IMG/VR virus record: IMGVR_UViG_3300027985_000843
Span: 248,001-312,000 of that record
Reading direction: 5' to 3' (one strand)
Length of the DNA: 64,000 bases
In this document: in pieces, positions 1 through 64,000 of the stretch
Layout of the letters: every line of letters begins with the position of its first letter
Position numbering within the stretch: the first letter of the stretch is position 1
Program-made: the position numbers and the translations under genes
Notes under the pieces: generated by a model
Databases searched by the model: none
Seen by the model: the letters and a program-made list of their open reading frames with translations, nothing else
Told to the model about the DNA's origin: nothing

Positions 1-51
1 AAGGGACAACAGTTTTTGAAACTGCCGCGTCTGCCATTTCGCCACCTGAGC
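1..51 (-). tRNA. tRNA-Leu(CAA), 3' end outside window
   Basis: rc GCTCAGGTGGCGAAATGGCAGACGCGGCAGTTTCAAAAACTGT; Leu-type D arm, loop TTCAAAA. Confidence 0.8.
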
Positions 52-139
52 AAATGTCCGCCGACCGAAGTGCCGGCAGACTGGGGGCCAAGTTTCCCTG
101 GCACCTTCCACCACTTCCTGACCCGAGGGTCGGGGAAGA

Positions 140-370
140 TCAGAACCTTATATCATGAACCCTACACCACTCGGCATAGTTGACCCACACAAATCGGTCA
201 TGCTTGCAGTTCGGGCATGGCCTCTTGCTGGGCCTGGACCGCCATGTGTGGCCGCAGCTACAGCACTTGTAGACAGCACAACCACTGCACTGACATTCCG
301 TACGCCACGAGCCGGACCCGGGGAACCCTTCCTCGACGGTCGTTCTCGTGATTGTCCTGCGCTTATTCAC
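140..370 (-). CDS. small Cys-rich (Zn-ribbon-like) hypothetical protein
   Basis: 76 aa ORF with several CxxC pairs, between tRNAs. Confidence 0.55.
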   Translation of the reverse strand: MNKRRTITRTTVEEGFPGSGSWRTECQCSGCAVYKCCSCGHTWRSRPSKRPCPNCKHDRFVWVNYAEWCRVHDIRF

Positions 371-446
371 GGTGCGTCCCCCCGGATTTGAACCGAGACA
401 CGCCCAGTTATGAGCTGGGGGCTCTGACCTATTGAGCTAGGGACGC
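371..446 (-). tRNA. tRNA-Met/Ile2(CAT)
   Basis: full cloverleaf, anticodon loop CTCATAA, T loop TTCAAAT. Confidence 0.9.
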
Positions 447-628
447 GCACACTCCGCACACCGAGCCTTCTCTTTGGGCGCTTCTCCACGATACACCTTC
501 TGGTGGCCGCATTCCAGCGTCACCGTGATGATGTCGATCCCTCGACGCCAGCTGAACGCGCCACCCCGAACCGACGTGCGATCCGGTTCCTTCTCGACCT
601 TGCGGCCTACAATCGCTCGGTATGTCAT
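437..628 (-). CDS. hypothetical protein (LECGH...CAEC)
   Basis: ORF MTYRAIVG..., ATG 10 nt after GGTGTA motif. Confidence 0.55.
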   Translation of the reverse strand: MTYRAIVGRKVEKEPDRTSVRGGAFSWRRGIDIITVTLECGHQKVYRGEAPKEKARCAECARP

Positions 629-646
629 GGGAGGACCATACACCGC

Positions 647-865
647 TCAGTCGAGCGGTACCCCCTCCAGCGTCCTGTGGATGGTCCGTATGGCCCACCC
701 CACCGCATCTTTCAAGGGGACTCGATGGAACTCCTTGCCACACTCCGTACACTGACGGAAAAACTCTCTCGTCTTGAGGTCGACATGATTCCACAAGACG
801 CCCTTACATCCCGGGTCCTCACAAGGAGGGCCTACGGGCTCGAACTGGGGGATATTTGTTGTCAT
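647..865 (-). CDS. Zn-finger-like hypothetical protein
   Basis: MTTNIPQF...CEDPGC...CTECG; the ATG shares its A with the CCA of tRNA-Leu(TAA). Confidence 0.6.
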   Translation of the reverse strand: MTTNIPQFEPVGPPCEDPGCKGVLWNHVDLKTREFFRQCTECGKEFHRVPLKDAVGWAIRTIHRTLEGVPLD

Positions 866-951
866 GGTGGCCCTCCCGGGACTCGAACCCGGACACCCAC
901 GAGGGGTAGCGGGGTTTAAGCCCGCCGCGTCTGCCATTTCACCAGAGAGCC
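865..951 (-). tRNA. tRNA-Leu(TAA)
   Basis: cloverleaf with long variable arm, loop CTTAAAC, encoded CCA. Confidence 0.95.
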
Positions 952-952
952 G

Positions 953-1028
953 TGGTAGCCGGTGCGAGGATCGAACTCGCCTAGAACTGCTTGTAAAACA
1001 GCCACCGTCGCCAGACGGTTCACCGGCC
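953..1028 (-). tRNA. tRNA-Val(TAC), atypical D arm
   Basis: acceptor GGCCGGT/ACCGGCT, loop TTTACAA, T loop TTCGATC, CCA. Confidence 0.8.
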
Positions 1029-1550
1029 GTGAAGCACCTCCTGCACCCACAAGGTGTTGAGGCGGAGAATCTCCTCCCCGATGCGACGATTGATCTCTCG
1101 GTGGGCCTCGTACATACGGGGCGTAAACTTCCTGTATCGCAAGTGATCCATAGCGGTGCAATCATTCTTGACCCTAGCCCACCCCCACTTGGCGTCAACC
1201 TTCTGACCCCACAACAGAAGAGGCACCGCTTCATACCCGTCGTAGACGTAGTACGGGACGGGTTCGGGGATGCCCTTGAACGCCCGTCGACGGCCAATTT
1301 TACGGGCGATCCACCGAACGACGCAGAAGCCATACTCGCGATCCCGGCCACCAGCTCCATACTCGAAGCCGATACGGCACTTCCCACGGTCGTACACCAG
1401 CTCCTTCTCGGTGAGAGGGCCGTGGATGCCGGAGGTCTCCCAGCTCAAGCCCATGAAGGTGTGAAAGGGTCGGTAGTTCAGGCTCAAGAACTCGACCATC
1501 CTGGCCTGAGCCTTGCGACTCCGGCAGGGCACTGCGATGGCGTAGCCCAT
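1020..1550 (-). CDS. hypothetical protein
   Basis: 176 aa ORF, coupled to upstream gene. Confidence 0.6.
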   Translation of the reverse strand: MGYAIAVPCRSRKAQARMVEFLSLNYRPFHTFMGLSWETSGIHGPLTEKELVYDRGKCRIGFEYGAGGRDREYGFCVVRWIARKIGRRRAFKGIPEPVPYYVYDGYEAVPLLLWGQKVDAKWGWARVKNDCTAMDHLRYRKFTPRMYEAHREINRRIGEEILRLNTLWVQEVLHGR

Positions 1551-1551
1551 G

Positions 1552-1830
1552 CTAGTCCTCGTTCAAGGTGCCCTTGTTGAGGATCAAAAGGCTCATAATC
1601 ACGAACCCCTCTTCAAGACCAGGGAACTCCCCGTGCTTCAAGAGGTGCGTCACCTTCGCGACCACATGTCGACCGGTGAACTTCTTCGTGATGGGGTTCC
1701 ATTCATGCAGGTCCAACAGAGACCCGACCTCGAAGCCACGGTCATCCTTCCGCAGCTCGTAGGTCTTGATACCGTCCCAGACAGCCATGAAAGCCGAGGG
1801 CCATGTCTTGAGCCTATGTAGCTTCTGCAT
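1552..1830 (-). CDS. DUF3850/ASCH (PUA-like) protein
   Basis: HRLKTWP..F..V..G.KTYELRKDDRGFEVG..L.L.EW pattern. Confidence 0.8.
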   Translation of the reverse strand: MQKLHRLKTWPSAFMAVWDGIKTYELRKDDRGFEVGSLLDLHEWNPITKKFTGRHVVAKVTHLLKHGEFPGLEEGFVIMSLLILNKGTLNED

Positions 1831-1848
1831 GACCCTAAGATACACCAC

Positions 1849-1935
1849 TGGTCGGCACGGGGGGAATTGAACCCCCACGGTCGCGAGGACCACCAGGGCC
1901 TAAACCTGGCGCGGCTGCCATTACGCCACGTGCCG
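1849..1935 (-). tRNA. tRNA-Leu(TAG)
   Basis: cloverleaf, loop TTTAGGC, long variable arm, CCA. Confidence 0.95.
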
Positions 1936-2008
1936 GTGCACGGCGCGGGAATCGAACCCGCCTATGCCATCGCGTGAAGATGGTGCCCTCCCAGAGTGCT
2001 AGCCGTGC
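1935..2008 (-). tRNA. tRNA-Val(CAC)
   Basis: acceptor GCACGGC/GCCGTGC, loop TTCACGC. Confidence 0.85.
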
Positions 2009-2010
2009 GT

Positions 2011-2086
2011 TGGATGGGGAGACGGGATTCGAACCCGTAACGGCCTGGGTCAAAGCCAGGTGCTCTACCGATTGAACTACTCCCCA
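2011..2086 (-). tRNA. tRNA-Gln(TTG)
   Basis: T1-A72 acceptor, loop CTTTGAC, CCA. Confidence 0.95.
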
Positions 2087-2087
2087 A

Positions 2088-2160
2088 TGGTCGCGATGAA
2101 GGGACTCGGACCCTTGCGGTCACGGTTATGAGCCGAGCCGGTCACCTTGACGCACCGCGA
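2088..2160 (-). tRNA. tRNA-Met(CAT)-like, atypical
   Basis: acceptor TCGCGGT/ATCGCGA, loop CTCATAA, T loop TCCGAGT (not TTC), mismatch in anticodon stem. Confidence 0.65.
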
Positions 2161-2265
2161 ATTTATCCCATTGTGCCCCAACCATCATTGGGAACACGAC
2201 CATCCATGAGGGGCGCCTCCCGCCTCGGGACATCGTGAATGCACTTGTGGTTCATATCACTTGAA

Positions 2266-3270
2266 ATGCAACGAATTCTGCTAGTAGAAGACAGCCCGTC
2301 GGACAGAGAAATCTTGAAGTACCTGCTCGAAGAGCAGTTCAAGAAGGAGGTCGTTCTACACGAAGCTCCGTCACTGTCCAAGGCAGTAGAGATTCTCGAC
2401 AAAGAGGGTATCGATTGTGTCGTGCTTGACCTTCAGCTGCCGGACTCCGCAGGTAAAGAGACGTTCCAAAAGCTGTACGCCAGGTACTCACACATCCCGT
2501 TCATCGTGATGACCAACAATAAGGACCGCTTGCTGGCCGTCGAGATGATCCAGCTCGGAGCCGCAGACTTCGTCCTGAAGAATTACACCGACGAGGAAGA
2601 CATCTTCCGACGCATCGTGTTCGCGATCGAAAAGCACAAGAGGAGCGTTCGGGTGGACCCTACTGAAGCGGACAGCTTCCGGCGCGTGTCGAGCGCCAAT
2701 TTCAGGTTGGTGCAAGCTCAGGAGGACGACGCTAGCCCCAGCACCATTCGGAACATCCAAGTCGAGACGACAGCAGCTGTTGCGGATCTGTCCCGCAAAA
2801 CGTTCGCGGCTCTCCAGGAGATCAACATCAGCTTCGCGAAGAACAACATGCAGTGGAGCGAGGTCGCGAAGACAGTTGCCATCCTCGACAAGGAGCTTCT
2901 CAGGGGGCATTCCAACAGGCCCAGCATGCGGTCGCAGATGGACCTGATGGACCATCGCATTCAGGTTCTCGAAGGCGAGGTCAACGGCTTGCAAGAAGAC
3001 GTCACCGAGACGAACATCACAGCCATCAAAGAGAACAACCAGACGGCTCGCACCAAACTGTCCATGTGGACCAAGCTGCTGATCGCGCTCCTGACCCTGC
3101 TCGGTGTTCTCGCCACCGCCGCCGCCACCTACTTCGCCGCCGCTGCCAACGCCAGCAAGAAGGAATACGAGTCCCTGAAGGACTACGACGCCTTGAGGGC
3201 GGCATCCACCGCTGCGGCACCGAAGAAAGCCCCGGCAACCCTAGACCCAAATCCAAAGAGTAGCAAATGA
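2266..3270 (+). CDS. response-regulator receiver fused to coiled coil and C-terminal TM segment
   Basis: ILLVEDS, VVLDLQLPDS (phospho-Asp), GAADFVLK; hydrophobic LLIALLTLLGVLATAAATYF. Confidence 0.85.
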   Translation: MQRILLVEDSPSDREILKYLLEEQFKKEVVLHEAPSLSKAVEILDKEGIDCVVLDLQLPDSAGKETFQKLYARYSHIPFIVMTNNKDRLLAVEMIQLGAADFVLKNYTDEEDIFRRIVFAIEKHKRSVRVDPTEADSFRRVSSANFRLVQAQEDDASPSTIRNIQVETTAAVADLSRKTFAALQEINISFAKNNMQWSEVAKTVAILDKELLRGHSNRPSMRSQMDLMDHRIQVLEGEVNGLQEDVTETNITAIKENNQTARTKLSMWTKLLIALLTLLGVLATAAATYFAAAANASKKEYESLKDYDALRAASTAAAPKKAPATLDPNPKSSK

Positions 3271-4418
3271 CTGACACCACGAGGCCCGTTCCGGAACCCC
3301 TCCCGGAATGCGACTACGACTATCAGTGCCCGCGAAGAGAGATTCTCAGCCGGCTGTACGGGATCATGAAGGCCATCCCCGATTCTGTGTTCGAGATCGA
3401 CAGAGAGGGGCGGCATCTGTTCGTGCATGCCAACGGGGATACCCCTACGGACCCAAGACGGATCAAGGGGATGACCCTTCAGGAGCTGCTACCCGAAGAC
3501 ATTGTCGAGCCCACCATGCAGGCCATTCAACAAGTCCTGGAGACGGGGCAAAACATGACCCTGGACTACTCCATCCCACCCGCCGAAGGCAGCGGCGGTC
3601 CGGTGAGGCACCTCCAGGCGCACCTAGGCCGAACGCCCAACATGACCGTCGTGGCGATCGTCCGAAATGTGTCTGACCTGGTCGAACACCAGAAGAAGCT
3701 CCTCGAAGCAAACCAAGCCCTCACCCAATTCACATCCCTCGTCTCCCACGACCTGCGAGAACCCCTCACCGGGATTGCAGGCTTCGCTACCCTGTTGCAA
3801 AACCGCTACGAGGGCGATCTCGACGAACGAGGCCAACACTTCCTGGACCGGATCGTGGAGGTGTCGAAGCAAATGGAGAAAAAGCTGGACGACCTTCTCG
3901 CTTTTTCAAAGGCCGGAAAGGAGACGCCCTTCGAGCCCTTCCCCTTCGGAGCCGCCGTAGAGGAGGCAAAACGAGCCCTAGTACGAAAAATCGCTACCAC
4001 TGGAACGCGCATCGAGATCGTCGGAGAGTTGCCAATCGTGCACGGGGATCGAAGTCTTATCGCTCAAGTCTTGCAGAATCTGTTTTCGAACTCGATCAAG
4101 TACAGACGGAAAGACGAGACGCCCCACATTACGATCGAGGTAACCTCTCACGACCTTCCCTTCTGGAAAGTTGCCGTGAAGGACAATGGTATCGGCTTCG
4201 ATATGCGACACCGGGACAAGATTTTTGGAGTTTTCCAGCGCCTGTACACGGTCGAGCAGTACCCTGGAACAGGAATCGGCCTCGCTATCGCACGCCGTAT
4301 CATCGAGCGCCATGGGGGAGACATCTGGCCTTGGTCCGAACCAGGAGCCGGAGCCACATTCTACTTCACTCTACCCAAACCGACGGTCGACGATCATGGT
4401 GGATATCCTGCTGGTTGA
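3267..4418 (+). CDS. PAS-domain sensor histidine kinase (HisKA + HATPase)
   Basis: SHDLREPL H-box, QNLFSNSIKY N-box, DNGIGF G1, GTGIGL G2. Confidence 0.95.
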   Translation: MTDTTRPVPEPLPECDYDYQCPRREILSRLYGIMKAIPDSVFEIDREGRHLFVHANGDTPTDPRRIKGMTLQELLPEDIVEPTMQAIQQVLETGQNMTLDYSIPPAEGSGGPVRHLQAHLGRTPNMTVVAIVRNVSDLVEHQKKLLEANQALTQFTSLVSHDLREPLTGIAGFATLLQNRYEGDLDERGQHFLDRIVEVSKQMEKKLDDLLAFSKAGKETPFEPFPFGAAVEEAKRALVRKIATTGTRIEIVGELPIVHGDRSLIAQVLQNLFSNSIKYRRKDETPHITIEVTSHDLPFWKVAVKDNGIGFDMRHRDKIFGVFQRLYTVEQYPGTGIGLAIARRIIERHGGDIWPWSEPGAGATFYFTLPKPTVDDHGGYPAG

Positions 4419-4836
4419 AGACAATTCCGTAGACGCCGAGCTGTTCATCGAGGCGTTTAGCGATGCATGCAAGTGTGATCCGGTCATCAGTGTCGTATCA
4501 GACGGAGAAGAGGCCCTCAAGGCCATCCACGAGGGCCCTAGGCCGACCTTCGTCCTGCTCGACCTGAACCTACCCAAGATGGGGGGCCTGGACGTCCTGA
4601 AGGCCATCAGGCTCGATGACGATCCCGAGGTCAACCTGATGCCGGTGATCATTCTCACCAACTCCAAGTTGCCCCAGGACGTACGAAGGGCCTACCGACA
4701 CAGGTGCAATGCCTTCGTCCAAAAGCCCATTGGGTACCCACAGCTATTGGACATGGCACGCAAACTCAACCACTTCTGGTGCCAGTGCGCCATCCTACCG
4801 AACCAACGGAACACCCCCGTTCCGCCTTCCATCTAG
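4396..4836 (+). CDS. single-domain response regulator (Rcp1-like)
   Basis: ILLVEDN, VLLDLNLPKMGG, ILTNS, AFVQKP. Confidence 0.9.
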   Translation: MVDILLVEDNSVDAELFIEAFSDACKCDPVISVVSDGEEALKAIHEGPRPTFVLLDLNLPKMGGLDVLKAIRLDDDPEVNLMPVIILTNSKLPQDVRRAYRHRCNAFVQKPIGYPQLLDMARKLNHFWCQCAILPNQRNTPVPPSI

Positions 4837-4840
4837 CCTA

Positions 4841-4914
4841 GCCTCCCCGGCTGGGCTCGAACCAGCATCTTGACCTTCGGAGGGTCACGTGATTTCCTTT
4901 TCACTACGAGGAGA
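4841..4914 (-). tRNA. tRNA-Arg(CCG)
   Basis: cloverleaf, loop CTCCGAA, no encoded CCA. Confidence 0.85.
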
Positions 4915-4921
4915 TACACAC

Positions 4922-4997
4922 TGGAGTCCACGGAGGGATTCGAACCCTCAACCTTTGGCTTCGAAGGCCACTGCACTATCCATTGTGCTACGCGGAC
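4922..4997 (-). tRNA. tRNA-Arg(TCG)
   Basis: cloverleaf, loop CTTCGAA, CCA. Confidence 0.95.
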
Positions 4998-5051
4998 ACA
5001 ACGCCACAACCCGTGGTATACAATAGCGTCAAGTTTTTTTTTTCAAATCCT

Positions 5052-5080
5052 CCGAACCTTCATCGTCGAGGGGCGTAGTA
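5052..5080 (+). promoter_or_regulatory. ECF-type promoter-like motif CCGAAC-N16-CGTAGTA
   Basis: one of 9 copies; ATG 5 nt downstream. Confidence 0.75.
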
Positions 5081-5085
5081 CGATC

Positions 5086-7500
5086 ATGAAAGCGACAACA
5101 ATCGCACTAGCAATAGTGGCGACGACTATCCTGGGGTGTGGAAACCCCGTAGACGTGTTCGGGGATCCCCTCAACGTTGACAGTGACAGCGCGGTCGACG
5201 GAGGGCAGGACGAGGGTACTGACATCACCCCAGATGTAGATTCGGCCACCCCAGATGTGGGTGAAGATACCGATGCTGGCACGGACAGCGACGTTCCCGA
5301 TGAATATGTCCCTGACGGAGACGCCCAAGAGGATGTTGTCGAGGAGCCTGATGCGGCGCCTGTTTGCACCCCCGACACCACCCGCTGCACTGGCCTCGCG
5401 GTCGAAACCTGCAATGCCGACGGTACAGCATGGGAAATGACCAAGACATGTCCCTATCTGTGCGATGAGGGAGCCTGCTCCGGGGAGTGTCAACCAGGTT
5501 CCAGTCAATGTGCCTGGAACGACCTCCAGATATGCGACACCCAAGGATCGTGGACGACCACAGTGGTGTGCCCTTACGTCTGCTCAAACGGGGCATGCGC
5601 CGGAGAGTGTGTCCCTGGCAGCAAGAAGTGCGATGGCCTCGTCCCGCAACTCTGTGAAGCCGACGGGCACTGGGTCAACTTCACAGCGTGCTCTCAGATG
5701 TGCACGGCCGGGGAATGTGCCTTTGGTTGCTCGACGGGCGAGACCATATGCAACGGCCTCCAGGTCCAGGTCTGCAACGCCAACCATGCGTGGGAAGTCA
5801 CGCAGACGTGCCCCTACGCCTGCTCGGGCGGGGCATGCACGGGCCTGTGCGTGCCCGGAGCCACACAGTGCTCCGGCGATTCCGTCCAGATGTGCAGCAC
5901 CCAAGGCCAATGGAGCATGGAGACATCCTGTCCCAACACATGTCTCAACGGGACCTGTGTGAACTGTACCCCCGGCGAGCGAGTCTGCGATGGCACGGGC
6001 TACAAGGAGTGCGGCTCCACGGGCATGTGGGGCGCGGTTGTCCCGTGTGCGGGCGACGCGAACGCGAGCCCGACTTGCACGGGGGCCGGCGTGTGCGGGT
6101 GGACCTGCAACCCGGGCTACGCCGACTGCACGAGCGGGGCCGGATGCGAGAGCAACCTGAATGACCCATCGACTTGCGGTTCGTGCTCGAACTCCTGTGA
6201 TGGGACCAACGGAACCCCAACGTGCACGAGCGGGACGTGCGGCATCACGTGCAACCCAGGATGGGCCAACTGTGGGAGCGGGGCCGGGTGCGAGACACCT
6301 CTGGGTACGATGACCAACTGCCAGGCATGCGGCGACTCCTGTGGGTCATCATCGCTTCCGAACTCGGAGGTGACCTGTGAGCCCACGGAGGGGTGCGTAA
6401 CGTCCTGTGAGCAAACATGGGGCGACTGCGATGGCATCGTATCCAACGGGTGCGAGCACAACGTGTGGAGCGACCCCGACAACTGCGGAGCGTGCGGGGT
6501 GACTTGCTACGGAGGGACCTGCTCGGCCGGCGTGTGCAGCCAGGACCTTGAGGTGGTGTCGGTGAGTCCTGCGAAGATCAACGCAGTCGACATCGACGCA
6601 ACACACGTCTACTGGTCGACCACGGGAGCAACGGGACCCTTCTACATCTACCGGGCCCCGAAGGCGGGCGGCCCAGCAGAGCTTCTCACGACCACCGCAG
6701 GCCAGGCGTACCCCATCGTTGTCGTTGGGTCGTACGTCGTCTTTCACGACAGCTCCACCCACGCTATCAACCGGATTCCCAAGACGGGCGGAAGCATCTC
6801 CACCATCACGAGCCCTGGCTACGCCCTCTGGGACATCGCGACGGACGGGACCAACATCTTCTGGACCGACGCAGATGGGATCCCATGCAACTGCTCGAAT
6901 CCGAGCCCTGACCACGTATATCGAATGCCCGTGACAGGCGGGGTCCAGGAGACAGTCGCGACCTACAAGTACGAGCTGACGGGGTGGATCGAAGCCGACG
7001 CTGACCGACTCTACGTGACCAGTCGAGGCATCTGGTACCCGAGCATCAGCCAATACCAGGGAGGGCTGTACTACGCCGGCACGGTCTCCACGAACCTGGT
7101 CATGAACTCGGGGCCGACGGTGAGCACCGTCTACGACCTCGGGCAAGGGCAATACTTCGAGCAGGTCGGTGACGTGGCGGTCAACGACACCCACGCGTTC
7201 TTCTACGTCCAGCCCAACTACTCGGGTTCGATGGTGGTCCGAGTCCAGAAGGGAGCTGCGGTCACGGAGAAGGTTGCCGAAGGGGCTTCGAGCTACGGCT
7301 TCAAGGCCGACACCTCCAACTTCTACTGGACCGAAAGCACCATGATCCACAGGACTTCCGTGAACGGAAGCACAACTGAGACCTTCGTCTCGGGGCAACT
7401 TGGGACGAATCAGATCCGCCTCGACGACACCCACGCCTACTGGAAGGTGGCGGGATATACCGGAACGTCAGTTTACGCCATCATGAGGGCGGAAAAATAG
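5086..7500 (+). CDS. large Cys-rich repeat lipoprotein with C-terminal beta-propeller-like domain
   Basis: signal peptide ending ILGC, acidic linker, repeated C..G..W.....C...C..G.C units, YWT/YWS blade repeats; myxobacterial-style surface protein. Confidence 0.85.
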   Translation: MKATTIALAIVATTILGCGNPVDVFGDPLNVDSDSAVDGGQDEGTDITPDVDSATPDVGEDTDAGTDSDVPDEYVPDGDAQEDVVEEPDAAPVCTPDTTRCTGLAVETCNADGTAWEMTKTCPYLCDEGACSGECQPGSSQCAWNDLQICDTQGSWTTTVVCPYVCSNGACAGECVPGSKKCDGLVPQLCEADGHWVNFTACSQMCTAGECAFGCSTGETICNGLQVQVCNANHAWEVTQTCPYACSGGACTGLCVPGATQCSGDSVQMCSTQGQWSMETSCPNTCLNGTCVNCTPGERVCDGTGYKECGSTGMWGAVVPCAGDANASPTCTGAGVCGWTCNPGYADCTSGAGCESNLNDPSTCGSCSNSCDGTNGTPTCTSGTCGITCNPGWANCGSGAGCETPLGTMTNCQACGDSCGSSSLPNSEVTCEPTEGCVTSCEQTWGDCDGIVSNGCEHNVWSDPDNCGACGVTCYGGTCSAGVCSQDLEVVSVSPAKINAVDIDATHVYWSTTGATGPFYIYRAPKAGGPAELLTTTAGQAYPIVVVGSYVVFHDSSTHAINRIPKTGGSISTITSPGYALWDIATDGTNIFWTDADGIPCNCSNPSPDHVYRMPVTGGVQETVATYKYELTGWIEADADRLYVTSRGIWYPSISQYQGGLYYAGTVSTNLVMNSGPTVSTVYDLGQGQYFEQVGDVAVNDTHAFFYVQPNYSGSMVVRVQKGAAVTEKVAEGASSYGFKADTSNFYWTESTMIHRTSVNGSTTETFVSGQLGTNQIRLDDTHAYWKVAGYTGTSVYAIMRAEK

Positions 7501-7536
7501 TCTTGACCTGAACAGGCGATGGTGTAGGATAGTGTC

Positions 7537-7704
7537 ATGAACCCTACTACATCAGAATGGTTTGCGTCTTTGGCGCCGAAAGAACGGAAGGGTCTGGTGT
7601 GCCTCCTCTTCGGCATTCGAGGCGAGCTTGAACTGCGACCGAGGTACCCTCTCTTCCTGGAGTTCATTCGGGTCCTCGACAATGAGTATCACAGCCTGAA
7701 GTAG
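7537..7704 (+). CDS. small hypothetical protein (55 aa, below ORF-track cutoff)
   Basis: MNPTTSEWFASLAPKERKGLVCLLFG...; ATG 10 nt after GGTGTA. Confidence 0.5.
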   Translation: MNPTTSEWFASLAPKERKGLVCLLFGIRGELELRPRYPLFLEFIRVLDNEYHSLK

Positions 7705-7780
7705 TGGCATCCCCGGAGGGATTCGAACCCTCACCGAACGGCTTAGAAGGCCGCTGCCCTATCCGTTGGGCGACGGGGAC
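7705..7780 (-). tRNA. tRNA-Arg(TCT)
   Basis: cloverleaf, loop CTTCTAA, CCA. Confidence 0.95.
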
Positions 7781-7781
7781 A

Positions 7782-7856
7782 TGGAGGCGACGGTGGGAAT
7801 CGAACCCACGAATGACTGTTTTGCAGACAGCTCCCTTACCACTTGGGTACGTCGCC
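7782..7856 (-). tRNA. tRNA-Cys(GCA)
   Basis: cloverleaf, loop CTGCAAA, U73, CCA. Confidence 0.95.
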
Positions 7857-7882
7857 ATTTTACCTATGGATATGCAAGGGGC

Positions 7883-8167
7883 ATGGAACCCATTGTCGCA
7901 CGCATCGTCCAACGGTACCTGAGGACCGTGGAAGCTTTCAAGTACCAGCCCCAAGAGAAGAAAAAGACCAAGGTCGACCGGATCAAGAAGCTCATCCGGG
8001 ACGAGACCGGCCTCCCCAATAGTGCTGCTGAAGGCATCGCAGACGCTCTCGTGCGAGGTCGGGACCTCGACGCCCTGGCGGTACAGAAGGACTGGCCTAT
8101 CGAGAACGGGACCATTGAGGGTCCCAAGGGCTCTCTTTCGGTCAAGAAAGTGAAGGACAGTCTGTGA
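7883..8167 (+). CDS. hypothetical protein with IVARIVQRYL leader
   Basis: 94 aa ORF, overlaps next start (GTGA). Confidence 0.7.
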   Translation: MEPIVARIVQRYLRTVEAFKYQPQEKKKTKVDRIKKLIRDETGLPNSAAEGIADALVRGRDLDALAVQKDWPIENGTIEGPKGSLSVKKVKDSL

Positions 8168-8637
8168 AAATCCTGATCGTCGAGGATAGCCTGGCCGATC
8201 GTGAACTTCTGGTCTTCGCCCTTCAAGAGAACTTCAAGACCGAAGCCAAGTTCCGAGAGGCCGACAGCCTGAAGTCCGCCCACGACTACCTGAGGCGCGG
8301 CGGCTTCGACTGTGTCATCCTCGACCTTCATCTGCCCGACTCATCAGGCATCGACACCTTTCTGCTGCTTCACGACGCCTACCCTGATGTTCCGATCGTG
8401 GTCGTGAGCAACACCAACGACTTCCGGCTGGCTCTCAGGATGATCCGGCTCGGGGCCGACGACTTCATCGTCAAGAACTTCACCGACCCCGACATGGTCT
8501 TTCGGAGGGTGGCTTTCGCCATCGAGAGGAACAGCCGTGACCGGCCACCCCCGAGCATCCTTTCGGATATCGGTGACCTTGGGGACCTCGATGACGATCC
8601 CCCGCCTGACACTCTACCGTCAAGAGCAGACCCATGA
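8164..8637 (+). CDS. response regulator receiver protein
   Basis: ILIVEDS, VILDLHLPDS, GADDFIVK. Confidence 0.9.
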   Translation: MKILIVEDSLADRELLVFALQENFKTEAKFREADSLKSAHDYLRRGGFDCVILDLHLPDSSGIDTFLLLHDAYPDVPIVVVSNTNDFRLALRMIRLGADDFIVKNFTDPDMVFRRVAFAIERNSRDRPPPSILSDIGDLGDLDDDPPPDTLPSRADP

Positions 8638-9347
8638 TCCACGACTACGACAGATCCAAGCCTTCGTACGATTACGACCGAACCTTTCTGACGTACGATC
8701 GTAGTAGAGACATGAGCCACACCGCGTCCGACATCCCTGAAGGCTACGATGCCGACGAATGGGACGACATGGACGAGGACGAGCGAGGTCGGGCTCTCAC
8801 GGAACTCACAACTCAACAGAGCAAGACACACGCAAGCATTCGATCTTGGATCAACAGATCCAAAGTCCGGGCACCCAACCCGGTCCCCAAGTATCGTACG
8901 ATCACGACCTTTGCCACGATCGACAACGACATCCGAGATGATGAGCATGGTGTTGTCATCGGGTTTGAAGCCAACACCAGCGATGGGAGCCTCGGAGACG
9001 ACGATCAGGGGCAAGGGTTTCTCACGGTCGAACACGACAATGCCCGGTACAGCAGCGTCCACGGAAACAAGACCTTCGACCTCTCGAAGGGGGCGGATGC
9101 GTTGGTCGACTTCCTCGCTGACCGGCAGAAGGTTTTCACCGTGAAGCTAAAGGTCTTGGCTGCCTTGTTCAAGCATACGCACATGACAGACAGTGACTTG
9201 GGCAGCGACGAGACCCTTTATCAAATCGGCTTGTGGGAACCCGGCAAAGACCCGACGAAGTTCCTCAAGCAGTTCATTAAAGACACAGGTACAGACCCGG
9301 CCACGCTCCCCGAGTTGGTCAAGGTCGTCAAGAAGGTACGATCATGA
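8634..9347 (+). CDS. hypothetical protein with triple (Y)DYDR leader
   Basis: MIHDYDRSKPSYDYDRTFLTYDRS; coupled ATGA overlaps. Confidence 0.75.
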   Translation: MIHDYDRSKPSYDYDRTFLTYDRSRDMSHTASDIPEGYDADEWDDMDEDERGRALTELTTQQSKTHASIRSWINRSKVRAPNPVPKYRTITTFATIDNDIRDDEHGVVIGFEANTSDGSLGDDDQGQGFLTVEHDNARYSSVHGNKTFDLSKGADALVDFLADRQKVFTVKLKVLAALFKHTHMTDSDLGSDETLYQIGLWEPGKDPTKFLKQFIKDTGTDPATLPELVKVVKKVRS

Positions 9348-10021
9348 ACATCTACGACTACGACCGAACCGCTGCGGCCACCCCCATGAGCGCTGAGGAG
9401 TTCAAGCGGGAGGTCGAGAAGCACCTGAACATCGGCGACCGTCAGGTGAGCGTGCGAGTGGACACGAGCTTCGGGACCGTCGGCGTGTACATCAACCTTG
9501 TCAACCTCCCGAAGGGTGTGGGCGGGGCCGGGGGCGGGGCGGAAGCCGAAAACAATCGGATGATGTTCTCGGTGAGGTTCCCAGACAATCCTGCCGACAA
9601 GGTCAAGGTGGAACAGACCGTCTCCAGGATGGATCGCAAGTACAAGATGCGAGCGAAGTCCGGCCACCCGGCACAGGTGGCGAAGTACGTCGCCGACTTC
9701 ATCAACAAGGTGGTGAAAGAAGTCGAGCCGAAGTTCACCCACACCAAGCAAGCCTACGACTACGATCGGTCGGGGAGCTACGACCGCTCTCGGAACGAAG
9801 TGAATCCAGGCGAACACGGAGTGTTGCAAACCATCTTCAAGTACCGTGATCGCAGCTTCGGGTACGCTACGTTGGCGAAACACCTCACCCCATTTCAACG
9901 AGGACTTGTCGACAAGCTCGTGAAAGAAGGCTACGTGAGGGAGGCAAAGAGCGACGAAGGCACAACCTACAAGCTCACATCAGACGGTGAGCGAGCCCTC
10001 AACAACTACAGGGGAACTTGA
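9344..10021 (+). CDS. hypothetical protein with N-terminal and internal YDYDR motifs; possible C-terminal winged helix
   Basis: MNIYDYDRTAAA...AYDYDRSGSYDRS...LVKEGYV...YKLTSDG. Confidence 0.75.
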   Translation: MNIYDYDRTAAATPMSAEEFKREVEKHLNIGDRQVSVRVDTSFGTVGVYINLVNLPKGVGGAGGGAEAENNRMMFSVRFPDNPADKVKVEQTVSRMDRKYKMRAKSGHPAQVAKYVADFINKVVKEVEPKFTHTKQAYDYDRSGSYDRSRNEVNPGEHGVLQTIFKYRDRSFGYATLAKHLTPFQRGLVDKLVKEGYVREAKSDEGTTYKLTSDGERALNNYRGT

Positions 10022-10093
10022 GCGGACGACGGGACTCGAACCCGCAACCCTCGACATGGGAAGCCGAAGCTCTACCAATTGAGCCACGTCCGC
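10021..10093 (-). tRNA. tRNA-Gly(CCC)
   Basis: cloverleaf, loop TTCCCAT, U73. Confidence 0.9.
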
Positions 10094-10096
10094 GAA

Positions 10097-10170
10097 TGGA
10101 GCGGGTAGTCGGACTCGAACCGACATTCCGAGGGTGGAAACCTCGTGCCCTGCCTTTGGACGATACCCGC
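10097..10170 (-). tRNA. tRNA-Gly(TCC)
   Basis: cloverleaf, loop TTTCCAC, CCA. Confidence 0.95.
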
Positions 10171-10195
10171 AAGACGGGCTTGCCCTCGAAGCCCC

Positions 10196-10270
10196 GGAGC
10201 CGGTGATGGGAATCGAACCCACAACTTCGTCCTTACCGAGGACGTGCTCTTCCAAATGAGCTTCACCGGC
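10196..10270 (-). tRNA. tRNA-Thr(GGT)
   Basis: cloverleaf, loop TCGGTAA. Confidence 0.9.
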
Positions 10271-10892
10271 GTAATTTATCCCAACGTTCGGCGGCATCCT
10301 CCCTGACCGTCATCTTCGACCTTCGACCTCGTACTTCGTCGAAAGTGAACACGTAGGCCGTGTCACTTTCGAAATCGTACCCTACGATGAAATCGAAGTC
10401 CGAAGCATCCAAGGGTCTAACACCCCACGCACCATCAGCACAGGTCACCTTGAACTCCGGCAACCCTCTGAGAGGGGCTGCCCACCGAACCTGCAACTTC
10501 TTCAAGCCTTTTGGGGTGCCCACCAACCAATCCACCCTGTCCCCATCGAACTCCGCTCGATAGACGTCAAAATCAAAAACAGCCAGTCTGAATAGCACTG
10601 CTGCCTCGGCGATCTTCATCTTCCGGCGTCTCTCGGAAGGGGACACTGATACAATCTGGGAAAACCCGGAAGGAGTCTCGCGGGCCTTTCTTCGAGTGCC
10701 CCCAGCTTTCAAGCTGCCCCGAACGATCTTTTCTCGTTTGAGATCGGTCGGCAACGGGAGGTCACGGAGCCAGCCACTCAGAGTCGCCTTAGGCACCCCA
10801 AGCAACCGATGGATTTCATTCAATGACAGGTGTTCATCTCGACGAAGCTCAACAGCTTTTGGCTTTAGGTGTAGGTAAGCGGCTTTTGGCAT
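10263..10892 (-). CDS. free-standing HTH + PD-(D/E)xK endonuclease (homing-endonuclease-like)
   Basis: SLNEIHRLLGVPKATLSGW HTH; RVDWLV...KKLQVR nuclease core; stop codon lies in 5' end of tRNA-Thr. Confidence 0.75.
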   Translation of the reverse strand: MPKAAYLHLKPKAVELRRDEHLSLNEIHRLLGVPKATLSGWLRDLPLPTDLKREKIVRGSLKAGGTRRKARETPSGFSQIVSVSPSERRRKMKIAEAAVLFRLAVFDFDVYRAEFDGDRVDWLVGTPKGLKKLQVRWAAPLRGLPEFKVTCADGAWGVRPLDASDFDFIVGYDFESDTAYVFTFDEVRGRRSKMTVREDAAERWDKLRR

Positions 10893-10953
10893 ACCCTCAA
10901 CCTAGCACCACGGAACCCCAAAGACAACCAGAACGTTTGAACTTGGGGTACGA

Positions 10954-11028
10954 TGGAGCCGACGACAGGAATTGAACCTGCAATGTCCGGTTTACAAAAC
11001 CGGTGCTCTGCCATTGAGCGACGTCGGC
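10954..11028 (-). tRNA. tRNA-Thr(TGT)
   Basis: cloverleaf, loop TTTGTAA, CCA. Confidence 0.95.
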
Positions 11029-11033
11029 ATCAG

Positions 11034-11105
11034 TGGAACCGAAGGGATTCGAACCCTCAACTTCCGGCTTGCAAAGCCAGCACTCTCCCATTGAGTTACG
11101 GTCCC
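11034..11105 (-). tRNA. tRNA-Ala(TGC)
   Basis: G3-U70, loop TTTGCAA. Confidence 0.9.
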
Positions 11106-11130
11106 AAATTACTTGTAAATCAACACCAAC

Positions 11131-11859
11131 ATGAACCTGACCGAACGCGTCGTAGCCAGATATCTCCAAGCGGCCAGACCGGGGCCTTTGCTTCAGAAGG
11201 TCCTGAGTGTTCTGCCTGTGTGGGCACGACACCTTTCCGATAAGACCTATCACACGTTCACGCCAGAGAAGCCCAAGCCTGTGAAGCAACGGGGGCGCAG
11301 TGGCTTTCAAGTTGTCCTCACGTCACAGTACAGCTCGGACGACAATCTCACGGCTGTGTTCGTTTCCAGAGACGACGGCGGCCTCGACCTGACTGTCAAG
11401 CATCGCAAGAACACCCACTCCTACGAAGACGTGCGGCCCGACAGACTCCCTGAGGACCAGCTGATCCGCGATCTCAAGATCGACCTCGGACCCGAGACCC
11501 CTGTGTGGTACGGGGTCGGAGTCACCGAGGTCACCACCGTGGGCCTGGACTACAAAGTCGTCGACGACATGCTGGAAGGCGAGGCCGAAGGGGTCATCGA
11601 TGACCGTTTGGCCGAGGTCATGTCGAACGAGCGGGAAGCATCCGAGCTGATCAGCTACGGGCCCAACCCCTTCGAAGACTTCTGGGATCTGTGGGACGCA
11701 CGAGATCCCCAGGTGAAGAAGTTCCTTCGAGAAAAGCTTGAGACGCTTGTCATAGCGGACCGCCCCACGAAGAAGACGCTCGTGGACGCTGTGAGCCCTC
11801 GAAGGGTCGAGGAAGCCATCCGCGACATCCGAACGATGGGCTACTTCCGGTATGGTTGA
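11131..11859 (+). CDS. hypothetical protein with ERVVARYL leader
   Basis: 242 aa ORF antisense to tRNA array. Confidence 0.75.
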   Translation: MNLTERVVARYLQAARPGPLLQKVLSVLPVWARHLSDKTYHTFTPEKPKPVKQRGRSGFQVVLTSQYSSDDNLTAVFVSRDDGGLDLTVKHRKNTHSYEDVRPDRLPEDQLIRDLKIDLGPETPVWYGVGVTEVTTVGLDYKVVDDMLEGEAEGVIDDRLAEVMSNEREASELISYGPNPFEDFWDLWDARDPQVKKFLREKLETLVIADRPTKKTLVDAVSPRRVEEAIRDIRTMGYFRYG

Positions 11860-11864
11860 TGTAG

Positions 11865-11937
11865 TGGAGCTGGGGGGACTCGAACCCCCCGCCTACAGAC
11901 TGCCAGTCTGTCGCTCTCCCAGATGAGCTACAGCCCC
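11865..11937 (-). tRNA. tRNA-Ala(GGC)
   Basis: G3-U70, loop CTGGCAG. Confidence 0.95.
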
Positions 11938-11938
11938 A

Positions 11939-12013
11939 TGGTGGACCCGGGGGGAATCGAACCCCCATTTCTGCCGTGCGAAAGCAGTGTGTTCCCGTTA
12001 TCACTACGAGCCC
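11939..12013 (-). tRNA. tRNA-Ala(CGC)
   Basis: G3-U70, loop TTCGCAC, CCA. Confidence 0.9.
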
Positions 12014-12117
12014 AGTCGGCACGTCGGGCTGTGTACCTACCTCTCGTGCCTCGGTCTTGCCGTCGGGGACTCGAACCCCTTGGACGTCCTACCCCTGCCG
12101 GGGGCGGCTCGACCTTG

Positions 12118-12190
12118 TGGGCGCATCAAGAATTGAACTTGAATCTCACGGGTATCAGCCGTGCGTGGAGAACCACCCTACTATACGCCC
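12118..12190 (-). tRNA. tRNA-Ile(GAT), atypical D arm
   Basis: acceptor GGGCGTA/TGCGCCC, loop CTGATAC, T loop TTCAATT. Confidence 0.75.
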
Positions 12191-12217
12191 GAATTGTTTT
12201 GGTGTATCCATTCAGCA

Positions 12218-12751
12218 ATGGGACACCTTGAAGTCATCGCCGGCTCGATGTTCAGCGGCAAGACCGAAGAACTCGTCCGGAGGGTTCGCCGAGCTGTAAT
12301 CGCTCGGCAAAAAGTGCAAGCATTCAAACCTGTCGTTGACAATCGATACGACAAGGAGAGGATCGTCAGCCACTCAGGAGTCGCCATCGACGCGGTGCCC
12401 GTCCCCAATGCAGCAGCCATCGTTGGCCTGGTGGACAAGGACACGAAGGTCATCGCCATGGACGAGGTCCAGTTCTTCGATGCCGGTATCGTTGTCGTGG
12501 CGACCGAGCTAGCCGACAAGGACTACAGGGTCATCATGGCGGGCCTGGACCAAGACTACCTAGGGAATCCCTTTGGCTCGGTGCCCATCCTCATGGCCCT
12601 CGCAGAGAGAGTCACGAAGGTCCAAGCAATATGCTCTTGCTGCGGCCAGGAGGCGTCTAGAACGCAGAGAGTCGTCAATGAGGGTTCCACGGTCCTGGTC
12701 GGGGGCAAAGAGGCATACGAGGCCCGTTGCCGGGCTTGCCACAAGCCCTAG
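12218..12751 (+). CDS. tdk: thymidine kinase
   Basis: GSMFSGKT Walker A, IAMDEVQF, AGLDQDY, CSCC...YEARCRAC zinc site. Confidence 0.95.
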   Translation: MGHLEVIAGSMFSGKTEELVRRVRRAVIARQKVQAFKPVVDNRYDKERIVSHSGVAIDAVPVPNAAAIVGLVDKDTKVIAMDEVQFFDAGIVVVATELADKDYRVIMAGLDQDYLGNPFGSVPILMALAERVTKVQAICSCCGQEASRTQRVVNEGSTVLVGGKEAYEARCRACHKP

Positions 12752-12975
12752 GGATGCACCATCTGCACAAGGCCGTCTCGAAAGACGACTTCCAGTGTGA
12801 CGAGACAGAGCCCGAAGTCCACCCCGGTGGGATGCCGAGAGCCATCGTTCACGTGGACGAAGACGCCCTTGCCATCCTCATCTTCCAGACGGAACGGGAC
12901 ACCAGGGTCCAGAGGATGCGTTTCGAGCGTGCGTTGAAAGTCTACGGCCTCGAACGTCTTCTTGAGTAGATCCAT
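12748..12975 (-). CDS. hypothetical protein
   Basis: MDLLKKTF..., ATG 10 nt after GGTGTA. Confidence 0.55.
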   Translation of the reverse strand: MDLLKKTFEAVDFQRTLETHPLDPGVPFRLEDEDGKGVFVHVNDGSRHPTGVDFGLCLVTLEVVFRDGLVQMVHP

Positions 12976-12993
12976 GCTCTCAACATACACCGT

Positions 12994-13072
12994 TGGTGCG
13001 ACCGATGGGACTCGAACCCACATGAAAACTCGGGCCACAACCGAGTGCCTTATCCTTTAGGCTACGGCCGCC
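12994..13072 (-). tRNA. tRNA-His(GTG)
   Basis: cloverleaf, loop TTGTGGC, G-1 present, discriminator A rather than C. Confidence 0.85.
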
Positions 13073-13102
13073 ACGAGGGGAGGGCTGGGCCCTCCCCGTC
13101 AC

Positions 13103-14269
<1,167 letters not shown>

Positions 14270-14357
14270 GTTCCTTACCTTGGGTTGCCAGCCCTATGTC
14301 GTCTCATGTCTCCTTACTGTTGACCCCGCCGGACCATCCGACTCCAGGGGCGTAACA

Positions 14358-14435
14358 TGGCGGTCCTGACGAGATTTGAACTCGCGGTCTTCATCGTGAC
14401 AGGATGACGGGGACTCCAGGCTCCCCTACAGGACC
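14358..14435 (-). tRNA. tRNA-Asp(GTC)
   Basis: cloverleaf, loop CTGTCAC, G73, CCA. Confidence 0.95.
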
Positions 14436-14454
14436 AAATTCCCGTGGCTTCCGA

Positions 14455-14541
14455 CCAGCATTGCGGGGCTCGAACCCGCCCACCCGGTTTGGAATGACAG
14501 CTTACGCTTGCCGGTGCTCTCCCAACTGAGCTATCCGCTGG
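14455..14541 (-). ncRNA. tRNA-like RNA with ~16-nt insertion in the anticodon loop and mismatched acceptor
   Basis: canonical D arm GCTCAGTTGGGAGAGC and T arm GCGGG-TTCGAGC-CCCGC; CCGG/CCGG stem encloses CAAGCGTAAGCTGTCATTCCAAA. Confidence 0.7.
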
Positions 14542-14675
14542 CCCTCCCCCACGGGCGTCACCACTTCCGCACGAACTTCCTCAGCACAGCCTGTCCGGGC
14601 CTTCCCCCGGCTCACGTTTTTAAAGCGTAGAGCTGTCGTTACCGTGCTGGATCCGTCCGAGCCTCCATGGCTACT

Positions 14676-14750
14676 TGGCACTCCCAAGGGGACTCGAACC
14701 CCTGTTATCCGATAGAGAGTCGGATGTCCTGGCCGCTAGACGATGGGAGC
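14676..14750 (-). tRNA. tRNA-Glu(CTC)
   Basis: cloverleaf, loop CTCTCTA, CCA. Confidence 0.9.
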
Positions 14751-14751
14751 A

Positions 14752-14828
14752 TGGTCGGCGAGGCGGGACTTGAACCCGCGATTTCCGGCTTGTCGAGCCG
14801 GCGTCTTAGCCATCTGGACCACTCGCCG
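14752..14828 (-). tRNA. tRNA-Val(GAC)
   Basis: cloverleaf, loop TCGACAA, CCA. Confidence 0.9.
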
Positions 14829-14853
14829 TTTTTTCTTGTGAGATAGGATAGGC

Positions 14854-15180
14854 ATGAAGAAGATCGCCTCCCCCATGGAACTACAGGCTGAGCTGGTCAG
14901 CCTTCAAGAGTACATCTACAGCTTCACAGGCAAGCCCGACCGAGAGGTTCTTGCCTCGAAACTGCGGGACCTTGCTGAACGGGTGGCCTCCGACAAGACC
15001 GAATCCAAGTTCAAGAAGGGTCAGAAGGTGACCTACAAGGGCAAGCCCGCGACCATCGTCGAGGTGGCCGGCAACGGCAAGGTCACGATCAAGGCCCAAG
15101 GTGGGGCTGCCGTCAAGACGTTCTCCCCGGACGAAGCCGAGAAGTCTCTCAAGACCGCCTCCTCCCCCGACTACTACTGA
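14854..15180 (+). CDS. hypothetical protein, possible SH3/KOW-like domain
   Basis: MKKIASP...ERVAS...FKKGQKVTYKGKPATIVEV. Confidence 0.7.
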   Translation: MKKIASPMELQAELVSLQEYIYSFTGKPDREVLASKLRDLAERVASDKTESKFKKGQKVTYKGKPATIVEVAGNGKVTIKAQGGAAVKTFSPDEAEKSLKTASSPDYY

Positions 15181-15181
15181 G

Positions 15182-15254
15182 CGTCCCCGGCTGGATTCGA
15201 ACCAGCGACCGCCTGTTTAGGAAACAGGTGCACTATCCGCTGTGCTACAGGGAC
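15182..15254 (-). tRNA. tRNA-Arg(CCT)
   Basis: cloverleaf, loop TTCCTAA. Confidence 0.95.
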
Positions 15255-15442
15255 ACGCCCTTCTTTTTCCGGAAGGGTGGGAGGCCCGCAAACAGGCGGC
15301 AAAGAATCTCACCCCTGCTGCCCTCAGGAAACTGATCGGCCGCCCGAGCACAGCCAGCTTGCATAGCCCGACGAAGTTGTTCTCGCCCCTGAGGCGTCCT
15401 CAGGTACGAAGCCGTGTCGCGGTCGTTCTCTTGCTTATCCAT
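15245..15442 (-). CDS. hypothetical protein
   Basis: 65 aa ORF filling the spacer between two tRNAs. Confidence 0.45.
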   Translation of the reverse strand: MDKQENDRDTASYLRTPQGREQLRRAMQAGCARAADQFPEGSRGEILCRLFAGLPPFRKKKGVSL

Positions 15443-15444
15443 AG

Positions 15445-15529
15445 CGGAAGACGGGAGAGTCGAACTCCATACCTTGCGGTACGCATTGATTAGCAGTCAA
15501 GCTTGGTTCCACAACCAATTCTGTCCTCC
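15445..15529 (-). tRNA. tRNA-Ser(GCT), atypical D arm
   Basis: GGAGGAC/GTCTTCC, G73, loop CTGCTAA, long variable arm. Confidence 0.85.
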
Positions 15530-15534
15530 AGTAG

Positions 15535-15621
15535 CGGAAGGAGGGAGAGTCGAACTCCCAAGGCCATTTCAGGCTCAACCGGGTTCGAGCCGGTCCCCAT
15601 CGCCCATTGGGTTGCCCTTCC
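15535..15621 (-). tRNA. tRNA-Ser(CGA)
   Basis: G73, loop CTCGAAC, long variable arm. Confidence 0.9.
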
Positions 15622-15713
15622 TTGGCACACGGACGGAGGCGACCCGTTTCGGTCATCTGCTTTCGGACGCCATTCCCGAACGCAGGTGACCTGGGAACCG
15701 TGTGTCCCCAGGG

Positions 15714-15794
15714 CGGAGGGAGTAGGATTCGAACCCGACCTTTCGGCAACCAGTGTTCAAAGCTGGCGTGGCGACCAACACCACCTCACCCTCC
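15714..15794 (-). tRNA. tRNA-Ser(TGA)
   Basis: G73, loop TTTGAAC, variable arm with GAAA loop. Confidence 0.85.
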
Positions 15795-15798
15795 TAGT

Positions 15799-15820
15799 GC
15801 CGGTCTATCCCGGCCGTCAC
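15799..15820 (-). ncRNA. GTGACRGC-hairpin motif copy 1 (3' end of a ~185-nt structured spacer)
   Basis: GTGACG-GCCGG-GATAGA-CCGGC, 4 nt before tRNA-Ser(TGA). Confidence 0.6.
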
Positions 15821-15988
15821 GGGCACCGCATACCCAGATTGAATTCTCTCCAGACATGGGTGTGTTGGGTGTGGGCTCGCTCCCGTCCTGAGCACCTGGT
15901 CTCTTCCCAACTGAGGGCTTCGGCATTTTGGGCTTTCCTAGGCCAGCATCGATTTTACGTCTGTCGACACCCCACGATGCAAACACGA

Positions 15989-16078
15989 TGGCGGAGAAAG
16001 GCGGAATCGAACCGCTGCCGCTTTCGCGACCTCCCGCGTTCCAGACGGGCCTGGCTCCCAACGCCAGCTCTGTTCTCC
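15989..16078 (-). tRNA. tRNA-Ser(GGA)
   Basis: G73, loop CTGGAAC, long variable arm, CCA. Confidence 0.9.
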
Positions 16079-16280
16079 AAGGTCGGGGGTGTCGAGTGAT
16101 CAAATCGAACCCCCTAGGACTCGCCCGGGTAAACCAGTCCCGGAGTGAGGAATCGAGGAGACGTCCGCGTAGGCCGAACGCCGCATGACCCCACCGTTTT
16201 TGAGCTTTCACTCGGGTGTTTAGCGATCTCAACAGGTGCTTACCTACAGCAAAGAACACCTGTCTCGAATGAGTCCCTAG

Positions 16281-16352
16281 TCGGGGTGACTGGAATTGAA
16301 CCAGCCGACGCTCGGTCCCGAACCGAGTGGCCCACCATGAGCCTTCACCCCG
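16281..16352 (-). tRNA. tRNA-Pro(CGG)
   Basis: C1-G72, loop TTCGGGA. Confidence 0.9.
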
Positions 16353-16528
16353 AGACGCCCGGTGATAGAGGGCAGGCGTATTCACCGGACTCACCTGACT
16401 CGGACAGAGGGTGTCACCAGGGCTGCCATGGAGGGTCTCGACTCCCCTCCGTACACCTTGACCTTGTCTACCAGTGCTCTCCACCAAAGTTGCCGAGGCG
16501 AATCACTCCTCAACAGGTCTCTGGTTTC

Positions 16529-16602
16529 GGTTGCGGGAGTAGGAATCGAACCTACGAAGCCGAGCGTATGAAACTTGGTTGGGAGCCAACACCCTTCCCA
16601 CA
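16529..16602 (-). tRNA. tRNA-Met(CAT)-like, atypical
   Basis: TGTGGGA/TCCCGCA acceptor, loop TTCATAC, weak anticodon stem. Confidence 0.65.
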
Positions 16603-16682
16603 CATCTGCTGCCCCTAGGAGGGGCCGTAAAGCGACTTTCATCGTCCTCAGGTCCTAGGTGACCTGAGCCTTGCGAAGACTC

Positions 16683-16758
16683 GGTAACGGGAGCTGGATT
16701 TGAACCAGCGACCTTCGGGTTATGGGCCCGACGAGCTTCCAGACTGCTCCATCCCGCT
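16683..16758 (-). tRNA. initiator tRNA-fMet(CAT)
   Basis: three G-C pairs TCGGG/CCCGA in anticodon stem, loop CCCATAA. Confidence 0.9.
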
Positions 16759-16782
16759 ATGGGTCCTGCCTAAGCAGAACCT

Positions 16783-16945
16783 GAGAGCCAGTGTGCTGTC
16801 ACGCCAAAGACTCAGGTAAATCCGGTGCTTATGGCTGCCCGTCTTCCAACGGGTCCGCTTCCGGTCAGGACGTGAGGTCGCTTTCGCTCACCCCCGAGTC
16901 ACTCTTTATAGGATGGCTGCCTCTAAGCCTACCTCCTGGACTCTC
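16783..16945 (-). ncRNA. stand-alone mimic of the 23S rRNA GTPase-associated centre (H43-H44) with ~95-nt insertion
   Basis: rc CCAGGAGGTAGGCTTAGAGGCAGCCATCCTATAAAGAGTG-[insert]-CGTGACAGCACACTGG, closed by non-rRNA GAGAG/CTCTC helix. Confidence 0.85.
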
Positions 16946-16946
16946 T

Positions 16947-17022
16947 TGGTCGGGATGGTCGGACTCGAACCGACGATCTCCTGTCCCCCAGACAGGCGCC
17001 CTTGCCGCTAGGCTACACCCCG
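16947..17022 (-). tRNA. tRNA-Pro(GGG)
   Basis: cloverleaf, loop CTGGGGG, CCA. Confidence 0.95.
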
Positions 17023-17246
17023 TGGACCACGATGACCTTCCGACCTTCACCGGTCTTGCCTCCAGCCGGGAGAGCTAACGCCGTCGTGGCGGCGACCCAT
17101 CCGGGTCGGGATCTATCTTGATCCAGGGGGTTTGCCCTGAGGGGAAGGCCCCTGGAACGTGCGGCAACCAACCGCTTCTTCGTGAGGAGATCACGCCTCA
17201 CTAGCCACTGGTCAGGTGGCACGTTGTATTCGCCCCGAAGGGAGAA

Positions 17247-17389
17247 GGTCGGCCGTCCCGGAGTCGAACCGGATGCTTGTAAGGGTCGAAGGAGCTGCTT
17301 CCCTTGCGAGAAGCGAGGTACGACACTGGAAAGAGCTTTTGGCTCCAGCTCCTAAATGCTGGCGGGGGACCCTCCCCCTATGACGGCCA
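17247..17389 (-). ncRNA. tRNA-like RNA A with ~70-nt variable-arm domain (8-nt loop ATTTAGGA)
   Basis: acceptor, D hairpin, CCAGC/GCTGG arm, insert ending CTTACAAGC, T loop TTCGACT. Confidence 0.85.
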
Positions 17390-17444
17390 AGGGGCTTCGA
17401 CGTGTGATCCCACTCAACCCTGAAGTCAAATGCACGCCGAAGCT

Positions 17445-17555
17445 TGGTGGACCGCCCTGGAATTGAACCAGGTGTGCTTGTGAGAACCGCCGAGCAGCAT
17501 TGCCGAAGCAACGCGAGGTGGTGGTGCTGGTAAGTGGAATCCTATCCAGCGGCCC
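17445..17555 (-). ncRNA. tRNA-like RNA B: acceptor + T arm + family domain, no anticodon arm, encoded ACCA
   Basis: GGGCCGC/GCGGTCC-ACCA, UUCG-capped helix, CTCACAAGC, T loop TTCAATT. Confidence 0.8.
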
Positions 17556-17558
17556 ATT

Positions 17559-17580
17559 GCCCGTCTTTCCGGGCTGTCAC
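17559..17580 (-). ncRNA. GTGACRGC-hairpin motif copy 2
   Basis: GTGACA-GCCCG-GAAAGA-CGGGC, 3 nt before RNA B. Confidence 0.6.
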
Positions 17581-17674
17581 CTCAATCCCTCTGAATCTGC
17601 CAGGACTTCGAGGGTCGTCGAGGTTACGAGTTGGTGGTCCCCGTTACCACGCCATACCCACGTGCGAGAACCAG

Positions 17675-17814
17675 CGGGCCGCCCTGGATTCGAACCAGGT
17701 GTTGCTTGTAAGAGTCGTGAGGCAGCTCCCCTTTCAAGGAGCGAGGTACGACGCTGGAAAGAGCGTTGTGCTCCAGCTTAAGAGGCTGGTGGTCTGCCAT
17801 TGACCGTGCGGCCC
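17675..17814 (-). ncRNA. tRNA-like RNA C (anticodon CTT, Lys) with ~70-nt variable-arm domain
   Basis: GGGCCGC/GCGGCCC, D arm GGTC-AATGGCA-GACC, CCAGC-CTCTTAA-GCTGG, insert, CCTGG-TTCGAAT-CCAGG. Confidence 0.9.
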
Positions 17815-17922
17815 AAACGCCCCATTCTCTCGGCTCAGTCCCATGGCACCGTTTGTGGTCCGATGGCTACCTCGCCAAGACAGCGTGAGGCACGCTGTAG
17901 GAGTCGCGATCTCCTAAATTTT

Positions 17923-18085
17923 GAAGCACTCGATGGATACGCCTGGGTAGCTTTGATGCTTGCGCCTAATGCAAGTGCCTGTACCAGTTCGGCTACTCCG
18001 CCATTGAGCGGGCCTCGCGGCCCTGGTGGCGGAGGTGGGATTCGAACCCACATATGCGTGTAAGACGAGTCGAGCTGAGTGCTTC
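17923..18085 (-). ncRNA. circularly permuted family member P1 (Leu-TAG-like)
   Basis: order: GAAGCACTC...CTTACACGC, T arm, CTCCGCC-ACCA, 21-nt linker, GGCGGAG, D arm, CTTGC-ATTAGGC-GCAAG, ...GAGTGCTTC. Confidence 0.85.
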
Positions 18086-18228
18086 GGAGGGCCATCCTGG
18101 AGTTGAACCAGAGAGCTTGTAAGGGCTGCGTGGCAGCTCCCCGTGAAGGGAGCGAGGTGCAACACTGGGTGAGCGTTGTATGCTCCTCCGTGGAAGGGAG
18201 GTGAGGAACCGATCCTCTGTGATGGCCC
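18086..18228 (-). ncRNA. tRNA-like RNA D (anticodon TCC, Gly) with variable-arm domain
   Basis: GGGCCAT/ATGGCCC, CCTCC-CTTCCAC-GGAGG, insert ending CTTACAAGC, T loop TTCAACT. Confidence 0.85.
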
Positions 18229-18231
18229 GAA

Positions 18232-18253
18232 GCTCGTCTCTCCGAGCTGTCAC
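18232..18253 (-). ncRNA. GTGACRGC-hairpin motif copy 3
   Basis: GTGACA-GCTCG-GAGAGA-CGAGC, 3 nt before RNA D. Confidence 0.6.
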
Positions 18254-18396
18254 CCCGTCACGAAACTCGACCAAAGGTACACGCAGGTTTCCAATCTGCA
18301 TTGTCCTGGTGCCCCAGGACTGAACCAGAAGCAGAGTTAACTCGACACCGAGGTTGTGAGAAAGTGGAGGCGTTCGAGGCGAAGTGCTGGATTTTG

Positions 18397-18469
18397 ATGC
18401 TAGAGACAGGAATCGAACCTGTAACCAACGGCTTGATAGGCCGTAGCTCTACCTATGAGCTACTTTAGC
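18397..18469 (-). tRNA. tRNA with ATC anticodon (nominally Asp, A34) on a non-Asp body
   Basis: GCTAAAG/CTCTAGC, A73, ACGGC-CTATCAA-GCCGT, canonical D and T arms. Confidence 0.8.
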
Positions 18470-18499
18470 GTGTGAGCACGTCTGGGCTGAACGCCTTAG

Positions 18500-18640
18500 A
18501 GGGGAAGTCTGGAGTCGAACCAGATTTGGCTTGTAAGGGCTGCTTGGCTGTCTCCCTTTCGAGAGACGATGCGCAACACTGGAAGAGCTGTTTAGCTCCC
18601 GCTTTCCTGGCGGGTGGGGCACCGTGCCCCTAACTTCCCC
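18500..18640 (-). ncRNA. tRNA-like RNA E (loop CAGGAAA, A33) with variable-arm domain
   Basis: GGGGAAG/CTTCCCC, CCCGC/GCGGG arm, GAAA-capped helix, CTTACAAGC, T loop TTCGACT. Confidence 0.85.
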
Positions 18641-18748
18641 CGTGAGTCTTCGCTTTTCAGAGAACCTGGGGTTGTCACCAACCCGCACTCACTCTCTACA
18701 CCGGTCGAGCGAAGACGCTGTCAAAAATCGACCGGCGAGAGAAAAAAG

Positions 18749-19327
18749 TCAGAGGCGGCTCGCCCCGTTCTTGTGGGCGTAGAAGCCTACCTGTCGACCA
18801 TCCTCGATGAACTGCTGTACCGAGAAGGCCATGTAGCTCGATACGAGGGCAATGAACGGTAGGAACTCGCCACCCTCACAGGTAGCAGCCCCAGCCACGT
18901 CCTCGTCATCGATCTCGAAGTTGGCGTCCCACACGACCTGGCCGAACGTACCGTCGGGCGCGAGGGCACCATGCAGGCAGGGGGTGCCCGCCTTGCGGAC
19001 GAACTTCTGAACGGTTCGGCGAGCCTCCCCATTGTCCAAGCAGTCGAGCACAAGGTCAGCTCCACCAAGAAGCGCCTCGACGTTGTCTGAGACCATCTTG
19101 TGGGGATTCGTCTTGATCTTGAGCCCGAACAGGAACTGGAGACTCTGTGCGAGACCTAGGACCTTGTTCTTGCCCACCGACGGTTTGCCGTGGAACTGGG
19201 ACTTGACGTTCTTCTGCTCCACCCGGTCGAAGTCGATCAGGGTGAAGTCGGCGTCAAAGTTGCGAGCGAACTGCATGAAGTGGGATCCAAGGGCCCCGAC
19301 TCCTACCACAACGATCTTCATCTTCAT
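18749..19327 (-). CDS. ThiF/MoeB-family E1-like adenylating enzyme
   Basis: VGVGALGS, DFDRVEQKN, LDCLDN, candidate catalytic Cys in ATCEG. Confidence 0.9.
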   Translation of the reverse strand: MKMKIVVVGVGALGSHFMQFARNFDADFTLIDFDRVEQKNVKSQFHGKPSVGKNKVLGLAQSLQFLFGLKIKTNPHKMVSDNVEALLGGADLVLDCLDNGEARRTVQKFVRKAGTPCLHGALAPDGTFGQVVWDANFEIDDEDVAGAATCEGGEFLPFIALVSSYMAFSVQQFIEDGRQVGFYAHKNGASRL

Positions 19328-20268
19328 CCTTCCAAGTCCTTGTAAGACCTGCGACTGATAATTCTACCCATAGCAGAATCAGTGATTCCAAACTTTCGGG
19401 CCAGAGAGGCTTTTGTCCAACCTTCAGCAAAAAGACCACGTGCTTCCAATACTTGGTCGTCGGACAGCTTCCTGGATGGCTTCCAATTTGGCTCCCGAAC
19501 AAACCTTAACTTGTATAAACAACAAGCCGGGAGATGGTTCTCTACCAGGGACTTGAGCTTCACGGCCTCAGCTTTTGTGTTCACAGCTATCTTGAACTGT
19601 CCTGGTCGAACAGAGCTTTCCCGAACTACAGTACGTACACCCAGCGAGCCTAGCTTCTCGGAGAGTCGAGAGACACAACCCTCAGAAAAACCATCTGTGC
19701 AGAAAAATAACTGACCTTGTCGATCATAGGTACCGTCGCCTGCAAACCACTGAGCAACAGACAAGGGTGTCAAGACAAGGTCAGAGGGAACTATCTTCAC
19801 ACCCCTGGGGTACCACCTAGCCCGCTGAGTTTTGAACTCACTGTAACAAGGTGTATACAGCAAACGACCGCCCCGCCCATGAATGACACGATCACCCAAG
19901 CACTTGGACCGAGGTGGGACGGGAATGATGGCGGATTCACAACCGTGTTCTACAAGCAGCACAGTCAAAGAGTCCAACCAACCCAACCGAACACGGCCCT
20001 GCTCCAATCGAAGACTCCCCTTAGGGTCCAAGGAGCCATCCCCCAAAAGGACGCCTTCTAAGACCTGCGACACAAGGTCCCAGTCGGCTCGGTGCTCTCG
20101 ATCACCTAGATACCTTGCATTCTGTTCCTTAGAGGAACGTACGAGAACACCCGTCTTCTTCAAACGATTGAGAACATTCCATGTAGAGCAACCAAGTCGG
20201 CGAGCGATAGAGGACGCGCTCTCGCCCGACAGATAGGCTTCGGTCAAAGCTTGGTGATCCATGATCAA
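19324..20268 (-). CDS. free-standing LAGLIDADG homing endonuclease with terminal HTHs
   Basis: LEGVLLGDGSL and AQWFAGDG motifs; inserted between Ubl and E1. Confidence 0.85.
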   Translation of the reverse strand: MIMDHQALTEAYLSGESASSIARRLGCSTWNVLNRLKKTGVLVRSSKEQNARYLGDREHRADWDLVSQVLEGVLLGDGSLDPKGSLRLEQGRVRLGWLDSLTVLLVEHGCESAIIPVPPRSKCLGDRVIHGRGGRLLYTPCYSEFKTQRARWYPRGVKIVPSDLVLTPLSVAQWFAGDGTYDRQGQLFFCTDGFSEGCVSRLSEKLGSLGVRTVVRESSVRPGQFKIAVNTKAEAVKLKSLVENHLPACCLYKLRFVREPNWKPSRKLSDDQVLEARGLFAEGWTKASLARKFGITDSAMGRIISRRSYKDLEG

Positions 20269-20293
20269 AGCCTACCAAACGGTTTATTCGGTG

Positions 20294-20533
20294 TCAACCA
20301 AAAGGTGTTTTGGGCCTGACCATGATCCTGTTGGGCAGGTCCTCGGTCGCCGAGAACCGCTGGACCACGAAGTCCTTGAACTCGACGTCATCCGCAGCCG
20401 TGATGCCCTGGACGTCGCCGCCCGTGACTGCCTCTTGGGCCCACGCAAGGATCTGCGCGTCCGAAGCGTCGAATTCGACCTCGTCCTTCAGGTCACCGTT
20501 CTGACCGTTCCAAGTGATGTTGAGCAGTGCCAT
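20294..20533 (-). CDS. ubiquitin-like (beta-grasp) protein ending in Gly
   Basis: 79 aa, C-terminus RIMVRPKTPFG-stop, next to JAB and E1. Confidence 0.7.
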   Translation of the reverse strand: MALLNITWNGQNGDLKDEVEFDASDAQILAWAQEAVTGGDVQGITAADDVEFKDFVVQRFSATEDLPNRIMVRPKTPFG

Positions 20534-20569
20534 GTTGAGTTCTCCCTTCTCTGGTTCTACATCTCGTCC

Positions 20570-20938
20570 CTAGTACAGGGACAGCTCGTGAAGCTTCGCG
20601 GTCCAAGGAGGCCGCATGATCACGGGCAAGGACTTGTACGAGAGTCGATCACGACCGACCCAGTAAGTGTGGATGAAGACACTGTCTGCCCAGATCCACC
20701 AGTCAAGCCGGCGACCGAGGCCAGACTCAATCGCCGCAAAGGTTGTGATGTCCGTGAAGGATGGGCTCCCGAAGCCACTGGGATGACTATGAGCGAACCC
20801 TGATAGGTTGTCCCGGTTCGCCCAGATGATGTCCCAAAGGTCTTGCGAGTCAGGCAGGGCTCCCCCGGATCGATCGTTCGGGGTATGCCAGAAGAGAGGC
20901 TCTCCCCGAAGGTCAAGAAGTACGCCTGCTTCCCTCAT
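20570..20938 (-). CDS. JAB/MPN (JAMM) metallopeptidase, DUB-like
   Basis: N-terminal Glu, HSHP, PSFTD. Confidence 0.85.
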   Translation of the reverse strand: MREAGVLLDLRGEPLFWHTPNDRSGGALPDSQDLWDIIWANRDNLSGFAHSHPSGFGSPSFTDITTFAAIESGLGRRLDWWIWADSVFIHTYWVGRDRLSYKSLPVIMRPPWTAKLHELSLY

Positions 20939-21138
20939 GACGGTAGTTGTTCCGAGTTCGGCTGCTTGGACTTGATCCAGGCATAGGCAATGTCGCCCAC
21001 CGGAGGCTGGTCACGAGCCCACTGCTTGAGTGAGATCCTGCCGCCTGTCTCGGCCTTCCACTTGCGGATCATCCGACGCCTATCGGAGCGACCCACGCCT
21101 GTGTACTTCTCTTCCATCTTCATCTCCTCAGTGAACAT
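20935..21138 (-). CDS. small basic hypothetical protein
   Basis: 67 aa, overlaps both neighbours in the operon. Confidence 0.55.
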   Translation of the reverse strand: MFTEEMKMEEKYTGVGRSDRRRMIRKWKAETGGRISLKQWARDQPPVGDIAYAWIKSKQPNSEQLPS

Positions 21139-22069
21139 GACGGAACACCACGAGGGCGTTCGTGTCCTGCGCTTCCAGGATGACTGAGGGCAGAGACTCT
21201 AGAGTGAACCAAGTGTCTCCCCTTGTCCCCCTGTTAAAGTCCCTGCTGTCGTATTCAGCAGTCAGGCAGATGCCGGAGTCGATGATCCGAAGGGAGCTAT
21301 CGCAAGTGCATTCGAACCGTCGACCGTTGAGGCGAAAACGAACGATGTGCTCGTTGGCGTTGTACCCGTTGCGGTGGTCGATAAGCTGGGCACCACCAAC
21401 AGCCAAAGCTGCCCGGACACCCTCCTCGAAATCCTCAAACGCCAAGAGTCGTCGACCCTCACTCGTGCCAATCCGTTCGATGGCCCGCTGACGGCGCTCT
21501 TCCGCCTCCCGACGCTTGCGGTCTTCTTCCCGACGCCTCACTTCCTCGGCCCGCCACCAGCATTCAACCTGGAAGGTGGCATCAAGGGCAGGGGTAACCC
21601 CCGGGATGTCGTTCACGCTCTTGGACTCGTCCAGGAACGCCTGTAGAACGGCCTCCTCAGGCCCCGTAGGAAACTCTTGGTTCTCGAAGATGAACGGGCC
21701 ATCCTCGTAGAACTGTCCCACGGACACACGCACGAACTTGTCTAGGCCGGGCTCTACGAGATGAGCCCGACGAAAGTTCTTGACGATGGCCTCGATCTTG
21801 GGCTCAACACGAGCTGCATTCTCGGGAACGAACAAGTCCCCGACGAGGTAGCCCCTCTGGGTGTTCCGAAGAGCACCCATGGGGGCTTCCACCGACTTCT
21901 CCCAAGTGGCCTTGCGGCCTTCGAGGCGGAACTGGTGCCACCCGTGTTCGGGTGGCCGACGCCCCTTGAGCTTCCAGGTGCGATCGAAGGTACGGATGGA
22001 CCCCTCGCCTACCCACGGTGTGACAAGCGAGCTGTCCTCATTGGTCTGCAAGAGGTCCTTCCAACCCAT
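21128..22069 (-). CDS. hypothetical protein, C-terminal domain possibly E2-like
   Basis: 313 aa; charged helix then ...IIDSGICL... resembling the E2 G.ICL active-site segment (function inferred). Confidence 0.7.
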   Translation of the reverse strand: MGWKDLLQTNEDSSLVTPWVGEGSIRTFDRTWKLKGRRPPEHGWHQFRLEGRKATWEKSVEAPMGALRNTQRGYLVGDLFVPENAARVEPKIEAIVKNFRRAHLVEPGLDKFVRVSVGQFYEDGPFIFENQEFPTGPEEAVLQAFLDESKSVNDIPGVTPALDATFQVECWWRAEEVRRREEDRKRREAEERRQRAIERIGTSEGRRLLAFEDFEEGVRAALAVGGAQLIDHRNGYNANEHIVRFRLNGRRFECTCDSSLRIIDSGICLTAEYDSRDFNRGTRGDTWFTLESLPSVILEAQDTNALVVFRHVH

Positions 22070-22077
22070 GTATCACC

Positions 22078-23952
22078 TCACGCCGCAATGGCCCATGCAG
22101 GCTTGCGGAGGATCTCCGTGTTGAGGATCTGTTCCACGAGGCTGACACGCGGGGCGGCCTTGGGAACTCCACCTGTCACCTGGCCCACCGGAGTGGCAGC
22201 GATGAGTGCGCGGACGGTACGCGGGATTGCGTATGGGTCCTTGAACACCTCTTCGTCGACACGGAAGCACGGAATGTTAAGTGCGGCTGCCGCTTCCTGT
22301 ACCACGTGATAGCCGCTGTTGCCCAGGCGAAGCAATCCGAAGGCCGTCGGGTTGATGCCCGATGTCTGAACCGCGTTGACCAGCTGAGTAGGGCCACCGA
22401 AGTCCTCTTCGTCTCCGATGAAGATGAAGATCGCGTCAGTGCCGTCAGCAGGCTTGATCTTGCTCAGGGCCTTGACGCCGGCCGCGTACGAAGTACCGCC
22501 TCCGGCACGGATGCCGAAGAAGGCTTGACGCACACCCGCAGACGATGCCTTCTTGATTGCGATCTCGCGACCGACGGTGTTGAAGATCGCGACGTGGATC
22601 TTGTCGAGCGGAAAGCTGCCGACGAACTTCTCGACATACTGCTTGGCGGCCTCGATGGCAGGGCCCATCGAGCTGGAGACGTCGACGAAGAAGTAAGGCT
22701 CGATACCCTTGACCTCTTCCTCGACAGCCTTCTGAGCTGCCGCGTCAGCCGCGTTTTCGAGCTGTTCCTTCAGTTCCTTCGACTTGACGTTGCGGGCCAG
22801 ATTCGCAGCACGCTGGTCCTCCGCCTGCTTCGTCGCCGTCTCCCACCGCTGCCGGATGTCCTGGACCTTGAGCAGGCCCAACTCTTCGAGCGTTGGAGTG
22901 AGGATGATCAAGTCCTTGTCGGACACGCTCTTGGCCTCGATGGCCGCCGCCATGATGGCACGGGTCAGACCCATGTTCTTCGGGAGGCGCCCCGTGAGGA
23001 GCTTGAAGCTCGGCTTGCCTTGGATGATCTTCTCGCACACTTGCTCTTCGGTCAGGCCCTCCCAAGAGTCTTCCTTGGAGAAGTCCTCGCCGATGCCGAT
23101 GGTCCGACGACCATCGTCAGCTTGCTTCTGCGTCCAGCCCAGGATCTCGTAGAACTTCGAGGTCGACGGCTTGTAGCCCGAGCACTTGGCGAGCTTGATG
23201 ACCGTCTTCTTGAAGCCGGCCTTGGCGAGCCCCTCCAGCAAGGGAAGATTGTCCTCCCGATGCTTGAGCCACTGCCGAACCACCTTCGACCAACGACCGA
23301 GGAACGGCTTGCGAGCGGAACGCCCGAACCCGAGTTCGCGGTTGATCTTCGCAATCCCGTCCAAGCACAGAACGTCGTGGATGCGCATGAGGAGCTTGGC
23401 GTCCAGATGCCGACGGTCCTTGCGGATGTGCAGGCACATGGCCTCACCAACCTCGCGGAAGTCCTCATCGAGGAACGTCTCGTCCTCGTCGCGGATGGGG
23501 TCTCCCTTACGGCTCTGGACCAGCATGAAGGCCGCGAGGATGACCTTCAGGTCCTTGTGCTCCTGAGGGTAGGCGAACGACGCCCAGCGGGCCGCGAATT
23601 CGTTGTCCAAGGCCCACACGTCAGCCACCTGCTGGTACATCCACGTGGCGACCTCCGGGAAGATGCCAGGCTTCTGGTATCGTCCGAGCTTCCGGCGGTC
23701 GTCGCTCCGAACCGTGCCATCCTCCCAGAGCTGACCGACCTTCTGGTTGGCCTTGCCCTTGGTCACGAGGTAGACGACCTTTTTGCCGTCCTCCACCTTG
23801 TGCGTGCAATACTGCCACTTCACACCCACCACCGAACTCGCGTCGGTGGACACGAACCCAGGACGGTTGTGGACCGCGTGGCCGGAGTAGTTGATGAGGG
23901 TGTTGATGACCTTCTCAGCAGGTCCCAGTGTCTCGTTGGCTACCATTTTCAT
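22078..23952 (-). CDS. TROVE-like helical domain + vWA domain (divergent Ro60/Rsr-like)
   Basis: vWA MIDAS FFVDVSSSM, GGGT, FIFIGDEE; upstream helical region with GRWSKVVRQW resembling the Ro60 segment (TROVE call moderate). Confidence 0.75.
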   Translation of the reverse strand: MKMVANETLGPAEKVINTLINYSGHAVHNRPGFVSTDASSVVGVKWQYCTHKVEDGKKVVYLVTKGKANQKVGQLWEDGTVRSDDRRKLGRYQKPGIFPEVATWMYQQVADVWALDNEFAARWASFAYPQEHKDLKVILAAFMLVQSRKGDPIRDEDETFLDEDFREVGEAMCLHIRKDRRHLDAKLLMRIHDVLCLDGIAKINRELGFGRSARKPFLGRWSKVVRQWLKHREDNLPLLEGLAKAGFKKTVIKLAKCSGYKPSTSKFYEILGWTQKQADDGRRTIGIGEDFSKEDSWEGLTEEQVCEKIIQGKPSFKLLTGRLPKNMGLTRAIMAAAIEAKSVSDKDLIILTPTLEELGLLKVQDIRQRWETATKQAEDQRAANLARNVKSKELKEQLENAADAAAQKAVEEEVKGIEPYFFVDVSSSMGPAIEAAKQYVEKFVGSFPLDKIHVAIFNTVGREIAIKKASSAGVRQAFFGIRAGGGTSYAAGVKALSKIKPADGTDAIFIFIGDEEDFGGPTQLVNAVQTSGINPTAFGLLRLGNSGYHVVQEAAAALNIPCFRVDEEVFKDPYAIPRTVRALIAATPVGQVTGGVPKAAPRVSLVEQILNTEILRKPAWAIAA

Positions 23953-24048
23953 CTATCCTTTCAAGCACTTGTGCTGTCCCCACTGTGAGGACGATGTGTG
24001 CCGTCTGGAGAAAACCTTCAAGCATGGATGGATCTCGTAGAAAAAGAA

Positions 24049-24113
24049 TGGTCGGGATGACCGGAATCGAACCGGCATGACCTTCGACCCAAACGAAGTG
24101 GGTTCCCGTTACC

Positions 24114-24123
<10 letters not shown>
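24049..24123 (-). tRNA. tRNA-Pro(TGG)
   Basis: cloverleaf, loop TTTGGGT, CCA. Confidence 0.9.
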
Positions 24124-24335
<212 letters not shown>

Positions 24336-24378
24336 AGAGGGGACTCTACACCGAATCCTACATTATCATAGACAGACC

Positions 24379-24456
24379 GGCGGGACCAATGGGATTTGAA
24401 CCCACGATTTCTACGGTGACAGCGTAGCGAGGACAGCCTGACTCCTCTATGGCCCC
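24379..24456 (-). tRNA. tRNA-Asp(GTC), second copy
   Basis: cloverleaf, loop CTGTCAC, G73. Confidence 0.9.
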
Positions 24457-24461
24457 GTGTT

Positions 24462-24529
24462 TGGAAGGATGGGATGTGAGCCCACCTGCCACCATGTTGA
24501 TCGGACATGTGGCACCCGACCAGGCTTCC
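24462..24529 (-). pseudogene. degenerate tRNA-like sequence (GAT loop)
   Basis: GGAAG/CTTCC, CATGT-CCGATCA-ACATG, T-arm-like GTGGG-CTCACAT-CCCAT. Confidence 0.4.
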
Positions 24530-24604
24530 GGCAGAGGTCGTGAGAATCGAACTCACCTCACGCGGTTTTGGAGACCGCATCGCCACCTTGGAACATGGAC
24601 CCCT
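24530..24604 (-). tRNA. tRNA-Trp(CCA)
   Basis: AGGGGTC/GACCTCT, G73, loop CTCCAAA. Confidence 0.9.
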
Positions 24605-24608
24605 ATAG

Positions 24609-24680
24609 TGACCCCAGGGGGAGTTGAACCCTCCATTGACTGGTTGAAAGCCAGGTCTCCTACCGTTAGAGGATGGGGCC
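24609..24680 (-). tRNA. tRNA-Glu(TTC)
   Basis: cloverleaf, loop CTTTCAA. Confidence 0.9.
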
Positions 24681-24691
24681 GTCACACAAAT

Positions 24692-24768
24692 TGGCATCCC
24701 TGGTAGGAGTCGAACCTACATAAACCTGGCTTCGTAGACCAGTGCCTTATCCATTAGGCCACAGGGAC
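24692..24768 (-). tRNA. tRNA-Arg(ACG)
   Basis: cloverleaf, loop CTACGAA, CCA. Confidence 0.95.
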
Positions 24769-24777
24769 ATAGATTAG

Positions 24778-24848
24778 AGCCCACAGCCAGAATTGAACTG
24801 GCATCTCCGCATTACGAAAGCGGCGACCTGCCATTGGCCGATGCGGGC
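24778..24848 (-). tRNA. tRNA-Thr(CGT)
   Basis: cloverleaf, loop TTCGTAA. Confidence 0.85.
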
Positions 24849-24871
24849 ATCGACGGTGTATATTACAAAAT

Positions 24872-25114
24872 GTGAACAGAGCGAAGAAGCTGAGCAAAGC
24901 AGTTGGTAAGCCGTATCTATGGTGTCAAGAATTCCTCGTGGATTTCGGGGACTTTTCCCTTGCCGTAGCCAAGACACTCAACCTGAACCACAGAGTGACC
25001 GACCGAAACATCGCCCGATCGATTGACGCAGTCCGACTCAGAGAAGGTGCCGTAAACGACCCCGACGAAGACGACCTCGCGGAAGTCTTCGGGAGCGCCG
25101 TCGGGAACCACTGA
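24872..25114 (+). CDS. hypothetical protein
   Basis: GTG start 11 nt after GGTGTA; 80 aa. Confidence 0.55.
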   Translation: MNRAKKLSKAVGKPYLWCQEFLVDFGDFSLAVAKTLNLNHRVTDRNIARSIDAVRLREGAVNDPDEDDLAEVFGSAVGNH

Positions 25115-25202
25115 TGGTGCGGTCGGAGGGAATTGAACCCTCACGGGGACTATGCCCCACTAGCCCCTCAAGCTAGCGCGTCTGCCATTTCGCCACGACC
25201 GC
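25115..25202 (-). tRNA. tRNA-Leu(GAG)
   Basis: loop TTGAGGG, long variable arm, CCA. Confidence 0.95.
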
Positions 25203-25203
25203 G

Positions 25204-25557
25204 TTACCGCCGGCTGACACCGTTGCCAGCCCGAACCTTTCCTTTGATGTCTCCACACGTCACGCTGTTGCCAGCTCGAACGTTCCCCTGAACGTTCCCG
25301 CACGTGACGCTGTTGCCACCATGAACGTCTCCCGAGACGTCCCCACACTCGACAGAGCCGCCGGCCTCCAGGGAGGCTAGAGGGCCCTCCCAGACGACCT
25401 TGACGACCCCTTGCAGACCGTCTGTGACCTTAGCACCGTTCACGTAGAGGGTGTCGTTGGTGATGGTCACGCTACTGCCCGCAGGGGCCTCGTAGACCTT
25501 GCCGTTGATAGTGATGCGGTTCGCCCGGATGCCCGGCTTACGAAAGGGATTTTCCAT
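25204..25557 (-). CDS. Gly-rich beta-helix-type repeat protein
   Basis: repeated G.V..GNSVTCG units. Confidence 0.75.
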   Translation of the reverse strand: MENPFRKPGIRANRITINGKVYEAPAGSSVTITNDTLYVNGAKVTDGLQGVVKVVWEGPLASLEAGGSVECGDVSGDVHGGNSVTCGNVQGNVRAGNSVTCGDIKGKVRAGNGVSRR

Positions 25558-25575
25558 CCCACCAACATACACCAG

Positions 25576-25646
25576 AGCGGGTGACGGGAATCGAACCCGC
25601 ACCTGGAGATTGGCAACCTCCTGCTCGACCTTCGAGCTACACCCGC
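25576..25646 (-). tRNA. tRNA-Gly(GCC)
   Basis: cloverleaf, loop TTGCCAA, U73. Confidence 0.95.
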
Positions 25647-25652
25647 AATTCG

Positions 25653-25796
25653 AGGCATCCGAGAAGAAGGGCTGTGAGTGCTTACGCACGGATTTTCTGT
25701 CCGCTGCTCATCCGATTGAGCTGTCTCCCCATAAGTGGCGGGGAGAGTAGGAGTCGAACCTACAATTGCTTGTGAGACCTTCACGGCTGGATGCCT
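25653..25796 (-). ncRNA. circularly permuted family member P2 (Phe-GAA-like, A33)
   Basis: AGGCATCC...GAAGG-TCTCACAAGC, T arm, TCTCCCC-GCCA, CTTAT linker, GGGGAGA, D arm, GCGGA-CAGAAAA-TCCGT, ...CCTTC-TTCTC-GGATGCCT. Confidence 0.85.
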
Positions 25797-25884
25797 TGGT
25801 GCCGGGAGGGGGATTCGAACCCCCACGCCCACTATGGAGCACCAGTTCCTGAAACTGGCGTGTCTACCATTCCACCACCCCGGC
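25797..25884 (-). tRNA. tRNA-Leu(CAG)
   Basis: loop TTCAGGA, long variable arm, CCA. Confidence 0.95.
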
Positions 25885-25889
25885 AGGGG

Positions 25890-26705
25890 TTACTTGGCCG
25901 CGTCTAGCACGGCCTTCAATTCAGGATGGATCTTCTTGCCCATGACGTACATGGCGAAAGCATCTGCGAAGTTCTCTTCAGGGTTGGTGCTTCCGTAGGA
26001 GGACACCGACAACCCTTCCGCCGAGAGGGCCCAGAACTTGTCCTTGAGATCCTTCGAGAGAAACTTGTTGCGGTACCGGTGACCAAGCTCGTGGACGATG
26101 GTGAACACATCGCCCTCTCGCTTCTTCGCATTCACGTCGACATACACCTTGTCGGACGACCAGGCATACTGTGCGGCTGCCACACCACCTATCTTCTTGG
26201 ACAGGTAGATGTCCCCGTAGATGACCTTCGGGAACCTGGCCTTCAACTTGACGGCCGCCGCACCAATGGCCTCAAGAGGCGCCTTCTGCTTGGCTGCGGG
26301 GATACCAGGAAGGGTTATCACCTTGAACCCGTGAACTTCTACGGCTCGATCGGGATCATCCGCCTTGACAGCAGTGTCCAGGGTCTTGAGCCTTTTGCCC
26401 CACGCTTCAAGAAGTCCCGCCACGTAGCTTCGTTGACGGTCTGAGGAAACATCCAACAACTGTCGGAGTTTCCTGCCTTGGCTGTCCAAGTAGACCACGT
26501 TCTTCCGCTGAGAGGGGCCTAAGCCATGGAACCATGCGGGTGGCTTCCCACCGGGTGGTAGCGTGATGCCCAGAACCTTCTCGACGAACTCTTGCATCGC
26601 GGGGATGTCGCCGGCCCTGTACCTGTCCAGGACATCTTGGAACTCCACGGTCAGACTTCCCGCAGCAGTCAAGTACCTGTGGACCACTCTGTCAACGACG
26701 CTCAT
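25890..26705 (-). CDS. zincin-like metallopeptidase with DRVVHRYL leader
   Basis: VHELGH and YG.TNPEENFADAF motifs. Confidence 0.75.
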   Translation of the reverse strand: MSVVDRVVHRYLTAAGSLTVEFQDVLDRYRAGDIPAMQEFVEKVLGITLPPGGKPPAWFHGLGPSQRKNVVYLDSQGRKLRQLLDVSSDRQRSYVAGLLEAWGKRLKTLDTAVKADDPDRAVEVHGFKVITLPGIPAAKQKAPLEAIGAAAVKLKARFPKVIYGDIYLSKKIGGVAAAQYAWSSDKVYVDVNAKKREGDVFTIVHELGHRYRNKFLSKDLKDKFWALSAEGLSVSSYGSTNPEENFADAFAMYVMGKKIHPELKAVLDAAK

Positions 26706-26779
26706 ACAACAACCACAGGATAAAAGGGTTCCGACGTCCGATGGGAAGAGCTGGTTGCGTATTAACGAGATAGGCTCAG

Positions 26780-26861
26780 AGCCGGGTGTGGGACTCGAAC
26801 CCACGATGTGTTTCCACGGCTGGTTAACAGCCAGCTGCCTTGGCCACTAGGCTAACCCGGC
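26780..26861 (-). tRNA. tRNA-Asn(GTT) with long variable arm
   Basis: loop CTGTTAA; variable region CGTGGAAACACATC; U73. Confidence 0.85.
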
Positions 26862-27084
26862 AAAGTGAGGGTGGGACCAAGCGGGGAGCCAGGCCCCACC
26901 CTCGAAAAAACGAACAAGCCAGGAGAGGTTCATGCTTTCCTTCCACCGTGGCAGGTGCCGGGCGGGGCCGCTTCCTTGTGAGGCTGCGACTGCTCCGGGC
27001 CACCTCCACTGTTTCCGGCTTCATTCCGGGCGTGGCGGAGGTGCGTTTTTCCAACCCCACGCGGGGGTCGGGGGACTGCATGTC

Positions 27085-27588
27085 CTAGTCCTGTCGGGTT
27101 GTCAAAGGTCGCGTGGTAGATCCCTCTACCAGGAAAAACTTCTTCAAGGGTCGCCGACGATACTTCTTCTTGATGTTCCGTCCAGCGAAGGTTGTGGTCT
27201 GAGAGTGACAGTTCGGGCAAAGAAGTCGCAGGTTCTCAATCCTATTGTCTCGACGATCTCCGTTCATGTGGTCGATCTGAAGCACCAGCGACTTACCAAG
27301 CCACTCTGTCAAACCGCACTGACTGCACTGGTCTTCGACTTTGCCTGTCTTCAAGAGGCGTTTCTTGAGCCAAACACCACTGACCACCGGCCCGACTACA
27401 AAAACCTCCTCATCCTTATATAGCCGCAGTTTTCGACACTTCAGGTCGCCTCTCTCTACTGCGGCATCCCATTGACCTCTCGTGAGTGAGAAAGCAGTTG
27501 CTGTGGCTCGACTGGAGTAACCCTCATCGTAATGCCTTTGGACAGCTTCCCAGTCCACATCCCTTGACTTGATCTCCACGTTCGCCAT
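27085..27588 (-). CDS. free-standing HNH homing endonuclease
   Basis: CSQC...LQIDHMNGDRRDNRIENLRLLCPNCH. Confidence 0.9.
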   Translation of the reverse strand: MANVEIKSRDVDWEAVQRHYDEGYSSRATATAFSLTRGQWDAAVERGDLKCRKLRLYKDEEVFVVGPVVSGVWLKKRLLKTGKVEDQCSQCGLTEWLGKSLVLQIDHMNGDRRDNRIENLRLLCPNCHSQTTTFAGRNIKKKYRRRPLKKFFLVEGSTTRPLTTRQD

Positions 27589-27627
27589 TTCCTGTTGAGT
27601 TCTGATAAACAGATCAGGAAACGGTAG

Positions 27628-27700
27628 ATGGGACGGTGGGATTCGAACCCACAACCGCCTGGATCAGAGCCAGGTGCACAGCCAATTGTGCTACGTCCCA
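27628..27700 (-). tRNA. tRNA-Gln(CTG)
   Basis: T1-A72, loop CTCTGAT. Confidence 0.95.
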
Positions 27701-27750
27701 ATGTCACTGCCCGAGGGGGCATCATACGCAAAGCTTCATCTTCATCTTCG

Positions 27751-27824
27751 TGGTGGGTCGCCGGGGAATCGAACCCCGCCCTGCCGGGTAAGAGCCGGAT
27801 GCTCCGCCTTGGAGCTAACAACCC
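27751..27824 (-). tRNA. tRNA-Lys(CTT)
   Basis: loop CTCTTAC, CCA. Confidence 0.9.
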
Positions 27825-27831
27825 GTTTCAG

Positions 27832-27903
27832 TGGGAGGCACGGGAATCGAACCCGCCTCTCTCGGATTAAAAGTCCGCTGCTTCACCTTGAAGCCAACCT
27901 CCC
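27832..27903 (-). tRNA. tRNA-Lys(TTT)
   Basis: loop CTTTTAA. Confidence 0.85.
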
Positions 27904-27953
27904 GTAGTAGGGGATGCGAACCTGTTTGAGTCGTGCCTTCATCTTCTTCTCAG

Positions 27954-28034
27954 TCCGGGAGGAGGGATTCGAACCCCCAGTACCCGAAGGCGTCGCGTTT
28001 ACAGCGCGGTGAGCAACCGTTGCTCAACTCCCGG
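27954..28034 (-). tRNA. tRNA-Tyr(GTA)
   Basis: loop CTGTAAA, long variable arm, atypical D arm. Confidence 0.85.
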
Positions 28035-28468
28035 TCACATCGTGGACGTGAGCGAGAGATATCCGTATTGGGATACTTGCGTACCCATCATCGTGTCCCC
28101 TTTCCAGGAGTCTCGACCCCTGAAACGACTGAAGGCCGCCGTGGCTTACCAGGGCGACCTTCTTTTCCTCTTGGAGGTAGGTTGGTCGCCCTATGTACCC
28201 ACCTCCGGCTTGGCGATCAGGTTGGAGGTGGGAAGCGCAAATCCAGCATAATCGCGGCGGTTCTGGGCTTCCTGATCACTCAAGACGCAGACGCACCACG
28301 ATGCCTGGACCATATGGCCTCTGGCATTCGTTGGTTGGGGTTTGCGTGTTGAGGAAGTCATCACCTTGTCCTGTGCCTTGAATCTACACCACTCAGACGT
28401 GTGGTCAACAGAAAAAGTTCAAGCAAAGATCACTTTTTTGCTGACCCTAGGAAAAACGCGGGGTTACG

Positions 28469-29497
28469 TCATACGGATTCGGATAGCTGGGCAGCCACCA
28501 CCGTCCCATTGAACTCCGCATCCCCAAGGGGCGTGCCTGCAAGGACCAGGTACATGGGCACGAAGTGCGTCCATGCGGTTGTCGGATCCGTAGCCCAGTC
28601 TGCCCCGGGGATAGCCTCCCCATTCACCACGAGGGACACGTGTCGCGTGCCGTCCACGGTGTTCGCCACGTCCCACTTCATCTGTACGTGTGCAAGCACA
28701 TTCTCCCCCACGGCCGTGTAACTCGGGGTGACAGCTGCTTGAGTCGTGGTCGTGCCGGCGCCTCCCGAAAGCACGGCACCTCCCCAGCTTGCGTTTGCAG
28801 CTGTCGTAGTGGTCGTGATCGTGTTGCCGGAAGTGCCCAGCGTCTTGGCTGTCACCACCATCGTGTTGCCAGCCCCGCGAGCTGCCGTGACCGAGGGGTG
28901 AACCGTCGTCGCAGCAGCGTAGAGTGTGCTGGCCCCGTATTCGAGGTTGATCGCAGCCACGAGGTTGTTGAGGGTCGCACCGACAGTACCGCCCTTGAGC
29001 ACGTGACCGTCCACGTTCGTGAGCACGTTCTCGATCGTGTAGGTCTTACCGCCGATGACAACGGTTTCCGTGTCCGTGAGATCCCCGGTCGCCGTAAGAG
29101 TCCCGGTTGCCGCCGACAGGGGTGTGGTCTCCTGCTGAAAGTCCACGAGAGGTCGGTTCGACGCATCGATCTTGATGGCGATGAAGTTCGATAGGCGGGA
29201 CGGATTGTCCGTGAGATACGCCACGGTTCGAGCCGTGCCGTTCGATCCGGTTCGGATCCACAGGTCGAAGGTACCACGTTGACCCGAGATGCGTGGGCCG
29301 CGAGGGAACCGGTCCGAGCCCACAAGGCTGAATACACCTCGACCACGAGCATCGAAGCACATCCCAGGGATAAGAGGCACCGACGTGTTCGGGAGCATGG
29401 CTTGCCCCTTCCAGGTAGGGGTGATACCGACCCCAGCTGTGGGGGTTGCCATGTTGGTTCGGACGTAACGGGCGGACCCGGGCATGTCGTTAGGCAT
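28469..29497 (-). CDS. Thr/Gly-rich probable virion structural protein
   Basis: TGTLTATGDLTDTETVVIGGKTYT...LVAAIN segment typical of tail/structural proteins (inferred). Confidence 0.65.
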   Translation of the reverse strand: MPNDMPGSARYVRTNMATPTAGVGITPTWKGQAMLPNTSVPLIPGMCFDARGRGVFSLVGSDRFPRGPRISGQRGTFDLWIRTGSNGTARTVAYLTDNPSRLSNFIAIKIDASNRPLVDFQQETTPLSAATGTLTATGDLTDTETVVIGGKTYTIENVLTNVDGHVLKGGTVGATLNNLVAAINLEYGASTLYAAATTVHPSVTAARGAGNTMVVTAKTLGTSGNTITTTTTAANASWGGAVLSGGAGTTTTQAAVTPSYTAVGENVLAHVQMKWDVANTVDGTRHVSLVVNGEAIPGADWATDPTTAWTHFVPMYLVLAGTPLGDAEFNGTVVAAQLSESV

Positions 29498-29555
29498 ATG
29501 CTGTGTCTCCTACGAGAGGGTGTGGCAAAAGAAGTTCTTGTGTCCGTCGAAAGGT

Positions 29556-29825
29556 ATGAGCATCTACGATTACGATCGCACAGCTGCTGCGGGGTCCCCT
29601 ACGGACAAGGTGAAGAAGATCGCGGCGAAGCTCGACAACGCCCAGTCCAGTGCGAATGCAGCCGTCAACTCGCTCAAGAGGCGGGAAGAGGGAGGTTTTA
29701 AGACTTGGGACAGCTTGAGCGGTTCGGACAAGGGCAAGATCGAGTCGGCCGTGTCTGAACTCGAAAAAGCTGCGAACGAAGCCTACCAGGCCAGCCGCAA
29801 GCTCTGGTCCCTTCTGGAACGGTAA
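29556..29825 (+). CDS. small helical protein with YDYDR leader
   Basis: MSIYDYDRTAAAG. Confidence 0.7.
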   Translation: MSIYDYDRTAAAGSPTDKVKKIAAKLDNAQSSANAAVNSLKRREEGGFKTWDSLSGSDKGKIESAVSELEKAANEAYQASRKLWSLLER

Positions 29826-29827
29826 CC

Positions 29828-30463
29828 ATGCCACTACCCAAAGACGTCCAGAAGCAACTCGACGATGCCTCCAAACGGCTATCCTTCGGGTCCCGAACCG
29901 CCTCATACCCGATGAGCTTCGAGTGCAACGTGTGCGGAAACCAATGGGATCGGTTCATCGAGCAAGCCGCCGCCAGATGCTACGCCTTCATCGGTGAGTG
30001 CCTCGGGCCCTTCCAAATGGAGCCCCAGCCCGTCATCCTGGGCATTGAGGATCCCTTTCACGCGGCAGGGGCCAACGCGAGCTTCCAACCATCCAACGGA
30101 CAGATCCGCGTGTGCAGGGACTATGTCGAAGGCCGGCCCGGAACCACCCTTGAGAAGGTCTGCCACGAGCTGACCCATGCCTCACTGAACGACTTCCCCG
30201 AGGGGGATCCATTCTACGAAGAGGGTGTGGTCGATTATTCCGTCTGGTGCATGGCCCACGCGCCCTACTGGGGCCAGTATCGAGACGACATGATCGAAGC
30301 TGCGGCTCACAACATCGCGATGCGACGGGATAGGGCCATGAGAGACCTGTCCGACTACGATCGCAAGCGATGGGCCGGGGGCTTGTTCTGCTCCACCGCC
30401 CACGGTCCGTGGATTCTGTCCAAGCTCCGGATGCGGAAGGCAGAGGGCAACCTCACGTGGTGA
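29828..30463 (+). CDS. HEXXH metallopeptidase-like protein
   Basis: CNVC, VCHELTHA, YEEG. Confidence 0.7.
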   Translation: MPLPKDVQKQLDDASKRLSFGSRTASYPMSFECNVCGNQWDRFIEQAAARCYAFIGECLGPFQMEPQPVILGIEDPFHAAGANASFQPSNGQIRVCRDYVEGRPGTTLEKVCHELTHASLNDFPEGDPFYEEGVVDYSVWCMAHAPYWGQYRDDMIEAAAHNIAMRRDRAMRDLSDYDRKRWAGGLFCSTAHGPWILSKLRMRKAEGNLTW

Positions 30464-30466
30464 CCC

Positions 30467-30715
30467 ATGACCTGGGGTGTCTACATCATCCAAAGCGAGA
30501 AGACGGGGCACCTGTACACAGGCGTGACCAATGACATGGTCCGGAGGCTCAAGGCCCACAACGACGGCTCAGGGGCCCGTAGGACGCGCGGGCAGGGTCC
30601 GTGGTGTCTCGTGTACTGGGAAGCTCAAAAGGACCACGTAGAGGCCCTCAGGCGGGAGAGGCTGGTCAAACGAATGAGTCGGACGGCGAAGCTTCGACTC
30701 ATAGGCCATCCATGA
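30467..30715 (+). CDS. small GIY-YIG nuclease (YhbQ-like)
   Basis: GVYIIQ...LYTGVTNDMVRRLKAHN...ALRRE. Confidence 0.85.
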   Translation: MTWGVYIIQSEKTGHLYTGVTNDMVRRLKAHNDGSGARRTRGQGPWCLVYWEAQKDHVEALRRERLVKRMSRTAKLRLIGHP

Positions 30716-31322
30716 CTATGTCGAACATCTCCTCGGGGCTGAGGGTATGCTGGCCGAGGGTGCCGGTCTCGGGAGTTTCCTCGGGAGGCTCCTGAGTCTT
30801 CACCGGTTCGGCTTCCTTTGTCAGGTCGAACTCGACGGATGCCTCGACCCCCTTGTCGTACCCCATGAGCACTGCACGCCGGCCTGGTTCAGCCAAGCCA
30901 AGACACGGCATGTGTGCCGCCGTAGTCTTCGCGTCCCACAGCTCGATGGTGTCCTTCGTGTGGATCTGGAGGACGGTGGCGAGCATATGGAGCTGGAGAA
31001 GCATATACCTACCGCTCGGGAACCTGAGCAGCCCCACGCTTCCCTTGGTGGTCCACTCCTGGAGCTTGGCGACAGACACCAGATACGGGTCCACCTTGTG
31101 ACACTGGATGTAGTTGAGGATCATGTTGAGAGTGTCGCCAGCCCCCTTCCACCGGCCGTAAACAGCCTTGCCCTCTACAGCCACGAGCCATACCCGATTT
31201 GTCGCCACGTTCCAGACGTTACCAGCCACGTCGACAACGGAGAACGGCTTGCCGTATGCCTGCAAGCCCCCAGGGTCCCCCTCGGTCGTGAATACGAACG
31301 GCGACAGATCTAGTTTGCCCAT
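30699..31322 (-). CDS. hypothetical protein
   Basis: 207 aa, start overlaps MTase stop. Confidence 0.6.
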   Translation of the reverse strand: MGKLDLSPFVFTTEGDPGGLQAYGKPFSVVDVAGNVWNVATNRVWLVAVEGKAVYGRWKGAGDTLNMILNYIQCHKVDPYLVSVAKLQEWTTKGSVGLLRFPSGRYMLLQLHMLATVLQIHTKDTIELWDAKTTAAHMPCLGLAEPGRRAVLMGYDKGVEASVEFDLTKEAEPVKTQEPPEETPETGTLGQHTLSPEEMFDIVMDGL

Positions 31323-34030
31323 CAATCCAGCTCCATCATGAAGTCGAAGAGGCTCATCTGTTCTTGCCGGACCTTCTCCCGACCCAGAACGATGTCCATC
31401 CGTTTGGTGGCAATGTCGCAAGCATGCGGGTCCTTGTCGATGCCGATGTAGTTTACACCTTCCAGACAGGCAGCATGCAGAGTCGATCCCGAACCACAGT
31501 AGGGGTCGAGAACGGTGCCGCCCTTGACACACACGAGACGAACGAGCCATCTCATGAGTTCGAGGGGCTTCTTGGTTGGATGGTCGTTCTCGATCAACCC
31601 TTCCAAGGTGAACTCCTTGGGCGATGGCTTGGCGACGTACCGAAAAGGAGCATCAGGCTCTTGGAACTGGCCGTAGAAGCGGGAGGCCCCTCCGGAGTCC
31701 TTGGTGCAGGTCGAGGGAATTGTACCATCAGCATCATCAGAGGATGCTCCGTGGTACCCCATACCTTTATTCTGAGCCCCTGAATACCCTGCCCTGAGTT
31801 CTCCACTCTGCTCATCCAGTTCCTTGACCGGGCACCCATCGACGCACTCCCACACGGGGATCTCTTCCTGCCCGTTTTCGTCCCCCGTCTGCGTCGACGT
31901 GTACTCGTGACCGGCCCCGCCGCCGAACGGCTTGGCCCCATCGTCGAACCGGTTGATGACGGGAGCGTCGACCTTCCTATGGCCGACGACCTTGCAGTCC
32001 GGATGGTGCGTCAGGGCCGCGTTGGGGGGCCACCGACCCTCGGGTGTGTCATCGCCCTCGAACTGAGGGTAGAACCTGGAGGCCCCGCCCTCGTCTGCGT
32101 AGACACGACTCAGATGCTCACGGTCCTCACCGAGAAACGTCGATTTGGAAGACTTGTCCGTCCCAGGGTGATCATGCACCTGGTTCGGATCGGCCCGGCC
32201 CGTGAGCGTTGAAGGACGATCCCCGCTCTGCTCATCGAGGGCAGCTACGGGGCAGCCGGGAACACACTCCCAGGCTTCGACCGTTTCGGTACCGTCTTCG
32301 TCAGCATGGCCCACCAAGGATCTGGTTTGAAACTTCCCGTACGCGTACTTGGTAGTGTCTGACTCAATCTTGTTGCCAGGATTGTTGGAAAGAACCTTCT
32401 TCGTCCCCACCTTCCGGCAATCCGGGTGATGAGCAAGCACGCCGTTCGTAGGCCATCGGCCTGCCTCGGTCACTTCACTGGCCCCGCTCAGGTCAGAGGC
32501 GTTCTTCCACGAATTGCCTCGTACCCCGCCCTTGGCCCGAACCGCCTCGACCTGGGCCTTGTGCGCTTCGAAGTCTTCCTTGCTCGCATGCTTGATGCGG
32601 CACGCATCAATGTTCAGGGCGCCGGTACCGTACTTCAGCACATTGTCTGTGACAGTGCCCTCGCAAGGCTTCCGGAAGACGAGAATTGGTTCCCAGCAGG
32701 GCTTGAGCCCCGTACCCTTGCCATCGTGAAGCTTGGCTTCTGCCGTGGCTGGCTCCGTGACCTCTCGTGTGTCCTCGGCTGCCCTGGGGAGGTCGCCGGG
32801 GGACATCGCCCGCGAGTGCTTGTTGGCCCGAGCAGCGTACGGGCTCTTACCAAGCACCTTCCGCTTCGCCCCGGCCTTCTTGTCGATTTGTTTCGAAATG
32901 TTCGTGCTCTTGGGCATGCCCGAGTTACCCGTCACAAAAATCAAATCTCCTCGACGGGCAACGAAAGCTCCCGTGGGGACAGTCACGCACCAAACAGGGC
33001 CTTGGTAGGGAACTCGTCCGAACCTCGCCAAATGGGGAGAGGCGAACCGTGATGCTCCTCTGTCCACGCAACACGGCCCTTGTGTCCGTGCTTCGCCCAC
33101 TCTCTGCCGCGAACCACCCCGTTGCACTTGCTCGAACAGAATACCTGACGAATTCCCTTCCGAACCCAACATCTCTGACGATAAAACGGACGGCCGCACT
33201 GAGAACAAGTCAGAAGAACTTTCCCCTTGTGTTCCGAGGCAGGCTTCTTCGTAGTTTTCCGAGCCCTGGATACAAGTTCGTAGTGACATTGAGGCGAGCA
33301 AGTCTCCCGACGTGCTTCCTTGGCATCGAGCACTTTGAAGGGTGTCGAGCAAACCTTGCAAGTCTTCGATAAGGGGTACTTCCGCTTGGGCATGGACTTC
33401 CTGGGCTGAGACGATCTTCCACTCCCCACCATGAAGCATCACCACACGGTGATCTGGTGTCACGTCGTAGCATCCTTGGTCCGGCAGTTCAACCCTGACC
33501 ATAGGCCCACTGTGATGGTGAGCATGAACTTCTCGGACAGGCTGCCAGTCAAAGCTACCGTCTTTCGGGTCGAAGCCCAACAGACGAATTCCCGAACGCA
33601 CTTCTTCAGAAAACACCCAACCAGAGGGTGTCAGCACCTGTACATCCGGAGTCAGGCACCCGTAGTTCCAGGCGAGGCCCGGGTACAAGTCCTCGATGGA
33701 ATCTCGATTTTCGAAACCGGCCGCTCGAAGGCCCATGCTGATGATGTCCCACGTTCGAGTGCCACCGAAAGACAGTACGTGGCCTCCGGGCTTGAGGACG
33801 CGGTAGCCTTCCTTCCACACGAGAACGGAAGGGATCTCCCAGTTGGCGCCCATGAAGTCACCACCGGTGTCAAGGTCAGCTCCCTGCAAATACGCAATGA
33901 GCTGTTCCAACGTGATCTTCTTGTTCCCGAGGCCATAAGGCACGTCGGTCACAATGGCATCAACGGAGTTGTCGGGGAGGGTTCTGAGGACTTCGAGAGA
34001 GGTCCCGCAAAGGATAGTGTTGAGTTCCAC
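31322..34030 (-). CDS. N6A/N4C DNA methyltransferase (beta type) with intein and duplicated Cys/His module
   Basis: VTDVPY motif IV, VLDPYCGSGST motif I, HPTKKP. Confidence 0.9.
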   Translation of the reverse strand: MELNTILCGTSLEVLRTLPDNSVDAIVTDVPYGLGNKKITLEQLIAYLQGADLDTGGDFMGANWEIPSVLVWKEGYRVLKPGGHVLSFGGTRTWDIISMGLRAAGFENRDSIEDLYPGLAWNYGCLTPDVQVLTPSGWVFSEEVRSGIRLLGFDPKDGSFDWQPVREVHAHHHSGPMVRVELPDQGCYDVTPDHRVVMLHGGEWKIVSAQEVHAQAEVPLIEDLQGLLDTLQSARCQGSTSGDLLASMSLRTCIQGSENYEEACLGTQGESSSDLFSVRPSVLSSEMLGSEGNSSGILFEQVQRGGSRQRVGEARTQGPCCVDRGASRFASPHLARFGRVPYQGPVWCVTVPTGAFVARRGDLIFVTGNSGMPKSTNISKQIDKKAGAKRKVLGKSPYAARANKHSRAMSPGDLPRAAEDTREVTEPATAEAKLHDGKGTGLKPCWEPILVFRKPCEGTVTDNVLKYGTGALNIDACRIKHASKEDFEAHKAQVEAVRAKGGVRGNSWKNASDLSGASEVTEAGRWPTNGVLAHHPDCRKVGTKKVLSNNPGNKIESDTTKYAYGKFQTRSLVGHADEDGTETVEAWECVPGCPVAALDEQSGDRPSTLTGRADPNQVHDHPGTDKSSKSTFLGEDREHLSRVYADEGGASRFYPQFEGDDTPEGRWPPNAALTHHPDCKVVGHRKVDAPVINRFDDGAKPFGGGAGHEYTSTQTGDENGQEEIPVWECVDGCPVKELDEQSGELRAGYSGAQNKGMGYHGASSDDADGTIPSTCTKDSGGASRFYGQFQEPDAPFRYVAKPSPKEFTLEGLIENDHPTKKPLELMRWLVRLVCVKGGTVLDPYCGSGSTLHAACLEGVNYIGIDKDPHACDIATKRMDIVLGREKVRQEQMSLFDFMMELD
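32924..33658 (-). mobile_element. intein (245 aa) in the methyltransferase
   Basis: starts CLTPDVQVLT, block B VTPDHRV, ends VWCVTVPTGAFVARRGDLIFVTGN then +1 Ser. Confidence 0.85.
32983..33393 (-). CDS. alternate-frame Zn-finger ORF nested in the intein
   Basis: MPKRKY..CKVC...CSPQC...CSQC...FCSSKC. Confidence 0.55.
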   Translation of the reverse strand: MPKRKYPLSKTCKVCSTPFKVLDAKEARRETCSPQCHYELVSRARKTTKKPASEHKGKVLLTCSQCGRPFYRQRCWVRKGIRQVFCSSKCNGVVRGREWAKHGHKGRVAWTEEHHGSPLPIWRGSDEFPTKALFGA

Positions 34031-34039
34031 GCAGGGAAC

Positions 34040-34900
34040 TTACACCGCTTCGCTCATGCGCCAAACGTATTTGTCGAAAACCTTCTTGATTTCCGGCAGA
34101 TACTTCCGAACCCAGTCGGCCATCGATCCCTTGTTGACCTTCACGTCCGGCCACCACTCGTCAGCGATCTGCTGGTTGGTGTACCCGTCGGCCTTGAACT
34201 GGACGTACTGGACCGCGCGGTCGGGATTGCGAGGATCCACTCTCTTGAGGTCCCGGATGAATGCGGCCTCGTCGCCCATCGCATCCAGGCGGTTCACGAT
34301 CCAGGACATGCTGCGAGGGTCCTCGAACTCCATCTTCGGCTGCTCGTCATCCGAGCCCGAGCCGCCGGGGTCCATCGACACCTCTCGCCTCTGCCTTCGG
34401 CCCTGGGCTCTGAGGAAGTCGATGAGCCGGTAGGCGACGAACTTCGCCACATAGGACTCAGCGCTCTTGAGACTGTCTGCGTCGCTGCCGTCGATGTGCA
34501 GCTTGTTGCCCTCAGCGAGCATGAGCATCAGCTCCCCGACGAACTCCTCGGTGAGGTCCTCGGTCTGAAGCTTCTTCCGGATCATGCCGAAGAGCTTGCG
34601 AGCGTATTGGCCGCCGTAGCCTTTGGGGATGAGCTTCCAGGCGTTCCGTCCAGCCCTGACAGCCTTCTCCTGGAGTTCCTCCCCAGGCTGCCCGTTGATG
34701 ACCATGCCGGGGACACCTGCCTTCAGGAACTCGGAGTAGATGATCCGAGCGATCATGTCCTTCGTGCCGTCGTATGCATCGGAGAAGTGTTCCAGCATCA
34801 CACCGAAGCGATACTCGAAGGGCAGGGATGCGTAGATCTTTCGGGCCGTGAGGCTGGCCTGGCTGGCGAGCTTGAGCTGGTTGGCTGACAGTTTCCGCAT
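34040..34900 (-). CDS. ECF-like sigma factor with long N-terminal extension
   Basis: sigma2-like YVAKFVAYRLIDFLR; sigma4-like DGYTNQQIADE. Confidence 0.65.
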   Translation of the reverse strand: MRKLSANQLKLASQASLTARKIYASLPFEYRFGVMLEHFSDAYDGTKDMIARIIYSEFLKAGVPGMVINGQPGEELQEKAVRAGRNAWKLIPKGYGGQYARKLFGMIRKKLQTEDLTEEFVGELMLMLAEGNKLHIDGSDADSLKSAESYVAKFVAYRLIDFLRAQGRRQRREVSMDPGGSGSDDEQPKMEFEDPRSMSWIVNRLDAMGDEAAFIRDLKRVDPRNPDRAVQYVQFKADGYTNQQIADEWWPDVKVNKGSMADWVRKYLPEIKKVFDKYVWRMSEAV

Positions 34901-34947
34901 GAGGTTCCTCTATGCTCCGAGAGGCATAGAAGAACTATAGCCGATCG

Positions 34948-35859
34948 TCAGCCAAACGCAGCCTGTTGTTGCCTCTTCAGACGCTCTTTCGACTTGGCCT
35001 GGGCCTTCTTCACCGCTTCGGTGAGGGAGTAGCCCTGACCTATCAGCGTCAAGGTGTCGATGTTCCGCTGCGGTCCGTCGTTGCAAGATTTGCCCTGCTT
35101 GACGAGAAGGTCCAGCACCTCAGCGCCCTGCTCCGATCCGAGGTCGATGTTCGCCTTCTGGATCTGTCGAGCCAGGTCGATGATGTCCTCACGGTCGAGG
35201 GTCATTGCCTCGGTAATGCTGTCCTCCCAACACGTCTGGTTCTCCAGATCGGCCGAACGGCGATACTCACCAGCAGAGGTCGGGACGAGGCCGGTCGTGT
35301 GAGCGATCGGGTGGTCCCTGTGCTTGCGATTCCGTGTCCGACAGAAGTTCGCAAAGGCGTTGTGGACAGCCTGTTCCAGATACGCCTTGAAGCCCTTGGC
35401 TGTCATTCGAGGGCGGACTCGTTCTGATCGAGTCTTGTCCCCGAGGTAATCCAAGTCCAAGTCGAGGATGTCGACCGTCCAGAAGACAGCGGTGCGCCCA
35501 AACTTCTTGCCAGCAATGGGGTCGATGCAGTGCGGAAACCGGAAGAGCGTGCCCTTCCAAACCCCCTCGGTAATCCCCAAGAACGAGAGTGCTTCCACAG
35601 TGGTCATTGTCATCGGCAGCTTGACAGACCCGGAGGTGTGGAACTTGTTGAGAACATCCGCTGCCATGAGCTTGGTCCAGACGTCTTGGACCAAGTCCTC
35701 GAAGTTACCCTCCACTCGGTTGTAGTTTCGTACCTTCGCGGCCACAAAGGTGCCGTACTGCTCGTACAGTGCCTTGTAGTCCTCCGGCACATCCAGAGGC
35801 TTCTCCGACGTGTACGGAGCCGGTCCCAAAAGGGCCTCATCCCATTCAACATACGCCAT
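34948..35859 (-). CDS. ECF-like sigma factor (sigma2 split by an insertion)
   Basis: FEDLVQDVWTKL and FKAYLEQAVHNAFANFCR; C-terminal GYSLTEAV. Confidence 0.7.
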   Translation of the reverse strand: MAYVEWDEALLGPAPYTSEKPLDVPEDYKALYEQYGTFVAAKVRNYNRVEGNFEDLVQDVWTKLMAADVLNKFHTSGSVKLPMTMTTVEALSFLGITEGVWKGTLFRFPHCIDPIAGKKFGRTAVFWTVDILDLDLDYLGDKTRSERVRPRMTAKGFKAYLEQAVHNAFANFCRTRNRKHRDHPIAHTTGLVPTSAGEYRRSADLENQTCWEDSITEAMTLDREDIIDLARQIQKANIDLGSEQGAEVLDLLVKQGKSCNDGPQRNIDTLTLIGQGYSLTEAVKKAQAKSKERLKRQQQAAFG

Positions 35860-35898
35860 AACACCACCCTCTCACTCGGAGTCTGTTTCTCGTGCTCG

Positions 35899-35927
35899 TA
35901 CTACGACAGGGACTCGAAACAGTTCGG
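35899..35927 (-). promoter_or_regulatory. ECF-type promoter-like motif upstream of the sigma genes
   Basis: CCGAAC-N16-CGTAGTA. Confidence 0.75.
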
Positions 35928-36085
35928 TAGATTTTTCCCCTACCCCGAGTCTCACTGTCCTAGCCCACCGACGGCCCCAGAGTCAAAGCATTTTTTCTGC
36001 CCGTGTCACTTTTTTGGGGACCCTGGAAAAACCAATTGGGTTTCGGATGCTTGCGTAACCCGTTCACCTGCTGTACACAAAAGAG

Positions 36086-36601
36086 GTGAATTTCGAGCGA
36101 ATTCTCACAGAAACTGAGGCCCTGTCGGCAGCGGCTTCTTTCCTCCGAGGTGACGAAGATCTAGATGTGGTGAGACACCACACACGTAGGTCTCTTCAGC
36201 ACCATGGAGGGCGCACATTCCCTGACGAAGTCACTCGCTACGCAATGCATAGGATCCTCGGGGAGGCCATTCCCTCTCCATCCGCCAGGATCCCAACCAG
36301 CCCACTACCGAAACACACACTCTACCGAGCTATCCGGGCATGGCTCACTTGGTGTAACCAAGAGGACCTGGCTCCTGCTCTTGAGGACCTCGACCAGCTG
36401 GGCCGGATGATCACCAAGAAGTCCCGGAAGGACAATCTCCGTATGCTCACCCTGCGGCCCTGGGTTCAAGCCATCGAGGCTCTTCTGTCAGATCAGACCG
36501 AGAAGTCGCAGCTTCTGTTCCGCCGATCTGTTGAGCTGGGAAGCCAGTATGGCACCGAGCCCGTCACCCAGTGGATCTACGTCGCTTCTTTCATTCGCTG
36601 A
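36086..36601 (+). CDS. hypothetical helical protein
   Basis: 171 aa, GTG start. Confidence 0.6.
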   Translation: MNFERILTETEALSAAASFLRGDEDLDVVRHHTRRSLQHHGGRTFPDEVTRYAMHRILGEAIPSPSARIPTSPLPKHTLYRAIRAWLTWCNQEDLAPALEDLDQLGRMITKKSRKDNLRMLTLRPWVQAIEALLSDQTEKSQLLFRRSVELGSQYGTEPVTQWIYVASFIR

Positions 36602-37140
36602 ATTCGTGTTCGTGTTCGTGTCATCTACTACTATGTGATTCGCATCGTTCTCACTGTCGTTCGTACGATTGCTGGGGTTGTTGTTTTTGGCTTGGGTATT
36701 GGTATTTGGGGTTCCAGGTTTCGGAAAGATCTTCCAAATGACCTCTTCTCCTAAAGAGAAGAGGTCTAGATCAAGATCACTTGATCCAAGTTCCATTTGG
36801 AGCGAGAGAGCAGAGGAGGCTGTCTCACGCATTCCCTTACTTCGTCCGCCACCCTCATGGGGTGTAGAGAACGACAGACCGATCCTGTCTGTCGATCCTC
36901 GCCGGTCCATTGGCCCCTTGGCTCCAGAACGGGGGTACAGATCGTCGGCACGGCATCCAGAGCCGAAGCTCTGGCCTGGACAGTTGGACTGCTTACGCAG
37001 AACGCCCTGAAGCTTGCTCTCGGCAGCGTTCTGGCTCCCTCTTCGGGAGATATGGCGAGTCCTGGCAACCACGATCGTGCACCATACACCAACGCGACCG
37101 GTGTATGGTTAAATTTGTTGTCGACCTTCTCGGAGGAAGC

Positions 37141-37461
37141 ATGCTCAGCGTAGTAAAGCTGCTGGAAGTAAAGGGCGAGCCCCGAATCAAATTGGACCTG
37201 CCGGATTCCCTGCGAGTCGGCGATCCACTGGCATTGAAGTTCAGGGTGGTCAGAACCAATGAAGGTGGCCGGACCGAGGAGCTTCAAGTGGACACTCGGT
37301 TCCGGGTCAAGGCCATCGGCGTAGATGCCTCTGAGGGGCCCTCAAGGCGGCTCCTGAGCGTCGAACCCATCGAGGGGGTACCCAAGTGGCGGTCGGTCAA
37401 GAAAACGCCGCCTGAGGGCCGTAGGCTGCCTCCATCGAAGTTCCCTAGGACGCCCGTATGA
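37141..37461 (+). CDS. hypothetical protein
   Basis: GGAGG SD, GGTGTATGGT upstream. Confidence 0.6.
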   Translation: MLSVVKLLEVKGEPRIKLDLPDSLRVGDPLALKFRVVRTNEGGRTEELQVDTRFRVKAIGVDASEGPSRRLLSVEPIEGVPKWRSVKKTPPEGRRLPPSKFPRTPV

Positions 37462-37772
37462 TGTTCGAACCCGAGCGGACCGTCGAGCTGAACCCTGATG
37501 AGCCTCTGTCGATCTGGATGCCGGCTCGATACCAGACGACCATCCCGGACTCGTATCGAGGCACACCCCTGGAGATCGTCCAGCAGATGGCCGACAACAT
37601 GCGGCCCGGGCTCGGCATCCACGAAGCCATCAATCTGATCACGAACAGCCTGGCCGAAAGACAGATCGCCCTCCCGGACACGCGTAGGCTGCCGTCCGAA
37701 AAAATCCGAGCTACTGCCTTCGTGGTGACCTTGCTCCTCTTGGGAGTCGCAAGGCACACTCCGAAAGCTTAG
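37458..37772 (+). CDS. hypothetical protein
   Basis: 104 aa, coupled. Confidence 0.55.
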   Translation: MMFEPERTVELNPDEPLSIWMPARYQTTIPDSYRGTPLEIVQQMADNMRPGLGIHEAINLITNSLAERQIALPDTRRLPSEKIRATAFVVTLLLLGVARHTPKA

Positions 37773-38236
37773 GCTTTCCCGCCCTGCATGACCTGCAACT
37801 CTGGCTGATCCATGGCAGCGGCCACCATCTTCGCGGCCTCTTCCTCGTCTTGACGAATCTGCTGGTAGAAGTTGTCGCCCGTCCCGAGGATATAGTTTGC
37901 CACGGCACCAAAATCGCCGAAATCGAAACTGTGATCAGGGCGCATATCGCGGACGCTCATCTGGTTCTCTTCCACCGGATGCGGACCCACCCAGGTTTCC
38001 ACGAAGATGTTCTGCTTTTCGTATTCTTCGGACATCTGGAAGTGCAGGCAGCGGTGCTTCCAGTCTGGGTGGAACATACGTAAGAGAGCCTTGCCGTCGT
38101 GGACCTCCGTCTCGACGTCGAAGACGTAGCGGTCACCGTCGAAGTCTGCGAAGAGGGGCTCGATTGTTCCTAGGAACCGGACGAGATTCAGTATCTGTTG
38201 GGGCAGCCCGAAGGTCGGGTCAGCACACGCTTGCAT
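37769..38236 (-). CDS. hypothetical protein
   Basis: AAGGAG SD and ECF-type motif upstream. Confidence 0.65.
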   Translation of the reverse strand: MQACADPTFGLPQQILNLVRFLGTIEPLFADFDGDRYVFDVETEVHDGKALLRMFHPDWKHRCLHFQMSEEYEKQNIFVETWVGPHPVEENQMSVRDMRPDHSFDFGDFGAVANYILGTGDNFYQQIRQDEEEAAKMVAAAMDQPELQVMQGGKA

Positions 38237-38257
38237 GGATGTCTCCTTTCCTGCCTG

Positions 38258-38287
38258 TACTACGACACCACCGGGGGCAATGTTCGG
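38258..38287 (-). promoter_or_regulatory. ECF-type promoter-like motif
   Basis: CCGAAC-N17-CGTAGTA. Confidence 0.7.
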
Positions 38288-38701
38288 TCAGGGTCGGACG
38301 AAAACCACTCGGCGCACGTTGTAGGTTCTTGTGGCGGATGTGCCCGGGCCGTAATAGGACGTGGTCGTGCCCGTGGCGGTCGTGTAGGCGGCCGTGTAGC
38401 TTCCGACGATCACCACCGTCTGGATGGGCCTCTGGACGGGCGGTTGCATTTGCAGCTCCTTCACCTTGGCGGCGAGGAGCCCGAGGATCTTGAATTTCTC
38501 CTCGGCGGTCGGATCGTCTTGGTTGTGGTCCGGATGGTACTTGAGGGCCAGCTTGCGGAACTGCTTGCGGACGTCCTCTTTGAGCTGCTCCAGGGCCTTG
38601 CACGCGGCCGGGTAGGGCAGCCGTTGGATACCAAGCAACCTCTCAGGGGTGGCGCCCAGCTCTATCTGAATCTGGTGAATGAGACTCGGGTCCATCACCA
38701 A
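38288..38701 (-). CDS. J-domain (DnaJ-like) protein
   Basis: [10 protein letters not shown]...AEEKFK. Confidence 0.85.
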
Positions 38702-38719
38702 GAGGGTAGCACAAGTGAG

Positions 38720-39430
38720 TCAGTGCTTGAGAACCTCTGTGCCCCCGCTCGAATCGTAGCGGCCCCCATCGAAGGGATTCAGCTTCGGCTTCTTCTCGTG
38801 GACGTCGTCCGCTGAGAACCCACTGGTACGAATCTCGGAGGACACAGGGCCCGATGCCCGGTCGCCCGTGTAGTGACCCTCGTACAGGTCGGGCTTGCCC
38901 GTGATCTCGTGGAAACGGATCTGGCAAATGCGCATGCCGGGGTAGAGGCGGACAGGAAACCGGCTCGTCACCTCCAGGGTGTACTGTCCGTCGAACCCAG
39001 GGTCGCCGAAACCGGCCGTCTCATGGATGCTCACGAACAGACGTCCGACGGATGACTTGCCGTCGACAATGGGCGTGTAGTAGTCCGTGCGAACACGCTC
39101 ACGCGTGTGCATCAGATAGCCAACCCCCGGCTGGATGACCCACCCCTTCTTGGGGTCGATCTCAAACTCTCGGACCTCGTACTTCTCTCGTACGTCGAGG
39201 GCTCGCATGACCATGACTTGCAGTGTCGACCCGTCGAAGGGGCCGAGCGACTTGTCTCTTGCCCATGCGTCGGCGCCGTCGAGGAATGTCCAGTCCTTGT
39301 AGACGGACACCTTCGAGCCAAGCGTGAGGTCGAGGGACGTGGGGTTGATGTGCCTGGGGTCGAAGGGGTCCACGAAGATGCGGCCCGCGTCGATCTCCCG
39401 CCTGATCGTCGTACCTGCCAATATCGCCAT
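38720..39430 (-). CDS. dcd: dCTP deaminase
   Basis: INPTSLDLTLG, GKSSVGRL, AGFGDPGFDGQYTLE, GMRICQ. Confidence 0.9.
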   Translation of the reverse strand: MAILAGTTIRREIDAGRIFVDPFDPRHINPTSLDLTLGSKVSVYKDWTFLDGADAWARDKSLGPFDGSTLQVMVMRALDVREKYEVREFEIDPKKGWVIQPGVGYLMHTRERVRTDYYTPIVDGKSSVGRLFVSIHETAGFGDPGFDGQYTLEVTSRFPVRLYPGMRICQIRFHEITGKPDLYEGHYTGDRASGPVSSEIRTSGFSADDVHEKKPKLNPFDGGRYDSSGGTEVLKH

Positions 39431-39479
39431 ACCGTGAAGGTTACACCGGAAGAATATCGACCGGTGTATGGTGGTCGGC

Positions 39480-39794
39480 ATGTCCAAGCATTCGAAGCAT
39501 TCGAAGGTCAAGCATCAGAACAAGCATCGCGAGAAGAAGTTCTTGGCCGCCATCAAAAGGTGGCAGGAACTAGACGCCGAACTGGACGAGGTCCAGTTGG
39601 CCTATGACGAGGACGCGGCTCAAAAGTTCGCGGCTGTCCGGTGCGAGTTCCCTGACTACGGGGAGAGCATGATTCGGCTAATCGTGAACACCCGAATCAA
39701 CAAGGACCTCAAGCGGAAGCTTCACCGTTGCAACCGTGTGACGGAGGTTGCCCGGATGACAGCCCTCCACTACGTCTACGGTCGCGGCCTCTAG
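39480..39794 (+). CDS. hypothetical protein
   Basis: ATG 11 nt after GGTGTA. Confidence 0.55.
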   Translation: MSKHSKHSKVKHQNKHREKKFLAAIKRWQELDAELDEVQLAYDEDAAQKFAAVRCEFPDYGESMIRLIVNTRINKDLKRKLHRCNRVTEVARMTALHYVYGRGL

Positions 39795-40333
39795 CCCCGT
39801 CGGCAGTGCTGGGCCCAGAACAGGATTGACTTGGCGAACTGCTCCGCCGTGAAGGTCGCCTGGGTCCCACCCTCCAGGTGAAGGAAATTGCGGGCCATGG
39901 TCATGGGGTCCATGGGCTCCTCTTCTTCCATGACACGGGCATTGACGCTGATGATCTCCCACTCGGAGTCACAGGACGCCTCCCCGTCCTCGGCGAGGAC
40001 ATCGTGGCGGTACAGGACGATGTCCACGCCCTTCGCGGGGGTCTTGGGGCAGTCGACCGCGACCACCTGCACGAAGGGCTCCTCACCCTCCCTACGGGCC
40101 GCAAATGTGGCCTTCAGAGGCGTACCCTCTTCCAGCTTCATCGTACCCGCCATGAACCGTTCCGGCGGCACAGGCACGAGGATGACGCCGTCTCGGTACC
40201 CGGGCTTGGCTTGGCCGAGGTGGTCTTCTGTGAGCCGCTCCAGCTCCTCCCACGTTCCCTTGAAATGAGAGAAGGGTATCGTGGGGAGGTGGCGGCCTTG
40301 GGCGAAGGGGCTGGTCTGGATTTGCTTGGTCAT
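39791..40333 (-). CDS. DUF3228-family protein
   Basis: PGYRDGVILVPV, VDIVLY, EPMDPMTMARN..GGT. Confidence 0.75.
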   Translation of the reverse strand: MTKQIQTSPFAQGRHLPTIPFSHFKGTWEELERLTEDHLGQAKPGYRDGVILVPVPPERFMAGTMKLEEGTPLKATFAARREGEEPFVQVVAVDCPKTPAKGVDIVLYRHDVLAEDGEASCDSEWEIISVNARVMEEEEPMDPMTMARNFLHLEGGTQATFTAEQFAKSILFWAQHCRRG

Positions 40334-40388
40334 GCCTCACAGACGCGGGTCGGTTCCACTATCTGACGCGGGCGGTGTAGAAATAGAC

Positions 40389-40568
40389 ATGGGCAATCCA
40401 AGACTACCGAAGGTCCCCAAGAATCCGCCAGTGAGCAAGACCGTCCGGATGTCCGAGGAGTTATGGAACACGTTTCAGGGAGAGGCTAGGCTTCGCGGGA
40501 TATCCGTGACGGCCGCCTTCACCGAGGCTGTGGAGCTGTGGCTGAAGAAGGGGGTCACGTCAGGGTGA
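40389..40568 (+). CDS. ribbon-helix-helix DNA-binding protein
   Basis: KTVRMSEELW...F..EA...GIS...AF.EAV. Confidence 0.65.
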   Translation: MGNPRLPKVPKNPPVSKTVRMSEELWNTFQGEARLRGISVTAAFTEAVELWLKKGVTSG

Positions 40569-41778
40569 CAACTAAGGACTTGTCGGGGTCGGCTGGATCG
40601 GTCAAGACGAAGTCCTTGCCCTTCTTGTTCAGGGTCAAGTAGAGCACGTTTCGCAGAACACGCAGCTTCAGGACCTCTCGGGCATTACCGCCTCGAAGCA
40701 CCTCCAGCTGCAATCCCTTCTTGAGGGTGTCCGGCCACTCACCCCGCTTGCTCTTTACAACCAAGGTCGACTTGTCGGGGACAAGGTCACCCCGGGTGGG
40801 TTCTGTCTCGCCTGTCCAATTGATCAGCTGGCCGGCTTGGTCCACGAGCCGGCCAAAGCTCCCGCGAACCAACTCCTCTGCGGACTGGCTAAACACGATC
40901 TTCGTCTGATATTCGTAGTAGTCCATGTGGGAGAACTCCTCGGACTCTCGACGTTCTTCGCTCACCTCATCCTTGCCACCCATGTACTTGGCGAACTTTC
41001 GGATGTCTTCATCCACGAAAGCGTCGTCCTCTGGGACTTCGACATATGAATCCACGTCTTCCGGGTCATAGAACGATTCCGAATCCTCGTCTGTGCCATA
41101 TCGGGAGAAAGCCGGACCGGAGATAGTCATCTCAAGGACAAGCTTGCGTTTGAAGCTGAAGCTAGGGGACCGAAAATCTTCGATCTGTGCTTCTGTGTAG
41201 CCGTTTGCCCGCCGAAGAGCTTCGTAGCACCAGCTGGACAAGTCGACTTTCCGAGCTTCTTCCGTCAGCTTGTCGAGAAGGGTGTCAGCCATCCCCTGAC
41301 GGTAAAATGTGTCCTTGTCCCAGCGGGAGTGCTCGTCCGTGTCGTAGTTGTGTTCGATGGCCTTCTGGATCCACGCTACCCCGCCGGATTGTTTGACGAG
41401 GTAGTTGAGCATGGCGAAGATACCCGAGACAGCTGCGACCTTGGACCGGTCGTAGTTGTGGCAGCCCATCCGGAGATACCATCCGGTCTGCTTCTCGAAT
41501 AGCTCGGCGAGCTGGTCGGCATAGACCATCTCGAATTCTTTGACCTTCTTCGCACCCGAGCCCGACATGTTGAAGAACGTCATGTCGTAGGTGTCATCCG
41601 GTCGAAGCTCAATCTTGCAGGCGTTGCCCTTGCTTCGCTGCTTGTTGGGCCACTTGAAGGTCAGGCTGTTGGCCGTCGTGTTGATGATAGAGCCGCCCAG
41701 CATGACGAGGGCTCGCCGGCCCCCCAGCTGTTGCAGGATGGTGTCAGCGACGCTTGCAGTTCGGTCGTAGTCGGCCAT
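40555..41778 (-). CDS. multi-domain hypothetical protein with DYDR leader and internal NYDRS
   Basis: MADYDRTAS...CHNYDRSKVAA. Confidence 0.75.
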   Translation of the reverse strand: MADYDRTASVADTILQQLGGRRALVMLGGSIINTTANSLTFKWPNKQRSKGNACKIELRPDDTYDMTFFNMSGSGAKKVKEFEMVYADQLAELFEKQTGWYLRMGCHNYDRSKVAAVSGIFAMLNYLVKQSGGVAWIQKAIEHNYDTDEHSRWDKDTFYRQGMADTLLDKLTEEARKVDLSSWCYEALRRANGYTEAQIEDFRSPSFSFKRKLVLEMTISGPAFSRYGTDEDSESFYDPEDVDSYVEVPEDDAFVDEDIRKFAKYMGGKDEVSEERRESEEFSHMDYYEYQTKIVFSQSAEELVRGSFGRLVDQAGQLINWTGETEPTRGDLVPDKSTLVVKSKRGEWPDTLKKGLQLEVLRGGNAREVLKLRVLRNVLYLTLNKKGKDFVLTDPADPDKSLVVTLT

Positions 41779-41781
41779 GGT

Positions 41782-42171
41782 TCACCCCAACAGAGACTGG
41801 AGGGACTTGAGGCACGCCTGCCCGATCTCCATGGCAGCGCTGTCCTCGTCGAAGGTCTTTTCGATCCGCTTCGTCCCCCTCATGGGGTGGGCCAGGGTAA
41901 TCTCGGCCCTGAGGGTGTCCTTCCGCCACGCCAGTTCGATGGTGGCGTTCCAGGCGAAGTCGGATTTGTCGATGCCGTCGATCGTGAGCGTGGGGAACAC
42001 GCCCATGTTGTGGTGCATCGCACCTGCGCCGGGCAGGTGGTTCGCGAGTTCACTCACAGCGGTGATGACGTCATGAGCCCACTGTACCTTGATCTGCCAC
42101 ACGGTCATGTGCTGAAGGTTCAGTGACTTGGTTGCTGTCTTGCCGGAGGTTCTGTCGTAATCGTAGGGCAT
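41782..42171 (-). CDS. hypothetical protein with YDYDR leader
   Basis: MPYDYDRTSGKTA. Confidence 0.7.
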   Translation of the reverse strand: MPYDYDRTSGKTATKSLNLQHMTVWQIKVQWAHDVITAVSELANHLPGAGAMHHNMGVFPTLTIDGIDKSDFAWNATIELAWRKDTLRAEITLAHPMRGTKRIEKTFDEDSAAMEIGQACLKSLQSLLG

Positions 42172-42218
42172 GATCTTCCTCGGTGCTTGTATTACGCCGT
42201 GAGCGGGCGAAAGTTCGG

Positions 42219-43061
42219 CTAGTGATAGTCGTATTTGACCCGGAGCTTGCTCCACAGGTCCCTGAGGGCGTGGATGTCCATCTTCGTGACCGACGTTTCG
42301 TTTTCCATGAGCCAGGCGTAGAAAATGGCCGCGCTCTTCTTGTCCGAGGACCAATAGGAGGTGTCTTGGCGGGCGTGCACCTTGCCGGTCGCCTTGGACT
42401 TCAGGGGTATCGAGCTGGTGACCTGGAACTCCAGGTTGGTCGCTGTCATGTCCAGCTCGTTCTCGCCCACCTTCCACCGCTTCTCGATCTTTCGAATGTC
42501 GCCGGGGCGGACATCGATACCGCGCTCGGCGCTCTCTTCGATGCGGAACCCGTCGACGTCCTCGAAGTATCGCTTGATCGAGTCGTAGCCCCCGCTCGCG
42601 TTGAGCACCACGTACTTGCTGTTGTGCTCCAGCAAATCAGCTTCCTCGACCATTGAATACGTGGTGGTCAGGAGGTGCATGACCCGGACCTTCTTGCCCC
42701 GCTTGCCGGCGTTGGTGAGGTCCCACACTTTGAAGCTGTTGCTGAACCTGTGCACCCGAACCTTGCCGTTTTCCCATGTCTTGCCGAGAGGAATGCCGGA
42801 TGCAGCCTTGCGGAGGAAGATGTCAACAACTTGGTGGGCACTGGCTTCTTTGGTCATCTTGCGAACTTTCAGGAGCGTGAGTGTCTTGGTCTGCCCCTTC
42901 TTGGGCTGACCATCCTTGTCTAGAGGCTGGACCTCAATGGTTGGGTCGCCCTTCTCGTTGGTCCCGAAGCCAATGATCTTGCCCTTGGCGTTCTTGAATT
43001 TCCCGTACAGGACGATGTCTCCGACATTCAGGTAGCCTCCGTGCCGGTCTTGGTGTGCCAT
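42219..43061 (-). CDS. two-domain hypothetical protein (SH3-like N-terminus)
   Basis: 280 aa; internal HQVVDIFLRKAAS linker. Confidence 0.7.
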   Translation of the reverse strand: MAHQDRHGGYLNVGDIVLYGKFKNAKGKIIGFGTNEKGDPTIEVQPLDKDGQPKKGQTKTLTLLKVRKMTKEASAHQVVDIFLRKAASGIPLGKTWENGKVRVHRFSNSFKVWDLTNAGKRGKKVRVMHLLTTTYSMVEEADLLEHNSKYVVLNASGGYDSIKRYFEDVDGFRIEESAERGIDVRPGDIRKIEKRWKVGENELDMTATNLEFQVTSSIPLKSKATGKVHARQDTSYWSSDKKSAAIFYAWLMENETSVTKMDIHALRDLWSKLRVKYDYH

Positions 43062-43064
43062 CTC

Positions 43065-43093
43065 TACTACGCTCGTCCTGTCAGAAGGTTCGG
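43065..43093 (-). promoter_or_regulatory. ECF-type promoter-like motif
   Basis: CCGAAC-N16-CGTAGTA, ATG 3 nt downstream. Confidence 0.75.
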
Positions 43094-43095
43094 GG

Positions 43096-43926
43096 TTATT
43101 TGAACTCGCGGCCTCGGGTCGGAACCCAAATGTCTTGAGTCACATTCCACGTGAGGTAATCCGGGGTCATGATGCAGAAGCCGCCGTCGCCCCAGTCGGT
43201 CCCCCACGAGTTCTTGATGATGAACCCGATCCCTGTCAGGTAGCCAACGATGATCATCGCGTGCCCCCCTACCGTTGCGGATGCATTCGGCCGACTGACG
43301 GGGCCCTCAGTCCGCAAGTTCGTGAAGGCTTCGGTCACACGCGTCCCGAAGACCACCGGGTGATTCGATCGCAGGGCAGAAAGGATCTCGTTGAGCCGAT
43401 CGTCTCCCGTTGCTGTGATTCGATAATAGCTGTGGATCTTGTGTCCGACTGCCCGCCGCATCGCCTTGAGGGTGGGCAGCACGTGCAAGTTCTCAGGCTT
43501 CCCCCACCCATCGAGGTCGTAGGGCCAGAGGCTTTCCTCGCAAATTCCGAACTTGCTCAGGACCTCGAAGCACAGGCGAATGTATGTGCCGTTGTCCTTG
43601 TCGATGTCGCTGCGACCGTCCAGGTCCTCGTCCATGAAGTTGCGGGCGAGGGTGTACACGAACAGGCGGGACAGCTCCACGTGGGGCTTGCCCTCGATGG
43701 AGTTCAGAACTTCGATGGAGTCCGCCGTAGCGTTCCCCGCACACGAGCCCGCCTTGTACTGGTTGGTCGAGGTTGTGTGCCTCCGCAAGTCCACGTCACC
43801 TGAATGGACAGCTGTGAGCCTTGGTTGAAGCTGCGTCTTGAATTCGAAATCCGGCTTTTCCCCAGGCTTTTTCGGGGGGTCTGGCCGGTATCCGAAGGGC
43901 CCGACATGGAGGACTGGAGTAGTCAT
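43096..43926 (-). CDS. papain-like (C1) cysteine peptidase
   Basis: Q...GSCAGNA, GGHAMIIVGY, IKNSWG. Confidence 0.9.
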   Translation of the reverse strand: MTTPVLHVGPFGYRPDPPKKPGEKPDFEFKTQLQPRLTAVHSGDVDLRRHTTSTNQYKAGSCAGNATADSIEVLNSIEGKPHVELSRLFVYTLARNFMDEDLDGRSDIDKDNGTYIRLCFEVLSKFGICEESLWPYDLDGWGKPENLHVLPTLKAMRRAVGHKIHSYYRITATGDDRLNEILSALRSNHPVVFGTRVTEAFTNLRTEGPVSRPNASATVGGHAMIIVGYLTGIGFIIKNSWGTDWGDGGFCIMTPDYLTWNVTQDIWVPTRGREFK

Positions 43927-43985
43927 GCCTTTTGCAAGCGACAAGAAGATCCGCGATTCCTCCGATACCGGTGTATGTCAGGACC

Positions 43986-44360
43986 ATGAGATCACCAGCC
44001 CTCTTGTTTGCCCTCGCCGTTCTCTTGACCGGGTGCCCTCCAACCAAGGTGAAGGCACCACCGACGCCCCCGCCCGACTCCGACTGGTGCGACGACATGT
44101 GCTACTGGATCGGGCCCGATCATCTCAACTGCGAAGAAGGGCAGAAGGTCTACAACTCCGACCTCCCCGGCCCCGATGGCGTGCCCAATCAGGAATGTGT
44201 GGACTGGTGTCACGAATTGCAGGACCCTGAGCACCTGTACTTCGTCAACCCCAAGTGCGTGAGCGAAGTCACGAGTTGCAGCCAAATCGAAGAGGCTCGC
44301 AAGCGAGACTACACGACGTGCGCGGGCAAGCCCATGCCGGAGCCGGCAGTAGCGCCGTGA
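43986..44360 (+). CDS. Cys-rich lipoprotein
   Basis: lipobox LLTGC. Confidence 0.7.
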   Translation: MRSPALLFALAVLLTGCPPTKVKAPPTPPPDSDWCDDMCYWIGPDHLNCEEGQKVYNSDLPGPDGVPNQECVDWCHELQDPEHLYFVNPKCVSEVTSCSQIEEARKRDYTTCAGKPMPEPAVAP

Positions 44361-44593
44361 TCAAGCAGGGATTCGTGCGAGCTTGCCATTGGTGCGGGCA
44401 GCTCATCAACGTGAGCGTTCAGGACCCTGTCATCGCTCACGCAGACGGACCCTATCACACGGAGTGTTCCAAGCTGAGATACCTGGAGATCAGCGAGGGT
44501 AAGCCCAGAACCCCCAAGGGGGAAGGACGGCGGCCGAAGCAGGCGAAGCCTGTACCCTCAAGGCCGACCCAGTACACTATCCCTGGCCTGTGA
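44357..44593 (+). CDS. small Zn-binding hypothetical protein
   Basis: CHWC...HTEC. Confidence 0.5.
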   Translation: MIKQGFVRACHWCGQLINVSVQDPVIAHADGPYHTECSKLRYLEISEGKPRTPKGEGRRPKQAKPVPSRPTQYTIPGL

Positions 44594-45047
44594 GATTGTC
44601 CAGGGCCCGAGCGAACTCATCGTTGGACAGGGGGATCATCCCGTTCACCGAGCCCCGATTCGCCCTCACCGTCTGAATGCACTGGCTCCCAGGCCAACCG
44701 TACAACATGTGCAGCGCGATGCTCGTCACGAGCCCAGATCTGTTCAGACCGGCGGCACACGTCACGAGTACCTTCTTCCCCTCTTGGACAGCCGAGGCCA
44801 CTCTGCGAGCTGCGGAAATGGCCGTCTGAAGCTTGTTTTTGGTCAGGTGTCCGAAGGCTGGGTGATCGTCGTTGGGAGCGTGAATTACCTGGACGTCCGG
44901 GAAGTACACGCTCGGCGGTTGGATTTCACGAGCGCACAGCACGAGAACGTCGAACCCGCCCTCAGCTACCGCAGTTCCGTACGGGGGAGCCCCTCCCTGC
45001 CACAGGTTGGGGGCGATCTCATGTGCATCTAGTGTCGGATGTTTCAC
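44577..45047 (-). CDS. dual-specificity protein phosphatase
   Basis: VLVTCAAGLNRSG (CX5R). Confidence 0.85.
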   Translation of the reverse strand: MKHPTLDAHEIAPNLWQGGAPPYGTAVAEGGFDVLVLCAREIQPPSVYFPDVQVIHAPNDDHPAFGHLTKNKLQTAISAARRVASAVQEGKKVLVTCAAGLNRSGLVTSIALHMLYGWPGSQCIQTVRANRGSVNGMIPLSNDEFARALDNLTGQG

Positions 45048-45075
45048 GCTAAAGACGAGGCATCGAAAGTTTTTT

Positions 45076-45104
45076 CCGAACTGTTCCCGAGCCCCGTCGT
45101 AGTA
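45076..45104 (+). promoter_or_regulatory. ECF-type promoter-like motif
   Basis: CCGAAC-N16-CGTAGTA, ATG 5 nt downstream. Confidence 0.75.
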
Positions 45105-45109
45105 CGGGC

Positions 45110-45469
45110 ATGCAAGCCACCATCATCTACAGCAAGTCAGACCTTCCCGAAGACGACAGCAACGATCCTCGCAACGAGTGGGCAACCCGCGACGGGCAGA
45201 AGTTCCGCCCTTCCACGGCGACTTTCATTCGATCTGTTGGGGGTGTTCGCCCGGACCGCCCGGACCTCTACGAAGTCGTGACCACCGTCGAGTTGGACGC
45301 GGATACCGAGGAGCAGGCCGCTGGCAAGCTCTTCGAGCAGTTCAACATCGGTGACCGGGCTGGCTGCCGCTGCCGTTCGATGTCGGTCGGCGACGTGATC
45401 AAGTTCGACACTGGCAAGTCCCTTGTGGTCAAGGGTGTCGGTTGGGGCGAGGTCGAGAGCCCTCTGTGA
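45110..45469 (+). CDS. YodL-like hypothetical protein
   Basis: LFEQFN...RSMSVGDVI. Confidence 0.6.
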   Translation: MQATIIYSKSDLPEDDSNDPRNEWATRDGQKFRPSTATFIRSVGGVRPDRPDLYEVVTTVELDADTEEQAAGKLFEQFNIGDRAGCRCRSMSVGDVIKFDTGKSLVVKGVGWGEVESPL

Positions 45470-45482
45470 GGGGAGGAACTGC

Positions 45483-45692
45483 ATGGATGCACAGATGAAG
45501 AAGCTGGTCAAGACGGCCAAAGAGCAGGGTTGGCTTATCGAGAAGACGGAGAACAATCACTGGATGTTCGTCCCCCCTGACGGGGGTCGGATCATATACA
45601 CGGGAAGTACGCCTTCCGACTCTCGGTCTCGACGCAACCTGATTGCAGACCTTCGGCGCGGGGGTCTGAAGACTGACAAGAGGTTCTCATGA
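45483..45692 (+). CDS. HicA-like dsRBD-fold small protein
   Basis: GW......NHW.F.......GSTPSD...RNL.ADLRR. Confidence 0.65.
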   Translation: MDAQMKKLVKTAKEQGWLIEKTENNHWMFVPPDGGRIIYTGSTPSDSRSRRNLIADLRRGGLKTDKRFS

Positions 45693-47128
45693 CGCACGCA
45701 CTGGTAGTCGACAAGGCAGGGTTGGCGAAGAAGCTCGCCAACAAGCCCAAGGCGCATCTCATCTTCGAGTTGATTCAGAATGCGTGGGATGAGGACGTGA
45801 GCCGGGTGGAGGTCTCCATGGAAATGCTCCCCGGCCGCCCAGTATGCCGCGTCTGTGTGGAAGACGACAACCCTGAGGGGTTCGAGGATCTGGCGAGCGT
45901 TTACACGCTCTTCAAGGACTCGAAGAAGGCCGCCGACCCCACGAAGCGTGGCCGGTTCGAGATTGGTGAAAAGCTCGTGGCCGCCATAGCCATTCGCATG
46001 GAGGTCGTGACCACGAAGGGGTGTGTCGTCATCGAAGGCAACGAGCGAAAGACCGCTCGCAACAAGCTCAAGGCAGGGTCCGCCGTGATGGTCGACCTTC
46101 GTATGACCCGGGAAGAGTTCCGGGAGGTCGAGGCCCAGATCTACCGGCTCATCCCGCCGATCGGCATCACGACGATCTTCCAGGGAGAAGAGCTGTCGGT
46201 GCGTAAGCCTCTGCGGACCTTCACTACGACGCTCCAGACCATTCGGAGCGACGCGGATGGGAACCTTCGGCCCACGTCTCGCAAGACGGAGGTCAGCGTG
46301 TATGAGCCACTTGCGGGTGAGGTCCCCAGCATCTACGAGATGGGCATCCCCATCACCGAGACTGGCGACAAGTGGCACTACGATGTGCAGCAGCGCGTGC
46401 CGATAAATTGGGAACGGGACCGTGTGCCTCCGAGCTACCTGCGGACTCTCCGGGTCGAGGTCCTCAATGCCATGCACGAGCAAATCCTGAAGGAATCCTC
46501 CGACGCCCTCTGGGTTACGGAAGGTCTCCAGGACGAGCGGTGCACGCAGGAAGCCGTGAAAGACATCAAGGTCAAGCGGTTCGGGGAGAAGACTGTCATC
46601 CAAGACCCAAGCGACCCTGAGGCAAACAAGGAAGCCACTGCACACGGCTACACAGTCATCCCCGGTGCCGCCCTCCCAAAGGGTGCCTGGAACAACCTAC
46701 GCAGCATCGTGAAGCCGGCCGGTCAAGTGTTCCCGACGCCGCCGGTGTATGACGAGAATGGGAAGAGTGAGAAGCTCATCCCGCCCGAGGAGCGGACGAA
46801 GGACATGACCCGTGTTGCCATCTTCGCCTCTCGTCTCTTTCGGGAACTCGTGGGCGAGCACCTCGTGGTTCACATCGCCAACGAGCCCCGCATCTGGTGG
46901 ACTGCCAACTGCGGGCCCCGAGGCATCCTGACCCTGAACTACGGCAAGCTCGGAGCCCACTGGTTTGGACGGCCGAACCGGAGCGAGGAGATTCTGGATC
47001 TGCTCATCCACGAGTTTGCTCACTACACGGAGCCCGATCACCTCAGCAAGGGCTATCACAAGGCATTGACACGCCTTGCCGCCAAGCTCGCCAACCTCTG
47101 CCTCGACGACCCGGAGTTGTTCCAATGA
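45689..47128 (+). CDS. GHKL ATPase with C-terminal HEXXH
   Basis: ELIQNAWD, EDDNPEG, RGRFEIGEK; LIHEFAH. Confidence 0.8.
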   Translation: MTHALVVDKAGLAKKLANKPKAHLIFELIQNAWDEDVSRVEVSMEMLPGRPVCRVCVEDDNPEGFEDLASVYTLFKDSKKAADPTKRGRFEIGEKLVAAIAIRMEVVTTKGCVVIEGNERKTARNKLKAGSAVMVDLRMTREEFREVEAQIYRLIPPIGITTIFQGEELSVRKPLRTFTTTLQTIRSDADGNLRPTSRKTEVSVYEPLAGEVPSIYEMGIPITETGDKWHYDVQQRVPINWERDRVPPSYLRTLRVEVLNAMHEQILKESSDALWVTEGLQDERCTQEAVKDIKVKRFGEKTVIQDPSDPEANKEATAHGYTVIPGAALPKGAWNNLRSIVKPAGQVFPTPPVYDENGKSEKLIPPEERTKDMTRVAIFASRLFRELVGEHLVVHIANEPRIWWTANCGPRGILTLNYGKLGAHWFGRPNRSEEILDLLIHEFAHYTEPDHLSKGYHKALTRLAAKLANLCLDDPELFQ

Positions 47129-47451
47129 AGGCTGTTCCCGAAGATCGGGTTGTGTGCCCGCACTGCAAGAAGAGGCTCATAGAGCCTCACTACAAGACTT
47201 TCTCTGGAATGCGCTTGATTCGAGAGGTCAACGGAAAGAACCTGTACGAAGTCAGGTGCCACCTCTGCGGGTGCGTGTTCGACGTCGCCCCAAGCAAGCC
47301 CAGGTCCAAGAAGCCGGTGCGACACATGGTCACCAACTTCGTCGGGGGTTACGGCAAGACGAAGTGCGGCATCTACTCGACCGAGGTGGTGGCGTACAGC
47401 CACGAGGTCACCTGTAAACGGTGCCGCAAGGCACTAGGACTCCCGGTGTAG
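47125..47451 (+). CDS. Zn-binding hypothetical protein
   Basis: CPHC, CHLC, CKRC. Confidence 0.5.
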   Translation: MKAVPEDRVVCPHCKKRLIEPHYKTFSGMRLIREVNGKNLYEVRCHLCGCVFDVAPSKPRSKKPVRHMVTNFVGGYGKTKCGIYSTEVVAYSHEVTCKRCRKALGLPV

Positions 47452-47460
47452 GTTCCAGCC

Positions 47461-48408
47461 ATGCATACCCCTGCAACCCTCACCGGGCTGGCCGTAGGCG
47501 ATGCTCTCGGCATGCCCTTCGAGACCAAATATTCGGAGGACCCGACCCTGCTGAACTGGGACGGGTCCTTCCAGGCGGGCCGGTTCAAGGCAGGCCAATA
47601 CACAGACGACACCCAGATGGCTTCGGCCCTGACGCAAAGCCTGCTCGCCAACGGGGTCTACTCCCCTGTCGACGTGGCTGCCCGCTACAGGAGGCTGTTC
47701 ATCAGCGACACCGACCCGATCAGGGGGCCGGGGGAGACCACTCGCAAAGCGATGAATAACCTCGGCATGCTCCCGTGGATTCAATCGGGCATCACCAACG
47801 CCGAGGGAAACGGCACGGCTATGCGAATCGCTCCTCTCGGTCTCTTCTACTATAACAACATCGAAGCCGCCGTGGCCTTCGCAAAGCTCGATGCCAACAT
47901 CACGCACAACAGCCACGAGGCCCGAACTGGTTCCGCTGCTGTTGTGATCGCTATTGCTGGAATGCTCCAGGGCAAGCTCGACAAATCCAATCTGATCTAC
48001 CGTGTAGCCGATTGGCTCCCCGAGTCAAGGATTCAGACTGCCCTCCGCACGTACGCGGCCAAAGTCGACGAAGGTGTTCCCCAAAGGAAGGGGCGAACCA
48101 TCGAGAACACCGGGCCTTGGGCGTGCTACACAGTACCCGCCGCCTTCGTAGCTTTCTGTGCCACTGACAGCTTTCAAAGCGCAGTCGAGATGGCTGTTCG
48201 GTCAGGCGGGGACACCGATACCGTTGCCGCCATCACCGGAGCCTTGGCTGGAACCTATTACGGGTGGGAGCAGGTGGAACCGTATGTTCTCAATCCGCGC
48301 GAGGTCGGGCTTGAGGACGGTTGGCGTCTTCGAGACATGGAGAGGGAGCTTTTCGACAAGGCTCCTTCGGTGTATGGACAGGTCGACCTTCCGTTGCGAA
48401 AGCCCTGA
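47461..48408 (+). CDS. ADP-ribosylglycohydrolase (ARH/DraG family)
   Basis: GDALG, YTDDTQM, GNGTAMR, GGDTDT. Confidence 0.9.
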   Translation: MHTPATLTGLAVGDALGMPFETKYSEDPTLLNWDGSFQAGRFKAGQYTDDTQMASALTQSLLANGVYSPVDVAARYRRLFISDTDPIRGPGETTRKAMNNLGMLPWIQSGITNAEGNGTAMRIAPLGLFYYNNIEAAVAFAKLDANITHNSHEARTGSAAVVIAIAGMLQGKLDKSNLIYRVADWLPESRIQTALRTYAAKVDEGVPQRKGRTIENTGPWACYTVPAAFVAFCATDSFQSAVEMAVRSGGDTDTVAAITGALAGTYYGWEQVEPYVLNPREVGLEDGWRLRDMERELFDKAPSVYGQVDLPLRKP

Positions 48409-48436
48409 TGTAGGGTGAGCACCAAAGGAGAAGATC

Positions 48437-48931
48437 ATGTCTCTTGTCGAAATCAAAGGCGACGCCACGAAACCCGCCGGCTCCGGGCCGAAGATCATCA
48501 TGCATTGCTGCAATGACCTAGGTCGTTGGGGCGCAGGGTTCACGGGATCCTTGAACAAGCTGTCCGAAAAGCCCATGGCTGCCTACCTCGCTTGGTACAA
48601 TCGGCAAGACATGCCCGAGGGTGTCGAGATGACCGGGGCCATGGGGCTCGGAGAATCCCAGCTGGTCCAGGTCGCCGATGACTTGTGGGTCGCCAACATC
48701 ATCGGTCAGCACGGTGTGGGGATGGGCTCGGGAGGCCGGGCTCCCATCCGATACGACGCCCTCCGAAAGGGCCTCGTCGCGGTACACCGGTGGGCTGGCA
48801 TTCACAAGGCATCTGTCCACGCCCCTCGCATTGGGGCCGGGCTTGCTGGAGGGCACTGGGGAAACATCAAGGCCCTGATCCAGACCGAGATTTCGGGACG
48901 CGGGGTCCCCGTCAACATCTACATTCTGTGA
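48437..48931 (+). CDS. macrodomain protein
   Basis: GDAT, HCCNDLGRWGAGF, PRIGAGLAGG. Confidence 0.9.
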   Translation: MSLVEIKGDATKPAGSGPKIIMHCCNDLGRWGAGFTGSLNKLSEKPMAAYLAWYNRQDMPEGVEMTGAMGLGESQLVQVADDLWVANIIGQHGVGMGSGGRAPIRYDALRKGLVAVHRWAGIHKASVHAPRIGAGLAGGHWGNIKALIQTEISGRGVPVNIYIL

Positions 48932-48938
48932 GCAATCC

Positions 48939-49199
48939 ATGTGCCGACAGTACCGAGAAGATGGCGTTCCGCAACGCCGAGCTGACGGAATACTCGTCTG
49001 GAGAACAGACGGGGTCGACTGTTCCGTCAAGCCCTTCTGCACTCAGAACGGCGAGCCTTTCGAATGGCTGTGTGTACTGGGCACCATAGGACCGCAGGGT
49101 CAGATACGAGTCACAGGCTCCGCCAAGACAGAGGACGAGGCCATACGAAAGGCCGACAAGTACGCAGAAGCTATCCATCGAGTGTACTACGAAGCATGA
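48939..49199 (+). CDS. hypothetical protein
   Basis: 86 aa, coupled to next gene. Confidence 0.5.
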   Translation: MCRQYREDGVPQRRADGILVWRTDGVDCSVKPFCTQNGEPFEWLCVLGTIGPQGQIRVTGSAKTEDEAIRKADKYAEAIHRVYYEA

Positions 49200-50146
49200 A
49201 GAAGAACCTGCGCATCGGCATCATCGTAGGCACGGCCATCGGAGCCCTTGTCGGAGCCTCCGCTGTTGCCCGTCATACCCGGCCTCAGCCGGAAGCCTCA
49301 CTGCCGCCACCAGAAGCCCCCTCAGCGGTCGTTTCGGTTCCGGTAGTGGCACCGACAGCCTCCGAGGCGCCCAAGCCATCCAAGAGGCTCCTGGGGCAGT
49401 ACACGACCGTCTACAAGACGGACATGAAGGACGCCCGGGTGACGAACATCGAGCTGTCAGCAAGCAAGCTCGACAACAGCGTCATTGAACCGGGCAAAGC
49501 ATGGAGCTTCAACAAGACGGTCGGCCCCCGAACCAAGGAATTGGGGTTCGATGACGCCCCCACCCTTCTGATGGGCGAAGTCATCCCTGGAGTTGGTGGG
49601 GGCGTGTGCCAGGTCAGCTCGACCCTGTTCGCAGCTGCCCTGCACATTGGGCTCGACCCAGTTCGGCGCGTTCCTCACAGTCGGCCGTCGAGCTACGTAC
49701 CAAAAGGGCTCGATGCTGCGGTGAACTACCCGGAGCAGTGTTGGAAGAGTCAGCAAGATCAGAACATCTGCTTCGATTTGCAGCTCAAGAACCCCTACAG
49801 CTTCCCGGTCGAAGTCCGAACGACAACCACCACGACTTCACCCACGACGCGAGAACTCACCGTCATGCTGTTCGGTGACGGTGATGTTGCCAAGGTCGAA
49901 ACCAAGTGGATCCAGTATGACACGCCTGGATTCAAACGGGTGTGGCGGAGGAACATCTGGAAGGCTGGCACCTGGAAGCGGAAGAAGCAAAAGGGCGAGG
50001 CCGGCCTCACAGGGGCACGTATCATCGACACCTTGTGGCCTGACGGTCACAAGACACACGAAATCCTGGTGAGCCGCTACCGGCCTCAGAACGAAGTGTG
50101 GTGGGTTGGCAAAGACTGGGACGGCGGTGACCCTTGGGGTCAGTAA
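49196..50146 (+). CDS. membrane-anchored VanW-like protein
   Basis: R..NI, WSFNKTVGPR, GGGVCQVSSTL, HS..S.Y...GLDAAV. Confidence 0.85.
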   Translation: MKKNLRIGIIVGTAIGALVGASAVARHTRPQPEASLPPPEAPSAVVSVPVVAPTASEAPKPSKRLLGQYTTVYKTDMKDARVTNIELSASKLDNSVIEPGKAWSFNKTVGPRTKELGFDDAPTLLMGEVIPGVGGGVCQVSSTLFAAALHIGLDPVRRVPHSRPSSYVPKGLDAAVNYPEQCWKSQQDQNICFDLQLKNPYSFPVEVRTTTTTTSPTTRELTVMLFGDGDVAKVETKWIQYDTPGFKRVWRRNIWKAGTWKRKKQKGEAGLTGARIIDTLWPDGHKTHEILVSRYRPQNEVWWVGKDWDGGDPWGQ

Positions 50147-50214
50147 CTTACGACATAGTTACCAAAGCACTGTGCTTTGGTCGATAGAGGAGCCTGAGGG
50201 CTCGGGAGGTTAGT

Positions 50215-51405
50215 ATGGTGAAGTTTCGAGCATTTTCCGTGCTGTTGTTCCTGCTGGCGTTGATTGGTTGTTCGGTGGAAGCGGGCCCACCGGAGGAATC
50301 CACCGGTCAGACGGCGTCCCAGCTGCCGGGGTTCTTCGAGGACTGGGATCAGACAAACAGCTTCCAGTTCGGCACCTATCGCGGCGTCACGGTTTTCCCG
50401 ACCAGCATCCAGTACCTGACGCGAATCCACATGGTGGCGATCGACAGCAGTGGCTACCTGTACTGGGCCGCCTTCGACGAGGAGGGAGACGACCTGGATA
50501 CGGCTACGGGGCATGGCTGGAACATCGTGCCCGGCCAGTCCAGCACCACAGCGATCAAGTCGACGAGCGTGCCTGCCGTCATGCGGTGTGGTACCGTGTA
50601 CTACATCTACACGATTCGCGCGAACGGCACTCCTCAGTATGTGATCTACGACCTCACGGACACGGCAGTCCCGCCAGACCCCGCCCTACAGTACGGCGTG
50701 TGGGGCACGTGGACTGCTATGCCTATCGGCTACAAGCTGACCTACGATCACGTGGCCGCGACGGACAATTGCACATCCATGCTGACGCTCAAGATGTCTG
50801 GCGGGTCTCCCGTGTACGCTCTGGGCTCCTACACCTCGTGGGCGGGACCCTACGCCATGGACACGTTGCCGACCGGCAGCACCGGGATGCTTAGCACGGC
50901 TGAGTGGAACGGCGGGCGTCAAGCCTTCGTCGAGGCCAATGGCAAGTTCTACGTCAGCACCTACGACGCAGGGAGCTGCTCCACGCAGGGGTCGCACTGC
51001 TGGAACGGATGGACGCAACTTCCGGCCTTGAGCACCTACGGCGTGAGTAAGCCCATGCTTACCGCCAACAACATCCTCAACCCGATGGACAATTCCGACG
51101 GTCAGCTGTGCCTCACAGTGGCACACAGGTTGAAGAACTTGCAGTTCGGATTCCTTGGGCCTTGGGGTGTGTTCGAGCGTTGTACGATCGACGACAGTTG
51201 GGAAAGCTGGCATAGCCTGGGCACCTACAACAACACCGTAGACTTCACCAACGAGAACGTCCCTGCGACCTACTCGAAGGATACCTACTACGACTATCAG
51301 GGCGTGGGAGCCTACCACGGCTCTCGGTGGGTTTACGATGTCAACAACTGGACCTATGGCACCACGTGCCAGGTCAAGTACAACTACAGCATGTGGGATT
51401 ACTAG
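50215..51405 (+). CDS. secreted/lipoprotein, beta-rich
   Basis: signal peptide ending LIGC, AGGAGG-like SD, Trp/Tyr-rich. Confidence 0.7.
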   Translation: MVKFRAFSVLLFLLALIGCSVEAGPPEESTGQTASQLPGFFEDWDQTNSFQFGTYRGVTVFPTSIQYLTRIHMVAIDSSGYLYWAAFDEEGDDLDTATGHGWNIVPGQSSTTAIKSTSVPAVMRCGTVYYIYTIRANGTPQYVIYDLTDTAVPPDPALQYGVWGTWTAMPIGYKLTYDHVAATDNCTSMLTLKMSGGSPVYALGSYTSWAGPYAMDTLPTGSTGMLSTAEWNGGRQAFVEANGKFYVSTYDAGSCSTQGSHCWNGWTQLPALSTYGVSKPMLTANNILNPMDNSDGQLCLTVAHRLKNLQFGFLGPWGVFERCTIDDSWESWHSLGTYNNTVDFTNENVPATYSKDTYYDYQGVGAYHGSRWVYDVNNWTYGTTCQVKYNYSMWDY

Positions 51406-51408
51406 GCC

Positions 51409-51609
51409 GTGGAAACGATAACCCTCGAAGTCGACGGTGAGCCTCAGCTCGGGACTCTCGTCAAGGTTGTCTACGAGGGGCTTACCCTTGCTTGTGTCGT
51501 CACAGACAAGAGCGAGACGCACATCGAGGTTCGGAAGCAAGGTCACATGCTGGACACGCCCTTCATCTTCGACATGGCCGGCAAGTTCGATCGGTTCGGG
51601 TTCCTCTGA
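51409..51609 (+). CDS. hypothetical protein
   Basis: 66 aa, GTG start. Confidence 0.5.
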   Translation: METITLEVDGEPQLGTLVKVVYEGLTLACVVTDKSETHIEVRKQGHMLDTPFIFDMAGKFDRFGFL

Positions 51610-51624
51610 TACCCCACTGGGGGT

Positions 51625-51852
51625 ATGAGCGAAGCTCCCAAATTCATGCACGACTGTCAGAGCTGCGTCTTTCTCGGGCATCACGAGAAGCACGACCTGT
51701 ACTTCTGCCCGAAAGAACAAACCATCACGGCCCGGTTCGATCACGATGACTCGGACTGTGTCATTGCCCTCGCGGAAGAGCCCGTGGATCCTCTTCTGCG
51801 AGAAGCCTTCATTCGAGCCTGTGATCGGGGATTGATCCGCACAGATCGGTGA
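51625..51852 (+). CDS. small Cys/His-rich hypothetical protein
   Basis: HDCQSC.FLG....DLYFC. Confidence 0.6.
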   Translation: MSEAPKFMHDCQSCVFLGHHEKHDLYFCPKEQTITARFDHDDSDCVIALAEEPVDPLLREAFIRACDRGLIRTDR

Positions 51853-51873
51853 GGCTCGGTGTATGTAGAGCCT

Positions 51874-52506
51874 ATGACGAAATTCAGTGACATTAATCTG
51901 CTCGACGTAGGCAACACCATCCAGCTTGTCGGGGCCGTCTGGCAAGGCCCGGATGAGGTATATCTCTGCATGTTCCCAGAGAACCATGGTTTTCTTGAGG
52001 ACGCCTCAGCTCGTTTTATTGACGCCAACGAGGTCGCCACGTTCGTGAGTACACTGAACATGGACGTCGCAGAGTGGGAGCAGTTCATTCGGCAGACGGA
52101 CTTGCTGGAGACAGAGGTCCTCGCCAAGGCCGGAGACGGCAAACTCTCTAAGATCATCATCCGCAAGAGCGGACGACAGATCGCCCAAGAAGTTTCGTGG
52201 GAGGTCTATCATCGGGACGACTTCAAGTGCCGTTATTGCGGGGCCGGCCCGGGCATCCCCCTGACCATCGACCATCTGGTCCTCTGGGAGGAAGGGGGCC
52301 CAAGCACAGCAGCCAACTTGGTGGCTGCTGATAAAACCTGCAATCGTAAACGGGGCAACTTACCATACGATCAATGGCTGGAACACCCGTATTACAAGAA
52401 GGTGTCTGCAAACCTGACCGAGGAACAACGCGAAGCGAACCGGCGGCTGGCAGACACTCTGAAGGACATCCCGAGGATGGTCCACAAGCCGGGCAAGCGA
52501 AAGTAG
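51874..52506 (+). CDS. HNH nuclease domain protein
   Basis: CRYCG...TIDH...GG.....NLV......CN..RG. Confidence 0.8.
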   Translation: MTKFSDINLLDVGNTIQLVGAVWQGPDEVYLCMFPENHGFLEDASARFIDANEVATFVSTLNMDVAEWEQFIRQTDLLETEVLAKAGDGKLSKIIIRKSGRQIAQEVSWEVYHRDDFKCRYCGAGPGIPLTIDHLVLWEEGGPSTAANLVAADKTCNRKRGNLPYDQWLEHPYYKKVSANLTEEQREANRRLADTLKDIPRMVHKPGKRK

Positions 52507-52637
52507 TCTGCACCAAGTGTTGTACCCCGAAAGTTCGCACGGACTTCTCCCCGTCACTTAGAGTGCCGAGAGGCTCATACAGAAGCCGAGCGGCAGCGGC
52601 GAAAGTCCAAGAATGGCGGCCAAGCAAGGGCTTCAAG

Positions 52638-52877
52638 ATGAACATCTACTTGCACGACGATCCGAACGCTCCCGATTGGAAGCCGGGTCCTGATCCGCAA
52701 GGACCGACTCACATGGGCACAGTATGTGTGGAGTATGAATACCAAGCGGAAGAGTGGGTCAAGGACATCGAAGGTGGCGTACCCATGTGTGTGCGAGTGC
52801 ACGTCCCCGCCTTAGGTCGAGAGTGGGTTCGGATCAACGGCAAGATGGTTGAGCAGCCAAGGGTCCATCCGGTGTAA
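52638..52877 (+). CDS. hypothetical protein
   Basis: 79 aa. Confidence 0.45.
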   Translation: MNIYLHDDPNAPDWKPGPDPQGPTHMGTVCVEYEYQAEEWVKDIEGGVPMCVRVHVPALGREWVRINGKMVEQPRVHPV

Positions 52878-52885
52878 CTCCCAGG

Positions 52886-53212
52886 ATGGACTTCAACACA
52901 TACGAACAGCACGCGGCGTCAACGGCCATCTATCCGAACAGAGGCAGCAACCTCCCCTACGCAGTCCTTGGGTTGGCAGGGGAGACCGGCGAGGTCGCCG
53001 AGAAGGTCAAGAAGCTGCTCAGAGGTGACAGGGTGATGGACGATGACTACAGGCAGCTCATCAAGAAAGAGCTTGGTGACGTCTTGTGGTACATCGCTGC
53101 CGTGTGCCACGAAACTGGATTGAGCATGGACGAGGTCGCTGAAGCGAACGTCCGGAAATTGGCGTCCCGCAAAGAGCGCGGGCTGCTGCACGGAGAAGGA
53201 GACAACAGATGA
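52886..53212 (+). CDS. MazG-like nucleotide pyrophosphohydrolase
   Basis: GLAGETGEVAEKVKK...KELGDVLWY. Confidence 0.9.
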   Translation: MDFNTYEQHAASTAIYPNRGSNLPYAVLGLAGETGEVAEKVKKLLRGDRVMDDDYRQLIKKELGDVLWYIAAVCHETGLSMDEVAEANVRKLASRKERGLLHGEGDNR

Positions 53213-53499
53213 ATGCGAAGCCCCTCTATGACAAGATCGTTGTTCGACGCGATGAGGCCGAGAGCGTCACGGCCGGCGGCATCTTCCTCCCCGAGATCGC
53301 CAAACGCAAGACCCGTCACGGTAGGGTCCTGGCCGTGGGCAACGGCCAAGTGTTGCCGAACGGGAAAGTCCGACCCCTCGACGTCTCCGTGGGCGACACG
53401 GTCTACTTCCGTGGAACCGCCGGTCAAGAGATCAAGATCGACGATGAGACCCTGCTGATGCTTCGAGAGGATGAGGTCGAAGCCGTCGGTCGAGAGTAG
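53209..53499 (+). CDS. groES: co-chaperonin GroES
   Basis: KPLYDKIVV, TAGGIFLP, VLAVGNG, VGDTV, LMLREDEV. Confidence 0.95.
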   Translation: MNAKPLYDKIVVRRDEAESVTAGGIFLPEIAKRKTRHGRVLAVGNGQVLPNGKVRPLDVSVGDTVYFRGTAGQEIKIDDETLLMLREDEVEAVGRE

Positions 53500-53512
53500 C
53501 AACGAGGTTGGG

Positions 53513-54373
53513 ATGTTCAACAACAGCACCATGGTGGATCGTATCTTCCGCACCCCTGTGCTCGACCCAGCACGCGTGGAAGAGTACCTTCAGGGCCTCG
53601 TAGCTGAGGCTGCCCCTGTTGAGGACCCTAGCATCGATCTTCGAGAGTTGCTGGATCGCCTCAACAGGTACGTCCACAATGACGACGTCCACCACAGCGG
53701 TGAGACAATCCTCGAACACATTCGATGGGTGGTCGAGGATGTGCCGAAAGTCCTGGCCGATCCGAGCATCTCCGCCGTGGGTGCCGAACCAATCGTGCTC
53801 AACTTTGCGGCACTCCTGCACGACCTGGGGAAGGCGTACACCTACGAGCTGATCGACGGCAGGCACACCTTCCGCAAGCATGCCAACGTGAGCGTCAAGA
53901 TCGCCAGGGCCATCCTTTGGGACATCCGCGAGGTGGCCTTGTTCGACATGATTCTCGACGTTGTCGAGCAGCACGACGCATTCATGAAGCTCATCGAAGC
54001 TCGACGAGGCAGCCAGGGCAAGACCAAGTACGTCAACAAGTTCTTGCGATCACGCATGGCTGACCACATGGACGACCTCATCGCGTTCTCCATCGCAGAC
54101 GGCTACCGAGCACAGCGGATTGGGGAAACACGAACAGAGATGCTCGGGGTCCTGTTGGACATGCTGCTGGTGTCGAACAGGCGGCAGGAAGAAGCCGAGA
54201 GGCAAGCTCGGCGGGCCAATCCCCCTCCGGAACTCCTGGAGGACGTCAAGGCCCTGTTGAGGCAAGAGACGCCCCATCTCGTGGACCTTCTGCCGGACCT
54301 ACTGGCCGTCAAGAAGGCTCTGTCCGCCGACAAGCGCTACAGTCTTCTCCAGAAGATCTCCGCCCTCGAATAA
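53513..54373 (+). CDS. HD-domain phosphohydrolase
   Basis: HH...ILEH, ALLHDLGK, QHD, IADG. Confidence 0.8.
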   Translation: MFNNSTMVDRIFRTPVLDPARVEEYLQGLVAEAAPVEDPSIDLRELLDRLNRYVHNDDVHHSGETILEHIRWVVEDVPKVLADPSISAVGAEPIVLNFAALLHDLGKAYTYELIDGRHTFRKHANVSVKIARAILWDIREVALFDMILDVVEQHDAFMKLIEARRGSQGKTKYVNKFLRSRMADHMDDLIAFSIADGYRAQRIGETRTEMLGVLLDMLLVSNRRQEEAERQARRANPPPELLEDVKALLRQETPHLVDLLPDLLAVKKALSADKRYSLLQKISALE

Positions 54374-54677
54374 TCGACGTCCCTCTGTCGATTTCGGTTG
54401 CACAGACATCATGCTTGTGAGAGAAAGGTCGGGTTCCAGGCAACCACCCAGGAATGCGGGCCCCGCAAAGCACCAGCTAGCGGGGCTTCGTCTATTTGGG
54501 ATACACCACGTAGAAACGCCGGCCTGACGGTGGCCGGCGCTCCTGAACCCTGCGTGAGGGACCCTCGACTTCCTCAGGCGCCGCACGCTCGAAAGAGTGC
54601 AGCTCGGAAATCAGGGTCAGCCGGAAGCTAACACTGGTCCAAGGGTCGGGCAAGTAAAATTCAACGAAATCGGGTAT

Positions 54678-55034
54678 CTAGCCGGTGATGGTCTCGACAG
54701 CAATACCGGCCTTCGTGGATCGCTCTCGCATATCGTTGGTGCCGCTGCCTCCCATATCGAAAGCGATCACGAGATCGATCGGCTCTTCGGGAGTGTGCTC
54801 ACGGTCCAGCATGTGTTGGTTGCGGATGTGGCCCGCCCCGTTCCCGTACTTTTCCCACTGGGCTGGATAGGGCCGTACGGGGAAGCCGAGTATTTCGGCT
54901 ACGAAGCCAGCAATGTTGTCCGCCCCTTTGCACGCCCCGTGAATGATGGTGGTGCCGGGAGGGAGCTGGCTGAGGCGGTCTTGTATGGGCCTTTGGTTCA
55001 GCCAAAACCTGGATCCGCAGACGAGGACTTTCAT
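54678..55034 (-). CDS. SLOG/DUF2493-family protein
   Basis: VLVCGSR, IIHGACKGAD, GAGHIRNQHM, GSGGT. Confidence 0.85.
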   Translation of the reverse strand: MKVLVCGSRFWLNQRPIQDRLSQLPPGTTIIHGACKGADNIAGFVAEILGFPVRPYPAQWEKYGNGAGHIRNQHMLDREHTPEEPIDLVIAFDMGGSGTNDMRERSTKAGIAVETITG

Positions 55035-55225
55035 GACGGCTGCGTCGGCCCTGGTTGCGCCGTCTTCAAGGCCGTCAACGCTTGGTACAGGGAAATCCGC
55101 GTCAGCATCAACATGCCGCGACACTTGGATACAGAATCGCCTCGCTGCCACGAATCGATCGCACAGTCGTATGCGAGTTTGGCGTCTTCCATGTACTTGA
55201 CGAACTCAGCGGGCAGTGCCATCAC
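55031..55225 (-). CDS. hypothetical protein
   Basis: 64 aa, coupled. Confidence 0.45.
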   Translation of the reverse strand: MMALPAEFVKYMEDAKLAYDCAIDSWQRGDSVSKCRGMLMLTRISLYQALTALKTAQPGPTQPS

Positions 55226-55503
55226 GGAGTCCTTTTGAACTTGGTGAGCTTGCCGTCGTCGTCGAACTCAGCACAGACGTAACCCACGCCCCGCTCGTCG
55301 GCCCCAAGTACGCCATTGAGGACGCCCAGGAAGCCCACCACGGGCTTTCCGTCCTCTTCCCGCACCTGGATGGTCGGATGGTTCGACAGCTCGGTGTTGC
55401 AGGGGTAGCGCGTCTCTACCAGCCGGTACGCGGCCTCGGGGTCGAGATGCACCATGTCGTTGAGCACGTGGATCACGTCATCGATATTCACGGTCTGGTT
55501 CAT
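55222..55503 (-). CDS. hypothetical protein
   Basis: ATG 10 nt after GGTGTA; HPTIQV...VGFLGVLNG. Confidence 0.65.
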   Translation of the reverse strand: MNQTVNIDDVIHVLNDMVHLDPEAAYRLVETRYPCNTELSNHPTIQVREEDGKPVVGFLGVLNGVLGADERGVGYVCAEFDDDGKLTKFKRTP

Positions 55504-55564
55504 GCTCCCACCATACACCAAGGCATGTGCGCGTTGTCACAAATCGGTGTATCTCTTGGACATG
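55501..55564. promoter_or_regulatory. back-to-back GGTG-TAnnn motifs, each 10 nt from an ATG (divergent leaderless-type promoters)
   Basis: TACACC at 55514-19 and GGTGTA at 55546-51; representative of ~20 copies. Confidence 0.7.
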
Positions 55565-57013
55565 CCATCCAGTCATCCTGCTATCGGCGAGACGTGGGAG
55601 ACCCCTGACGTCCAGACCGGGCAGATAGCTCAAGCGGTCGTCACGGAGTCGGACGATCAAACCGTCGTTCTCACAAGCAGACAAGGCCACACCTTCAGAG
55701 TCCCAGTAAGATCTTTCCTGTTGACGTGGAAGCTCGTCAGAGAAGCCGTGCCCCAAAGATGCCATCATCCGGGTTGTGACTCTCCGGCCATTTTCCAGAT
55801 CGACGACCTGGGCACTTGGGTGTGGGTCTGCTCAGAGCACAGACCCGCGTGGGCGATGCCCATGCTCCCTACCGACACTCCCGAGGACCCCACCATCATC
55901 GATCAGTGCCCGTCTTGTCGGGCAGCTACAGAGAACTCAATTCAGCAAGAGGCAGAGGGGCTCACTGTCCACCACTGCGCAACGTGCCGAACCTATTGGG
56001 TCGTGGACCACCTACACGATGTCGATGAGGCCGAAAGGGCCATCCTCGTGGGGGAGCACACCCAAGCGTATGCTCAGATCCTCGAAGAGAACTTCGGCCT
56101 CAAGGTCAAGATCGTGGCGGGGTCCGACGTGTGGGACATCTACAGGCGCCTCGCTGGAGAACCCAAGAACGGGGCCATCCACCTCACGGGCGTCGAGGTC
56201 CGTCTAGACACCAGATTGTTGGCTGAAGAGATGTTTTTCCTCGGGGAAGTCCCCCGAACTGGTATCCAGAGACTCGGCGGCCAACCCGTGAGGAGTCACC
56301 CGGACGAAAGAGTGTGGACCCCGACCAAGGTCGAAGAGGCTGACGACACTCTTCCTAGCGACGGGTCTGTGTGGTCTGACGGCACCACGTTCTACCGGGT
56401 TCTCGGCTCCGGCATTCACCATGACAGCCACCTTGGGCGCCGCTTGTCTGTCCATGTGATGGCCTTGTATTCATATGACGAATCAGTGACCCCGGGCTTG
56501 AGTAAGTACGTGTGGGTGCCTCACTTTCTCGACTATACCAAGGCCGATGATATCTGGCAGGGGGAGGTCGGGCCCAGACCCACCGGCCACCACGTCGAGC
56601 CGAAAGTCGGCGAGACATGGTGGTCGAAAGATCTGTACGCCATGGTCGAAGTGACCTCGATACAAGCCACCCTTGAGGGCCGGCCCTGGGTTGTCTTCAC
56701 TGATGCGTCAGAGCCTTCTCCCTACGACACACCGGACCCCTATGTGGCCTCAGTCCCCCACGCATTCTTCTCGGCGCACTTCTCTCGCGAACGTCCCGAA
56801 CCACCCTGTAAGCCGGGGGAGGAGTGGGAACGGATGGTTGACCAGGCCCTTGTGACAGTCATCAGCGTCACAGACGGCCACGTCGAATACGTCAACCTGG
56901 AGGGCGTGGAGCACAGAGGCAGAATCCCCTCATTCCTTCGAAAATACAGGCCATCCAAGCGCAAGTCTGCCATGGCTCGCCTCTTGGACGAAGACTTGTT
57001 CGAGCCAGTGTGA
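55562..57013 (+). CDS. multi-domain hypothetical protein (Zn fingers, repeated small GE.W domains)
   Basis: CHHPGC, CPSC, CATC; repeated PxxGExW modules. Confidence 0.7.
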   Translation: MPSSHPAIGETWETPDVQTGQIAQAVVTESDDQTVVLTSRQGHTFRVPVRSFLLTWKLVREAVPQRCHHPGCDSPAIFQIDDLGTWVWVCSEHRPAWAMPMLPTDTPEDPTIIDQCPSCRAATENSIQQEAEGLTVHHCATCRTYWVVDHLHDVDEAERAILVGEHTQAYAQILEENFGLKVKIVAGSDVWDIYRRLAGEPKNGAIHLTGVEVRLDTRLLAEEMFFLGEVPRTGIQRLGGQPVRSHPDERVWTPTKVEEADDTLPSDGSVWSDGTTFYRVLGSGIHHDSHLGRRLSVHVMALYSYDESVTPGLSKYVWVPHFLDYTKADDIWQGEVGPRPTGHHVEPKVGETWWSKDLYAMVEVTSIQATLEGRPWVVFTDASEPSPYDTPDPYVASVPHAFFSAHFSRERPEPPCKPGEEWERMVDQALVTVISVTDGHVEYVNLEGVEHRGRIPSFLRKYRPSKRKSAMARLLDEDLFEPV

Positions 57014-57073
57014 CTTCCCGGTGTATGATCCGAACCTCGTTCTCCTGTTCTGGCTGCACATCTTCCTTACCTT

Positions 57074-57105
57074 AGCCCCGGTTCGTCTCGCCGGGGTTTT
57101 CTTTT
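57074..57105 (+). terminator. intrinsic terminator
   Basis: AGCCCCGG/CCGGGGTT hairpin followed by TTCTTTT. Confidence 0.7.
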
Positions 57106-57121
57106 GGTGTATGTAGGGAGC

Positions 57122-57694
57122 ATGCCTGACATTCGACACATGGACTTCAGCCTGAATGTTAACCTTCGAAAGACAGTGGCAGCCAAGTGCAGTGAGTACC
57201 TCGTCGAGTTCTGCAAAGCTGTTCGCGACCCACGCACCATGAGAAAACTCGAAGAAGCCTTTCTTCTGAGCGTCTCGGACTACGCAGACTACGCCCTTCT
57301 CGGCAGTGACCGCAGTGCGAACAAGCACGCCGTCGAAATCCAATCACTCATCGATCGGGCCAAGGAGCTGTCCCGGAAGGAAGCCCTCAAGGGAGACACT
57401 TATCTGTCGCAGGAGGAGGTCTACATCCTCTTCCATCTCCTGTGGAAGCGGGGGAGCCATTGCGTCATGGGGGACCCATCACGCCTGGTCCAGCTGGGAT
57501 ACCTCCAGAAGGTGGGCCCTCAGGGAGAGACCTATCAAGTCACCGTGAAGGGTCGCGACCGCCTCAGCCCTATGACGAGAGCTGCTGCCAAGCGGCCGAC
57601 GAACTTCCACGAGCTGCCTCCTAACGAGCAGTTCGTGCTCAACAAGAAGCTCGGCATCCTCGGGTGGGAGAGTCCGACGTCCGTAGCTCCCTGA
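57122..57694 (+). CDS. hypothetical protein with winged-helix-like C-terminus
   Basis: LVQLGYL...YQVT.KG. Confidence 0.6.
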   Translation: MPDIRHMDFSLNVNLRKTVAAKCSEYLVEFCKAVRDPRTMRKLEEAFLLSVSDYADYALLGSDRSANKHAVEIQSLIDRAKELSRKEALKGDTYLSQEEVYILFHLLWKRGSHCVMGDPSRLVQLGYLQKVGPQGETYQVTVKGRDRLSPMTRAAAKRPTNFHELPPNEQFVLNKKLGILGWESPTSVAP

Positions 57695-57701
57695 CTTTTT
57701 T

Positions 57702-57730
57702 CCGAACTCCAGCGTGCTCGTGACGTAGTA
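57702..57730 (+). promoter_or_regulatory. ECF-type promoter-like motif
   Basis: CCGAAC-N16-CGTAGTA, ATG 5 nt downstream. Confidence 0.75.
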
Positions 57731-57735
57731 CGGGC

Positions 57736-58212
57736 ATGACCAGCCAAGTTTTCGAAGCCATCGTCACTGCCATCGTAGTCCTTCTGCGGAAGGTTCCCTG
57801 CATCTCTGATCGCGAGAACAGCGGATGGTACACTGTGCGCATTCCTCACGTGGGGGACGTCGAGGTTCACAGGGTCGACACGACCCTCGACATCTTCAAG
57901 ACGGTCAACGAGGTCTGGGTGCGCGTCGGGGAGGAGACTCTTCGTGGTTCGGCTGAGACAGTAGCCAAGGAACTCGCCCACCGTCGACGGGCACCGTCCA
58001 AGGCAGTCGCCAAGGTTGCCAACGCCATCGAAGCCAAGTGGTTCACCTTGAACCCGGCCCGCCACTGCGGTTTCAGTCATCTCAAAGAGCCCGAGATCGC
58101 TGCGTGGCTCGGACTCGACGAAGAGCTGACCTTCAAGGCGATGGACCACTTGGAAAAGAAGGGATACGCCGTTCGAAATGAGGTCGGCGAGTGGATTCGT
58201 CTTTCCGGCTAA
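57736..58212 (+). CDS. hypothetical protein, C-terminal winged helix
   Basis: EIAAWLGL...AMDHLEKKGY. Confidence 0.65.
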   Translation: MTSQVFEAIVTAIVVLLRKVPCISDRENSGWYTVRIPHVGDVEVHRVDTTLDIFKTVNEVWVRVGEETLRGSAETVAKELAHRRRAPSKAVAKVANAIEAKWFTLNPARHCGFSHLKEPEIAAWLGLDEELTFKAMDHLEKKGYAVRNEVGEWIRLSG

Positions 58213-58246
58213 CCGGCCGGTGTAGAGTAAACAGGCGCCTAGGAGG

Positions 58247-59101
58247 TTGCCTGTGGTAGACGAAGACGAAGACATTGAGGATGACGAGGACGATGTCGAG
58301 GTTCCAGCTGAACCTGATCACCTGTCCGGTGATGAGAAGGTGCGGCTCAGGCACATCACCCGCCGACTCAACATGCGAAAAGCAGGCTTAACCCCTACTC
58401 TCAACCGTGACGATTTCGAGGAGTGGGCCTGTGATGACATTGACTTCCTGGTGGACCTCATCAACAAGGACAACAACAACCTGGTCAGGAAGGCTAGCTA
58501 CATAGCGACCTCCGTCAAGGATACCGCGCAGAACGTGTCCAATTCCATAGGGGCCATTCCAGAGGAGCTTAAAAAGTCGGAGGCCATGCTGTCGATCTTG
58601 CTGTCTGAGCTGGACAAGCTGAAGATCAAGACACGCGCGTGCCGTCACGACATGACGGTCATATGGGGACAAGTGGGGATGTTCGTGGATCCAGACGACA
58701 ACATCGCCCTGTCTGTAGCTCGAAGGAAAATCCAGGATCTGACGGAGGACCTGCGAAGACTACGTGCGACCTCTACAGACACGAACAACCAGCTTCGCCA
58801 GAAGGTGAGCGCCCTTGAGAAAAGCAACTACCAGTTGAAGTCCGAGGTGAATAAGCTGACGTCGAAGCTAGACGCGGTGCCTCCCACGTACCTTCAAAGG
58901 CTTCTCACCAAAGAAGACACCTTCCCCAGCTGGGTTGTGCCGGGGGCGAAGGTGAAGATGATCCAGAAGGAGCTAGTCGGAGAGGTCGTCAAGCTCGACG
59001 CTACTGAGGTAACAATCCGAAATCCTCTTGGAGACTTGATCGTAGGGGTGTCAGCTTTCCTACGAGAGTGGTCAAGAATGACGGTGCCAGATGACAAATA
59101 A
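58247..59101 (+). CDS. coiled-coil protein
   Basis: acidic N-terminus, heptad region, AGGAGG SD. Confidence 0.65.
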   Translation: MPVVDEDEDIEDDEDDVEVPAEPDHLSGDEKVRLRHITRRLNMRKAGLTPTLNRDDFEEWACDDIDFLVDLINKDNNNLVRKASYIATSVKDTAQNVSNSIGAIPEELKKSEAMLSILLSELDKLKIKTRACRHDMTVIWGQVGMFVDPDDNIALSVARRKIQDLTEDLRRLRATSTDTNNQLRQKVSALEKSNYQLKSEVNKLTSKLDAVPPTYLQRLLTKEDTFPSWVVPGAKVKMIQKELVGEVVKLDATEVTIRNPLGDLIVGVSAFLREWSRMTVPDDK

Positions 59102-59525
59102 CAGGCCCCTCGTCGGGGTTGCAGTGATACTTCGCAGGTGCGCCAAACGAGGCGAGGTTCCAGATTCTGTCCTGATGGGCCTGCGAAAGGGGTCCCATGG
59201 CGCAGGTACGTGGAGCCTTCCGGGCGGGCACATGGAGTTCGGCGAGACTGAGATGCAAACAGCTCAGAGGGAACTGGAGGAGGAAACAGGCATCCGTCTG
59301 CCGTTGGACAGGTTCCACCGAAGCACATACACCAACGACTTCTTTGAGGCCGAAGGGAAGCACTACGTCACGATCTATGTCACGGCTCGGTGGTATCCGT
59401 CGGATGGTGAACCACAGCAGAAAGAACCGGACAAGTGCGCTGAGTGGCGTTGGACGCAGAAGCCCATTGAGCCAATGTTCACGTGCATTCGGAACCTGGT
59501 CGACGCCGGCTGGTGGCCCGTCTAG
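59091..59525 (+). CDS. Nudix hydrolase (MutT-like)
   Basis: GGHMEFGETEMQTAQRELEEETG; EPDKCAEWRW. Confidence 0.9.
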   Translation: MTNNRPLVGVAVILRRCAKRGEVPDSVLMGLRKGSHGAGTWSLPGGHMEFGETEMQTAQRELEEETGIRLPLDRFHRSTYTNDFFEAEGKHYVTIYVTARWYPSDGEPQQKEPDKCAEWRWTQKPIEPMFTCIRNLVDAGWWPV

Positions 59526-59526
59526 G

Positions 59527-60219
59527 CTACTGGTCGCCGGCTGGACCCTTGTCTCCAGTAGGACCCTTGTCTCCGGTTGGTCCTTGGTCCCCTCGGACGC
59601 CCTTCGGCCCCTGAGGCCCCGTGTCACCCTTGTCTCCAGTAGGGCCCTTGTCTCCGGCCGGTCCCTTCTCTCCGCGAGGGCCGCGCTCCCCGCGTTCCCC
59701 ACGCTGTCCTTTGAGCCTCTCGGTGATTCCAGGGTCCACCTTCATTGCGTTGGTCAGGACCTCTCGGAACTCGCTGTCCTTGCGAATCTTGTCGATCAAG
59801 AGCAGACGAGTGGCCTCGTTCTCGACGATCTGGTTCACAAGCGCAGTCACGCGATCCTTGTCGGACTCCTTGATTGCTGTCCGGGCCTCACTCTTCGACC
59901 ACTCCTCGACATCCCCTCGAAACTGTCCGTTGTTTCGAACATCGTCTACGAACTTGGCCTGAACCTCTCGGTCGTTGACGACTTCCCGAGCCCATTTCTT
60001 GACGAGGTCCTCCGATTTGAAGGCCGCGCCTCCGATGACGATGCACAGGAGAACGAACACGTAAGCAGAGCTTCGCTGAAAGCTCTGCTGCAACCGGTCG
60101 AGCCACGATCTGGGAGGCTCGGCAGGGGGCCTGTCAGATGGCCTTGGGGGCGGTATTACCGGCACCTTGGGGGCGGCGGGTATCTCGATTGAGTCGGTCA
60201 TACAGATCGGGCCGCACAA
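59527..60219 (-). CDS. membrane protein with collagen-like G-X-Y tail
   Basis: TM VFVLLCIVIGGAAF; about 20 G-X-Y triplets to the stop. Confidence 0.8.
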   Translation of the reverse strand: MCGPICMTDSIEIPAAPKVPVIPPPRPSDRPPAEPPRSWLDRLQQSFQRSSAYVFVLLCIVIGGAAFKSEDLVKKWAREVVNDREVQAKFVDDVRNNGQFRGDVEEWSKSEARTAIKESDKDRVTALVNQIVENEATRLLLIDKIRKDSEFREVLTNAMKVDPGITERLKGQRGERGERGPRGEKGPAGDKGPTGDKGDTGPQGPKGVRGDQGPTGDKGPTGDKGPAGDQ

Positions 60220-60248
60220 GAAGATCCACTTGTGAAACGGCCTTATCG

Positions 60249-60518
60249 ATGAGCGATAGAACCCTAGCGAATCGCGTTGTGGATCGCTTCCTCGGTAAAG
60301 GAAAGGTTGTGATCCCTACGCCGGGCCTGAGCATGCGGGGTGTGGGGAAGCGCGTGCGTAACGGACAACCCGAATACTACTGTCTTCTCGACAATGGAGG
60401 AGCCCTTGTAAGCCCTTCCCGAGAGGGCTTTCGATTCACCCTCCAGTGCAATTCCGTACCTTCTGCCCGCGCCCTTGAGCTAATCAACAAGCTGGATCTG
60501 TTCCACCTGTCGAGCTAG
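60249..60518 (+). CDS. hypothetical protein with NRVVDRFL leader
   Basis: 89 aa. Confidence 0.6.
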   Translation: MSDRTLANRVVDRFLGKGKVVIPTPGLSMRGVGKRVRNGQPEYYCLLDNGGALVSPSREGFRFTLQCNSVPSARALELINKLDLFHLSS

Positions 60519-60793
60519 TCTTCTCGTGCATGGTTACCGCGAGCCGATGCTTGCAACGACTTGCGCGGTCTTTGCAGGTACAAGTGGACTTGCGGGCTTG
60601 CCGGAAAACACGGATGGTGTACCAGTTGTCGGGGTTCGTCTCGGATCGCACCTTGTAGACATCCGGGTCCGACGTGGGGTCCACGCGTAGGAAGATCGCC
60701 CTCTCCAGGCGAGTTTTCAGCTTCGGGTGCATCTTCGACCATTTTCGCATCCATTCGAGCTTGGCCTGGAAGCGATCGTATGAGACCATGCAT
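60515..60793 (-). CDS. SWIM zinc-finger protein
   Basis: Y.V.S......Y.......CTCKD....CKH. Confidence 0.75.
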   Translation of the reverse strand: MHGLIRSLPGQARMDAKMVEDAPEAENSPGEGDLPTRGPHVGPGCLQGAIRDEPRQLVHHPCFPASPQVHLYLQRPRKSLQASARGNHARED

Positions 60794-60941
60794 GTACTAC
60801 GACCGCTGTCGCCGATGGTTCGGTTCTCTGCTAATCTTTGGGCTACCCGTAGAGGGAGGCCAATCCCTCCCCGCACCCGAGCGCGGGGTCATTGCAGGGA
60901 GAGCGTTTGGTCAGCCTCTCCCGAAAGGCTCGGGAGACCAA

Positions 60942-60970
60942 GGGCCGCCTTCGGGCGGTCCTTCTTTTTT
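60942..60970 (+). terminator. intrinsic terminator
   Basis: GGGCCGCC-TTCG-GGCGGTCC then TTCTTTTTT. Confidence 0.75.
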
Positions 60971-60999
60971 CCGAACTCTTCCCGAGCCCCGACGTAGTA
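60971..60999 (+). promoter_or_regulatory. ECF-type promoter-like motif
   Basis: CCGAAC-N16-CGTAGTA, ATG 5 nt downstream. Confidence 0.75.
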
Positions 61000-61004
61000 G
61001 GGGC

Positions 61005-61244
61005 ATGAGCATCCAGTGGAACAAGCCGGTCGGGGACGAATGGGGTGAGGGTCTGGTTCGCACGAGCAAATGCGGCCGATACCGCATCATCAAGCGGCAA
61101 GTGTGTGCCTACTTCAATGGCTGCTACCGCCCCTCCTACGAGCTGGAAGTGACGCGGAATGGTGAGACGGAGAAGCATGACGAGCTGGACACTCTCCGGG
61201 ACGCGAAGGAATGGGCCAAACAGGACGCCGAAGACAACGGCTGA
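61005..61244 (+). CDS. hypothetical protein
   Basis: MSIQWNKP..., directly after promoter motif. Confidence 0.65.
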   Translation: MSIQWNKPVGDEWGEGLVRTSKCGRYRIIKRQVCAYFNGCYRPSYELEVTRNGETEKHDELDTLRDAKEWAKQDAEDNG

Positions 61245-61256
61245 AGGGACACGACC

Positions 61257-61607
61257 ATGAACGCCACCTACTCCAACCAAGAAAACCTGACCGACTGGGA
61301 CCTCATCGTTGCGTGCCTTTCCCCCACGAAGGGCACCATCACGATCCACACTGCTGCCGACAGGCAAGCTCGCCTCCTGTGCGATGGGATGGGCAAGCTC
61401 TCTGTGGCGGACCTCCCGGCCGACCTCTACCCTCTGTATGACTGGTCGCACGTCCGCGACTCGTCCGAAGCAGCCGTGACCGAGTGTGCCAAGTTCCTTC
61501 GACAGTACCTCCGCCTGTCCGACTTGGCCCTCAAGGCCAATGACGCCCTGAGCCGGGGCGACACGGCCACCTACAATGAAGCCTTGGAAGCTTTGAAGGC
61601 ATCCTGA
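61257..61607 (+). CDS. hypothetical protein
   Basis: 116 aa. Confidence 0.6.
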   Translation: MNATYSNQENLTDWDLIVACLSPTKGTITIHTAADRQARLLCDGMGKLSVADLPADLYPLYDWSHVRDSSEAAVTECAKFLRQYLRLSDLALKANDALSRGDTATYNEALEALKAS

Positions 61608-61612
61608 TTTCT

Positions 61613-61641
61613 CCGAACCTTCGTCGACCTGTGTCGTAGTA
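61613..61641 (+). promoter_or_regulatory. ECF-type promoter-like motif
   Basis: CCGAAC-N16-CGTAGTA, ATG 5 nt downstream. Confidence 0.75.
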
Positions 61642-61646
61642 AGACC

Positions 61647-61847
61647 ATGAAGAAGCCTCAGACCTCAGAGCAGCCCCGACCCATCACCGCTTTCAACCGT
61701 GACAATGAACTCGTTTACATCAAGGAGTCCATGGATAGCCTGAATCAAAAGAGCCCCGACAGCTTCGTCAAGTGCAGCTACAAGCTTCGCGGGGGGTGCA
61801 CGTTCACCACCCAAAAACGGCTTCTCCGAGACATCTGCGAAGGCTGA
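61647..61847 (+). CDS. hypothetical protein
   Basis: 66 aa directly after promoter motif. Confidence 0.6.
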   Translation: MKKPQTSEQPRPITAFNRDNELVYIKESMDSLNQKSPDSFVKCSYKLRGGCTFTTQKRLLRDICEG

Positions 61848-61856
61848 CACTTTTCT

Positions 61857-61885
61857 CCGAACCTTCGTCGACTTACATCGTAGTA
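61857..61885 (+). promoter_or_regulatory. ECF-type promoter-like motif (near-duplicate of 61613)
   Basis: TTTCTCCGAACCTTCGTCGAC....TCGTAGTAAGACCATGAA shared. Confidence 0.75.
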
Positions 61886-61890
61886 AGACC

Positions 61891-62040
61891 ATGAACACTC
61901 CCCGTAACATCATCATGGCTGCTGTGGCGGCCAACGACCCTACCCGCTTTCACTCTCGCACCGTCCAGCCCACCAAGGGCAAGGGACGCAAGTCCCGCCC
62001 CCGCAGCTCCAACAGAAGCCGCCGTGAGTGGGGTGTCTGA
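61891..62040 (+). CDS. 49-aa basic peptide (below ORF-track cutoff)
   Basis: MNTPRNIIMAAVAANDPTRFHSRTVQPTKGKGRKSRPRSSNRSRREWGV. Confidence 0.5.
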   Translation: MNTPRNIIMAAVAANDPTRFHSRTVQPTKGKGRKSRPRSSNRSRREWGV

Positions 62041-62097
62041 TTTTGGTAGCGGTCGGTCTCTCAGTGGTGTATCTAGTCTGCATAACACCACTGGTGA

Positions 62098-62147
62098 ACG
62101 CCGACTGCCGTCTAGCCCCCCCCCCAACAGCAGTCGGCGTTTCTTTT
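62098..62147 (+). terminator. terminator-like hairpin with poly-C loop
   Basis: ACGCCGACTGC/GCAGTCGGCGT then TTCTTTT. Confidence 0.6.
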
Positions 62148-62161
62148 CCATGGTGTAGGTC

Positions 62162-62386
62162 ATGTGGCACATTGAAGTGTGGTCGAAGACACTCCACAAG
62201 TGGGTGGAGGTAGGGACCGACGAAGACTCGACTTTCGTCGAGGAAGGGATCCAGTCCCTCGCGGTCGTGCATCATACGGCTCGGGCGTGGCGAGAGTCCG
62301 GAGAGGGCTGGACGGGCATGCAAGCCAGCCTGTACCGAGGATTCTGTCGATGGACGGGATCCGGCGGCCTTGTTCGGTGTATCTAG
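62162..62386 (+). CDS. hypothetical protein
   Basis: 74 aa, Trp-rich. Confidence 0.5.
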   Translation: MWHIEVWSKTLHKWVEVGTDEDSTFVEEGIQSLAVVHHTARAWRESGEGWTGMQASLYRGFCRWTGSGGLVRCI

Positions 62387-62392
62387 TTGTTC

Positions 62393-62728
62393 ATGTCCCG
62401 TGAACAGGCTCGATCCTTGATCAAGGCCCTTGGCCTACCTGTGGCAGACGCTTCCGTCGAAGATCTTGAGGAAGCCCTGTCAGATGAACCCACGTCGAGG
62501 TTCGCGCTCTTTGACCCCGATCGTCTCATATCCGAGGAAATGAGCCCCGGGGGAATCATCCTACCTGGGAAGGAGTTGTCATGCTCATTCAAATCTCCAC
62601 GCCTCGCCCCTTGTTCGACCACTCCAGACACCCTGAATACGTCCACATCCATACAATCGCCAAGACAGGGGTGTCAGAAGGTCAGGTGCTATTCACCGGC
62701 CCAACCGACCCAGAACACGGGACGGTAG
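62393..62728 (+). CDS. hypothetical protein (3' part overlaps next ORF)
   Basis: ATG 11 nt after GGTGTA; long overlap makes the extent doubtful. Confidence 0.4.
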   Translation: MSREQARSLIKALGLPVADASVEDLEEALSDEPTSRFALFDPDRLISEEMSPGGIILPGKELSCSFKSPRLAPCSTTPDTLNTSTSIQSPRQGCQKVRCYSPAQPTQNTGR

Positions 62729-63252
62729 GGACACGGAACCTCGAACCTTACATGAGGGTTCCCATCGACGGTGAAGAGGGCTTCGAAGCTCTCATCTACG
62801 TGCTGCCCTTCTGGGAGTTGTTCAAGGAGGGGAAGAATCGATCCATGCACGACGGGGAGATTGTAAGGTCCGCTCCCATTGCCCTCGTCCGATACTGCAC
62901 GGCAGGCTTCAAGGTGACGGCCCATTCGGCCTTCCGAACCGGCCCTCAGGAGTATCAAGGACGAGCTGTTGGGTTCACCATCATGACGGCCGCCACCGGC
63001 GGAGGCGTTCTGCGCCTTGCCGATTGGCCGGTTGATGTTGCCAACCCGACCTTCGACCCGTGGGCCCTGCATCCCGCCGCCCTCACGACGGGGCAGCAGC
63101 AGGACCTGTCGGTCGTGTACAACCGAACCCACCGGCTCTCGCGTGGTGGAGCTGCCGATCTCCGAGCCCAACGCATCGCCTCCGTCGAGGCCAGCATGGC
63201 AAAGGAAGGTCGGGCTCTACCGAGTAACCGGGCACTTCCAGAGAAAACATGA
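62581..63252 (+). CDS. hypothetical protein
   Basis: 223 aa, coupled to next gene. Confidence 0.6.
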   Translation: MLIQISTPRPLFDHSRHPEYVHIHTIAKTGVSEGQVLFTGPTDPEHGTVGTRNLEPYMRVPIDGEEGFEALIYVLPFWELFKEGKNRSMHDGEIVRSAPIALVRYCTAGFKVTAHSAFRTGPQEYQGRAVGFTIMTAATGGGVLRLADWPVDVANPTFDPWALHPAALTTGQQQDLSVVYNRTHRLSRGGAADLRAQRIASVEASMAKEGRALPSNRALPEKT

Positions 63253-63848
63253 AATCATACCCATCCATTACATCCACCGTTACTTACGATACGAAGGTTC
63301 ACGTCTTCAACAAGATCGACGGTTCCCAGATTCGGGCAGAGTGGTCCCGTAAGCGCGGCTTCTACAAGCTGGGGTCCAGGAGGCAGCTCATTGACGAGGA
63401 CACCGTTCTAGGGGCCGCCAAGGGGCTGCTAGAGGTATCCTTCGTCGAACCCCTCGGCCGGATCTTCACCGACAAGAAGTTGGAGCGAGCTGTGTGCTTC
63501 TTCGAGATCTCGGGGGACCAGTCCTTCGCGGGCCGACATGTCCCCGGGGATCCCCTCAGGCTCACTCTGTTCGACGTGGCGCCCTACAAGAAGGGCATCA
63601 TGCTCCCCGAGGATTTCCTGGACGTCTTCGGGCACTTGAATGTCCCGGCCTGCATCTTCAAAGGAATGCTCACCGAGGATTTCGTCGAAGACATCCGATC
63701 CAGCACCACCCTCGACGAGGGTGTTGTGTGCAAGGGGTCGCATCGCAATAACCAGGTTCTCATGTTCAAGATCAAGACCCGGGCGTGGATTCGCAAGTTG
63801 CGGGCCTTGTGTGGTGAAGATGAAGCCCGGTTCAAGGAGCTGTTGTGA
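63249..63848 (+). CDS. ATP-dependent RNA-ligase-like nucleotidyltransferase
   Basis: motif I KIDGS, III FFE, IIIa LFDV, IV EGVVCK, V FKIK. Confidence 0.75.
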   Translation: MKSYPSITSTVTYDTKVHVFNKIDGSQIRAEWSRKRGFYKLGSRRQLIDEDTVLGAAKGLLEVSFVEPLGRIFTDKKLERAVCFFEISGDQSFAGRHVPGDPLRLTLFDVAPYKKGIMLPEDFLDVFGHLNVPACIFKGMLTEDFVEDIRSSTTLDEGVVCKGSHRNNQVLMFKIKTRAWIRKLRALCGEDEARFKELL

Positions 63849-64000
63849 CATGGCCGAAGGAAGCCGCTGACCTCATTGCCCTTCTTGTTGGGCAGCTTGC
63901 TGACGTGCCCGTTCAGAACAATCACGCGGGCGCCGCCCCCGTCGTCGACATCGTCGAGGATGGTCGTGTAGGTCGTGTAGTCAGCCGTATGGGCTTCCTA

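Follow-up and report, generated by a model that had tools for sequence, protein, structure and literature searches.

A phage-encoded two-component system with a predicted membrane-anchored response regulator in the tRNA gene array of a huge phage

We analysed a 64,000-nucleotide window (positions 248,001 to 312,000) of the 371,739-bp virus record IMGVR_UViG_3300027985_000843, estimated to be 78% complete. Window positions 2266-8637 encode one soluble PAS-HisKA-HATPase histidine kinase (HK) and three receiver proteins (RR1-RR3), all on the + strand, within an array of 45 tRNA genes that all lie on the opposite strand. The features of the locus and its immediate surroundings are:

1849..2086 (-): tRNA-Leu(tag), tRNA-Val(cac) and tRNA-Gln(ttg), the tRNA block preceding the cassette, as predicted by ARAGORN.
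2266..3270 (+): RR1, 334 aa; receiver domain, helical linker and coiled coil with the conserved motif LDKELLRGHSNRPSMRSQ, then a predicted C-terminal transmembrane helix.
3267..4418 (+): HK, 383 aa; N-terminal Cys pair (C15, C21), PAS_4, HisKA (His161) and HATPase_c; its start overlaps the RR1 stop (ATGA).
4396..4836 (+): RR2, a single-domain Rcp1/RcpA-like receiver of 146 aa; overlaps the 3' end of the kinase gene by 23 nt.
4841..4997 (-): tRNA-Arg(ccg) and tRNA-Arg(tcg), antisense to the cassette.
5086..7500 (+): predicted lipoprotein of 804 aa.
7705..7856 (-): tRNA-Arg(tct) and tRNA-Cys(gca), antisense.
7883..8167 (+): ORF94, a conserved 94-aa helical protein; its stop overlaps the RR3 start (GTGA).
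8164..8637 (+): RR3, a single receiver of 157 aa with an acidic, Pro-rich tail.
8634..10021 (+): ORF237 and ORF225, translationally coupled to RR3 (ATGA overlaps).

The preliminary description of the locus had recognized the four signalling genes, the retained phospho-acceptor Asp, the absence of a DNA-binding output domain and the motif ECDYDYQC near the kinase N-terminus, and our analysis confirms these observations; it had not listed the four tRNAs, the lipoprotein gene or ORF94 within the interval. Start/stop overlaps link RR1-HK-RR2 and, separately, ORF94-RR3-ORF237-ORF225. No sigma-70-like promoter or terminator pattern above chance flanks the cassette.

The kinase matches PAS_4 (E 2.9e-08), HisKA (6.8e-15) and HATPase_c (4.3e-26) in Pfam, and a hydropathy scan found no hydrophobic segment. 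The H-box SHDLREPL with the phospho-accepting His161, the N-box (N271/N275), the G1-box (D306-N-G-x-G), F320/F323 and the G2-box (G334-T-G-I-G-L) are invariant across 15 orthologues. Inactivity of the kinase had been named in advance as an outcome that would overturn the interpretation; the sequence gives it no support, although autophosphorylation and phosphotransfer were not assayed. Among solved structures, the kinase core is closest to HK853-like and bacteriophytochrome kinase modules. Its H-box reads HDLREP, with Glu four residues after the His, as is typical of the COG4251-type HisKA kinases found in Cph1/Rcp1- and bacteriophytochrome-type kinase-regulator pairs. Several orthologues are named bacteriophytochrome or Cph1 photoreceptor kinases by JGI, but only PAS_4 lies N-terminal to HisKA in the window's kinase, with no GAF or PHY hit, so that the photosensory core is absent and the likeness is confined to the kinase module. 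Nor is it a LOV blue-light sensor, as the flavin-binding motif with the reactive Cys (NCRFL) is absent and a partial CRFL match occurs in only 1 of 120 family members.

All three receivers match Response_reg (RR1, 3.8e-21; RR2, 8.4e-17; RR3, 6.5e-20). In an alignment of 14 receivers, the acidic pair (E7, D8), the phospho-acceptor Asp (D54) and the Lys (K104) are invariant columns, and Thr or Ser occupies the conserved position. No Pfam DNA-binding domain of the OmpR, NarL, LytTR or NtrC type is present in any of the three, and NCBIfam matches cover the receiver only and lie far below the cut-offs. The nearest solved structures to RR2 are the phytochrome-type regulators RcpA and Rcp1 (E 1e-16 to 1e-22; RcpA 1.5e-17, Rcp1 4e-16, a bacteriophytochrome-linked regulator 2.8e-19), which together with its single-domain architecture and its position directly downstream of the kinase supports the earlier description of RR2 as Rcp1-like. 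An RR2-like gene also lies directly downstream of 22 of 78 cellular kinase relatives. RR3 is paralogous to the receiver of RR1, with 49% identity. The genome contains exactly one HisKA, three receivers and no Hpt domain, which does not fit a His-Asp-His-Asp phosphorelay; ORF94 contains no histidine and is therefore not an Hpt.

RR1 combines its receiver with helices at residues 132-243 and a C-terminal hydrophobic helix at about residues 265-293 (mean Kyte-Doolittle 2.1), as seen in an alignment of 23 orthologues, hydropathy analysis and an AlphaFold2 model with a mean pLDDT of 77.6. A word search found this C-terminal domain only behind a receiver (17 hits). A full profile search of 1.84e9 representative proteins gave 45 hits, of which all full-length ones carry about 126 residues in front. 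Among these representatives the domain occurs only behind a receiver or as small stand-alone tail-anchored proteins, an unusual output. The domain is related to small stand-alone tail-anchored proteins of 143-191 aa (hhalign 99.1%), although this match is partly circular, because the stand-alone proteins were picked by the profile of the output domain, and coiled-coil plus membrane-helix composition can inflate such scores. Fold searches with RR1 matched only the receiver domain and the adjoining helix. In one related phage contig (L004), the receiver of RR1 is fused instead to another membrane domain, DUF1003, whose function is itself unknown and to which the window's RR1 has no match. Membrane attachment is therefore the conserved trait.

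The remaining genes are less clearly connected to the signalling core. The 804-aa protein has a signal peptide ending ILGC, an acidic linker, Cys-rich repeats and a C-terminal region with recurring YW(S/T) motifs, which by eye resembles a beta-propeller, an inference that was not tested; it has no Pfam, PHROG or NCBIfam hit. A homolog occurs in L004 (38% identity over 704 aa) and a 774-aa ORF sits at the same position in the related contig L110, but the gene is present between RR2 and RR3 in only some relatives and is probably not part of the core. The model of ORF94 (mean pLDDT 74.5) shows three helices plus a beta-hairpin, without a significant fold match (best E 0.88). ORF237 and ORF225 both begin with a DYDR(S/T) motif. 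The C-terminus of ORF225 gives only a weak, below-threshold Pfam hint (DUF4364, E 0.0083) and looks winged-helix-like by eye, again untested, while its N-terminal half is conserved downstream of RR3 in the related contig L002. Membership of both ORFs in the signalling system is uncertain.

A chromosomal origin of the contig had likewise been specified beforehand as grounds for rejecting the interpretation. This is not what we find, as the record contains the large terminase (phrog_2, 3.2e-22), portal (phrog_16240, 4.7e-24) and prohead protease (phrog_18299, 1.6e-13) of a tailed phage (Caudoviricetes), together with clamp loader, GroEL, EF-Tu and tmRNA genes. The trio RR1-HK-RR2 is present in all 12 related contigs that we sampled (10-452 kb). 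Where tRNAs flank it they come in the same order, and a tmRNA lies upstream. The tRNA-Leu/Val/Gln block precedes RR1 in the same order in contigs L001, L004, L006, L109 and L110, the tRNA-Arg(ccg)/tRNA-Arg(tcg) pair has the same position in relatives, and the tRNA-Arg(tct)/tRNA-Cys(gca) pair precedes ORF94/RR3 in relatives. Orthologues of RR3 occur in L002, L004, L006, L109 and L110, but RR3 and ORF94 are missing from several relatives, so that only the trio is core.

The cassette diverges with the phage backbone and is not a recent host capture. Terminase and kinase identities fall together across relatives (terminase/kinase pairs of 82/65, 68/59, 67/56 and 45/35%), and 120 metagenome kinase cores separate from the 78 best cellular ones on one branch with support 100, with an identity to cellular kinases of at most 45%. 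The sensor end is swapped freely and can be one PAS, another PAS type, two PAS or none. An N-terminal Cys pair, here within ECDYDYQC (residues 14-21), recurs and is present in 27 of 34 kinases that lack a PAS domain; Cys frequency is 0.028 in the first 30 residues against 0.0078 elsewhere. However, 65 of 120 family members lack an N-terminal Cys, and the PAS domain has no diagnostic cofactor motif; no signal ligand can be named. The clade-wide synteny and vertical inheritance, the exchangeable sensor, the recurrence of the Cys pair and the stand-alone viral relatives of the RR1 output domain were not part of the preliminary description.

Kinase and receiver genes in phages are not unheard of, as the cassette proteins match the PHROG families phrog_731, phrog_857 and phrog_10912 (E 1e-20 for RR1, 7e-22 for RR3, 6e-41 and 1e-37 for the kinase), and Microcoleus phage My-WqHQDG also has a kinase next to a receiver gene. 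These matches cover only the receiver and kinase cores, and the families are annotated as unknown function or, for phrog_10912, as kinase. No GenBank phage holds a kinase more than 33% identical, and the nearest GenBank phage by terminase (LR745208.1, 45-49%) lacks the kinase. A literature search found no paper describing this cassette. Compared with Cph1/Rcp1-type pairs, the system is phage-borne, has a single PAS_4 domain in place of a GAF or PHY photosensory core, and has two further receivers, one of them membrane-anchored. One kinase gene with three receiver genes, two of them single-domain, also recalls branched pathways with phosphate-sink receivers, such as CheA with CheY1/CheY2 in Sinorhizobium, but there are no chemotaxis components or Hpt and a sink role is inference only.

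We consider it somewhat more likely than not that this is a functional two-component circuit that belongs to the phage and is inherited vertically within a clade of huge phages. In this view, a soluble, dimeric HisKA kinase would read an intracellular cue, most plausibly redox, metal or a small metabolite, through its exchangeable N-terminal module and Cys pair, autophosphorylate on His161 and pass the phosphoryl group to the Asp of its three receivers. RR1 would be the effector, its receiver held at the cytoplasmic face of the inner membrane by helical segments and the C-terminal membrane helix; phosphorylation would change how this tail-anchored module associates and so switch a membrane process during infection. 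RR2 and RR3 would be single-domain branches that act as phosphate sinks or competitors, or through protein contacts. Gene content, intact motifs, phage location, synteny, co-divergence with the backbone and the restricted distribution of the RR1 output domain rest directly on our data, whereas phosphotransfer to all three receivers, the nature of the signal and the membrane target are inferred in the absence of expression or biochemical data. The earlier interpretation is thus partly supported: a complete two-component set on a phage, a cytoplasmic kinase and output at the protein or membrane level hold, while its suggestions of lysis timing and of cross-talk with host developmental signalling remain untested guesses.

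The suggestion that RR1 gates lysis or membrane permeability, as a phospho-regulated holin, antiholin or other pore regulator responding to the host's energy or redox state, is unlikely. RR1 is a tail-anchored coiled-coil protein, one of the small stand-alone relatives of its output domain lies on a phage-like contig next to a head-tail adaptor hit, and the nearest language-model neighbours are small viral proteins, although scores below 0.9 make this a lead only. However, no endolysin, holin or spanin is near the cassette, and Phage_lysozyme, SLT and Amidase_2 were not found anywhere in the incomplete record. A single membrane helix without a lysis PHROG match, and a search for endolysins with three families, leave membership among holins, antiholins or spanins undecided, and the idea rests on topology alone. 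We regard host take-over, in which the phage kinase phosphorylates host regulators or the phage receivers drain phosphate from host kinases and so rewire development, motility or stress responses, as similarly doubtful. The HK-RR2 pair is a common cellular module, so the interface type exists in bacteria, and three receivers for one kinase leave room for sinks. Yet the best cellular kinase matches are only 31-45% identical and scattered over many phyla, no host-like partner stands out for a phage whose host is unknown, and co-inheritance of the phage kinases and receivers as a closed set fits an insulated pathway better.

Less likely still is transcriptional control through separate DNA-binding partners, in which RR3, and perhaps RR2, would work with ORF94 and ORF225 as a split response regulator. 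The translational coupling, the conservation of ORF94 (43-62% identity, often just upstream of RR3), its predicted helical fold and the weak DUF4364 hit are compatible with this, but ORF94 lacks a significant fold match, occurs without RR3 in L001 and is absent beside RR3 in L004, and the winged-helix-like part of ORF225 is not conserved next to the cassette in relatives. That the cassette is a passenger or mis-binned host DNA is very improbable. Kinase-like fragments in many GenBank 'phage' records do look like host contamination, and the cassette is on the opposite strand to nearly all neighbouring genes, but this reading is contradicted by the hallmark genes, the trio in 12 of 12 related contigs at the same site with conserved catalytic residues, the co-divergence with the terminase and the separate kinase clade.

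A bolder possibility, which our data do not rule out but which we consider unlikely, is that a whole clade of huge phages carries a private sensory circuit as part of its core genome. Its kinase, with a plug-in sensor of various PAS types or only a Cys pair, would read the host's internal redox or metabolic state and, through a tail-anchored response regulator found in no cellular genome searched, switch a membrane event during infection. This would be a virus-owned decision system built from two-component parts, with an output domain new to two-component signalling.

Although neither the signal nor the target is known, related huge phages inherit the core of this set at the same spot in their tRNA gene array, so these viruses probably sense something inside the host cell for themselves.

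The window (bases 248,001-312,000) belongs to a 371,739-bp virus record, about 59% G+C, with a CheckV completeness of 78%. ARAGORN finds 45 tRNA genes between 371 and 28,034, all on the - strand, and our own codon-usage gene calls together with Pfam place a run of + strand genes between the tRNA blocks. In window coordinates, the interval contains:

2266-3270 (+), RR1, 334 aa: receiver, helical region and C-terminal membrane helix
3267-4418 (+), HK, 383 aa: PAS_4, HisKA and HATPase_c
4396-4836 (+), RR2, 146 aa: single receiver
4841-4997 (-), two tRNA-Arg genes
5086-7500 (+), predicted lipoprotein, 804 aa
7705-7856 (-), tRNA-Arg and tRNA-Cys
7883-8167 (+), ORF94, 94 aa: conserved, helical
8164-8637 (+), RR3, 157 aa: single receiver
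8634-9347 (+), ORF237, 237 aa: begins with a DYDR motif
9344-10021 (+), ORF225, 225 aa: begins with a DYDR motif

The preliminary description had reported a kinase and three receivers inside the tRNA array, and this observation held. Start and stop codons overlap at RR1/HK (ATGA), HK/RR2 (23 nt), ORF94/RR3 (GTGA), RR3/ORF237 and ORF237/ORF225, giving two translationally coupled blocks. The genome holds exactly three receiver domains, one HisKA domain and no Hpt. The starts of RR2, the lipoprotein gene and ORF225 are each preceded by the same string, (t/g)acgatc, directly before ATG (4371-4395, 5061-5085 and 9319-9343), which is possibly chance; genome-wide, about half of the confident genes have a GGAG-like motif upstream, against 15% at random positions. 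A promoter and terminator consensus scan of 1500-10400 gave fewer sites than in shuffled sequence. The only sigma-70-like promoter match in the region, TTGACC-16-TAGGAT at 7503-7530, precedes a 55-aa ORF of undetermined coding status at 7537-7704 (+), between the lipoprotein gene and tRNA-Arg(tct).

Loss of kinase activity had been named in advance as an outcome that would overturn the signalling interpretation, and it finds no support in the sequence. In an alignment of 15 orthologous kinases, the H-box SHDLREPL (His161), N271 and N275, D306-N-G-x-G, F320 and F323, and G334-T-G-I-G-L are invariant. In 14 receivers of the three types, the acidic pair, the phospho-acceptor Asp and the Lys are invariant, and Thr or Ser occupies the expected position. 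A hydropathy scan of the kinase showed no hydrophobic segment. The nearest solved relatives of RR2 are RcpA, Rcp1 and a bacteriophytochrome-linked regulator (E 1e-16 to 1e-22), so that its earlier label as Rcp1-like stands, and RR3 is 49% identical to the receiver of RR1. The residue four positions after the His is Glu rather than Thr or Asn. In HisKA kinases this suggests weak phosphatase activity, which would make extra receivers useful as sinks, although this is inference.

A chromosomal origin of the contig, the other circumstance singled out beforehand as fatal to the reading, does not apply: the contig is from a phage. It encodes a large terminase (genome 210,556-212,562), a portal (206,975-208,807), a prohead protease, clamp loader, NAD-ligase, ribonucleotide reductase and a GroEL (244,320-245,978). 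A full-length elongation factor Tu at window 13103-14269 (-) scores 532 bits against TIGR00485, above the cut-off of 522, and is 90% identical to the copy in the related 441-kb phage contig L001; EF-Tu genes also occur near the cassette in the related contig L109. A tmRNA with the tag ANDNSAMPVAA lies just upstream of the window at genome 247,554-247,919 (-) (L020:19554-19919).

The cassette appears to be the phage's own. A word search with the kinase returned 120 close hits, and each of the nine contexts examined, on contigs of 10-441 kb, shows the same neighbourhood. GroEL, a VWA protein, an HNH protein or DUF3850 lie upstream on the opposite strand, followed by an RR1-like gene of about 300 aa, the kinase and an RR2-like gene of about 150 aa. 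A scan of IMG/VR with the RR1 alignment added three more, of 82, 182 and 452 kb, the last being 94% complete. Where tRNAs flank the cassette they keep the same order: Leu(tag), Val(cac) and Gln(ttg) come before RR1, Arg(ccg) and Arg(tcg) follow RR2, Arg(tct) and Cys(gca) come before ORF94/RR3, and Gly(ccc) and Gly(tcc) follow. All are antisense to the cassette. A tmRNA, with a tag beginning ANDN, lies a few kb upstream at the same relative position in relatives.

This tRNA order is conserved across phages whose proteins are only 50-65% identical, with protein genes on the opposite strand interleaved between the tRNA blocks, including the cassette, thymidine kinase at 12218-12751 and others. 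The fixed antisense placement raises the question of how these genes are transcribed relative to the tRNAs; there are no expression data. Within the array, ARAGORN also reports a tRNA of undetermined type with a two-base anticodon call (gg) at 953-1042 (-) and a tRNA-Asp with the unusual anticodon ATC at 18398-18469 (-); these two were not examined further.

Kinase identity falls in step with terminase identity across four related records.

Terminase and kinase identity to the phage studied here.
G004: terminase 82%, kinase 65%
G001: terminase 68%, kinase 59%
G002: terminase 67%, kinase 56%
G003: terminase 45%, kinase 35%

The large terminases of G004 (G004:C1:96738-100031) and G002 (G002:C1:37034-40345) match in two pieces within one open frame of about 1,100 aa, against 668 aa here, which suggests an in-frame insertion such as an intein; the ribonucleotide reductase of another related contig, L002, has intein and LAGLIDADG hits. 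A FastTree of 198 kinase cores puts all 120 metagenome hits on one side of a branch with support 100, and the 78 best matches from species-representative cellular genomes on the other. Those cellular matches are 34-45% identical over the core and come from many phyla. A near-identity DNA search of GenBank phages gave no match, and a tblastn search of GenBank phages with the kinase gave at most 33% identity, with many hits in short 'phage' records that look like host fragments. The nearest GenBank phage by terminase (LR745208.1, 485 kb, 45-49%) has no kinase, and the cassette therefore marks a subclade. Together this argues for old acquisition and vertical descent, not a recent host capture.

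The kinase core is constant but its N-terminus is not. We observed at least four architectures: one PAS_4-like domain as here, one PAS_9/PAS_3-type domain, two PAS domains (about 475 aa), or no PAS at all (about 250 aa). A LOV identity for the PAS_9-type orthologues was rejected, as none of the architectures has the LOV cysteine motif (NCRFL). A cysteine pair at the extreme N-terminus recurs, as C-P-L-P-E-G-x-x-C in 27 of 34 PAS-less kinases, CxxC in others, C-x3-C in the closest relative and C15-x5-C21 here, the last corresponding to the ECDYDYQC pointed out in the preliminary description. Cys is 3.6 times more frequent in the first 30 residues than in the rest of the protein. In a dimer this gives four thiols at the top of the DHp helices, and we therefore propose a redox or metal site, although the pair is absent from 65 of 120 members and so cannot be the only input.

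ECDYDYQC resembles, but is not the same as, a motif of neighbouring proteins. Five predicted proteins begin with M-x(0-2)-(Y)DYDR(S/T):

8634-9347 (+), ORF237, with extra internal copies
9344-10021 (+), ORF225, with extra internal copies
29520-29825 (+), predicted protein
40555-41778 (-), predicted protein
41782-42171 (-), predicted protein

Only six YDYD strings occur in the six-frame translation of the whole 372-kb genome, and five are in these genes. The motif, for which we have no explanation, may be a shared N-terminal tag or mark a paralogue family; it was not seen within 10 kb of the cassette in 12 related loci.

At the output end, the 200-residue tail of RR1 is conserved in 23 orthologues. 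It has the nearly invariant stretch LDKELLRGHSNRPSMRSQ-D, a variable helical segment, a basic patch and a membrane helix ending in A-T-Y. AlphaFold2 predicts helices 132-153, 158-213, 221-243 and 267-316 (mean pLDDT 77.6). Fold searches with this model against the PDB and Atlas matched only the receiver and its adjoining helix, and no paralogue of the output domain was found elsewhere in the genome. A word search found the tail only behind a receiver (17 proteins). A profile search of 1.84 billion representatives found 45 proteins, of which the full-length ones all carry about 126 residues in front, while the weakest hits are stand-alone proteins of 143-191 aa with the same G-x-P-S motif, basic patch and membrane helix. 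A profile-profile comparison with these stand-alone proteins gives 99.1% probability, with the caveats of partial circularity and composition bias, and one of them lies on a small contig beside a head-tail adaptor hit. In one related phage (L004) the tail is replaced by a different membrane domain, DUF1003. The conserved property is therefore a receiver held at the membrane. Neither of the two cellular kinase relatives that have an RR1-like receiver gene directly upstream shares this tail.

ORF94 is conserved at 43-62% identity and often precedes RR3, but it occurs without RR3 in L001, and RR3 occurs without it in L004. An Hpt identity was rejected, since ORF94 contains no His and the genome has no Hpt. 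Its predicted model has three helices and a hairpin but gave no significant match in a fold search, and an Atlas search gave only weak helical look-alikes. PDB sequence searches with ORF94 and ORF225 returned nothing. A complex prediction of ORF94 with the RR3 receiver gave no verdict (score 0.00), which is no evidence either way. The 804-aa gene starts with a lipoprotein-type signal peptide ending ILGC, followed by an acidic Asp/Thr-rich linker, many Cys-rich repeats (C-x-P-G...C) and a C-terminal region with recurring YW(S/T) motifs, which by inference resembles a beta-propeller. It has no family match. L004 has a BLAST-confirmed homologue, and a 774-aa ORF sits at the same place in the related contig L110. 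We regard the gene as an insertion in the cassette, not a signalling part. It suggests a diderm host and an envelope-directed function; its signal peptide and the tmRNA tag beginning ANDN are the only hints to the host, which was not identified.

The best-supported reading is a closed, phage-owned, branched circuit, in which the kinase senses an intracellular cue, RR1 is the membrane effector, and RR2 and RR3 are single-domain branches. Gene content, intact motifs, phage location, synteny, the co-divergence with the terminase and the restricted distribution of the RR1 output domain are shown, whereas phosphotransfer to all three receivers, the roles within the circuit, the nature of the signal, the membrane target and a sink function are inferred. 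The interpretation in the preliminary description is partly supported: its lysis timing and host cross-talk are possible, as is a split regulator with ORF94 or ORF225, but all three have little or no direct support. None of the endolysin families PF00959, PF01464 and PF01510 was found in the 78%-complete record. The lysis idea could not be tested by position. Passenger DNA is contradicted by the conservation data.

Kinase and receiver families exist in PHROGs, and one cyanophage record has a kinase next to a receiver, so the parts are not new to phages. We found no description of this conserved trio, its tail-anchored regulator or its fixed place in the tRNA array in the literature searched, including comparative papers on jumbo and huge phages and recent huge-phage preprints, although that coverage was incomplete and this is absence of evidence only. 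Phages eavesdrop on host signals, for example through quorum-sensing receptors or arbitrium peptides, but a complete, conserved kinase-plus-receivers circuit within the inherited gene set of a huge-phage lineage has not, as far as we could find, been described. If it works as proposed, large phages would make infection decisions from intracellular cues with their own phosphorelay hardware, and a membrane-anchored output class would be added to the response-regulator repertoire. In that case the natural series of sensor swaps on one kinase core (PAS types, double PAS, Cys pair only) would be a ready-made system for studying how inputs are rewired.

What the first reader, a model, noticed from the sequence alone, without database searches (positions are those of the whole stretch)
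15799..18253. Third RNA motif: GTGAC(A/G)-5bp-GANAGA-5bp hairpin repeated three times, always 3-4 nt before a tRNA 5' end
SEEN: GTGACG-GCCGG-GATAGA-CCGGC (15799-820), GTGACA-GCCCG-GAAAGA-CGGGC (17559-580), GTGACA-GCTCG-GAGAGA-CGAGC (18232-253). The stems covary fully. Each ends a 110-185-nt non-coding, hairpin-rich spacer and abuts the next tRNA or tRNA-like gene. The GAC mimic also contains GTGACAGC. INFERENCE: either the 3' module of another ncRNA family released by RNase P cleavage of the downstream tRNA, or a processing/protein-binding signal.
Basis: partly seen in the sequence, partly recalled or inferred. Interest (0 to 1): 0.65.

Follow-up and report, generated by a model that had tools for sequence, protein, structure and literature searches.

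The report
Widespread phage RNA hairpin preceding tRNAs
The three small hairpins in front of tRNA genes in this giant phage are real, and they belong to a strongly conserved RNA hairpin motif that I could not find in Rfam or the literature, that occurs in phages and prophages of nearly every bacterial phylum, and that sits a few bases ahead of tRNAs or gene starts, with its function still to be tested.

Summary
GTGACR, a 5-bp stem, a GANAGA loop and the return strand occur three times, all on the minus strand. About 0.13 copies are expected by chance. Each copy ends 3-4 nt before a tRNA or tRNA-like gene. A covariance model finds only these three copies in the window.

The motif is not private to this phage. 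In 202 of 246 matches the two free stem pairs are Watson-Crick. It also occurs in cultured phages (mEp390, CS01, DIBBI, MD18, Pokken, Medea1). Rfam 15 has nothing on it, and I found no paper describing it.

Consensus: a variable hairpin P1 (A-C-NNN...NNN-G-U), then G-R-C-R, then P2 with a GARAGA loop, then A and a G-poor tail.

Among the 202 instances, 85 nearby tRNAs are all on the same strand. Twenty of them start 4-12 nt after P2 and none at 13-82 nt. Other copies lie ahead of ribosome-binding sites or in long untranslated operon leaders. Homology between unrelated phages breaks exactly at the motif's edges.

Best reading (about 0.35): an RNA-level boundary element that defines or protects RNA ends. 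Antitermination, factor binding and self-cleavage are not excluded.

The parts
15799..15820 (-). Motif copy 1, core: GUGAC-G, P2 stem GCCGG (15814-15810), loop GAUAGA (15809-15804), stem CCGGC (15803-15799). It is followed by ACUA (15798-15795).
   Evidence: (25.7 bits).
15819..15886 (-). Candidate P1 of copy 1: ACGGG (15886-15882) paired with CCCGU (15823-15819), with a loop of about 58 nt. It fits the family consensus but is not in the minimum-energy fold.
   Evidence: Sequence read; consensus; one search does not predict it.
15712..15794 (-). tRNA-Ser(UGA), whose 5' end lies 4 nt after copy 1.
   Evidence: ARAGORN; Rfam sub-threshold hit.
17559..17580 (-). Motif copy 2, core: GUGAC-A, GCCCG, GAAAGA, CGGGC. 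It is followed by AAU.
   Evidence: (30.3 bits).
17579..17624 (-). P1 of copy 2: ACCUCGA (17624-17618) paired with UUGAGGU (17585-17579), enclosing an inner hairpin. The last G-U of this helix is the start of GUGAC.
   Evidence: Minimum-energy and centroid fold, z = -3.4.
17444..17555 (-). tRNA-like gene with a 7-bp acceptor stem, a T arm, a long central domain and an encoded ACCA. It starts 3 nt after copy 2.
   Evidence: z = -2.9; not called by ARAGORN or Rfam.
18232..18253 (-). Motif copy 3, core: GUGAC-A, GCUCG, GAGAGA, CGAGC (6 bp if A18248-U18231 is counted). It is followed by UUC.
   Evidence: (32.5 bits).
18088..18228 (-). tRNA-like gene with a ~70-nt structured variable arm (the family I call TL-V) and anticodon-loop sequence CUUCCAC. 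It starts 3 nt after copy 3.
   Evidence: Consensus fold of four paralogues, 16 of 34 pairs compensatory.

Best explanation
The three hairpins are copies of a widespread phage RNA motif that I could not find described anywhere.

Anatomy: a variable helix P1 (5'-A-C-NNN ... NNN-G-U-3', loop from 8 to more than 100 nt), the linker G-A/G-C-R, a 5-bp helix P2 closed by G-C and capped by the hexaloop G-A-R-A-G-A, then an A and a short G-poor tail.

Proposed function: it acts on the RNA as a boundary ('punctuation') element inside long, mostly untranslated phage transcripts. It marks the 3' edge of one RNA unit directly ahead of the 5' end of the next unit (a tRNA, a tRNA-like RNA or a ribosome-binding site).

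Proposed mechanism in this window: RNase P cuts at the 5' end of the downstream tRNA or tRNA-like gene. This leaves P1-P2 with a 3-4-nt tail at the 3' end of the upstream spacer RNA. A compact GC-rich hairpin with so short a single-stranded tail should resist 3'-exonucleases, so the upstream RNA would survive as a discrete species.

The invariant loop and linker imply that the hairpin is also read by a conserved partner, or has an activity of its own. That partner or activity is unknown.

Shown: the motif, its covariation, its spread, its orientation and its spacing. Inferred: the cleavage, the protection and any partner.
For: - Real and non-random in the window: 3 copies against 0.13 expected, with compensatory stems. 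The covariance model scores them at 25.7-32.5 bits and finds nothing else.
- A structure under selection: both free stem pairs are Watson-Crick in 104 of 120 IMG/VR matches and 98 of 126 genome matches, against 1 in 16 expected by chance. On 111 distinct sequences P2 is 99.6% paired, with 36 and 66 double changes at the two free pairs, and 0 of 500 shuffles reach the observed values.
- P1 pairing: 45 of 96 observed against 20 +/- 3.5 in permutations.
- RNA-level action: 85 same-strand tRNAs lie within 500 nt of 202 instances and none on the opposite strand. All cultured-phage copies run in the direction of the flanking operon.
- Boundary position: 20 tRNAs start 4-12 nt after P2 and none at 13-82 nt. 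In L158 four tRNAs (one called by ARAGORN, three read by eye from the sequence) each have a copy 5-7 nt upstream, and a fifth copy precedes a ribosome-binding site. In Phaeobacter phage MD18 the motif fills the whole spacer between two tRNA-Leu genes. In 18 of 104 IMG/VR copies a Shine-Dalgarno sequence plus start codon follows within 15-66 nt.
- One group of copies lies upstream of the head-tail adaptor gene; the upstream gene was not identified.
- Edges of homology: among unrelated contigs, 40 pairs share only the upstream flank and 24 only the downstream flank. The breaks fall 0-7 nt after P2 or 0-4 nt (mostly 0-1) before GUGAC. mEp390 and Xanthomonas phage DIBBI are 94% identical over 83 nt that end within 1-2 nt of the 3' end of P2.
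- The tail after P2 is G-poor.
Against: - No transcript ends are known for any copy.
- A plain protective hairpin would not need an invariant hexaloop and linker conserved across hosts from Cyanobacteria to Clostridia and Actinobacteria. Protection alone is therefore not the whole story.
- Most copies are not next to an annotated tRNA or start codon. In mEp390, CS01, Medea1 and Pokken the next annotated gene is 170-430 nt away.
- Where no tRNA follows, nothing known would create the 3' end.
- P1 is weak for window copies 1 and 3.
Confidence: 0.35

Rival explanations
1. A cis-acting leader RNA that modifies RNA polymerase (processive antitermination or anti-pausing, in the manner of HK022 put or nut/boxB). 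It would keep transcription going through long untranslated stretches such as tRNA and ncRNA arrays and operon leaders.
For: - In lambdoid phages mEp390 and Stx2a_WGPS2 the motif lies in a 700-780-nt non-coding leader just after the CI-like repressor gene, where the PL operon should start. No N-like arginine-rich protein is encoded there.
- In CS01 and DIBBI it lies in the non-coding region ahead of the terminase operon. In Pag-Yong1 it lies at the start of an operon.
- It has a two-hairpin architecture.
- Extreme conservation across phyla would fit a universal partner such as RNA polymerase.
- P2 resembles boxB: a 5-bp GC-rich stem with a purine loop starting GA (from knowledge of lambda nut sites).
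Against: - No similarity to HK022 put, and no boxA-like element was seen.
- The sharp 4-12-nt spacing to tRNA 5' ends has no rationale for an antiterminator.
- Several copies occur within a few hundred nt: three in the window, five in L158.
- It also occurs in cyanophages, whose hosts lack Rho (own knowledge), so an anti-Rho role cannot be general.
Confidence: 0.17
2. A binding site for a conserved protein or ribonucleoprotein (for example the RNase P holoenzyme, another RNase, or a ribosomal or translation factor). It would tune 5' maturation of the downstream tRNA or initiation at the downstream ribosome-binding site, or it would act as a decoy for that factor.
For: - The loop GARAGA, the closing G-C pair and the linker G-R-C-R are invariant, while the stem sequence is free. 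That is the signature of a hairpin recognised by shape plus a few bases.
- The fixed distance to the tRNA +1 position places the hairpin next to the leader-binding region of RNase P (own knowledge of RnpA-leader contacts).
- The host phage invests heavily in translation mimicry: it carries EF-Tu, about 50 tRNAs and an L11-site rRNA mimic.
Against: - No partner is identified.
- No phage protein is shared by the very different carriers (lambdoid, T1-like, N4-like, jumbo phages).
- Many copies are far from any tRNA or start codon.
Confidence: 0.18
3. A small self-cleaving ribozyme, or the conserved core of one, that cuts the transcript next to P2 and so separates RNA units without a host enzyme.
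For: - The distribution resembles that of hammerhead, twister and pistol ribozymes (own knowledge): sporadic, multi-copy, in phage and prophage intergenic regions of all phyla, and always in the sense orientation.
- About 20 conserved nucleotides are concentrated at a helix junction and in a loop, with a variable peripheral helix.
- Independence from host factors would explain identical sequence in phages of unrelated hosts.
Against: - No resemblance to any known ribozyme core, and no Rfam ribozyme family matches even at E <= 1.
- The conserved core is very small (about 23 nt plus P1).
- No candidate tertiary contact or pseudoknot was found.
- No activity data exist.
Confidence: 0.07
4. A DNA-level element: a short conserved linker at which phage modules recombine, or the end of a small mobile element. 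In this reading the hairpin has no RNA function.
For: - Homology between unrelated contigs breaks exactly at the motif's edges on either side.
- The distribution is sporadic, and close relatives of the window phage lack the canonical form near ThiF.
- An 83-nt block is 94% identical between an E. coli, a Xanthomonas and a Pantoea phage.
Against: - Strict co-orientation with transcription, 85 to 0.
- The stems covary freely (at least 13 different stem sequences), which a double-stranded recombination site or protein half-site would not allow.
- No associated transposase or recombinase was seen.
- Break points at a conserved functional motif are expected anyway, because it offers microhomology.
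Confidence: 0.08

Closest known systems
Lambda-type nut sites (boxB hairpin)
   Same: A 5-bp GC-rich stem capped by a purine-rich loop that starts with GA. Located in early operon leaders of lambdoid phages (mEp390, Stx2a_WGPS2). Acts in the sense orientation.
   Different: The loop is a hexaloop (GARAGA), not a GNRA-like pentaloop. No boxA was seen. No N protein is encoded by the carriers examined. It is found far outside lambdoid phages and directly ahead of tRNAs.
HK022 put RNA (PMC9378689)
   Same: A two-hairpin cis-acting RNA in the leaders of lambdoid phages that lack N.
   Different: No sequence similarity. put is about 70 nt with two long irregular stems and a triplex. put has no fixed relation to tRNA 5' ends.
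RNase P-generated 3' ends ahead of tRNA-like structures (MALAT1-mascRNA); 3' stabilising hairpins left by RNase III in T7 early mRNAs
   Same: A stable structure lies immediately upstream of a tRNA or tRNA-like element or of the next gene. Cleavage there would leave it as the protective 3' terminus of the upstream RNA.
   Different: Those structures are lineage-specific and have no invariant loop. Here cleavage and protection are only inferred.
Start-associated sequences (SAS/ESAS) of Cluster K mycobacteriophages (PMC3203893)
   Same: Short conserved asymmetric sequences repeated many times per genome, immediately upstream of gene starts, with unknown function.
   Different: SAS is confined to one phage cluster, contains the Shine-Dalgarno sequence, and is not associated with tRNAs. 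No stem covariation has been described for it.
Theta (minimal HDV-like) ribozymes next to phage tRNAs (PMC10879173)
   Same: A small structured RNA abutting phage tRNA genes, often tRNA-Met and tRNA-Leu, and proposed to help tRNA maturation.
   Different: Theta ribozymes are minimal HDV-like ribozymes whose cleavage site lies within 5 nt of the tRNA (PMC10879173). From my own knowledge, they sit on the 3' side of the tRNA and fold as a nested double pseudoknot. This motif lies on the 5' side and is two simple hairpins.
Solitary CRISPR-repeat-like RNAs (Racr, PMC10651486)
   Same: Isolated hairpin units with conserved flanks scattered in phage non-coding regions.
   Different: Racrs copy the repeat sequence of one host CRISPR system. 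Here the stem sequence is free and only the loop and linker are fixed, across hosts of all phyla.

Membership tests
Any Rfam 15 family | Match to a curated covariance model | tested here: not met
   Only tRNA hits at the gathering threshold in the window and in 20 motif-bearing loci. No hit on the motif at E <= 5 in window 14000-19500, nor at E <= 1 in 12 loci.
Intrinsic (Rho-independent) terminator | GC-rich hairpin followed directly by a U-tract | tested here: not met
   The tail after P2 is A, then C/A-rich and G-poor, with no T run. The terminator scan of 14800-19400 does not pick up any of the three copies.
Sigma-70 promoter (GTGACA read as a -35 element) | A -10 hexamer 16-18 bp after the -35 element; start site outside the gene | tested here: not met
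   No promoter-like site in 14800-19400. The six bases 17 nt after GTGACA are not TATAAT-like. The start site would fall inside the tRNA. Stem covariation is not explained by a promoter.
Lambda nut (boxA plus boxB with N protein) | boxB pentaloop with a GNRA-like fold | tested here: not met
   The loop is 6 nt (GARAGA) in all pattern-selected copies, and 7 nt (GAAGAGA) in mEp390 copy 1 and Stx2a_WGPS2.
Lambda nut (boxA plus boxB with N protein) | An N-type arginine-rich antiterminator encoded downstream | tested here: not met
   The first proteins after the leaders of mEp390 and Stx2a_WGPS2 have no arginine-rich N terminus. Most carriers are not lambdoid.
HK022 put RNA | Sequence and structure similarity to putL or putR | tested here: not met
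   blastn of the mEp390 and Stx leaders against the HK022 immunity region gives only chance matches of 10-25 nt. The only pattern hit in HK022 lies inside the cI coding sequence.
HDV-like theta ribozyme | Placement of the ribozyme and its cleavage site relative to the tRNA | tested here: not met
   The motif lies 4-12 nt before the tRNA 5' end and at least 38 nt after any upstream tRNA. No HDV-family hits in Rfam. The paper states only that the cleavage site is within 5 nt of the tRNA; that theta ribozymes sit 3' of the tRNA and fold as a double pseudoknot is my own recollection.
CRISPR repeat / Racr | Sequence identity to a host CRISPR repeat; the same repeat sequence in every copy | tested here: inconclusive
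   The stem sequence differs between copies in one genome (three stems in the window) and takes at least 13 forms overall, which argues against mimicry of one repeat. No host CRISPR arrays were available for comparison.
tRNA or tRNA fragment | Cloverleaf or a T arm with the T-loop consensus | tested here: not met
   ARAGORN and the Rfam tRNA model do not cover the motif. The loop has no U54-U55-C56. The only likeness is a G-C pair closing a 5-bp stem.

The most novel reading that the evidence does not exclude
The motif is a new class of autonomous functional RNA carried by phages of essentially all bacterial phyla. It would be either a very small self-cleaving ribozyme that punctuates polycistronic tRNA, ncRNA and mRNA transcripts, or a universal ligand for a core host machine (RNA polymerase, RNase P or the ribosome) that phages use to control processing or elongation of their untranslated transcripts.
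Probability: 0.2. Interest if true: 0.9.

Novelty: new variant of a known kind. Interest (0 to 1): 0.68.

Why it matters
Phage tRNA arrays and long non-coding leaders are common, but how their transcripts are cut, protected and kept elongating is largely unknown.

A 22-nt core that stays nearly identical in phages of Proteobacteria, Cyanobacteria, Actinobacteria, Firmicutes, Bacteroidota, Planctomycetes, Chloroflexota and candidate phyla, while its stem covaries freely, must be read by something equally universal or must act by itself. It is also locked to a position 4-12 nt ahead of tRNA 5' ends.

Identifying that partner or activity would add a new family to the catalogue of phage RNAs. It would give an annotation mark for RNA-unit boundaries in phage genomes. 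It may also explain how module boundaries in mosaic phage genomes are set.

The motif occurs in cultured phages of E. coli, Cronobacter, Xanthomonas, Pseudomonas and Phaeobacter, so it can be tested directly.

Tried and rejected
- Rfam at gathering and at permissive thresholds: nothing on the motif.
- blastn of the whole ncRNA region against GenBank phages: only tRNA matches.
- A first IMG/VR scan with the tRNA-like signature CTTACAAGC-N2-8-GGTTC was too unspecific and was wasted.
- Relatives of the window phage found through the neighbouring ThiF gene (18 huge phages): no canonical copy within 10 kb of ThiF, and no excess of GTGAC ahead of their tRNAs (16 of 368). A relaxed hairpin scan found only one weak copy, in L134.
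- Promoter reading (GTGACA as a -35 element, ECF-like GAAC...CGT, SP6-like GTGACA-N5-GAAGAG): rejected because of variable spacing, no -10 element, stem covariation, and carriers without a phage RNA polymerase.
- HK022 put: no similarity.
- An N-like protein downstream in the lambdoid carriers: none.
- Ro60/Y-RNA idea: the nearby 624-aa VWA protein has no TROVE or Ro60 match in Pfam or in PDB sequences.
- rRNA mimicry: the covariance model finds nothing in an E. coli rrn operon. The string GGAAAGACC equals 23S 2056-2064, but most copies have GAGAGA, so I treat this as chance.
- E. coli genomes: the mEp390 block occurs in 1 of 5,426 genomes, so no K-12 transcriptome data apply.
- Literature searches by concept and by sequence string found no description.
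- A mononucleotide shuffle test for P1 was uninformative (50 observed against 38 expected). It was replaced by a permutation test.


Full report
**Setting.** The window is part of IMG/VR contig IMGVR_UViG_3300027985_000843, a 371.7-kb huge phage. ARAGORN finds 45 tRNA genes, all on the minus strand. An EF-Tu gene sits among them (13103-14269). The stretch 15150-18700 is a dense array of tRNAs and tRNA-like genes. It follows an intrinsic terminator at the end of a ThiF-family gene.

**The observation.** The pattern GTGACR-N5-GANAGA occurs exactly three times, all on the minus strand, against 0.13 expected. Each copy has a perfectly complementary 5-bp stem, and two stem positions change with compensation. 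RNAfold predicts the hairpin in each context.
- Copy 1 (15799-15820) ends 4 nt before tRNA-Ser(UGA).
- Copy 2 (17559-17580) ends 3 nt before a tRNA-like gene with a 7-bp acceptor stem, a T arm and ACCA.
- Copy 3 (18232-18253) ends 3 nt before a member of a four-gene family of tRNA-like RNAs with a ~70-nt structured variable arm.

The three upstream spacers share nothing else in sequence.

**The motif is not private to this phage.** Eighteen related huge phages, found through the ThiF neighbour, also carry large tRNA arrays. They do not have the motif within 10 kb of ThiF, apart from one weak variant in L134.

In 104 of 120 matches the two unconstrained stem pairs are both Watson-Crick, where chance gives 1 in 16. 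The same scan of one genome per GTDB species also hit the limit (120 loci). The organisms include Acidobacteriota, Alpha-, Beta-, Gamma-, Delta- and Zetaproteobacteria, Cyanobacteria, Actinobacteria, Clostridia, Bacteroidota, Planctomycetota, Chloroflexota, Gemmatimonadota, Spirochaetota, Myxococcota and a candidate-phylum genome. Here 98 of 126 matches are fully paired.

BLAST finds the motif in cultured phages: lambdoid mEp390, T1-like Cronobacter CS01 and ESP2949-1, Pseudomonas Medea1, N4-like Stenotrophomonas Pokken, Phaeobacter MD18, Planktothrix Pag-Yong1 and others. Xanthomonas DIBBI, Pantoea PSKM and an Stx2a prophage turned up through the mEp390 leader.

Rfam 15 has no family for it at gathering or permissive thresholds. 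Searches of the paper library by concept and by sequence string found no description.

**Anatomy.** In about half of the sequences, the three bases before GUGAC plus its GU pair with an upstream A-C-NNN. This happens in 45 of 96 cases, against 20 +/- 3.5 when the 3' strands are permuted among sequences; with Watson-Crick pairs only it is 32 against 7.5. The loop of this helix P1 ranges from 8 to more than 100 nt.

A covariance model (R1) recovered 117 copies in 100 viral loci. These include second and further copies that do not fit the search pattern. In those copies the linker varies as U-G-A/G-C-R and the first stem pairs can change. The loop GARAGA and its closing G-C pair persist.

On this alignment P2 is 99.6% paired, with 36 and 66 double substitutions at the two free pairs. 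No shuffle reaches the observed scores. After P2 comes A (77%), then C/A, C/U and a G-poor stretch.

In the window, P1 is clear for copy 2 (ACCUCGA/UUGAGGU, in the minimum-energy fold, z = -3.4). It is only a possibility for copies 1 and 3.

**Position and orientation.** Around 202 well-formed instances, ARAGORN finds 45 same-strand tRNAs starting within 500 nt downstream and 40 ending within 500 nt upstream. It finds none on the opposite strand. Twenty tRNAs start 4-12 nt after P2 and none at 13-82 nt. No upstream tRNA ends closer than 38 nt.
- In contig L158, five copies lie within 1.5 kb. Four sit 5-7 nt before tRNAs (ARAGORN calls one of these; I read the other three from the sequence) and one sits before a ribosome-binding site.
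- In Phaeobacter phage MD18 the motif is the entire spacer between two tRNA-Leu genes.
- In DIBBI it lies between two unannotated tRNAs ahead of the terminase operon.
- Eighteen of 104 IMG/VR copies are followed within 15-66 nt by a Shine-Dalgarno sequence and start codon. The downstream genes are of varied function. In one group the motif sits just upstream of the head-tail adaptor gene.
- In mEp390 and an Stx2a prophage, copies with a 6- or 7-nt loop lie in a 700-780-nt non-coding leader after the CI-like repressor gene. No N-like protein is encoded there.

**Module edges.** Comparing 600-nt segments around 173 copies gave 40 pairs of contigs that share only the upstream flank and 24 that share only the downstream flank. 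Homology ends 0-7 nt after P2, or starts 0-4 nt (mostly 0-1) before GUGAC. mEp390, DIBBI and PSKM share 83 nt at 94% identity, ending at P2. The 22-nt core is therefore a self-contained unit at the junction of otherwise unrelated modules.

**Interpretation.**
- Strict co-orientation with transcription and free stem covariation place the function on the RNA.
- The tight spacing to tRNA 5' ends, the position ahead of ribosome-binding sites and the module-edge behaviour point to a boundary element.
- RNase P cleavage at the next tRNA (established biochemistry, not tested here) would leave P1-P2 at the 3' end of the upstream RNA. The tail would be too short for 3'-exonucleases to engage.
- I rate this at about 0.35. 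A mere protective hairpin does not explain an invariant loop and linker kept in phages of all phyla, and many copies have no tRNA after them.
- Those two facts keep three other readings alive: a leader RNA acting on RNA polymerase (favoured by the N-less lambdoid leaders and the operon-leader positions); a site for a universal factor such as RNase P; and a small self-cleaving ribozyme (favoured by the distribution and host independence).
- A purely DNA-level role is unlikely, given the 85-to-0 orientation bias and at least 13 different stem sequences.

**Comparison with known systems.**
- It resembles boxB in shape and put in context, but it fails the tests for both: loop length, no boxA, no N protein, no similarity to put.
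- It is not a terminator or a promoter.
- It is not a theta ribozyme: it lies on the 5' side of the tRNA and is two plain hairpins, whereas, from my own recollection of that work, theta ribozymes sit on the 3' side as a double pseudoknot.
- It is not a copy of one CRISPR repeat.
- The closest analogues in logic are structures that become 3' termini through cleavage of a downstream tRNA-like element, and the unexplained start-associated sequences of Cluster K mycobacteriophages.

**Verdict.** This is a real, statistically solid finding. It is a new RNA motif of a known general kind (a cis-acting hairpin signal in phage transcripts), and its function remains to be shown by end mapping and cleavage assays in one of the cultured carriers.

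Noticed in passing
window 17923-18085 (-): A circularly permuted tRNA-like gene. The 3' half (variable-arm 3' strand, T arm, CUCCGCC-ACCA; 18085-18024) comes first, then a 21-nt linker, then the 5' half (GGCGGAG acceptor strand, D arm, anticodon arm with loop AUUAGGC, variable-arm 5' strand; 18002-17923). The two halves co-fold into a cloverleaf held together by a 9-bp variable-arm helix.
   Followed up: partly
window 17252-17393, 17675-17814, 18088-18228, 18503-18640 (-); possibly also 953-1042: A family of tRNA-like genes with acceptor, D, anticodon and T arms plus a ~70-nt two-tier variable arm carrying the conserved strings CUUACAAGC and CCAGUGU. Sixteen of 34 pairs show compensatory change. 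One member scores 43 bits on the Rfam tRNA model. The CTTACAAGC signature also occurs just after ThiF in several related huge phages.
   Followed up: partly
window 16896-16934 (-): A sub-threshold match to the archaeal LSU rRNA model, positions 1184-1229 (19.4 bits). This is the L11 / GTPase-associated-centre region, so the phage may carry an rRNA-fragment mimic between two tRNAs.
   Followed up: no
window 13103-14269 (-): A full-length EF-Tu homologue (GTP_EFTU plus domains 2 and 3) encoded inside the phage tRNA array.
   Followed up: no
window 18398-18469 (-): A tRNA with anticodon AUC (called tRNA-Asp by ARAGORN) that scores 67 bits on the Rfam tRNA model. An A34 anticodon for Asp is unusual.
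   Followed up: no
window 2239-4418 (+): A response regulator and a PAS/HisKA/HATPase histidine kinase encoded side by side in the phage, on the opposite strand to the flanking tRNAs.
   Followed up: no
window 19324-20268 (-) and 18749-19327 (-): A LAGLIDADG homing-endonuclease-like gene lies directly upstream of the ThiF-family gene that borders the ncRNA array. The ThiF gene is conserved next to tRNA arrays in at least 18 huge phages.
   Followed up: no
L389 (E. coli rrlH), 23S positions 2048-2062: The string GGCAAGACGGAAAGA of the peptidyl-transferase central loop (A2058-A2062) fits the motif pattern GRCR-N5-GARAGA with no mismatch, and GGAAAGACC equals P2's loop plus flanks. Most motif copies have GAGAGA and the rRNA segment is not a hairpin, so this is probably chance.
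   Followed up: partly
L259 2090-2780 (mEp390) and L388 1567-2346 (Stx2a_WGPS2): These lambdoid phages have a 700-780-nt leader after the repressor gene, with no N gene. Parts of the leader are conserved in many Salmonella, Klebsiella, Enterobacter and Stx phages. The 80-codon ORF annotated there in mEp390 is probably spurious.
   Followed up: partly
L261 1640-2370 (Xanthomonas phage DIBBI): Several tRNA or tRNA-like genes lie unannotated in the 1.5-kb 'non-coding' region between the primase and terminase genes.
   Followed up: no

Follow-up and report, generated by a model that had tools for sequence, protein, structure and literature searches.

What would a virus do with a piece of the ribosome? 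Viruses are defined partly by the absence of ribosomes, and phages are known to carry tRNAs, tmRNAs, translation factors and a few ribosomal proteins; to our knowledge, no viral gene has been reported that copies a piece of rRNA. The question is raised by a 64,000-nucleotide stretch of viral DNA (hereafter, the window) in which a preliminary description, made from the sequence alone, had placed a stand-alone copy of the GTPase-associated centre. This centre comprises nucleotides 1051-1108 of 23S rRNA (the top of helix H42, together with H43 and H44) and is the site at which uL11 and thiostrepton bind.

A tRNA-flanked copy of the GTPase-associated centre

The sequence quoted in that description is present verbatim on the minus strand of the window, at 16945-16783. 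Its likeness to E. coli 23S 1052-1107 had been put at about 46 of 56 positions; computed against the E. coli rrlH gene (L001), it is exactly 46/56, and the differences, at positions 1058, 1061, 1070, 1080, 1082, 1089, 1090, 1095, 1097 and 1101, include the changes that had been listed. When the whole of 23S rRNA was compared with the 64-kb window by short-word BLAST, window 16939-16903 aligned with 23S 1052-1088 (32/37, E 9e-6), and the next-best match had an E value of 1.5. The matched parts of 23S are 1052-1088 and 1091-1107 only. As had been proposed, the flanks are not ribosomal: the element lies between genes for tRNA-Pro(GGG) and tRNA-Met, no rRNA continues on either side, and a GAGAG/CUCUC helix extends its closing helix. 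Rfam LSU rRNA models gave no match at gathering score in the window and none at E values up to 10 in 16600-17300, and Rfam 15 as a whole returned only tRNAs and tmRNAs from the window (at gathering score), from 16600-17300 (at E up to 10) and from 13 related loci. The insertion of about 95 nt that had been seen in H44 is also present, with its placement refined by family alignment: it falls between 1090 and 1091 and consists of 92 nt followed by a UUUG linker, so that the H44 hairpin is not continuous in the window. In the order of a minus-strand transcript, the element and the adjoining genes are laid out as follows.

16947-17022 (minus): tRNA-Pro(GGG), called by ARAGORN and by Rfam (tRNA, 62.2 bits); its 3′ end is 1 nt upstream of the element
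16936-16945 (minus): 5′ strand of the closing helix P1, GAGAGUCCAG; covaries, with four Watson-Crick pair types family-wide
16910-16934 (minus): H43 equivalent (23S 1057-1081) with loop UUAGAGGCA (1065-1073), identified by BLAST and by covariation of pair 1058-1080
16905-16909 (minus): junction triloop region 1082-1086 (AUAAA), in which the tertiary pair is A.A
16901-16904 (minus): 5′ strand of the base of H44 (G1087, A1088, G1089, U1090), 97-100% conserved in the set of relatives selected on the 3′ half
16809-16900 (minus): variable inserted domain of 92 nt, closed by GACUC.../...GAGUC; the corresponding family helix is paired in 36/36
16805-16808 (minus): single-stranded UUUG linker joining the insert to G1091, identified by family conservation
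16793-16804 (minus): tip and 3′ strand of H44 (G1091-C1102), with loop GUGACA and G at 1095; pairs G1091-C1100 and C1092-G1099 are invariant
16783-16792 (minus): A1103 and the 3′ strand of P1, CUGGCUCUC; A1103 stands opposite G1056, non-Watson-Crick as in rRNA
16683-16758 (minus): tRNA-Met(CAU), called by ARAGORN and Rfam, 24 nt downstream of the element

The final five bases of the P1 5′ strand correspond to 23S 1051-1055, the top of H42, and H43 bears G1058-C1080, A1061 and G1070. The tertiary-contact bases U1060-A1088, G1071, C1072, G1091-C1100 and C1092-G1099 are all kept, the exception being 1082-1086, at which the window copy is the sole member of its family to have A.A. Because of this apposition, together with G1070 and G1095, it may fold less tightly than typical members. 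Taken alone, the element folds with an unexceptional minimum free energy (z -1.38), so that its signal resides in the comparative data and not in energy. The spacer upstream, at 17023-17255, was considered as a second structured RNA and rejected (z -1.53).

A phage-borne family with a conserved fold

The preliminary description had suggested a search for homologues in phage genomes, and this search recovered them, insert included and pairings conserved. When viral contigs were scanned for exact matches to the H43 motif, at least 119 loci were identified; a scan with the family's own 3′ half also identified at least 119, of which 85 were new, giving more than 200 distinct viral loci for the two scans together. 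Thirty-six short members served to build a covariance model, R1, which confirmed elements in nearly all of the 85 new loci, mostly at full length and in several loci as two copies, and the window element scores 87.9 bits (E 4e-23) across the full model. The reciprocal comparison succeeds as well, in that R1, built from phage homologues, recovers the genuine E. coli GTPase-associated centre (L001 1109-1171, 49.6 bits, E 9e-12). Two copies with different inserts lie in one tRNA array in L055 (at 5138 and 5456), L202, L204, L131, L190, L143, L170, L197, L195 and L139.

The family is restricted to phages. Across 185,579 prokaryotic species, each represented by one genome, the 3′ motif occurs 44 times, with about 33 confirmed elements, and many of these occurrences are on MAG contigs with 15-25 tRNAs or in prophage-like regions. 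Cultured phages that carry the element include Pseudomonas phages pf16, Astolliot, Milchi and UNO-G1W1; Aeromonas 4_4572, Cronobacter GAP32, Pectobacterium CBB and Serratia BF; the Erwinia pEa_SNUABM phages, Yersinia fHe-Yen9-03/04 and a Vibrio phage; and Xanthomonas phages XacN1, XaC1 and XbC2. Their copies are either without annotation or lie under a 'hypothetical protein', and annotation pipelines currently overlook the element or place short ORFs on it. Several short GenBank 'phage' records that match the query, OR845016, OR847528 and KM209255 among them, proved to be plain host 23S rRNA or L11 genes, that is, contaminating bacterial sequence.

The common plan of the family begins with a closing helix, P1, of 6-10 bp (the top of H42), followed by H43 with its rRNA loop and the 1082-1086 junction. 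It continues with G1087 A1088 G1089 U1090, an insert closed by a helix of its own and the UUUG linker, and ends with the H44 tip GC-GUAAnA-GC, A1101 C1102 A1103 and the 3′ strand of P1. Among 92 unique sequences, all four types of Watson-Crick pair are represented in P1; 91 of the sequences form pair 1058-1080 (UA 35, GC 33, AU 17, CG 5), pair 1057-1081 is AU in 65 and CG in 14, and, as in rRNA, 1056.1103 remains G.A or A.A. The structure that RNAalifold predicts independently contains P1, H43 and the H44 tip, along with the helix closing the insert; the last of these shows four pair types. In a second, independently selected set, 92.2% of cells are paired, compared with 67.8% in shuffles, and the covariation score is 0.492, compared with 0.121 for shuffled alignments (0/500 shuffles) and 0.05-0.13 for slid controls; this alignment was fitted to the model and is therefore biased toward structure, but the margin is nonetheless large. 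The tertiary pair 1082-1086 is U-A in 60 sequences, C-G in 40, A-U in 17 and non-canonical in 10 (n = 127). Covariation thus backs all three helices of the GTPase-associated-centre fold (H42 top, H43 and H44), and the element is homologous to the rRNA centre with its architecture conserved. The earlier characterization of a structure-preserving module, as opposed to decayed rRNA, is strongly supported by the more than 200 stand-alone homologues, in which compensatory changes keep the pairings.

An identity of 82% to E. coli rRNA over 56 nt is also what one might see in non-functional rRNA debris, whether a decayed captured fragment, an assembly chimera or contamination, but the family data have already refuted this reading, and the residual chance that we would assign to it is vanishingly small. 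Flanking rRNA is absent here and, among the matches listed, from about 120 loci with a single exception: the alignment to 23S extends over only 30-40 nt in every listed H43-motif locus except L057, which is a true piece of rRNA. The sequence found in the window also occurs, without a difference, in an independent IMG/VR contig (L116, 371,739 bp) and in two DNA runs. A control scan with the sarcin-ricin-loop motif, which is equally conserved, matched only 3 viral contigs as against more than 119 loci, so that rRNA contamination cannot explain the size of the family. Covariation has preserved the pairs, and the members share derived characters (the insert site, UUUG, G1089 and U1090-A1101), all of which the window copy has and which indicate one maintained lineage as opposed to repeated captures of host rRNA.

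It is the content of the insert that varies. Inserts of 40-350 nt are almost always present and always follow the same position, 1090/1091; the site and the closing helix are conserved, and within the linker, UUU and G are nearly invariant, with the full UUUG found in 66/92 elements of the set selected on the 5′ half. The preliminary description had spoken of a grafted domain, a term that does not fit one specific module, since 152 inserts fall into 106 clusters with no motif common to all; the position is better regarded as a hypervariable insertion site. The 92-nt insert in the window is lineage-specific, and its closest relative, in L072, resembles it only at the ends. The only recurrent piece is a submotif near the 3′ end of the insert, GCACCCC-G(U/G)AA-nnGG-UAAGGC, which folds into a tetraloop-capped hairpin of 3 bp and is seen in about 13% of clusters (carriers include L006, L010, L022, L033, L081, L086, L095 and L097). 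The idea that inserts are copies of other parts of rRNA was rejected: compared by BLAST with E. coli 16S and 23S, they yielded 3 weak matches, and shuffled inserts yielded 1. A rare variant without an insert, at L014 3700-3790 (plus strand), has a continuous H44 and is followed by an apparent tRNA.

Genomic setting and expression

The window has 45 tRNA genes for nearly all codon families, all on the minus strand and spanning 371-28034. A full-length EF-Tu gene (13103-14269, minus strand; GTP_EFTU, D2 and D3 domains, E 6e-52) lies inside this array, and the 45 tRNA genes on one strand and the EF-Tu gene together give the window the profile of a huge phage. Several other features of the region were noted. 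One tRNA call, at 953-1042, has an odd 2-nt anticodon, and the tRNA-Asp at 18398-18469 has the anticodon AUC; a thymidine kinase gene (12161-12751, plus strand) overlaps a tRNA-Ile gene region; and a gene for a LAGLIDADG homing endonuclease (19324-20268, minus strand) adjoins an ORF of the ThiF family (18749-19327, minus strand) just upstream of the tRNA block.

Across the family, the element is encoded in phage tRNA clusters and on the strand of the tRNAs. For 69 of 93 unique elements there are tRNAs within 3 kb, and all 439 of the 439 such tRNAs are on the element's strand; 42 of the 93 elements lie 30 nt or less from a tRNA, and 9 are flanked by tRNAs on both sides. In two loci, tmRNA genes directly abut the element (L083 8163-8535 and L011 6723-6932, both on the minus strand). 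A further tmRNA gene, L209 1758-2108 (minus strand), is about 1.3 kb from the element in the same tRNA array, and one of the tmRNA genes in these three loci is permuted. Elements that have no tRNA neighbours may use a promoter of their own, and in L236, a 10/12 match to a sigma-70-like site immediately upstream of the element offers a weak indication of one. tRNAs with a CUA anticodon, which ARAGORN labels tRNA-Pyl and which are likely amber suppressors, lie near the element in L015/L056, L061 and L209 and hint at recoding of stop codons in those few gut and rumen phages.

None of the neighbouring protein genes is conserved across loci, the best neighbour family being present in 5/93, and the link to EF-Tu that the window had suggested is not general. 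A fused polynucleotide kinase-phosphatase/RNA ligase (Pnkp-RNA ligase) is encoded 1-2.5 kb downstream of the element in 9/248 loci (L236 2522-4714, plus strand; L008, L053, L061, L073, L127, L137, L138 and L244), and a gene for a CCA-adding enzyme is nearby in 12/248; one or the other recurs in only about 8% of loci. Genes for L11, L10, L1 and L12 were absent from the window and from the element loci, and phage-encoded L11 was likewise absent from the element-bearing isolates.

A relative from the rumen, L109, is present in sheep rumen metatranscriptomes. In one run, a contig of 162 nt matches L109 9815-9976 with no differences, where the element spans 9813-9975, and has a depth of 142 as compared with 24-42 in the flanks; in two other runs the element is in 8-20-fold excess. 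Depth over the adjoining tRNA gene is zero, an argument for RNA, and against DNA, as the source of the signal. Many rumen metatranscriptome contigs have the conserved halves in common and then diverge, suggesting that several family members are expressed there. For the accumulation of the L109 relative as a discrete RNA, these data, derived from crude contig depth, are supportive only. The window's own sequence was found in hydrothermal-vent metagenome DNA runs and in no RNA run.

Candidate partners, proposed function and alternatives

Which features of the centre has selection kept? Conservation in each half of the element was measured in the set selected on the other half. Nearly invariant are G1059, U1060, G1071, A1073, A1077, C1079, A1084 and A1085, as well as G1087, A1088, U1090, G1091-C1100, C1092-G1099, G1093, U1094 and A1098; in the 3′-selected set, U1060 is found in 65/65, G1071 in 61/61 and A1088 in 97%. 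The bases through which the rRNA contacts factors are relaxed (A1067 76%, G1068 70%, A1070 81%, A1095 89%), and positions 1061, 1096 and 1097 vary freely. In the ribosomal centre, the C-terminal domain of uL11 occupies the minor groove of the 1067 stem and forms hydrogen bonds to U1060-A1088 (PMC2175356), reading this pair and requiring the tertiary fold (PMC2175356, PMC6239185). The pattern of base conservation suggests that, among the phage copies, selection has maintained the fold and the contact with uL11 and has loosened the factor contacts, and binding of uL11 by the element is plausible, since the fold-forming bases and U1060-A1088 are nearly invariant. The other partners named in the preliminary description fare less well. 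The uL10-(L12)4 stalk is an unlikely one, because only the top 6-10 bp of H42 are kept before the tRNA and the H42 part of the uL10 site is missing, and the recruitment of translational GTPases is weakened by the relaxation of A1067, G1068, A1070 and A1095. The main uncertainty of a uL11 model is the compatibility of the insert with the protein: beginning two nucleotides past A1088, near the uL11 contact, the insert could hinder uL11 or replace it.

We propose, at roughly even odds in our own estimation, that the element encodes a small non-coding RNA of about 160 nt, belonging to a large phage-borne family, that mimics the GTPase-associated centre and binds host uL11 in trans, such that uL11-dependent signalling is lost or diverted. 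The RNA would be made as part of the tRNA-array transcript, from which the enzymes that trim the neighbouring tRNAs would release it; in the window, 3′ processing of tRNA-Pro(GGG) would set its 5′ end and RNase P cleavage at the 5′ end of tRNA-Met would free its 3′ side, with the closing helix shielding both ends. Once folded like the ribosomal centre, it would bind free host uL11, which would recognize the fold, and so serve as a trans-acting mimic of rRNA. The most likely outcome would be loss or diversion of uL11-dependent signalling. uL11 is the protein required by RelA, and we speculate, purely by inference, that one candidate target is the activation of RelA by uncharged tRNAs flooding the cell from a tRNA-rich phage. 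The more specific statement, that capture of uL11 by the free-standing copy keeps the phage tRNA flood and amino-acid drain from triggering the stringent response, or alternatively that the copy shields the ribosome from an attack on its centre, is one that we regard as a possibility, though an unlikely one. On ribosomes, uL11 is held cooperatively, so such a sponge may capture only free or newly made protein, and its physiological effect could be small.

Shielding might take the form of a decoy substrate, in which the RNA soaks up a host or competitor enzyme (an ADP-ribosyltransferase, nuclease or methyltransferase) that attacks the centre, and so protects translation, much as phage tRNAs replace or outcompete host tRNAs that have been cleaved. 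We know of no anti-phage system directed against the GTPase-associated centre, and a decoy would have to be more abundant than the ribosomes, which number in the tens of thousands. The location of elements among tRNAs and tmRNAs would suit such a role, as would the RNA- and tRNA-repair genes near about 8% of loci, although the latter association may merely track tRNA clusters. There is a precedent in Tre23, a toxin that modifies H44 at 1095-1098 (PMC8661411). A1098, G1093 and U1094 are almost invariant in the family, but the bases most exposed to enzymes (1067 and 1095-1097) are its least conserved, and on balance we consider a decoy improbable.

Two further explanations, equal in standing, appear less probable still. 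If the free centre, alone or with uL11, were to bind the elbow of A-site tRNA, RelA, EF-G, release factors or other GTPases, it would directly tune elongation, termination or the stringent response. The loops that contact factors and the tRNA elbow do keep the rRNA consensus in most members (A1067 and A1095, for example), the element is probably co-expressed with tRNAs, EF-Tu is encoded in the window and some loci have amber-suppressor-like tRNAs; yet positions that are invariant in rRNA through their factor contacts are relaxed in the family, and no factor gene is a conserved neighbour. Docking of GTPases on the ribosome also requires the sarcin-ricin loop and the L12 stalk, both of which the element lacks. 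Alternatively, the compact, ion-stabilized rRNA fold might be only a nuclease-resistant scaffold, with the insert as the working, phage-specific part. That the insert is nearly always present, at a constant site, with a covarying closing helix and over a length of 40-350 nt, speaks for this, as does the hairpin submotif common to some clusters. Against it are the lack of any motif common to the 106 clusters, the existence of the insert-less form in L014, and the consideration that simple hairpins would guard the ends equally well; nor would a scaffold need the near-invariance of the uL11-read bases across phages of unrelated hosts.

The preferred reading, a trans-acting mimic that binds uL11, can be set beside several known systems. 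In sequence and fold, nothing known is closer than the rRNA centre itself, with which the element shares helices, loop sequences, tertiary-contact bases and the non-Watson-Crick G1056.A1103. In contrast to the centre, it is free-standing, has H44 split at 1090/1091 by a variable domain and UUUG, carries G1089, U1090-A1101 and relaxed factor-contact bases, and has H42 cut to a short closing stem. The closest parallels in logic are the leader mimics of ribosomal-protein operons, among which the L10 leader (Rfam RF00557) imitates the L10(L12)4 site beside the GTPase-associated centre. Like the element, these are extraribosomal RNAs that copy an rRNA protein site, and both are expected to bind the free protein. 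Leaders, however, are cis-regulatory, lie upstream of the gene for the protein that they bind and copy a few contact bases, whereas the element is a phage gene in its own right, has no ribosomal-protein gene in its vicinity and copies a whole domain nearly base for base. RF00557 had no Rfam match in the window, where the neighbours of the element are tRNAs and not a ribosomal-protein operon.

In genomic setting, the closest parallels are T4 rnaC/rnaD and GOLLD/ROOL, none of which is homologous. The T4 species 1 and 2 RNAs (rnaC and rnaD), whose function is unknown, are likewise small and stable, come from the tRNA-coding strand of a phage tRNA cluster and are released by tRNA processing. Homology to them was tried and rejected: with filters off, R1 scored at most 4.6 bits on the T4 region, at places not falling on rnaC or rnaD. 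GOLLD and ROOL are large, ornate structured non-coding RNAs of phages, of unknown function and often beside tRNA genes; the element is much smaller and clearly derived from rRNA, and neither had an Rfam match in the window or in 13 related loci. Phage tRNAs and tmRNAs, which serve as a translation toolkit or in counter-defence, have the same neighbourhood, orientation and likely transcription units as the element, which unlike them is no adaptor RNA and copies part of the ribosome. For a virus-encoded, free-standing RNA made of an rRNA domain, we found no Rfam family, no GenBank annotation and, in the open-access and bioRxiv literature searched, no description, and within the limits of the open-access literature we rate the element as a new kind of phage RNA.

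Far from being an accident of one genome, this rRNA copy belongs to a family that is maintained, with covariation, in hundreds of phages, culturable ones among them. It offers a natural, minimal and portable GTPase-centre module with a tolerant insertion site, of use in RNA engineering and structural work, and it provides a handle on how phages manipulate uL11-dependent processes such as the stringent response, factor cycling and termination, or evade attack on the ribosome. If capture of uL11 or shielding of the ribosome is its true function, it would be the first virus-encoded mimic of an rRNA domain and a new class of host-takeover RNA.
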